20,000 nucleotides of DNA from an uncultured virus (IMG/VR IMGVR_UViG_3300030000_000004) (IMGVR_UViG_3300030000_000004); one strand, 5' to 3'. Positions 1-20,000 are shown, numbered from the stretch's first letter. Translations and numbers: made by a program. Notes: generated by a model from the sequence alone, not told the origin.

Positions 1-1
1 A

Positions 2-406
2 GGATTTAAACGTGGTGATAAAACCCCAAAAAATGTCTTGGAGCTTGAACAATTTCATATTTCTGAATGTCGTAAATTGGGATATCCTTTAGTCAATAAA
101 GATAAAACTGAGAAGGCCTCTAAGGTTAAAACTCCTAAAGAAATTGTTCCCAAGATTGAGAAGGTAAAGGCACTACAAGGCGAAGGTAAGGGCGGGTGGG
201 CTGTACACCCTAATAATTATGGTACTGGTAAAATACTACGTTCTTATTTTGATGGTGTGTGGTGGACAGCTAAACATGATGATATTTTTGATGCCGTGAA
301 TACTTCACTTGCGAAAGGTGGGAAGAAAACTCTAATAGAAAATCCTAGACCGTTTTCATCTGGAACAGGACTTCGCGGTGGCGATAAGTATTGGACCAAA
401 GAATAA
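2..406 (+). CDS. Partial ORF (runs off the 5' edge); possible C-terminal part of a GIY-YIG-type nuclease with a Lys-rich tail
   Basis: Frame is open from position 2 to TAA at 404-406. LELEQFHISECRKLGYPLVN resembles the E...I...N end of the GIY-YIG core. The N-terminus is not visible. Confidence 0.4.
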   Translation, partial: GFKRGDKTPKNVLELEQFHISECRKLGYPLVNKDKTEKASKVKTPKEIVPKIEKVKALQGEGKGGWAVHPNNYGTGKILRSYFDGVWWTAKHDDIFDAVNTSLAKGGKKTLIENPRPFSSGTGLRGGDKYWTKE

Positions 407-407
407 T

Positions 408-917
408 ATGAAATTTGAATGTGATAAAGCGGAAGTAGAATTAAACATTTTAAGTTCTTACACGACAACGACTGATAAAGTTGCTGCCGCATTTGGTCGT
501 GCTGCTGAAAAACCAGCACTTAAAATTTTCAGCGATTTGACTGGAGTCGCTGTTAAAAAATTCAACTCACAATGGTTACCGGAACATTTTATATCTGTAT
601 TAGGGCAAAAATGTAAACATGATGGTCTCGGTTTTGATCCGGTGTCAGGAGAGTTTATTGGCCCAATTGAACACAAGTTAATAACTCATGGTGAAAAATT
701 TAATAAAACAGAAGTGCAACTTTCAAATGAAGAATTAAAAATATTCAATTTCTGTAAGGAAAAAGAACTGTGTTATTTGTTGGTGCTCTCAATCCAATTA
801 GGGTATGAATCTATGTCTTGTGATTATTTGGGATATCTTGATCTAACTCAACACCCAGATGTTATCATCGGAAAAACAATTACCATTTCTAAAGCAAGAC
901 CTCATTTAATTGTGTAA
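408..917 (+). CDS. Putative PD-(D/E)XK-fold nuclease (DUF3883/NOV-C-like pattern)
   Basis: ATG at 408 directly after the upstream stop. Motif order G-R-A-A-E ... H-D-G ... I-E-H-K ... L-S-N-E-E ... Y-L-L-V. Confidence 0.45.
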   Translation: MKFECDKAEVELNILSSYTTTTDKVAAAFGRAAEKPALKIFSDLTGVAVKKFNSQWLPEHFISVLGQKCKHDGLGFDPVSGEFIGPIEHKLITHGEKFNKTEVQLSNEELKIFNFCKEKELCYLLVLSIQLGYESMSCDYLGYLDLTQHPDVIIGKTITISKARPHLIV

Positions 918-941
918 TTTTATCAGGTTATAGGTTATAAT
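913..941 (+). promoter_or_regulatory. Sigma70-like phage early promoter (repeated cassette)
   Basis: TGTAAT-17 nt (contains CAGG)-TATAAT, followed by an AGAAAGTTCAAAATG leader. Confidence 0.75.
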
Positions 942-973
942 AACTCATCTTCAAATTATTCAGAAAGTTCAAA

Positions 974-1225
974 ATGAATTTCGAAAAATACGTAAACAAA
1001 GTTCCTTATGTCAATCGTAAAGATGATGCTGATGGTTATGCGCGCTATCAAGAAGGTGAACGTAAAGCCGGTGAAGACTTCAAAAAAGATCTTCTTGAAG
1101 AACTTGGTGTGACAGGACATCCTAAAGCAGACAAACTTTTCAGTCTTGCATGGGCTCATGGTCACTCTTCAGGTTACAGCGAAGTGTTTAGCTACGCAAG
1201 TGAATTCGTTGATCTGCTTTCCTAA
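974..1225 (+). CDS. Hypothetical phage protein (83 aa)
   Basis: ORF directly after the promoter cassette and AGAAAG motif. Confidence 0.75.
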   Translation: MNFEKYVNKVPYVNRKDDADGYARYQEGERKAGEDFKKDLLEELGVTGHPKADKLFSLAWAHGHSSGYSEVFSYASEFVDLLS

Positions 1226-1227
1226 TT

Positions 1228-1485
1228 ATGAAACGCTGCACAAATATCACCGGATGGACTGATTATCCATTCACTGAACTGGGCGATGTCCCATTCAAAC
1301 CTGCTCCAATTCGTCGAGTCAATGTCATCAGTTATGATGGCGACAAATATGCCAAAATCTCTTTCAAAGATCACGGTGACATTTTGGAAGTGAAAGCTGG
1401 GTATCTTTACCGTAAACCTGGTCGATGTGGTGATGTAGAATGCATCAGTCGCCGCAAACTTGAACGAATGATTAGTAAGGTGTAA
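1228..1485 (+). CDS. Hypothetical phage protein (85 aa)
   Basis: Starts 2 nt after the upstream stop, consistent with operon packing. Confidence 0.7.
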   Translation: MKRCTNITGWTDYPFTELGDVPFKPAPIRRVNVISYDGDKYAKISFKDHGDILEVKAGYLYRKPGRCGDVECISRRKLERMISKV

Positions 1486-1503
1486 TTTCAAATGGAGAAC
1501 AAA

Positions 1504-1650
1504 ATGGAACGCTCTTTCGGTTTTGATGATGTCAAATTTGACGATGCAAAGAATTCAAAAAACCCCAAGAAGATGAAACGAGAAGATGCAAAGTTTTCAA
1601 AGTTCAAGAAGACCCAGCGCCGGGTAGACAAACGTGCTCGCTATGACTGA
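1504..1650 (+). CDS. Small basic hypothetical protein (48 aa, MERSFGFDD...KRARYD); not in ORF track
   Basis: GGAG at 1494-1497, ATG 1504, TGA 1648-1650; fills the gap in the operon. Confidence 0.65.
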   Translation: MERSFGFDDVKFDDAKNSKNPKKMKREDAKFSKFKKTQRRVDKRARYD

Positions 1651-1753
1651 AGAAGAAATCAAAAAGCACAATGCAAAACACAAGAGGGATGGTTATCTCT
1701 TTTGGATAATTTGCATTATTTCTTTGCTTATTCTGGTAACGTGCTCAAGTTAA
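1643..1753 (+). CDS. Small single-TM membrane protein (36 aa, MTEEEIKK...YLFWIICIISLLILVTCSS); not in ORF track
   Basis: ATG overlaps the end of the upstream ORF; hydrophobic C-terminal stretch. Confidence 0.5.
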   Translation: MTEEEIKKHNAKHKRDGYLFWIICIISLLILVTCSS

Positions 1754-1764
1754 AAAGGTCCAAC

Positions 1765-1911
1765 ATGAAGAAGTGTTGCTTGATACTTATTACGCTGATG
1801 TTGATGGACTGTGAAGCCGGTCAAACTGAACAGCATAAACCATCTAAAAATGCTGATGACAATGTTCAGTGTCCAATTATCTGTTCACCTGTCAATCTAG
1901 TTGTGTTTTAG
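1765..1911 (+). CDS. Small hypothetical protein with signal-peptide-like N-terminus
   Basis: AAAGG upstream of ATG 1765; MKK followed by a hydrophobic run and Cys. Confidence 0.45.
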   Translation: MKKCCLILITLMLMDCEAGQTEQHKPSKNADDNVQCPIICSPVNLVVF

Positions 1912-1937
1912 TGGAACACAATTAATTTTCAAAACTA

Positions 1938-1979
1938 TGTGAAAATGCTCAGGTTAGTGTTATAATAACATCATACCAA
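1938..1979 (+). promoter_or_regulatory. Sigma70-like phage early promoter (repeated cassette)
   Basis: CAGG in the spacer, TATAAT at 1961, followed by AACATCATACCAA as in the copies at 15766 and 17768. Confidence 0.75.
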
Positions 1980-1990
1980 ATTAACTTGGA

Positions 1991-3544
1991 GTGATGATGA
2001 AATTCAATGCTACTGACTGGAAAGAACTTTCTGCTCAACAACAGTCGGTTATCTACTGGGTCCTAGAAGATACCGGTTCTCTCGAATTGATGGCCCGTGC
2101 TGGTTGCGGTAAAACGTACACCATCATGAAAATTGTAGATGCAATTGTCAAATTCAAACTCGGTGATATTGCCATCATGGCATATAACAAAGCAATCGCC
2201 GATGAACTGAAACTCAAACTTGAAAAAACCGGATACGATTGGCGTACAGCTCAAGCCGGAACAGTTCACTCATTTGGATATGGAGCTTGGAGAAAGATTG
2301 CTCCAAACGTTCAAATAGAAAACAAGAAAATGTACAACATCGTTAACGAATGTGGATTTGATAAAGGTGGGGATATCTTCATCTTTGCTTCTGAAGCAAT
2401 TGTTAAGCTCTGTGGATATGCCAAACAACGTGCAGTCGGTCATCTTTGTTCAATTGATGATGTGAGTGTTTGGAATGATATGTTTGATCATTTCGGTTTG
2501 GAAAACGATATCACAGAAGACATTGATGTTTCTGATGTTATTTCAGCAGCTCAACGTGCATATCGAATCTCTCTCAAACAATGTCGCGAAGTGATTGATT
2601 TTGATGACATGATTCTTGCCCCTCTGTATTACAAAGCTCGTTTCTGGCCTAAGGATTGGGTAGCAGTTGATGAATCGCAAGACACCAATCCTGCTCGCCG
2701 AGCTTTGGCATTGGCAATGTTGAAACCTCGTACTGGTCGTTTGGTTTCTGTTGGTGATAATCGGCAAGCAATTTACGGGTTTACCGGTGCTGATGCCGAT
2801 TCCATGAATCAAATGAAAATTGCTACTAATGCAAAAACGCTTCCACTCAACATGACTCGTCGATGCCCTAAAGCGGTGGTACGGGAAGCACAACGTTTGG
2901 TTCCAGATTTTACTGCACACGAAGATGCTCCTGAAGGTGTTGTTCGTTCTATTAAGTACATTGATCTTGCTGGTGAAAAGCTTGGTAAGACCGATGCAAT
3001 TCTTTGCCGAAACACTGCTCCACTTATTCAGACTGCATACTCTCTTATCTCAAAGGGAATTGCTTGCCGAGTTGAAGGTCGTGAAATCGGTACTGGATTG
3101 ATTAAACTTGCTAGCCGCTGGAAAATCAAAACCCTCGATCAACTATTGAACAAGCTTGAAGATTATCAAGTTCGCCAAACTGCAAAGTTTATGTCTAAGG
3201 GTCAAGAAGATCGTGTTGAAGGTCTTGTGGATCAAATTGATTGCTTGCGGGTTGTGATTGATCGTTGCTTGATTACAGGTAAGAAAACAATCGAAGCACT
3301 TGTTGATGAAATCAATTCTCTGTTTGGTACCACTAAGGATAACGAGGCTCCAAAGGTATTGACATTGAGCACTGGTCATAAGAGCAAAGGACGTGAATGG
3401 ACTCGTGTTTACCTTTTGGATCGTGCAAAATATCAACCGTCTCCATATGCAAAGAAAGAATGGCAACAAAACCAAGAAGCAAATCTGGAATACGTGATGA
3501 TCACCCGTGCAATGTCTGAATTGATCGACGTTGTGACAGAGTAA
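1991..3544 (+). CDS. Superfamily 1 UvrD/Rep-like DNA helicase
   Basis: Walker A ARAGCGKT, TVHSF, Walker B VDESQD, VGDNRQAIYGFTGA, RRCP, STGHKSKGREW, YVMITRA. True start may be the ATG at 1994 or 1997. Confidence 0.92.
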   Translation: MMMKFNATDWKELSAQQQSVIYWVLEDTGSLELMARAGCGKTYTIMKIVDAIVKFKLGDIAIMAYNKAIADELKLKLEKTGYDWRTAQAGTVHSFGYGAWRKIAPNVQIENKKMYNIVNECGFDKGGDIFIFASEAIVKLCGYAKQRAVGHLCSIDDVSVWNDMFDHFGLENDITEDIDVSDVISAAQRAYRISLKQCREVIDFDDMILAPLYYKARFWPKDWVAVDESQDTNPARRALALAMLKPRTGRLVSVGDNRQAIYGFTGADADSMNQMKIATNAKTLPLNMTRRCPKAVVREAQRLVPDFTAHEDAPEGVVRSIKYIDLAGEKLGKTDAILCRNTAPLIQTAYSLISKGIACRVEGREIGTGLIKLASRWKIKTLDQLLNKLEDYQVRQTAKFMSKGQEDRVEGLVDQIDCLRVVIDRCLITGKKTIEALVDEINSLFGTTKDNEAPKVLTLSTGHKSKGREWTRVYLLDRAKYQPSPYAKKEWQQNQEANLEYVMITRAMSELIDVVTE

Positions 3545-3556
3545 TTCTGACAACAG

Positions 3557-3585
3557 TTTTATTTGAATTGCCATCAATGTATAAT
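3557..3585 (+). promoter_or_regulatory. Probable sigma70-like promoter
   Basis: TTTTAT-17-TATAAT in the intergenic gap, followed by GGAG. Confidence 0.5.
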
Positions 3586-3609
3586 TAACTTTTAGATGGA
3601 GTATTGAAG

Positions 3610-3900
3610 ATGAAGATAACAAGTGCAAATGGGTTGACAGGAATGATTATCCACACGATGGGTAATTATTGGTTTCGTGTTACAGACAAAGATGGAACCT
3701 TTACTGATTATTCAATTCTGCATTGTGATCTCTGTGTCACGATCAATGATGAAGATGCATATCTATATGAGCGTAATGGACATGCACTTCTGGATCACAG
3801 CCCAGAAACTTTAGGCTTTAAAGAATACACGAGCCATCCAATTGCCATGGATGGAAGTGTTGATCTTTCTACCACACATAAAGATTTGAGCTCTTACTAA
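3610..3900 (+). CDS. Hypothetical phage protein
   Basis: GGAG 3598-3601 then ATG 3610. Confidence 0.7.
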   Translation: MKITSANGLTGMIIHTMGNYWFRVTDKDGTFTDYSILHCDLCVTINDEDAYLYERNGHALLDHSPETLGFKEYTSHPIAMDGSVDLSTTHKDLSSY

Positions 3901-3908
3901 GAAAGAAA

Positions 3909-4136
3909 ATGATGAAAGAAGTTAATACTGATGTTTTGGCAAATAGTCTAATCTTGGATCGGGCAAAAGTTAGACGTGAACAGTTCAACCCAAAATCACG
4001 AGTGCACCGTGCATCATTGAAGAATTTTCTGAATACTGGAAACTGGGGTGAAATTCAGTTTTATCCTGAGGCTCCTTATGTTTCGGTGCCAGAAACTGTA
4101 CTTCGAAAAATGTCAAGCTTCGCAGTATCAAAATAA
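3909..4136 (+). CDS. Hypothetical phage protein (75 aa)
   Basis: AGAAAG upstream; tight operon packing. Confidence 0.7.
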   Translation: MMKEVNTDVLANSLILDRAKVRREQFNPKSRVHRASLKNFLNTGNWGEIQFYPEAPYVSVPETVLRKMSSFAVSK

Positions 4137-4143
4137 AAGCTTA

Positions 4144-4653
4144 ATGAAAACTGAACTTAATAACAGAATTCTCTGGTTTGATGGTACCAATCAGGTCAAT
4201 CCTGAGGATGTTCCATCACTTCTATTATCAGGTGTTCCAATCGATAAGATTGCTGTCAACAACGATAATGAAGACATTAAGCTCTTCAATCTTTTAGAAG
4301 AAATAAGTATCAAGGCTGGCAAAGCTGAGAATGAACCATTCGATCTTGAATGGAATATTCCTGAAAAGTATAAGAAAATTGATTTGAATTTTTATCTCAT
4401 CGATTCTGTAAAGGATAGATCGGAAGAATATTTCATCAGGGCATCTGATGAAATGGTTGAGATTAGAAAAAGAAAATTAGAACCACTATTCCAAACACTC
4501 ATTTATGTGATTGATAAATTCAAAGAAGAGAATGTTGTTTGGGGTGTTGGTCGTGGATCATCATGTGCATGTCTAATTCTATTCTTGATGGGTGTACATC
4601 TTATTGATCCAGTGAAATATAAAATCCCTATGCATGAGTTTTTCCACGATTGA
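4144..4653 (+). CDS. dnaE: DNA polymerase III alpha (DnaE)-like protein, N-terminal palm fragment (169 aa)
   Basis: R...E...I helix, then WGVGRGSSCACLILFLMGVHLIDPVKY, which matches the DnaE GxGRGS...LxxYxLGITxxDPxxY motif. Ends where DnaE has FERFLN. The ATG at 4144 avoids overlap with the upstream gene. Confidence 0.8.
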   Translation: MKTELNNRILWFDGTNQVNPEDVPSLLLSGVPIDKIAVNNDNEDIKLFNLLEEISIKAGKAENEPFDLEWNIPEKYKKIDLNFYLIDSVKDRSEEYFIRASDEMVEIRKRKLEPLFQTLIYVIDKFKEENVVWGVGRGSSCACLILFLMGVHLIDPVKYKIPMHEFFHD

Positions 4654-4670
4654 TTACTGGCCGGGCAACG

Positions 4671-4678
4671 AATAAATA
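4671..4678 (+). promoter_or_regulatory. Possible T4-type late promoter (AATAAATA)
   Basis: One mismatch to TATAAATA; intergenic, upstream of the groES-containing cluster. Confidence 0.4.
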
Positions 4679-4711
4679 ATATTTATATCAAATATCATTT
4701 GGAGAAAAATT

Positions 4712-4996
4712 ATGGGTAAATTTGCACGCAGTGCTCGTGGTGATATGGTTGATTTCGATCTTCTATCAATCAAACAACAGTTAGCTATGACCCCTACTGC
4801 AGTGGGAGTAGATCAACGAAGAAAATTTGTTGATGAAAAGGATGGTATTCGTGTTAAAACCGAAATACCTAAAGAAGTAAAAATGGCATCCGCTTTAGCA
4901 ATGGCAGTTGCGGCAGTTAATGAATCCGCGGAAGCAGAGACATTTGATACTCCAGCCGTAAAAGCTAAACAATCAAAAAACATAAGGAATAAATAA
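4712..4996 (+). CDS. Hypothetical phage protein (94 aa)
   Basis: Strong GGAG RBS; immediately upstream of the groES-like gene. Confidence 0.8.
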   Translation: MGKFARSARGDMVDFDLLSIKQQLAMTPTAVGVDQRRKFVDEKDGIRVKTEIPKEVKMASALAMAVAAVNESAEAETFDTPAVKAKQSKNIRNK

Positions 4997-4997
4997 A

Positions 4998-5315
4998 ATG
5001 ACTCTACGTCCTCTAGGAAAATCTTTTCTGTTCAAGTTTTGTTCTGACACATATGGAGGAAAATTTGTTGAGAAAAATAGTGGGTTGATTGTTTTGACAA
5101 ATCAAGACCTCGATCAACAGGGAAAGTCTGCTCGATGGGGACAAGTAGTTGCCATTGGTGATAGGGTTGAAATGTTTAACGTTGGTGAATTCGTGCTTAT
5201 CGAAGCTCTTCAATGGACAACCGAAACTAAATTCGAAGGTGAAAAGTATTGGCGTTCTGATGAAGACAAAGTTATAGCAATTGGTGAAGATGAAAGTGTA
5301 ACTTACGCATACTAA
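4998..5315 (+). CDS. groES: GroES/Cpn10-like co-chaperonin
   Basis: LRPLG start, SGLIVL mobile-loop segment, GQVVAIG, VGEFVL, E-D-K-V-I-A-I end; 105 aa. Confidence 0.82.
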   Translation: MTLRPLGKSFLFKFCSDTYGGKFVEKNSGLIVLTNQDLDQQGKSARWGQVVAIGDRVEMFNVGEFVLIEALQWTTETKFEGEKYWRSDEDKVIAIGEDESVTYAY

Positions 5316-5317
5316 AA

Positions 5318-6478
5318 ATGTTTTTTAATTTTCTTGTTTTCTTATCGGCATTATTTCTAGAAGTAATCGGAACATGGGTCTCTGTTATAGGGCTCAGTTC
5401 CATTTTTTCTGGAAGTCCTGTTGTTATTGTTTTAGCTATCTGTTTGGATTTTGCTAAACTTGTTGCTGTGAGTTTCTTGTACAAATATTGGAAATCAATT
5501 AATCTTCTCATGAAGAGTTACATGACTTCGGCCACATTAGTTCTTATGCTTATTACTTCTGTTGGAGCATTTGGATTCTTGAGTAAGGAATTCCAACAAT
5601 CGATATCAGATACCAATACATCGGCCGTCATGATTAAATCTATGGCAGATGAACAAGTGAGATTACAATCAAGAAAATCTGAAATAGATTCACAAATTGC
5701 TAAGTTACCGGATAATATGGTAAAGGGTAGAACAGCTTTAATCAAGCAATTCGCTCCTGAAGTTGAACGTATCAATACTCGTTTGGTTGATATTGATAAG
5801 CAATTACCGTTGCTCAAAATCGAAACGATGCACAAAAGTGTTGAGGTCGGACCTATCATTTATGTTGCTCAAGCTTTCAACACTACACCGGAAGAAGCTG
5901 TTAAGTGGGTTATTTTGATTATCATCTTCGTGTTTGACCCATTAGCTATCACACTTCTTATTGCCGGAAATTTCTTATTGATACTAAGAGATAAAAAGGA
6001 AGTAGTAGAGAAGGTTTTGGAACCAATCAAAGAGACTCCTCCTGTTGTAATTACTCCTCTTGTTCCAGAAATTATTGAACCTAAAAATGAAATAGTATCG
6101 GTTTACACAGAGCCTCAACATGATGAAGATGTGGTGATATCTGTTACTCCTTTAGCAGATGCTGTGTATGGACCAGATTTACCAGTGGTGTCAAAAGTGT
6201 ATCAAGAAATTGTTCCAGAACCTGAACCAATTGTAGAAGCGGTAGTTGAAACTCCTGCTCCAATTCAAGAGGTGATAGAACCTACTGTAGAACCAGAAGT
6301 AGTTGAACCGGTTGCTGAGGTAGAACAGGAACCAGAACGTGAAATTATTCGTTTGAATGAAATCTTAAAACCTAAAGTAAAATCTACTTTAGAAGATATT
6401 CAAACAAATGCAGATGTTACTATGGCATTTGAATCCCACGGTGATCTCGATGTACTATCACAGTACAGCGTCAAATAA
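5318..6478 (+). CDS. Membrane protein: about 3 N-terminal TM segments, coiled coil, a further TM, then an acidic Pro/Glu/Val-rich tail
   Basis: Hydrophobic segments, heptad-like region and a low-complexity EP/VE-rich C-terminus. Confidence 0.8.
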   Translation: MFFNFLVFLSALFLEVIGTWVSVIGLSSIFSGSPVVIVLAICLDFAKLVAVSFLYKYWKSINLLMKSYMTSATLVLMLITSVGAFGFLSKEFQQSISDTNTSAVMIKSMADEQVRLQSRKSEIDSQIAKLPDNMVKGRTALIKQFAPEVERINTRLVDIDKQLPLLKIETMHKSVEVGPIIYVAQAFNTTPEEAVKWVILIIIFVFDPLAITLLIAGNFLLILRDKKEVVEKVLEPIKETPPVVITPLVPEIIEPKNEIVSVYTEPQHDEDVVISVTPLADAVYGPDLPVVSKVYQEIVPEPEPIVEAVVETPAPIQEVIEPTVEPEVVEPVAEVEQEPEREIIRLNEILKPKVKSTLEDIQTNADVTMAFESHGDLDVLSQYSVK

Positions 6479-6487
6479 ACTAAAAAG

Positions 6488-6516
6488 TTTACAATCAGTC
6501 TCTCAAAGTATACAAT
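6488..6516 (+). promoter_or_regulatory. Sigma70-like promoter upstream of the clamp loader
   Basis: (G)TTTACA-17-TACAAT; the -35 resembles the T4 early GTTTAC. Confidence 0.7.
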
Positions 6517-6546
6517 TAAGTATTAACTAACAATCTAATAAAATAT

Positions 6547-7455
6547 ATGAAATCTTCCATTTGGGTAGAGCGTTATCGTCCACGCACAATTTCCGAGGTT
6601 ATCTTCCAAGATACTCGTCAAGAAACCACATTTGAAAATATCATTAAAGATGGTATCATTCCTAATTTGTTATTGTCCGGTTTTCAAGGTACGGGCAAAA
6701 CAACTATCTCTAAAGTACTAATTAGAGAATTGAAGGTTGATCCAGCAGATGTTTTGCGTATCAATTGTTCTGATGAAAAGATTGATGCATTACGGAATAA
6801 AGTATCTGGCTTTGCGATGACGATGCCTATTGGTAAATTCAAAGTAGTGCAACTAGAGGAACTTGACTATTCATCTCTGGAAGGCTTTGCGTTACTCCGT
6901 GGACTCATTGAAGATACTTCTGCTACATGTCGTTTTATTGCTACGTGTAATTATGAAAACAAAATCATCCCACCATTGAAATCTCGTTTTCAACGATTCC
7001 ATTTTCAAGCTCCTGATAAAGAAAAGATTGCTGCTCGAATGGTAGAAATCCTTGATAAGGAAGAAGTGGATTATGATGCTGAAGATTTGTTGACATACAT
7101 CGATGTTGGTTATCCCGATATTCGTCAGACGATTCAGCTTCTTCAGAGCAATACACAGAACAAAAAACTACTTAGCCCATCAAATGCTTCATCTGAAAAT
7201 GATTGGAAATTTGGATTGCTTGATTGTTTGGTAAAAAATGATTGGGTAGCTGCTAGAAAATTGGTATGTACAAGTGCCTCACGAGAAGAACACCAAGACA
7301 TTTATACCTTCCTCTATCAAAATGTTGATAAGATGAAAACAGAAAATAAGGATGCGGTGATTGTCACATTGGCAGAATACATGTACAAGCATGCTTTGTG
7401 TTCAGACACTGAAATCAATCTTTCTGCATGTTTCATTGCTTTGAAGCAAATATGA
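6547..7455 (+). CDS. gp44: Sliding-clamp loader AAA+ ATPase subunit (T4 gp44/RFC-like)
   Basis: WVERYRP, Walker A GFQGTGKTT, INCSD, Walker B variant LEELD, FIATCNY, PPLKSRF. Confidence 0.92.
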   Translation: MKSSIWVERYRPRTISEVIFQDTRQETTFENIIKDGIIPNLLLSGFQGTGKTTISKVLIRELKVDPADVLRINCSDEKIDALRNKVSGFAMTMPIGKFKVVQLEELDYSSLEGFALLRGLIEDTSATCRFIATCNYENKIIPPLKSRFQRFHFQAPDKEKIAARMVEILDKEEVDYDAEDLLTYIDVGYPDIRQTIQLLQSNTQNKKLLSPSNASSENDWKFGLLDCLVKNDWVAARKLVCTSASREEHQDIYTFLYQNVDKMKTENKDAVIVTLAEYMYKHALCSDTEINLSACFIALKQI

Positions 7456-7646
7456 ACTGGTTGAAGCTTCTATTTAAAAAACTGTGTAGTCCATCTGTCA
7501 CTGAAAAAGACATAAAGGAATATGCAGATGCAATAGAAGCTTTGACTAGAATTAAATACAATGAAGAATTTAGGTTGGCATTTTTAATTGATCCCAATTG
7601 GGCATTAGCAAACGTTTGGGATCAATCTTTTGGAGTTACACGATGA
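7452..7646 (+). CDS. Hypothetical protein (64 aa)
   Basis: ATGA start/stop overlap with the clamp-loader gene. Confidence 0.55.
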   Translation: MNWLKLLFKKLCSPSVTEKDIKEYADAIEALTRIKYNEEFRLAFLIDPNWALANVWDQSFGVTR

Positions 7647-7984
7647 AAGAAATTTTATTTATTGATGAAGCAGATGAAGCAGAACATTTAGAATATTGTA
7701 AGTTCATGGATAATTTCGTGGGTCCTCGTCTCAGTATTTTCAAGATGACAGAAGAGGAACGCGCTCGCATAAGAGATTTAAATCCCCCTATAGTAACATG
7801 TTTACATTCAACCCGTTTGTATTTTGATTGGGGATGGAAAGCATGTGGTTATGGCCAGTTAAGTTTCGATTTGGAAAATGGTAAAATTACATGTGCTAAT
7901 GAAGCAATGAGTAAAGAAGCAGTGAGAACGTTAATGCGTGCTTATGTTGATTATTTGGTTGATAATTCGGAGTTTGATAGCTAA
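7643..7984 (+). CDS. Hypothetical protein (113 aa)
   Basis: GGAG RBS, ATGA overlap at 7643 and TAATG coupling to the next gene. Confidence 0.7.
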   Translation: MKEILFIDEADEAEHLEYCKFMDNFVGPRLSIFKMTEEERARIRDLNPPIVTCLHSTRLYFDWGWKACGYGQLSFDLENGKITCANEAMSKEAVRTLMRAYVDYLVDNSEFDS

Positions 7985-8460
7985 TGGCAGAATATAAACT
8001 AGACATCTTTGACACACTTGGTAAATTAAATTCCTCTAAATCAGGAGATATTTATTCTAAGTTGAGTGAGGATGAACGTAAAGGATTCTTTCCACTTATC
8101 GTAATGAGGTGGATGTCTGGTACTTCAGATGAACGTCAGATAATGATGTTGAATGAGTGTGCAAATAAATATGTATTCTCATTGGCAGAACATCCACATT
8201 TGTTGATGCAGCTTCTCCAGGTGGCATCATCTAAAACGAGTAAACGATATCAGTGGATTGGTATCAAGAGCAACACCAAAAAATCAGAATCTTTTAAAGT
8301 TGTTCAACAGTACTTTGAGATGTCTCATCGAGAAGTAAAAATGCTATCTCCATTTCCAAATGATACTGAAATCCTTCAAATGGCAGAAGAGTTAGGATAT
8401 ACAAAAGAAGAGCTGACAAAACTCAAAAAGGAATTTAAAGATGAAAAAATTCCCAAGTAA
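7984..8460 (+). CDS. Probable clamp-loader small subunit (T4 gp62-like)
   Basis: Size, position after the gp44-like gene, and the F-x-P-x-I-x-M-R-W-M-S, N-x-Y...HP-x-L, YQWI and VQQYF...S.RE patterns. Confidence 0.6.
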   Translation: MAEYKLDIFDTLGKLNSSKSGDIYSKLSEDERKGFFPLIVMRWMSGTSDERQIMMLNECANKYVFSLAEHPHLLMQLLQVASSKTSKRYQWIGIKSNTKKSESFKVVQQYFEMSHREVKMLSPFPNDTEILQMAEELGYTKEELTKLKKEFKDEKIPK

Positions 8461-9253
8461 ACAAAAAATTATATCTGAAGACAATCTGGAAATTCTAAAT
8501 GTAGAACAGATTGCCGCGCGGCGCGTTCCAGTAGAAGATGCTGAAATCTCATTAGGCAAAAGTTCAAATTGGTATTGTCATTTCTGTAAAAAGAAATTTA
8601 GTAGTGAGATGTTTTTCCTTAGACATCGTTGTGATGCAAAGGAAAAAGTACAGACGTTGGCTAGTCCAACCGGTCAAGCTGCGTTCGGATATTACAATGA
8701 GTGGTTACGTCAACGTAGGTTTACCCCACAAACTGCAACAACATTTTTAGAATCAAAGCTCTTTAAAACGTTTGTGAAATTTGCACAAATGGTTATTGAT
8801 GCAAATATTGCAAAACCAGAAAAGTATATTTCTATCATGTTGGTGGCCGATTTAAATCCCACTATGTGGTGTAGGTCAAATGCGTATTCTCTGTATCTGG
8901 ATCACATTGATGCGCTTTCAGATCCAATGCAAGAAGTTCAAGATTCAATCAATTATCTTTTCGATCTTTGTGAGAAAGAAGAATGGTTGAATGACGATGA
9001 TACCCCAAATATTAAGGGTGTATTTGTTTTGATGGGAGTCCAACGAATTCTTTCTTACCTTAGACAGAAAAGATTGTCTCCTTGGTTGTTATTCTGTTCG
9101 AAGACATTCAATGAAGTGTTGAAGCACATGGATCCAAGTGAAAGGTCATCTCTCAACAACATCATCAATGCAGAACATTGGGCTAATAAATTCAAAAAGA
9201 ATCCTCAGACTGTAAAAGATATTGTTACGATAACACAAGCATTAGGATTGTAA
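8441..9253 (+). CDS. Zn-finger-containing protein of unknown function (270 aa)
   Basis: YCHFCKKKF...FLRHRC (C-x2-C...H-x-C) followed by a helical region. Confidence 0.75.
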   Translation: MKKFPSKQKIISEDNLEILNVEQIAARRVPVEDAEISLGKSSNWYCHFCKKKFSSEMFFLRHRCDAKEKVQTLASPTGQAAFGYYNEWLRQRRFTPQTATTFLESKLFKTFVKFAQMVIDANIAKPEKYISIMLVADLNPTMWCRSNAYSLYLDHIDALSDPMQEVQDSINYLFDLCEKEEWLNDDDTPNIKGVFVLMGVQRILSYLRQKRLSPWLLFCSKTFNEVLKHMDPSERSSLNNIINAEHWANKFKKNPQTVKDIVTITQALGL

Positions 9254-9254
9254 A

Positions 9255-9824
9255 ATGGATATTGATATTGACACAGTTCCATCATTTAACCCTCTTAGTA
9301 TTTTTCCATGGGTGAGATCAAGTGTAGTTAGGGATCAAACACTCACCCCACACCCATGTGGTTTTCATCCACAGTTTATTCCTAAAGATTTTCAGACTGG
9401 TTTATCTGCTATCCCATATGATAAAGCTGAAGATTTAGGATTCATGAAGCTTGACTTTTTGCATTTACATGTCTATGAACATTTTAATTCGAGACGTGAA
9501 ATTGAACAGCTTTTAGAAGTTGAACCAGATTGGGGTATCCTTTTACTTCCTGAAAAGCAAACAAAACTTTTTCAACTTGCTAAGCATGGAGAAATTTTGA
9601 ATGCTATTAGACCTAAAAACATTGAAGAGTTAGCTGATGTATTGGCACTCATTAGACCAGGTAAAAGTCAATACGTCAAGCTGTATAAATCACAAAAAGA
9701 AAATACACGAAGAATTCTTTATGCTAAAGGAGAAGATGGATTTTCCTTTAAGCGAAGCCATGCAATTGCCTATGCCATGGTTATCGTATTACAATTACAT
9801 CTCATGGGTGCTGGAATCATATGA
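9255..9824 (+). CDS. dnaE: DNA polymerase III alpha (DnaE)-like protein, catalytic C-terminal fragment (189 aa)
   Basis: Starts MDIDID (DnaE PDxDxD), then HPCG (HxxG), KLDFLHL (KxDFLGL), LFQL, RPKNIEELADVLALIRPG and FSFKRSHAIAYA (YxFNKSHxxAY), all in DnaE order. Confidence 0.88.
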   Translation: MDIDIDTVPSFNPLSIFPWVRSSVVRDQTLTPHPCGFHPQFIPKDFQTGLSAIPYDKAEDLGFMKLDFLHLHVYEHFNSRREIEQLLEVEPDWGILLLPEKQTKLFQLAKHGEILNAIRPKNIEELADVLALIRPGKSQYVKLYKSQKENTRRILYAKGEDGFSFKRSHAIAYAMVIVLQLHLMGAGII

Positions 9825-10582
9825 CACAACTCTCAACTACAACCATTAAGCATTTAGAAATTCTCCAAGAAGAATGTGGTGAGCTTATAGTTGCTATTTC
9901 AAAAATTAAAAGATTTGGGTTGCACGGTTTTAATCCAGAGATTGAAAATTCACCTACTAATTTTCAGAATTTATGTTTAGAAATCGGTGATGTTCTCGGT
10001 ATGATCTCAATGGTTGTTGACAGTGAGTTAAAAGAAGAAGGAATGTCACTTGACATGTTGTTATCGTTAGGTGATAAGAAAGTTGAAAAGCTAACCAAAT
10101 GGGAAAGAAAAAATAGAAAATATTGGAGTGGTGCTTCAATAGAACATCTAGAAGACAATCAAATTTTTGTATTTGGATCTAATCCAGAAGGTCGTCATGG
10201 TGCCGGTGCTGCAAGAAGGGCAGTTGCATTTGGTGCAAAATATGGGGTAGGTAGAGGATTGCAAGGTAAAACCTATGCGCTCGTTACCAAAAATTTAAAT
10301 CCGGGTTATGTTGAAGAGTCAACTGGAATAATTTATGAAAATGAAGGATTCAGATCAGTATCAGAAACTTATATCAAACAGAACATAGATGGATTATATT
10401 TTTGTGCTAAAAAGAATCCAGATAAGGAATTCTTAATCTGTTACAAAATATCATCTGCTGGAAATTTGAATGGATATTCTAGCAATGAGATGTGTGACAT
10501 GTTCTTACGTGACGATATTCCAGAAAACATAATCTTTCATCAAACATATAAACCCTTTGTGGATAAATATGTTCCAAAATAA
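9821..10582 (+). CDS. Fusion of a MazG-like NTP pyrophosphatase domain and an 'IFVFGSN..G.HG.GAA' (A1S_2505-like, possibly macro-related) domain
   Basis: N-terminal EECGEL...EIGDV (ExxE...ExxD); C-terminal IFVFGSNPEGRHGAGAA...FGAKYGVGRGLQGKTYALVT. Confidence 0.72.
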   Translation: MTQLSTTTIKHLEILQEECGELIVAISKIKRFGLHGFNPEIENSPTNFQNLCLEIGDVLGMISMVVDSELKEEGMSLDMLLSLGDKKVEKLTKWERKNRKYWSGASIEHLEDNQIFVFGSNPEGRHGAGAARRAVAFGAKYGVGRGLQGKTYALVTKNLNPGYVEESTGIIYENEGFRSVSETYIKQNIDGLYFCAKKNPDKEFLICYKISSAGNLNGYSSNEMCDMFLRDDIPENIIFHQTYKPFVDKYVPK

Positions 10583-10611
10583 TATACTTTTATCAGGATA
10601 TAGTGTATAAT
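10583..10611 (+). promoter_or_regulatory. Sigma70-like phage early promoter (repeated cassette)
   Basis: TATACT-17 (TTTATCAGG...)-TATAAT; leader TAGAAAGTTCTAAATG; close to the copy at 913. Confidence 0.75.
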
Positions 10612-10642
10612 AATCTATATTCAAATATTTAGAAAGTTCTAA

Positions 10643-10855
10643 ATGATACGCTTAACAATTCATGCCCCACACGGTTACAAAGATCAATATCCAAGTGGAG
10701 ACAGTATCCCAATCCCCCAACTTGGTTCAGACGTACGTTGTCAAAGCGATTCATCGTATACATCTGCTGCTTTCAAAGTTATTGCTGTTGAATATGATTA
10801 TCGTGACGTTGAAATTGATGTAACGGTAACTCTGTTTGATATTTCGAAAGCTTAA
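10643..10855 (+). CDS. Hypothetical protein (70 aa)
   Basis: Directly after the promoter cassette. Confidence 0.7.
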   Translation: MIRLTIHAPHGYKDQYPSGDSIPIPQLGSDVRCQSDSSYTSAAFKVIAVEYDYRDVEIDVTVTLFDISKA

Positions 10856-10856
10856 G

Positions 10857-11186
10857 ATGACAACCATTCATTTAGTAGGTTTGTGCAACGACAACCCAAT
10901 GTTGCAACAATATTTGGGGTGTCTCTCAAAGCGTGATTTCAAGACATATGAAATGGTCTTGAATAATTTCGAGAACAGAAGTTCTGTTGTCGTAAATGGG
11001 AATCATTATGTTTTCAAAGACTGGTGCTATGGCGAAGGTTTAACTATCAGAAAAGAATCTGATGGAACGTGGCACTTCACGACAGGTCTTAACTGTAGGA
11101 GTAGCGGTTCATCTGGCATTTTGGCAAACGGTGGTCCAGAGATGGAACAGTTTTATAAATCCCTCATAGGAGAAGGAGAAAAATAA
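10857..11186 (+). CDS. Hypothetical protein
   Basis: ATG 10857, 1 nt after the upstream stop, with GAAAG upstream. Confidence 0.65.
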   Translation: MTTIHLVGLCNDNPMLQQYLGCLSKRDFKTYEMVLNNFENRSSVVVNGNHYVFKDWCYGEGLTIRKESDGTWHFTTGLNCRSSGSSGILANGGPEMEQFYKSLIGEGEK

Positions 11187-11377
11187 TGAAAGTCCATCCA
11201 CAAGAACGAGTTGATGAGTCTCTTGACAATGCAATCGACAATGACTTTGAATTCAGGGACCTTGATCCAGAACAAATCGCAGAAGATCTGTCTGAATACG
11301 ATTCTGACTTTGAAGATGCTGATTTGGATACATTGACAACCCAAGTTAAGGACTGGTTAGTCCGGCATCCAAAATGA
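11186..11377 (+). CDS. Small highly acidic protein (63 aa)
   Basis: AAGGAG RBS, TAATG coupling; 20 of 63 residues are D/E. Confidence 0.75.
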   Translation: MKVHPQERVDESLDNAIDNDFEFRDLDPEQIAEDLSEYDSDFEDADLDTLTTQVKDWLVRHPK

Positions 11378-11637
11378 CAATCTACATTGATAAAGCCGAG
11401 TGGGTCACTAAAGCAAAGAACCCACGCAAGCAATACGCTCACATGATTTCTGATACCTCTCTTGAAGAGCTTCACTTTTTTGCTGCACAAATGGGAATCA
11501 AACGACATTTTTTCCATCAAAGTCGTGCTTGCAAGCATTACGATATTTCTGGTGAACAGATCCAGAAAGTTTTATCTGCTGGTGCATATGAAGTATCATC
11601 AAAAGAAATCGTTAAACTCGGAAGGTATGTTGTATGA
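11374..11637 (+). CDS. DUF4031-like protein
   Basis: IYID...HMISDTSLEELHFFAAQMG...FF...HYDI...AGA. Confidence 0.75.
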   Translation: MTIYIDKAEWVTKAKNPRKQYAHMISDTSLEELHFFAAQMGIKRHFFHQSRACKHYDISGEQIQKVLSAGAYEVSSKEIVKLGRYVV

Positions 11638-11903
11638 GTAATGCACTTGAACCGGGTTGCTTAGCACTAGTTGTTAAATCACAAGAAGGAAAGTCAGTTG
11701 ATTCAATAGTCCAATGTATTGGATTGATTCAACATCCTAAATTTGGGGCTGTTTGGAGAGTTCGTAGTAAATCACTATTGGCTGTTGTCAATGACATGCA
11801 GGTATTTACGGCATATGCTCCTTCATCTTGGTTGAAAAAAATTCAGCCTGGTGAATTGGATAAACTTAATAAGATAGAAAAATCAGAACTATCAAATGTT
11901 TAA
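11634..11903 (+). CDS. Hypothetical protein (89 aa)
   Basis: ATGA overlap; LEPGCLALVV start. Confidence 0.7.
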   Translation: MSNALEPGCLALVVKSQEGKSVDSIVQCIGLIQHPKFGAVWRVRSKSLLAVVNDMQVFTAYAPSSWLKKIQPGELDKLNKIEKSELSNV

Positions 11904-11920
11904 ATTTGAAAGGTATATAT

Positions 11921-12235
11921 ATGAAAGTATCTGATAACATGCAAGTATTCAATCGTTTTGACATTAACGGTATAACTTTCACGTTGGAGATGTCCCATGC
12001 TGAAGATTATTTCATACTGACTTCTCTTAAGAAACCGGTAGATGATAATCAACGTCCAGTAGTGGAATTTTTTGTTGATGAACACTGTAGAATTTTCAAA
12101 TATCGAAAACATGTAGCTACACTCAATTTTACTTATGGTAAATGGGAAGCTCAATTTGGAGATGGGACAACAACACGATCATGCTACTCTGATCTGCCCA
12201 ATGCAGTTTTTCAAATTTTAAAATTCCTGGTATAA
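11921..12235 (+). CDS. Hypothetical beta-rich protein
   Basis: GAAAGG upstream of ATG 11921. Confidence 0.7.
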   Translation: MKVSDNMQVFNRFDINGITFTLEMSHAEDYFILTSLKKPVDDNQRPVVEFFVDEHCRIFKYRKHVATLNFTYGKWEAQFGDGTTTRSCYSDLPNAVFQILKFLV

Positions 12236-12238
12236 CAT

Positions 12239-12484
12239 ATGGACACTAATGACATAATAAAACCTTTCTCTGAACTTCCAGCAGATGCTGATCTAACAAA
12301 TGGTAGTTGGGGATGGGGACATAACACAACAGATTTTGATAAAGCTTGGGTAGAATACGTTGATGAAAATTTAAATTCAACAATCTATTATGTGCCATTG
12401 GTGGTGATTCAAATGCTCAAGTGGACAAATGTTAACACTAAACAAAAAGTGCAGGATGACATTAAGCGGGCCTTGGGTTTGTGA
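12239..12484 (+). CDS. Hypothetical protein (81 aa)
   Basis: Operon packing, 3 nt after the upstream stop. Confidence 0.65.
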   Translation: MDTNDIIKPFSELPADADLTNGSWGWGHNTTDFDKAWVEYVDENLNSTIYYVPLVVIQMLKWTNVNTKQKVQDDIKRALGL

Positions 12485-12490
12485 TATAAT
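12482..12490 (+). promoter_or_regulatory. Extended -10 promoter (TGnTATAAT)
   Basis: TGATATAAT followed by a TAGAAAG leader. Confidence 0.6.
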
Positions 12491-12512
12491 CTAATTTTTA
12501 GAAAGATTGAAA

Positions 12513-12842
12513 ATGAAAGACGCAAAATACGTAATTGAACACACTACACATCTTGACAGTTTTCGGGTGGGTGATAAACATTACTCGCATGTGATTGATA
12601 CCAAGAATGATTCAACGTACATCATCGACGAAGATAACAATATTCTTTTTACAGTCAATTCAGATGCTTATGCATATGATGCAGATGGTGAGCGGATTGG
12701 TAAATTCCACTACGTTGGAACAGCAACTTCTAACAATTGGCGTTTCGTTGATACGACCAATACTGAATTGAAATATTTCCCAACATGGGATTTGATCAAA
12801 AGCGAAACTCAGTTCTTCAAAGAACTGCTCAGTGCAAAATAA
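12513..12842 (+). CDS. Hypothetical beta-rich protein
   Basis: TAGAAAG then ATG 12513. Confidence 0.72.
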   Translation: MKDAKYVIEHTTHLDSFRVGDKHYSHVIDTKNDSTYIIDEDNNILFTVNSDAYAYDADGERIGKFHYVGTATSNNWRFVDTTNTELKYFPTWDLIKSETQFFKELLSAK

Positions 12843-12844
12843 AT

Positions 12845-12873
12845 TTGTAAATTACTCCAGGTTGTGATATAAT
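12845..12873 (+). promoter_or_regulatory. Sigma70-like promoter upstream of cca
   Basis: TTGTAA-17 (contains CAGG)-TATAAT with a TGn extension. Confidence 0.75.
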
Positions 12874-12900
12874 ATTCTTAATTGAAAAACTGGAGATAAT

Positions 12901-14022
12901 ATGAGGATTTTTGCTGTTGGTGGTTCAGTTCGGGATACACTGTTAGGATTGGATCCTTCTGATCATGACTATGTTGTGGTTGGTGCAACTGAACAGGAAA
13001 TGCTGGACTTAGGCTACAAGAATGTAGGAGTCGCATTCCCAGTATTTTTGCATCCAGAAACCGGTGATGAATATGCATTGGCTCGCAAAGAACGTAAAAC
13101 GGGTTCTGGTTATTTGGGTTTCTCTGTTGAGTTTGATCCATCGGTAACCATTGAAGAAGATTTGTTTCGTCGCGATTTGACGATCAATTCGATCGCAATG
13201 GATTTGGAAACTGGAGAAATTATTGATCCATTTGGTGGACAAGCTGATCTGTTTGATCGTAATTTACGTCATACTTCTGCAGCATTTTCTGAAGATCCAT
13301 TGCGTGTAATTCGTCTTGCACGATTTGCTGCCAGATACCCAGATTTCAGAATTGATCCAACAACTCAAAAAATGGCTCACCAATTGGTTATGGAACCGGG
13401 TGAAATGAATTCATTGTCGGATGAACGTTTTATTGCAGAAATGGATAAGATGTTTTCTACATGTTCTAGGCCAGATATCTTTTTTGATTGGTTGTGGCAT
13501 TTTGGTGTTTTCAGTTATGTGAATTTCTTTTCTGATTTATTTGGTTCTGTTACAATGGGATCATTTGAACGTAAGTTCGCACGAAATGCAATGCATGTTA
13601 AATGTCTTCCAGAAAAAGATAGGTTAGCAATTTTTATTGGATTGGCTACATCATTCGATGCAAAACAAACATCAAGTGCAATCCCAAAAAGGTTCAAGGA
13701 CTTGACAGAAAGTATGTTGTTTCTGAATTCCACAGTTATGGATGCAGAAATGATTGGTCTGTTTATCAACATGAATCATGCCTGGCATGATATGACGATG
13801 TTGGATGACGTGTTTATGGCCTTGACGTGTATCGAAGATATGGGAGGTCTTCCTTCAATTGATATTTCGGTTCACATGTTGAGAGGTATGGTGACCGCTT
13901 GCAGTTCAGTTAGTGCTGAAAAATATATGCATTTGGTTGGAAAAGAAATTGGTAGAGCAATTGCTGCCGAAAGATTGGCAGTTATTCAAAAACGTTTGGA
14001 GAATACTTATGAAGGCTTCTAA
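12901..14022 (+). CDS. cca: Class II tRNA nucleotidyltransferase (CCA-adding enzyme), no HD domain
   Basis: VGGSVRD.LLG...DHDYVV, FPVF, EYALARKE, EEDLFRRDLTINSIA, DPFGG, FSEDPLRVIRLARF, ERF..E. Confidence 0.93.
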   Translation: MRIFAVGGSVRDTLLGLDPSDHDYVVVGATEQEMLDLGYKNVGVAFPVFLHPETGDEYALARKERKTGSGYLGFSVEFDPSVTIEEDLFRRDLTINSIAMDLETGEIIDPFGGQADLFDRNLRHTSAAFSEDPLRVIRLARFAARYPDFRIDPTTQKMAHQLVMEPGEMNSLSDERFIAEMDKMFSTCSRPDIFFDWLWHFGVFSYVNFFSDLFGSVTMGSFERKFARNAMHVKCLPEKDRLAIFIGLATSFDAKQTSSAIPKRFKDLTESMLFLNSTVMDAEMIGLFINMNHAWHDMTMLDDVFMALTCIEDMGGLPSIDISVHMLRGMVTACSSVSAEKYMHLVGKEIGRAIAAERLAVIQKRLENTYEGF

Positions 14023-15040
14023 AGAAAAAGTTCTGTTTAAGGTGTTGACTGGTTCTCGCCTTTATGGTACGTTCACTGCTGAATCAGATTATGATTACAA
14101 GGCAGTGGTTCTTCCACCATTGGAAACACTGTTGATGAATATCAAGGTGACCAATCGTAAGGAGAAACCTGAAGGTAAAGGTCAAAATGCAAAAATGCTT
14201 GCGGGTGAAACAGAGACAGAATATCTACCACTTCAAGTTTTCTTGGATGATTTTTTTGCTGGTCAAACCTATGCCATTGAAGTAGCTTTTGCTGCTGCAC
14301 AAGGTTTGACTGAGACAAAGGATCCGTTTGTTGAAACGTGGATGAAGGATATGATTGACCGATTCTTGACAAAGAATGTTAAGAAGATGGTTGGTTATGC
14401 GGTGTCTCAATCCAAGGTTTACGGTTTGAAAACGGAGAGGTTTAAGGCAATTAAAGATGCTGTGCGTCTCATTGAAGAGTATGCTCAAAATGGTTCTCTG
14501 CTTGTTGACTTGAATGATGCAGTTGATCTTCGTCTTAAGCTGACTGAACTTCCATTCGTGAAACCCACCATGATTGAAAATTCACGTAGTGGTTCTGAAT
14601 TGGTGCCAGCTTTAGAAATCTGTGAGAAGAAATTTTCACTGACGAATAAGATTGACACGATGTATCTGTCTTTGAAGAAATCTCTTGACAGTTATGGTTC
14701 ACGTGTTGCTTCTTTTGAGGGTGAAGGTGTGGATTGGAAAGCATTGAGTCATGCTATCAGAATCACAAGTCAAGTAATTGAGCTGAGTGAAACTGGTTCT
14801 ATCGTCTTTCCTAATAATCAAGCTGAGGTGATCAAGCTTATTAAGCAAGGCCTGGTTCCACTTGATGAAGCAACAGAACTACTGGAAATGTTTTTCAGTA
14901 ATATTGATGAGGCTGTTGAATCATCGGTTCTTAAAGAACGAACTCCAAAAATGGAAGAAGATTTCTATATTTGGAAACGAGATATCTTGATTGGTTTATA
15001 CGGTGAAGAAATGATTCAATATTCTAAGCAATTTTCTTAA
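14009..15040 (+). CDS. Pol-beta-superfamily nucleotidyltransferase (RlaP / T4 NrdC.11-like)
   Basis: GSRLYGT...SDYDYK, GYA..Q...Y, DWKALSHAIR. GGAG RBS before ATG 14009, overlapping the end of cca. Confidence 0.82.
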   Translation: MKASKEKVLFKVLTGSRLYGTFTAESDYDYKAVVLPPLETLLMNIKVTNRKEKPEGKGQNAKMLAGETETEYLPLQVFLDDFFAGQTYAIEVAFAAAQGLTETKDPFVETWMKDMIDRFLTKNVKKMVGYAVSQSKVYGLKTERFKAIKDAVRLIEEYAQNGSLLVDLNDAVDLRLKLTELPFVKPTMIENSRSGSELVPALEICEKKFSLTNKIDTMYLSLKKSLDSYGSRVASFEGEGVDWKALSHAIRITSQVIELSETGSIVFPNNQAEVIKLIKQGLVPLDEATELLEMFFSNIDEAVESSVLKERTPKMEEDFYIWKRDILIGLYGEEMIQYSKQFS

Positions 15041-15455
15041 AAGTTATTTCTATCCCTTCGGGGATAGAAATAATTCTTCTGCGCTTTACTTTTGATTTGT
15101 TCATTCCTTTGTATGAGAAAGCATTTCCTACTATACGAGTAACATATGAAGCATCAAATGTTCTATAAAGTGGGGCTAACTGTGATGTCAATCCGTGATT
15201 TGCTATCTCTACACTCAATGGGCGTTCTTCAGATTTACCATAAAACCATCTGGTGACGATACTTAGGAAATCATATATAGGAATATTTTCCTGCTCTGCA
15301 TAATCAAGTACGTATGCACCGATCTCATCTGGCATAATGTTATCGATTATACAGAGATAAGTTTCTCGTTTATATTCTAATAACGAAAGATACTTAAGAT
15401 TGCATTTTTCGTGTAATAGTTCAATTTTAAGTAGCGGTATTTTTTTCTTTGTCAT
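15024..15455 (-). CDS. Hypothetical phage protein (143 aa), the only credible minus-strand gene
   Basis: Occupies a region with no + strand ORF; AAGGA RBS; TTAAATA late-like motif upstream (15483-15489, - strand). Confidence 0.8.
   Translation of the reverse strand: MTKKKIPLLKIELLHEKCNLKYLSLLEYKRETYLCIIDNIMPDEIGAYVLDYAEQENIPIYDFLSIVTRWFYGKSEERPLSVEIANHGLTSQLAPLYRTFDASYVTRIVGNAFSYKGMNKSKVKRRRIISIPEGIEITFKKIA
15044..15080 (+). terminator. Probable intrinsic terminator with a C(UUCG)G tetraloop
   Basis: Perfect 13-bp stem TTATTTCTATCCC-TTCG-GGGATAGAAATAA followed by TTCTTCT, 3 nt after the NTase stop. Confidence 0.75.
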
Positions 15456-15521
15456 TAAATATGTCCTTATAGAAGATAAAGATATTTAAGATGATAGTTA
15501 ACCTGATTTTGGAGAATACAT

Positions 15522-15740
15522 ATGACATGGCTCGGAGATGATAAAATAAAAGTGACTGGTGATAAACAAGCAACATTATTGAGAGAACGTTCAGTATTGG
15601 TTGCGAGTATTGAAATTTTGGGTATCAAACCTTTACCCAATAAAACTCAATCGGCATTGATCGGCCGTCAAGAAGATTTGCTTAACCTCGCTAAAAAGGT
15701 TAAGGCTATCGATAAAAAATTAGGAAGAATTGTGGATTAA
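15522..15740 (+). CDS. Hypothetical helical protein (72 aa)
   Basis: GGAG RBS. Confidence 0.7.
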   Translation: MTWLGDDKIKVTGDKQATLLRERSVLVASIEILGIKPLPNKTQSALIGRQEDLLNLAKKVKAIDKKLGRIVD

Positions 15741-15742
15741 TG

Positions 15743-15788
15743 TGTACAATTCACAGGTTGTGTGGTATAATAACATCATACCAACTTA
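15743..15788 (+). promoter_or_regulatory. Sigma70-like phage early promoter (repeated cassette)
   Basis: TGTACA-17 (contains CAGG)-TATAAT-AACATCATACCAACTTA. Confidence 0.8.
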
Positions 15789-15804
15789 ATATAGAAAGTG
15801 CATT

Positions 15805-16122
15805 ATGACCAACCTGACTATTTCTGAATTGATTTCTGCAGCTAACAAGTTGACCGTTGAAGATCAATTGGTTCTGAATAAAGCTCTCTGTGTTATGATT
15901 CGTACGAAACGTAAAACGGATGCTATCATTTCCAGCACCAAGTTCTTCCCAACACAAATTGTCAAGTTCAATGCAAAAACCCGCGGTATTCGTATGTTGA
16001 AGATTGAAAAATTCAACCGAGCCCACACTGCTGTTGTTGGTTATGAAGTTGATGAAACTGGTAAGCAAGTTCCATACTCTGCTAAGTGGACTGTTTCTAT
16101 CACTCTCTGCACCCCAGTCTAA
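15805..16122 (+). CDS. Hypothetical protein (105 aa)
   Basis: After the promoter cassette; TAGAAAG leader. Confidence 0.78.
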   Translation: MTNLTISELISAANKLTVEDQLVLNKALCVMIRTKRKTDAIISSTKFFPTQIVKFNAKTRGIRMLKIEKFNRAHTAVVGYEVDETGKQVPYSAKWTVSITLCTPV

Positions 16123-16131
16123 GGAATCAAC

Positions 16132-16701
16132 ATGAACTTGAATGTGACTATCGGTGATGCAATCATTCTGGCAAATCTCGCAATGCTTGATGCAGATGAT
16201 TGGAAGAGTAAAAGCGAAGGTCGAAGTGATGCAGACATTTTCATGGCGTATCACTTTAGCCGAAAAGAACTTTCATCGAATATTCGCAAACAGGTTGAAG
16301 CTCTCGAAATGAACAAGCCTTCTGTTCCACAACCTACTCCACAGATTACTGTTGACATGGTGGATGCAATCAAGGTTCAATTCTTGAAACCCATTTTTGA
16401 GGATGATTTTGCTGAACGTGGTATGACAGCTTGGTTGACAAAAATTGAATGGGCTGAACGTGAACAGTGTTACAAGTTGTATTTTGACTTCAGTGAATTT
16501 GAAGCGGAAAATGAAAAGTACTTTTCTGAAACATATTGGGCCAATTCAAAGACTGCACTGCTACCAAAGAAAAGCTTTTACACAGCAAAAGAGGCAGGTT
16601 ATTACAACAAAAAACTCAGCACTTATTTCAGTGATGAATCTGATACTCAAAATCCTGAATCATTTGCACGTGAAATTGTCAAATATTTGAAAGTTGTTTG
16701 A
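16132..16701 (+). CDS. Hypothetical protein (189 aa)
   Basis: AAGGA RBS; long open frame. Confidence 0.78.
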   Translation: MNLNVTIGDAIILANLAMLDADDWKSKSEGRSDADIFMAYHFSRKELSSNIRKQVEALEMNKPSVPQPTPQITVDMVDAIKVQFLKPIFEDDFAERGMTAWLTKIEWAEREQCYKLYFDFSEFEAENEKYFSETYWANSKTALLPKKSFYTAKEAGYYNKKLSTYFSDESDTQNPESFAREIVKYLKVV

Positions 16702-16844
16702 TGTCAGCAGTAATTCATATAATGGGGATGCATAAATCGTTAGGATATTACAAATATAGTTCATACGATCGTCCCCCAAAGAAACCAAAGAAGCCCAAGT
16801 TGTGGAAAAGGATTTCTATGTGGTTGAAAAATAAGTTCAAATAA
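16701..16844 (+). CDS. Small basic protein (47 aa, MSAVIHIMG...KPKKPKLWKRISMWLKNKFK); not in ORF track
   Basis: TGATG coupling to the upstream stop, GAAAG upstream; ends just before the next promoter. Confidence 0.5.
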   Translation: MSAVIHIMGMHKSLGYYKYSSYDRPPKKPKKPKLWKRISMWLKNKFK

Positions 16845-16847
16845 CAT

Positions 16848-16876
16848 TTTACTTTTGTCAGGCTGTAGAGTATAAT
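16848..16876 (+). promoter_or_regulatory. Sigma70-like phage early promoter (repeated cassette)
   Basis: TTTACT-17 (contains CAGG)-TATAAT-ACATCAT; leader TAGAAAGTTCAAAATG. Confidence 0.8.
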
Positions 16877-16908
16877 ACATCATCGACAAATTAAATAGAA
16901 AGTTCAAA

Positions 16909-17247
16909 ATGGCATATCCAAAAAACTCCTGGGCTATTCTTTCAGCTTCTTGCTTGTTCTCTTCAACAAAAGTCACTCTTGAACAAGTGATGAAGGAATG
17001 GGAAAAAGGAACAATTCTTGTTTGTGAAAAACCGAATGGTTCAGTGGGTTTTATTGCCGGTAGTCAAGGTCACTATTGTGATATTGGTACCCGTCATAAA
17101 TGTCATCATGATCAAACTCTTGCAAATCTCGGTATGTGGGAAGTTAAAAACATTATCAATTACGAAACTATTGATGGTCTCTTGAATAGCACTGCAACTA
17201 TTCCAGTTGCACTGACTCAAAAGGGAACAATCGCAGTATTCAAATGA
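16909..17247 (+). CDS. Hypothetical protein (112 aa)
   Basis: Directly after the promoter cassette. Confidence 0.72.
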   Translation: MAYPKNSWAILSASCLFSSTKVTLEQVMKEWEKGTILVCEKPNGSVGFIAGSQGHYCDIGTRHKCHHDQTLANLGMWEVKNIINYETIDGLLNSTATIPVALTQKGTIAVFK

Positions 17248-17759
17248 AAACTCTACTATCAACAGAACTAAAAGAAAAAGTCACAGCTAGAATACAAGAA
17301 TGTTTGGATATTGCTGAGAAGACTTTTGGACAAAAATTTGACTTGCCACTCGTGCGATATGATATCAGATCGACTGTTGGTGGTATAGCAACCTTTTCGA
17401 AATGGCGAGTAAGATTTAATCTCATTTTCTTGGTTGAAAATGAAGATGAATACTTGCAGCAGGTGGTTCCACATGAGGTGGCGCATCTGATTAATCGTAA
17501 GGTAAATAAAGTACCTGATGGTAGAAAACGTTTGAGTTCTCATGGAAAAGAATGGGCACAGGTTATGGAACTGTTCGGTTTGAAACCAGACGTTACCCAT
17601 TGTTTCGATTGCACCTCTATTGAACCTCGAATTAAAGAGGATAAACCTATCATTAAAGTTTCTAAAGTTCAACGCATCATCACTCAAATGCGAAAGCTTG
17701 ACGATGATGAAAAGGCATATTTAGTGGATCGCATTGATAATGGTGCACTGTACGATTAG
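17244..17759 (+). CDS. sprT: SprT-like zinc metalloprotease
   Basis: GGIA...RFN...VVPHEVAH (HExxH)...HGKEWAQVM...H. Confidence 0.85.
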   Translation: MKTLLSTELKEKVTARIQECLDIAEKTFGQKFDLPLVRYDIRSTVGGIATFSKWRVRFNLIFLVENEDEYLQQVVPHEVAHLINRKVNKVPDGRKRLSSHGKEWAQVMELFGLKPDVTHCFDCTSIEPRIKEDKPIIKVSKVQRIITQMRKLDDDEKAYLVDRIDNGALYD

Positions 17760-17764
17760 TTTTG

Positions 17765-17790
17765 TGATATAATAACATCATACCAACTTA
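17765..17790 (+). promoter_or_regulatory. Extended -10 promoter (repeated cassette)
   Basis: TGATATAAT-AACATCATACCAACTTA; 23 nt identical to 15766-15788. Confidence 0.75.
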
Positions 17791-17805
17791 TCATTGAAAG
17801 TTCAT

Positions 17806-18000
17806 ATGGCTAAATCTGTTAAATCAAAAATCAAACCACTTAAAAATGGTAAGTATTTGGTTATTTTAAGTCAGGATTCAAGTGCTTGGGTTGTGTGTGG
17901 TCATAATTGTGCTGCTCGTGTTCCTAAAACTCTTTGTGATAAAGAAGAGGTTGTTGAATTTTCACTCTCACATCTTGAATATTGGATCCAGAGCTCTTAA
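17806..18000 (+). CDS. Hypothetical protein (64 aa)
   Basis: GAAAGTTCATATG leader after the promoter. Confidence 0.68.
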   Translation: MAKSVKSKIKPLKNGKYLVILSQDSSAWVVCGHNCAARVPKTLCDKEEVVEFSLSHLEYWIQSS

Positions 18001-18031
18001 TCAAAACTAATTTCAAACAGAAAGGTTCTTT

Positions 18032-18382
18032 ATGGTAATCACATCAATAGTTGGTTTGGTTAAAACGTACGGTGTTAAAAACATCTGTTTCCAAATTCCA
18101 ATGTCAAAGCTTGAACTTGCAGGAATCATTCCTGGCATTGCATTCAAGAGCAGTGATTCTCCAATGGAACCTACATTGTGCACAATCAGTGAAGATCGTT
18201 TTGACGTCAAAGATCACTACAAAATAACACTTGTTGCCGTAAATCCTATCTTTGGTAAAGAGCATTTTTATCAGATGGATCTTGAAAGTCTACTGAAAGA
18301 TCACAGTGATGAATATAAAGTTTTCTATCTCAGTATTGCTGAAGATGGTGGCGATTATTTCACTCAAATCAAATTCGAATAA
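18032..18382 (+). CDS. Hypothetical protein (116 aa)
   Basis: AGAAAGG RBS. Confidence 0.72.
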   Translation: MVITSIVGLVKTYGVKNICFQIPMSKLELAGIIPGIAFKSSDSPMEPTLCTISEDRFDVKDHYKITLVAVNPIFGKEHFYQMDLESLLKDHSDEYKVFYLSIAEDGGDYFTQIKFE

Positions 18383-18392
18383 AGGAAAAAAC

Positions 18393-18701
18393 ATGACAAA
18401 TTTCGTAACAGTGATGTTATCATTATTTTTATGTATCAATACTGTAAATGCAAAAACTTGGGATGAATTGACATATTCAGAAAAATATGAGTATAAATTA
18501 GCAGTATGTATTATCTATCTACAGCTTGATCCAATCAAAAATAAAGACAAGATTAAAACTGCAAGACGCCAATCTAGCTTCTCTGATAAAATACATCAAG
18601 AAAAACTAATTGATCTTTCTAAGTATTACAATCAACATAAAAATGAACTTAGTGAGTTAGGCCCCCTTGGTTGTGTTGAGGTTGAGATTAATCCATATTA
18701 G
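18393..18701 (+). CDS. Hypothetical secreted protein (102 aa)
   Basis: AAAGGA RBS; signal-peptide-like MTNFVTVMLSLFLCINTVNA. Confidence 0.6.
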   Translation: MTNFVTVMLSLFLCINTVNAKTWDELTYSEKYEYKLAVCIIYLQLDPIKNKDKIKTARRQSSFSDKIHQEKLIDLSKYYNQHKNELSELGPLGCVEVEINPY

Positions 18702-18718
18702 GGATTTGATTGCTAGTT

Positions 18719-18748
18719 TCCCATAAATAACTAAAATTATTTATGGGA
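18719..18748 (+). promoter_or_regulatory. RBS-sequestering hairpin containing a late-promoter-like motif
   Basis: Perfect 12-bp inverted repeat TCCCATAAATAA-ctaaaa-TTATTTATGGGA. The 5' arm holds CATAAATA and the 3' arm covers GGGA(G). Confidence 0.8.
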
Positions 18749-18755
18749 GTAAAAT

Positions 18756-19616
18756 ATGTTTCACTATGTCTATAGAATAGATAATCTAATAAATGGAAGA
18801 TTTTATATCGGGGTTCATTCAACAGATAAAAATCCGGAGAATGATAATTATTGGGGGTCTGGTAAGAGTATAAAAAGTGCTATTACTAAACATGGTAAAG
18901 AAAATTTTGTTAAAACTGTTTTGGGATGTTTTGACTCAAGAAAAGATGCTGATCTCAAAGAAAAAGAACTAGTGAATGCTAAGACATTAGCAAACAGACG
19001 GTGCTATAATATAGTTCTTGGCGGAGGAGGTAATGCGTGGACAGGAAAGTCACGAGGGGTAGTGAAAAGAAAGCCACACTCTGAAGAAACAAAATCGAAA
19101 ATAAAAATTGCTCAGATTGGTAAATCTAAGCCAAAACATTCTATAGAATCAAATGTAGCAAAAAGTTTAAGACAGACGGGAAAACCTAATCTCTTTATGA
19201 GAAGTTTAGAAAGCAAGAAAGTTATAGAAAAAATTGCTAACACCGCTAAAAAAGATTATGCTTCTGGAAAAAGAATCCACCACTATAAAGGTAAGCATAG
19301 AAGTGAAGAAGACAAATTAAAAATAAGCAATTCATTAAAAGGAAATATTCCTTGGAATGTTGGGTTACCAATGTCAGAAAAACAGAGATGTATAATTTCT
19401 GATGCCAACAAAAATAAACATGTTAAAGTTGAAAAAGAACTAATAAAAATAAATCACACATATGATTCATTTAAAGAATGGGTGATAAGTGAATTTTTAT
19501 TGGGAAACGGTCCAATAAAAATTCTTAAAAAGATACCAGAACAGTGTATAATAACTGAAACACCAATCAAAAAGATTATCAAAGATTATAAGGAATCCAA
19601 ATGTCAAATTTTGTAG
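18756..19616 (+). CDS. Free-standing GIY-YIG homing endonuclease with NUMOD3-like repeats (Seg-like)
   Basis: YVYRIDN.INGRFYIG, YWGSG, F.K..L, E.E.V...YN...GG, then KPHSEETKSKI, KHSIES, KHRSEEDKLKISNSLKG, PWN.G. Confidence 0.9.
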   Translation: MFHYVYRIDNLINGRFYIGVHSTDKNPENDNYWGSGKSIKSAITKHGKENFVKTVLGCFDSRKDADLKEKELVNAKTLANRRCYNIVLGGGGNAWTGKSRGVVKRKPHSEETKSKIKIAQIGKSKPKHSIESNVAKSLRQTGKPNLFMRSLESKKVIEKIANTAKKDYASGKRIHHYKGKHRSEEDKLKISNSLKGNIPWNVGLPMSEKQRCIISDANKNKHVKVEKELIKINHTYDSFKEWVISEFLLGNGPIKILKKIPEQCIITETPIKKIIKDYKESKCQIL

Positions 19617-20000
19617 AAATTATCAAACAGTGTGAAAGTGCAAATGGTGCTGGCACCAAAAAAATGATTCAATCAGCATTATCAAATGCTGATGAAACAG
19701 CAAGAAAACTTATTATTGCTGCATTGAATCCATATGCAGTATATGGAGTTCGAAAATTTAACATGCCACAATCTGGTCCAGTGAATTCATCAAATGATGC
19801 ATATGATGAATTTTTCAATGTTTTGGATCGTTTGGTTTCTCGTGATTTGACTGGTGATGCTGCTCGAAATGCGGTCACTGGAACACTCGGCGGATTCTCT
19901 ATTGAAGAACAGAATTACATTGTTAGGGTTCTTGATAAAGATTTAAAGGCTGGATTCAGTGCAGAAACTGCTATGAAATCATGGGGCAAATTTGATACAT
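19601..20000 (+). CDS. ATP-dependent DNA ligase, N-terminal part (T4 gp30-like), truncated by the window end; not in ORF track
   Basis: AAGGA RBS, ATG 19601, frame open to the end: MSNFVEIIKQCES...ALNPYAVYGV...LDRLVSRDLTGDAARNAV...RVLDKDLKAGFS, resembling the gp30 N-domain. The catalytic KxDG motif is not in the window. Confidence 0.78.
   Translation, partial: MSNFVEIIKQCESANGAGTKKMIQSALSNADETARKLIIAALNPYAVYGVRKFNMPQSGPVNSSNDAYDEFFNVLDRLVSRDLTGDAARNAVTGTLGGFSIEEQNYIVRVLDKDLKAGFSAETAMKSWGKFDT

Follow-up and report, generated by a model that had tools for sequence, protein, structure and literature searches.

The window analysed here, a 20,000-nucleotide stretch of DNA from an uncultured virus, raises the question of whether two short open reading frames on either side of a clamp-loader gene cluster jointly encode a polymerase of the bacterial replicative type (family C), and what such an enzyme would do in a phage. 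A preliminary description had placed these ORFs, with motifs of bacterial DnaE, at 4144-4653 and 9255-9824. Both were found there with those motifs; their lengths summed to 358 aa and 4601 nt separated the stop codon of the first from the start codon of the second. With a probability of roughly 75%, we read them as the two subunits, here called the N-half and the C-half, of a phage 'minimal split DNA polymerase III alpha' with a two-chain mechanism, both parts of this claim taken together. The features of the locus are listed in Table 1.

Table 1. Features of the split polymerase locus, in window coordinates.
Feature	Position	Strand	Evidence
N-half, split minimal Pol III alpha, 169 aa	4144..4653	+	PF07733, PHROG 11127, family profile vs DnaE
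Small conserved protein between N-half and Cpn10-like gene	4712..4996	+	Homologue in 26/60 N-half loci and in RsoM2USA
Cpn10/GroES-like small protein (T4 gp31-like), just downstream of N-half	4998..5315	+	PHROG 931, E 2.3e-5
Predicted membrane protein inside the block	5318..6478	+	Homologue in 35/60 N-half loci; collinear in RsoM2USA
Clamp-loader large subunit (RFC / T4 gp44-like AAA+ ATPase)	6547..7455	+	PHROG 168, E 1.5e-75; PF00004, E 2.4e-12
Clamp-loader small-subunit-like protein (T4 gp62-like)	7984..8460	+	PHROG 225 'clamp loader', E 3.6e-6; PHROG 11758, E 9.3e-21
p270, one classical C2H2 zinc finger (C46, C49, H62, C64) and an all-helical domain	8441..9253	+	PHROG 11058 (unknown function), E 2.1e-41
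C-half, split minimal Pol III alpha, 189 aa	9255..9824	+	PF17657, PHROG 11778, AlphaFold2 and VIA-align

The N-half was identified by a PF07733 match in the Pfam scan (E 1.1e-10, residues 90-167 on positions 17-94 of the 260 in the profile) and by PHROG 11127 ('DNA polymerase'), which spanned it end to end with E 7.8e-37. Positions 94-174 of its family profile corresponded to residues 313-393 of E. coli DnaE and 375-455 of the Taq enzyme (E 1.5e-7). The nucleotide-binding G-R-G-S motif was formed by G136, R137, G138 and S139, and the C-terminal residues read ...VVWGVGRGSSCACLILFLMGVHLIDPVKYKIPMHEFFHD. Among 85 aligned homologues with a mean column identity of 38%, the invariant residues were R99, E103, G134, G136, R137, G138, S139, S140 and D155. 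The start codon at 4144 agreed with the family consensus MKTEL...LWFDGT. The first ~90 residues, which precede the GRGS part, matched nothing known. A PIP-box-like element in the N-half tail (KIPMHEFF) was ruled out, as this stretch aligned with the structural DnaE helix LLFERFL.

The C-half starts with MDIDIDT and continues with HPCG (33-36), KLDFL (65-69), LFQL, ALIRPG (131-136) and FKRSHAIAY (165-173). It matched PF17657, the finger family, with E 1.1e-5 in the Pfam scan and was covered end to end by PHROG 11778 ('DNA polymerase', E 7.4e-56). Its family profile began at Taq residue 460 (PDIDTD) and then followed residues 601-709 and 800-824 (E 7e-7). The catalytic aspartates, all of which had been assigned to this second ORF, are D2, D4 and D67, accompanied by K65. 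Together with P135, these four residues were invariant in 113 homologues whose mean column identity was only 25%. The C-family-specific motifs of the shortened fingers region, ALIRPGK and FKRSHAIAY (FKxSHAxAY in the family), were nearly invariant among C-half homologues. A DxDx[D/E/N/S/T] motif occurred within the first 25 residues of 97 of 98 full-length representatives and within the first 30 residues of 246 of the 270 relatives listed. The AlphaFold2 model of the C-half reached a pLDDT of 97.0 and a pTM of 0.89. In VIA-align, residues 1-189 superposed on Taq 462-840 with Z 10.0, and on E. coli DnaE 401-780 and PolC 972-1297 with Z 9.6 each. Fourteen C-family polymerase chains were recovered at Z 6.3-10.0, with 181-187 C-half residues superposed on DnaE or PolC, whereas the best non-polymerase chain reached Z 4.0.

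The N-half stops at about residue 393-394 of E. coli DnaE, 6-7 residues short of the DxD motif, and the C-half begins at 400-401 with M-D-I-D-I-D, so that the two are consecutive segments. Family profiles for both ORFs and the structure match of the C-half thus uphold the earlier view that the halves are neighbouring pieces of a DnaE-type palm and fingers. The break point is inside the catalytic fold; a Pol-beta-like palm with a GS motif and three catalytic aspartates is present, spread over two chains. The 189-aa C-half model covers 380 residues of E. coli DnaE (401-780), of which ~190 are absent. The thumb/fingers span has lost about half of its length, in line with the deletion proposed for the thumb region, and a thumb together with complete fingers was not found. 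D6 and H33 are separated by 26 residues, the spacing counted previously. D4 and D67 lie 63 residues apart, compared with 152-153 between the equivalent aspartates of E. coli and Taq (D465-D618 in Taq and D403-D555 in E. coli). The C-half terminates at about E. coli residue 780 and so does not include the clamp-binding motif, the OB fold or the tau-binding region.

Other domains of a complete Pol III alpha were sought as well. No PHP, HhH or OB family matched any of the 35 window ORFs scanned against Pfam, in agreement with the preliminary description. PF02811 (PHP) matched neither of the two ORFs nor any part of the complete RsoM2USA record, and all control genomes were matched. Apart from its own split pair, RsoM2USA gave no further PF07733 or PF17657 match. 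The pair had also been called intein-free; indeed, neither ORF matched a Hint/intein Pfam family or is long enough to accommodate an intein half as well. Elements for processivity or proofreading were not detectable in the N-half or in the C-half.

Homologues of both halves were numerous. Searches that covered near-query lengths only returned 959 C-half and 534 N-half protein clusters, and at least 596 C-half and 591 N-half loci were found in IMG/VR. All 80 fetched N-half ORFs were at most 260 aa long from stop to stop. The nearest cultured relative of the window was Ralstonia phage RsoM2USA. Each of the four complete cultured genomes, RsoM2USA, GAP32, XacN1 and Alishewanella phage Slicko01, encoded a family B polymerase in addition to a single copy of each half; the family B enzyme was full-length, as an open frame of 880-1013 aa or, in Slicko01, as two frames that adjoin. 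The partner half was present in four of five IMG/VR records with a completeness of at least 90%. It was not found in three large incomplete C-half contigs (42-79% complete) or in one 90%-complete N-half contig. In the 22 fetched loci, from 20 distinct contigs, that contained both halves, the N-half was always upstream on the same strand, at a distance of 0.76-9.3 kb. The same split occurred in phages whose C-half shared only ~35% identity, and a split pair was present in a non-jumbo phage of 141 kb.

Two natural fusions joined the halves. P0356 (375 aa) consists of an N-half, a 9-residue linker and a C-half, and P0366 (398 aa) is permuted, with the C-half followed by the N-half segment GKGSS...IDPVRY. 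MAFFT aligned P0356 correctly with the separate halves when three sequences were used; with more than about three per half, N-halves were stacked on C-halves. Each fusion was found once, the two contigs being 2.4 and 3.4 kb long. P0356 had no relatives in IMG/VR, and a word-based search found no longer or fused relatives; the fused forms could be rare or artefactual.

The two halves bracket clamp-loader genes in the order N-half, Cpn10-like, gp44-like, gp62-like, p270 and C-half, and start and stop codons abut or overlap throughout 7598-10582. Of the N-half loci, 60 extended at least 3.5 kb further downstream; the gp44-like gene followed the N-half in 59 of them and the Cpn10-like gene in 54. 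The match of PF00166 to the Cpn10-like product (E 0.002) was below the Pfam cut-off. The product of 4712..4996 had no Pfam or PHROG family match, and that of 5318..6478 no significant one. Among 80 C-half loci, 69 encoded p270 upstream on the same strand, and in 68 the gp62-like gene preceded both p270 and the C-half. In the window, a single nucleotide separates the p270 stop codon from the start codon of the C-half. The wider surroundings contained clamp-loader and helicase genes and, in relatives, primase genes, and not defence or signalling genes. Such a conserved gene order may reflect the shared ancestry of related phages, with no functional tie. Stand-alone exonucleases annotated as 'Pol III epsilon'-like were observed near the C-half in GAP32 and XacN1.

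For p270, only the C2H2 finger is solid as a sequence-based assignment. PF00096 matched 37 of 48 family members, and the family profile matched designed and eukaryotic C2H2 fingers with E 3.6e-8. The AlphaFold2 model had a pLDDT of 90.8; Foldseek returned nothing from the PDB at E <= 1e-3. The best matches of a VIA wide search, AAA+ lid-like helices over residues 75-155 (Z 5.6), were within the noise range of helical proteins, and so was the T4 gp59 C-domain (Z 4.8). In the protein atlas, p270 fell into viral 'hypothetical' clusters only.

The expectation that these genes would not be unique proved right. Sequence analysis of T4-like jumbo phages of group 2.2 had already revealed a "minimal, split DNA polymerase III alpha", which these phages encode in addition to a family B polymerase (Iyer et al. 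2021, Viruses 13:63, PMC7824862). As far as the available text of that paper goes, the pair comprises an N-terminal NTP-binding and a C-terminal Mg2+/template-binding protein, with the genes apart and no other Pol III domains, alongside a clamp loader of the RFC type with a small subunit; the window likewise encodes both loader subunits. Nothing essential differs from that pair in the text available, and the window represents a further member. Halves that bracket the clamp-loader genes, the C2H2 protein before the C-half, the fused and permuted forms and the 141-kb phage go beyond that text. The family has therefore been known since 2021 and is very common in big phages; the window adds an example and its context. 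The literature searched contained no activity, binding or expression data for any family member.

Bacterial DnaE and PolC (2hnh, 2hpi, 3e0d, 3f2b) share with the phage pair the Pol-beta-like palm, the GS motif, the DxD...KxD triad and the finger motifs. They are single chains of 1100-1400 aa, in contrast to 358 aa in two chains, and possess the PHP domain, thumb, clamp-binding motif, OB fold and tau-binding domain that the pair lacks. Cyanobacterial DnaE is also encoded by two distant genes, and the Npu/Ssp DnaE split intein splices its halves into one full-size chain. The phage pair resembles it as a C-family polymerase from two distant genes, but has no intein and is cut inside the catalytic fold, whereas the cyanobacterial cut lies elsewhere. 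Bacillus subtilis DnaE reportedly extends RNA primers beside PolC. By analogy, the pair would likewise be a second C-family-type enzyme beside a main replicase, although the Bacillus enzyme is full-length, single-chain and clamp-binding.

An interrupted gene that lacks large parts of DnaE could in principle be a decaying remnant, that is, non-functional pseudogene pieces left after a gene insertion. This is scarcely credible and was rejected as contradicted by the conservation data: hundreds of homologues have kept the same lengths and invariant catalytic residues at mean column identities of 25-38%, and the split recurs where C-halves have diverged to ~35% identity. The confidently predicted C-half fold and the tightly coupled start and stop codons of neighbouring genes argue in the same direction, and the decay that the preliminary description had considered was absent. 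The co-occurrence that it had asked to be surveyed was found, with both halves in all four complete cultured relatives and in four of five IMG/VR records at least 90% complete. The pair could also be imagined as the main replicative polymerase, with the missing domains supplied in trans, for example by p270, by the clamp loader or by an exonuclease of DnaQ type. Linkage to the clamp-loader genes fits this idea, as do the epsilon-like exonuclease annotations in GAP32 and XacN1. It is nevertheless very improbable, given the lack of a detectable processivity or proofreading element in either half, and was rejected because a family B polymerase is encoded by all complete relatives. The available text of Iyer et al. 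(PMC7824862) also assigns the primary replicase function in this phage group to the family B enzyme.

More weight, though still at a level that makes it unlikely, is given to a loss of templated polymerase activity: the two chains would then form a nucleotidyltransferase that might serve in terminal transfer, in primase-like initiation, in making signalling nucleotides or in protein or nucleic-acid nucleotidylation, in line with the non-replicase role inferred in the preliminary description. Pol-beta-fold enzymes include many non-polymerase transferases, and the loss of the thumb, of about half of the DnaE span 401-780 and of the clamp-binding tail, OB and PHP domains would suit such a function, as would a family B polymerase at hand for bulk synthesis. 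However, the C-family finger motifs are nearly invariant and the whole C-half superposes only on the palm and fingers of DnaE and PolC. The neighbours, too, are clamp-loader, helicase and, in relatives, primase genes and not those of defence or signalling. The retained finger motifs and the clamp-loader position point to predicted DNA work at the replisome, not to protein nucleotidylation.

For the favoured reading, a two-chain polymerase, the N-half would contribute the helix-strand-G-R-G-S element of the palm. In DnaE, the incoming nucleotide is held by its triphosphate at the corresponding GRGS element (E. coli R362-G363-S364). The C-half would provide the strand with the metal-binding D2 and D4, the third aspartate D67 with lysine K65, and shortened fingers in which basic and aromatic residues (R134, K137, K166, H169 and Y173) are conserved. 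Because neither chain alone would hold a complete active site, the enzyme would have to work as a non-covalent heterodimer. The cut through the catalytic fold, the co-occurrence of the halves and the fused and permuted proteins lend indirect support, at the level of sequence comparison, to such a heterodimer. Without the PHP proofreading domain, thumb, clamp-binding tail and OB fold, synthesis is expected to be short-patch, distributive and partner-dependent.

In the relatives, the split pair exists alongside a family B polymerase and does not serve as main replicase; by extension, the source phage itself probably encodes a family B polymerase. Most probably, the pair serves the replisome as an accessory DNA polymerase made of two chains, and it may act at primer-template junctions beside the clamp loader. 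Its task might be primer extension before hand-off to the family B enzyme or the filling of repair gaps, a tentative assignment made with low confidence. Since no complete relative lacks a family B replicase, the role bears on the division of labour among polymerases in large phages. The clamp-loader position and the zinc-finger neighbour provide concrete candidate partners. A more elaborate arrangement, which we regard as speculative and improbable, is that the mini Pol III is not free-standing but part of a conserved module centred on the clamp loader and running from N-half to C-half, in which p270 would be a third subunit and stand in for the missing thumb or DNA-binding parts. Such a module would act at freshly primed sites, extending the primers and passing them on, together with the clamp, to the family B polymerase. 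If true, it would be a phage counterpart of the switch from Pol alpha to Pol delta or from DnaE to PolC, with a bacterial-type catalytic core joined to a clamp system of archaeo-eukaryotic type.

Among known versions of the bacterial replicative polymerase core, the two-chain polymerase would be the smallest, and two chains would contribute to its active site. If active, it would define the minimum for C-family catalysis and might offer a compact, splittable polymerase scaffold. The available text of Iyer et al. 2021 (PMC7824862) proposes the split enzyme as a model of the ancestral C-family polymerase. At the nucleotide level, the region 4000-10000 had no megablast match in phage records. Other relatives were too distant for dN/dS, and one near relative, the 17-kb fragment G001/L001, was 100% identical over 3165 nt.

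The window carried a plus-strand run of phage genes with about 36% G+C (see table). Starts and stops abutted or overlapped throughout 7598-10582, so the genes of this interval look co-translated. The nearest virus record, a 16.9-kb fragment (G001), carried 3165 nt (G001:C1:11699-14863, locus L001) that matched window 8064-11228 with 100% identity, in reverse orientation, and it is thus from the same phage.

Features of the window, with positions and family matches
Feature	Position	Strand	Length	Evidence or match
UvrD-like helicase	1991-3544	+		family searches
Two small ORFs, no assigned function	between helicase and N-half	+
N-half	4144-4653	+	169 aa
ORF, no assigned function	between N-half and Cpn10/gp31-like gene	+	94 aa
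Cpn10/gp31-like protein	4998-5315	+
Membrane protein	5318-6478	+
RFC/gp44-like clamp-loader ATPase	6547-7455	+		PHROG 168, E 1.5e-75
ORF, no assigned function	between gp44-like and gp62-like genes	+	128 aa
gp62-like clamp-loader small subunit	7984-8460	+		PHROG 225, E 3.6e-6
p270	8441-9253	+	270 aa	PHROG 11058 (function unassigned)
C-half	9255-9824	+	189 aa
MazG-fusion protein	9821-10582	+		MazG-like nucleotide pyrophosphohydrolase domain 8-94; PHROG 2072 domain, function unassigned, 110-249
DUF4031 protein	11374-11637			E 8e-22
CCA-adding/poly(A) polymerase-like nucleotidyltransferase	12901-14022			PF01743 E 6e-18, PHROG 2244 E 3e-95
RlaP-like Pol-beta-family RNA-repair nucleotidyltransferase	13913-15040			PF10127 E 6e-9, PHROG 388 E 8e-56
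SprT-like metalloprotease-domain protein	17244-17759			PF10263 E 8e-14
GIY-YIG/NUMOD3 homing endonuclease (SegE-like)	18756-19616
ATP-dependent DNA ligase, runs past window end	19601-19999

For the two polymerase genes, here N-half and C-half, the preliminary description was confirmed on the window ORFs in its motifs and coordinates, in the lengths (169 + 189 = 358 aa) and in the spacing (4601 nt), and its proposal of consecutive DnaE regions was upheld by family profiles compared with solved DnaE structures. The N-half matched Pfam family PF07733 with E 1.1e-10, covering profile positions 17-94 of 260 only, and the C-half matched the finger family PF17657 with E 1.1e-5. A profile was made for each half, with 85 homologues for the N-half and 113 for the C-half. 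The former aligned with E. coli DnaE 313-393 and Taq 375-455 (E 1.5e-7); the latter began at Taq 460 (SMPDIDTD) and continued through 601-709 and 800-824. Counted along these alignments, N-half R137-G138-S139 corresponded to E. coli R362-G363-S364, and C-half D2/D4/D6 and K65/D67 to Taq D463/D465/D467 and K616/D618; these are the catalytic residues of DnaE. The split was intein-free, as had been claimed: the N-half ended six or seven residues short of DxD, the C-half opened with M-D-I-D-I-D, and neither half showed a Pfam signal for an intein or room for one. The reported lack of PHP, HhH and OB domains also held, as a scan of 35 window ORFs gave no match to these Pfam families.

AlphaFold2 modelled the C-half with very high confidence (pLDDT 97.0, pTM 0.89), and ranks 1-17 of a Foldseek search with it were C-family polymerases without exception. 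VIA-align placed residues 1-189 on Taq 462-840 with Z 10.0 (rmsd 3.5 A over 187 aligned residues), on E. coli 401-780 with Z 9.6 and on PolC 972-1297 with Z 9.6; the top unrelated chain reached only Z 4.0. The 189 residues thus span 380 residues in DnaE, with the thumb and some of the fingers absent, bearing out the thumb loss read earlier from the 26-residue spacing between DIDID and HPCG.

The pair belongs to an already described family and is a new member, not a new system. PHROGs 11127 and 11778 ('DNA polymerase') represent the two units and covered the window's N-half and C-half end to end. In the available parts of Iyer et al. (PMC7824862), the split mini Pol III alpha pair is described beside a family B polymerase, with which it is proposed to cooperate in one-strand synthesis or repair. 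A literature search for bench work on the family found none. By tblastn, 98 phage records matched the C-half and 136 matched the motif region of the N-half. Ralstonia phage RsoM2USA was the top match of both C-half and N-half (51% and 44% identity), with XacN1 and Xoo-sp13 next; the GAP32, 121Q and PBECO4 group was among the matches of both, and PA5oct, Atu_ph07 and SCTP-2 were listed in the N-half search. The C-half matches also included phage Sharanji, a cultured relative able to grow on E. coli K-12. The two tblastn searches agreed in their numbers of records per genus (Escherichia 34/34, Erwinia 8/8, Salmonella 8/8, Xanthomonas 4/4, Yersinia 4/4, Klebsiella 11/10). In RsoM2USA the block was collinear with the window. 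Both halves are annotated as 'hypothetical protein' in its record, and the text on DNA polymerases in the RsoM2USA paper (PMC8504454) mentions neither.

Searches covering near-query lengths only yielded 959 C-half and 534 N-half protein clusters at 90% identity; IMG/VR held at least 596 and 591 loci, respectively. Columns D2, D4, K65, D67 and P135 of the C-half were invariant at 25% mean column identity (113 homologues), and D6, H33, G36, R134, K137, K166, H169 and Y173 were conserved to at least 90%. The N-half had invariant R99, E103, G134, G136, R137, G138, S139, S140 and D155 at 38% mean column identity (85 homologues). Of the 270 C-half relatives listed, 246 had DxDxD at the very N-terminus; the other 24 included many of the truncated entries. 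That the genes are decaying remnants is scarcely credible: the invariant catalytic columns in hundreds of near-query-length relatives exclude pseudogene decay, the outcome that would have undermined the preliminary description.

The expected co-occurrence of the halves was found in all four complete cultured genomes (RsoM2USA, GAP32, XacN1 and Alishewanella phage Slicko01). Whole-record searches gave exactly one N-half plus a family B polymerase in each, the C-halves being tblastn matches; Slicko01, with 141 kb, falls below jumbo size. Of five IMG/VR records with a completeness of at least 90%, four yielded the partner half (G002, G009, G010 and G012, not G011), and it was not found in three records 42-79% complete. 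Among 1.84 billion representatives searched, two fusions emerged. P0356 (375 aa), a natural fusion, consists of N-half, linker NKEGIYNIA and then DFDID, matching the window N-half by BLASTP (2e-21), with the arrangement also seen in a three-way alignment. P0366 (398 aa) carries the C-half first, followed by the N-half segment GKGSS...IDPVRY. Each is one sequence on a short contig, and they are therefore taken as supporting, not decisive.

Two uncultured phages encoded a DnaE-like protein that is unsplit and PHP-less and measures 566-576 aa from stop to stop (IMG/VR loci L037:16079-17806 and L063:8745-10442). It had the entire PF07733 domain (18-260, E 2e-40 to 8e-43) plus the finger domain, and matched first the N-half and then the C-half profile; about 70 additional residues lay at the thumb position. 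Both contigs are fragments (L037 estimated 16% complete) and also carried the gp62-like/p270/C-half block 7-8 kb upstream, so this 'midi' form coexists with a C-half gene.

Gene context was compared in 80 IMG/VR loci chosen for each half. Upstream of the C-half on the same strand, p270 was present in 69/80 loci and the gp62-like gene in 68/80; seven of the 11 loci lacking p270 had less than 1.3 kb of upstream sequence. The N-half lay within 10 kb in just five of the 80. Downstream of the N-half, counted in the 60 loci with at least 3.5 kb of sequence there, were the gp44-like ATPase (59/60), the Cpn10-like gene (54/60), gp62-like and p270 (38/60) and the C-half (18/60). Where one locus held both halves (22 loci, 20 contigs), the N-half preceded the C-half on the same strand in every case, at a distance of 0.76-9.3 kb; the distance was 34 kb in GAP32 and 15 kb in XacN1. 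The window appears to show the block in full, with the polymerase halves on either side of the clamp loader: N-half, small ORF, Cpn10-like, membrane protein, gp44-like, gp62-like, p270 and C-half. Other lineages have a broken block, yet each half keeps 'its' clamp-loader gene. Common descent rather than function may explain the order shared by related phages, so the tie between split polymerase and clamp loader is inferred. The MazG-fusion gene start overlaps the C-half stop; a homologue followed the C-half in only 2/80 loci and preceded it in two more. A stand-alone 'DNA polymerase III epsilon'-like exonuclease is annotated 4.4 kb upstream of the C-half in GAP32 (L085, 1-568) and 2.3 kb downstream in XacN1 (L087, 7868-8461); none was seen in the window.

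The p270 family has a classical C2H2 finger with invariant C-C-H-C (C46, C49, H62, C64). PF00096 was matched by 37 of 48 members, and the family profile matched C2H2 fingers with E 3.6e-8. The helical domain beyond it was confidently modelled (pLDDT 90.8), and structure searches returned no convincing relative. The terms C2H2, zinc finger, gp31 and GroES are absent from the available main text of Iyer et al. (PMC7824862).

A single Pol-beta-like fold is thus divided between two proteins, one with the GS nucleotide-binding element and the other with the metal-binding aspartates. Catalytic and finger residues are all conserved, and the two genes occur together and alongside a family B polymerase. 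The two chains would associate without splicing into a single active site. Identity as a split Pol III alpha and this two-chain mechanism are jointly given a probability of about 0.75. Without a thumb, a PHP domain, a clamp-binding tail or an OB fold, the enzyme would be distributive and partner-dependent. Its position around clamp-loader genes, together with the primase-helicase genes nearby in GAP32 and Slicko01, suggests action at primer-template junctions, possibly primer extension before the family B polymerase takes over, or the filling of short gaps; any specific role is held with much less confidence. A non-templated transferase is an unlikely reading of the pair, and the phage's main replicase a highly improbable one. 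The earlier interpretation, a heterodimeric minimal nucleotidyltransferase with a non-replicase role, was partly supported. Additions to the published picture are modest (the bracketing of the clamp loader, the C2H2-finger neighbour, a fused and a permuted form, and a non-jumbo genome) but supply testable partners.

Elsewhere in the window, the two nucleotidyltransferase ORFs, as listed, overlap by 110 nt and look like an RNA-repair module. The homing endonuclease gene lies directly 5' of the ligase gene start.
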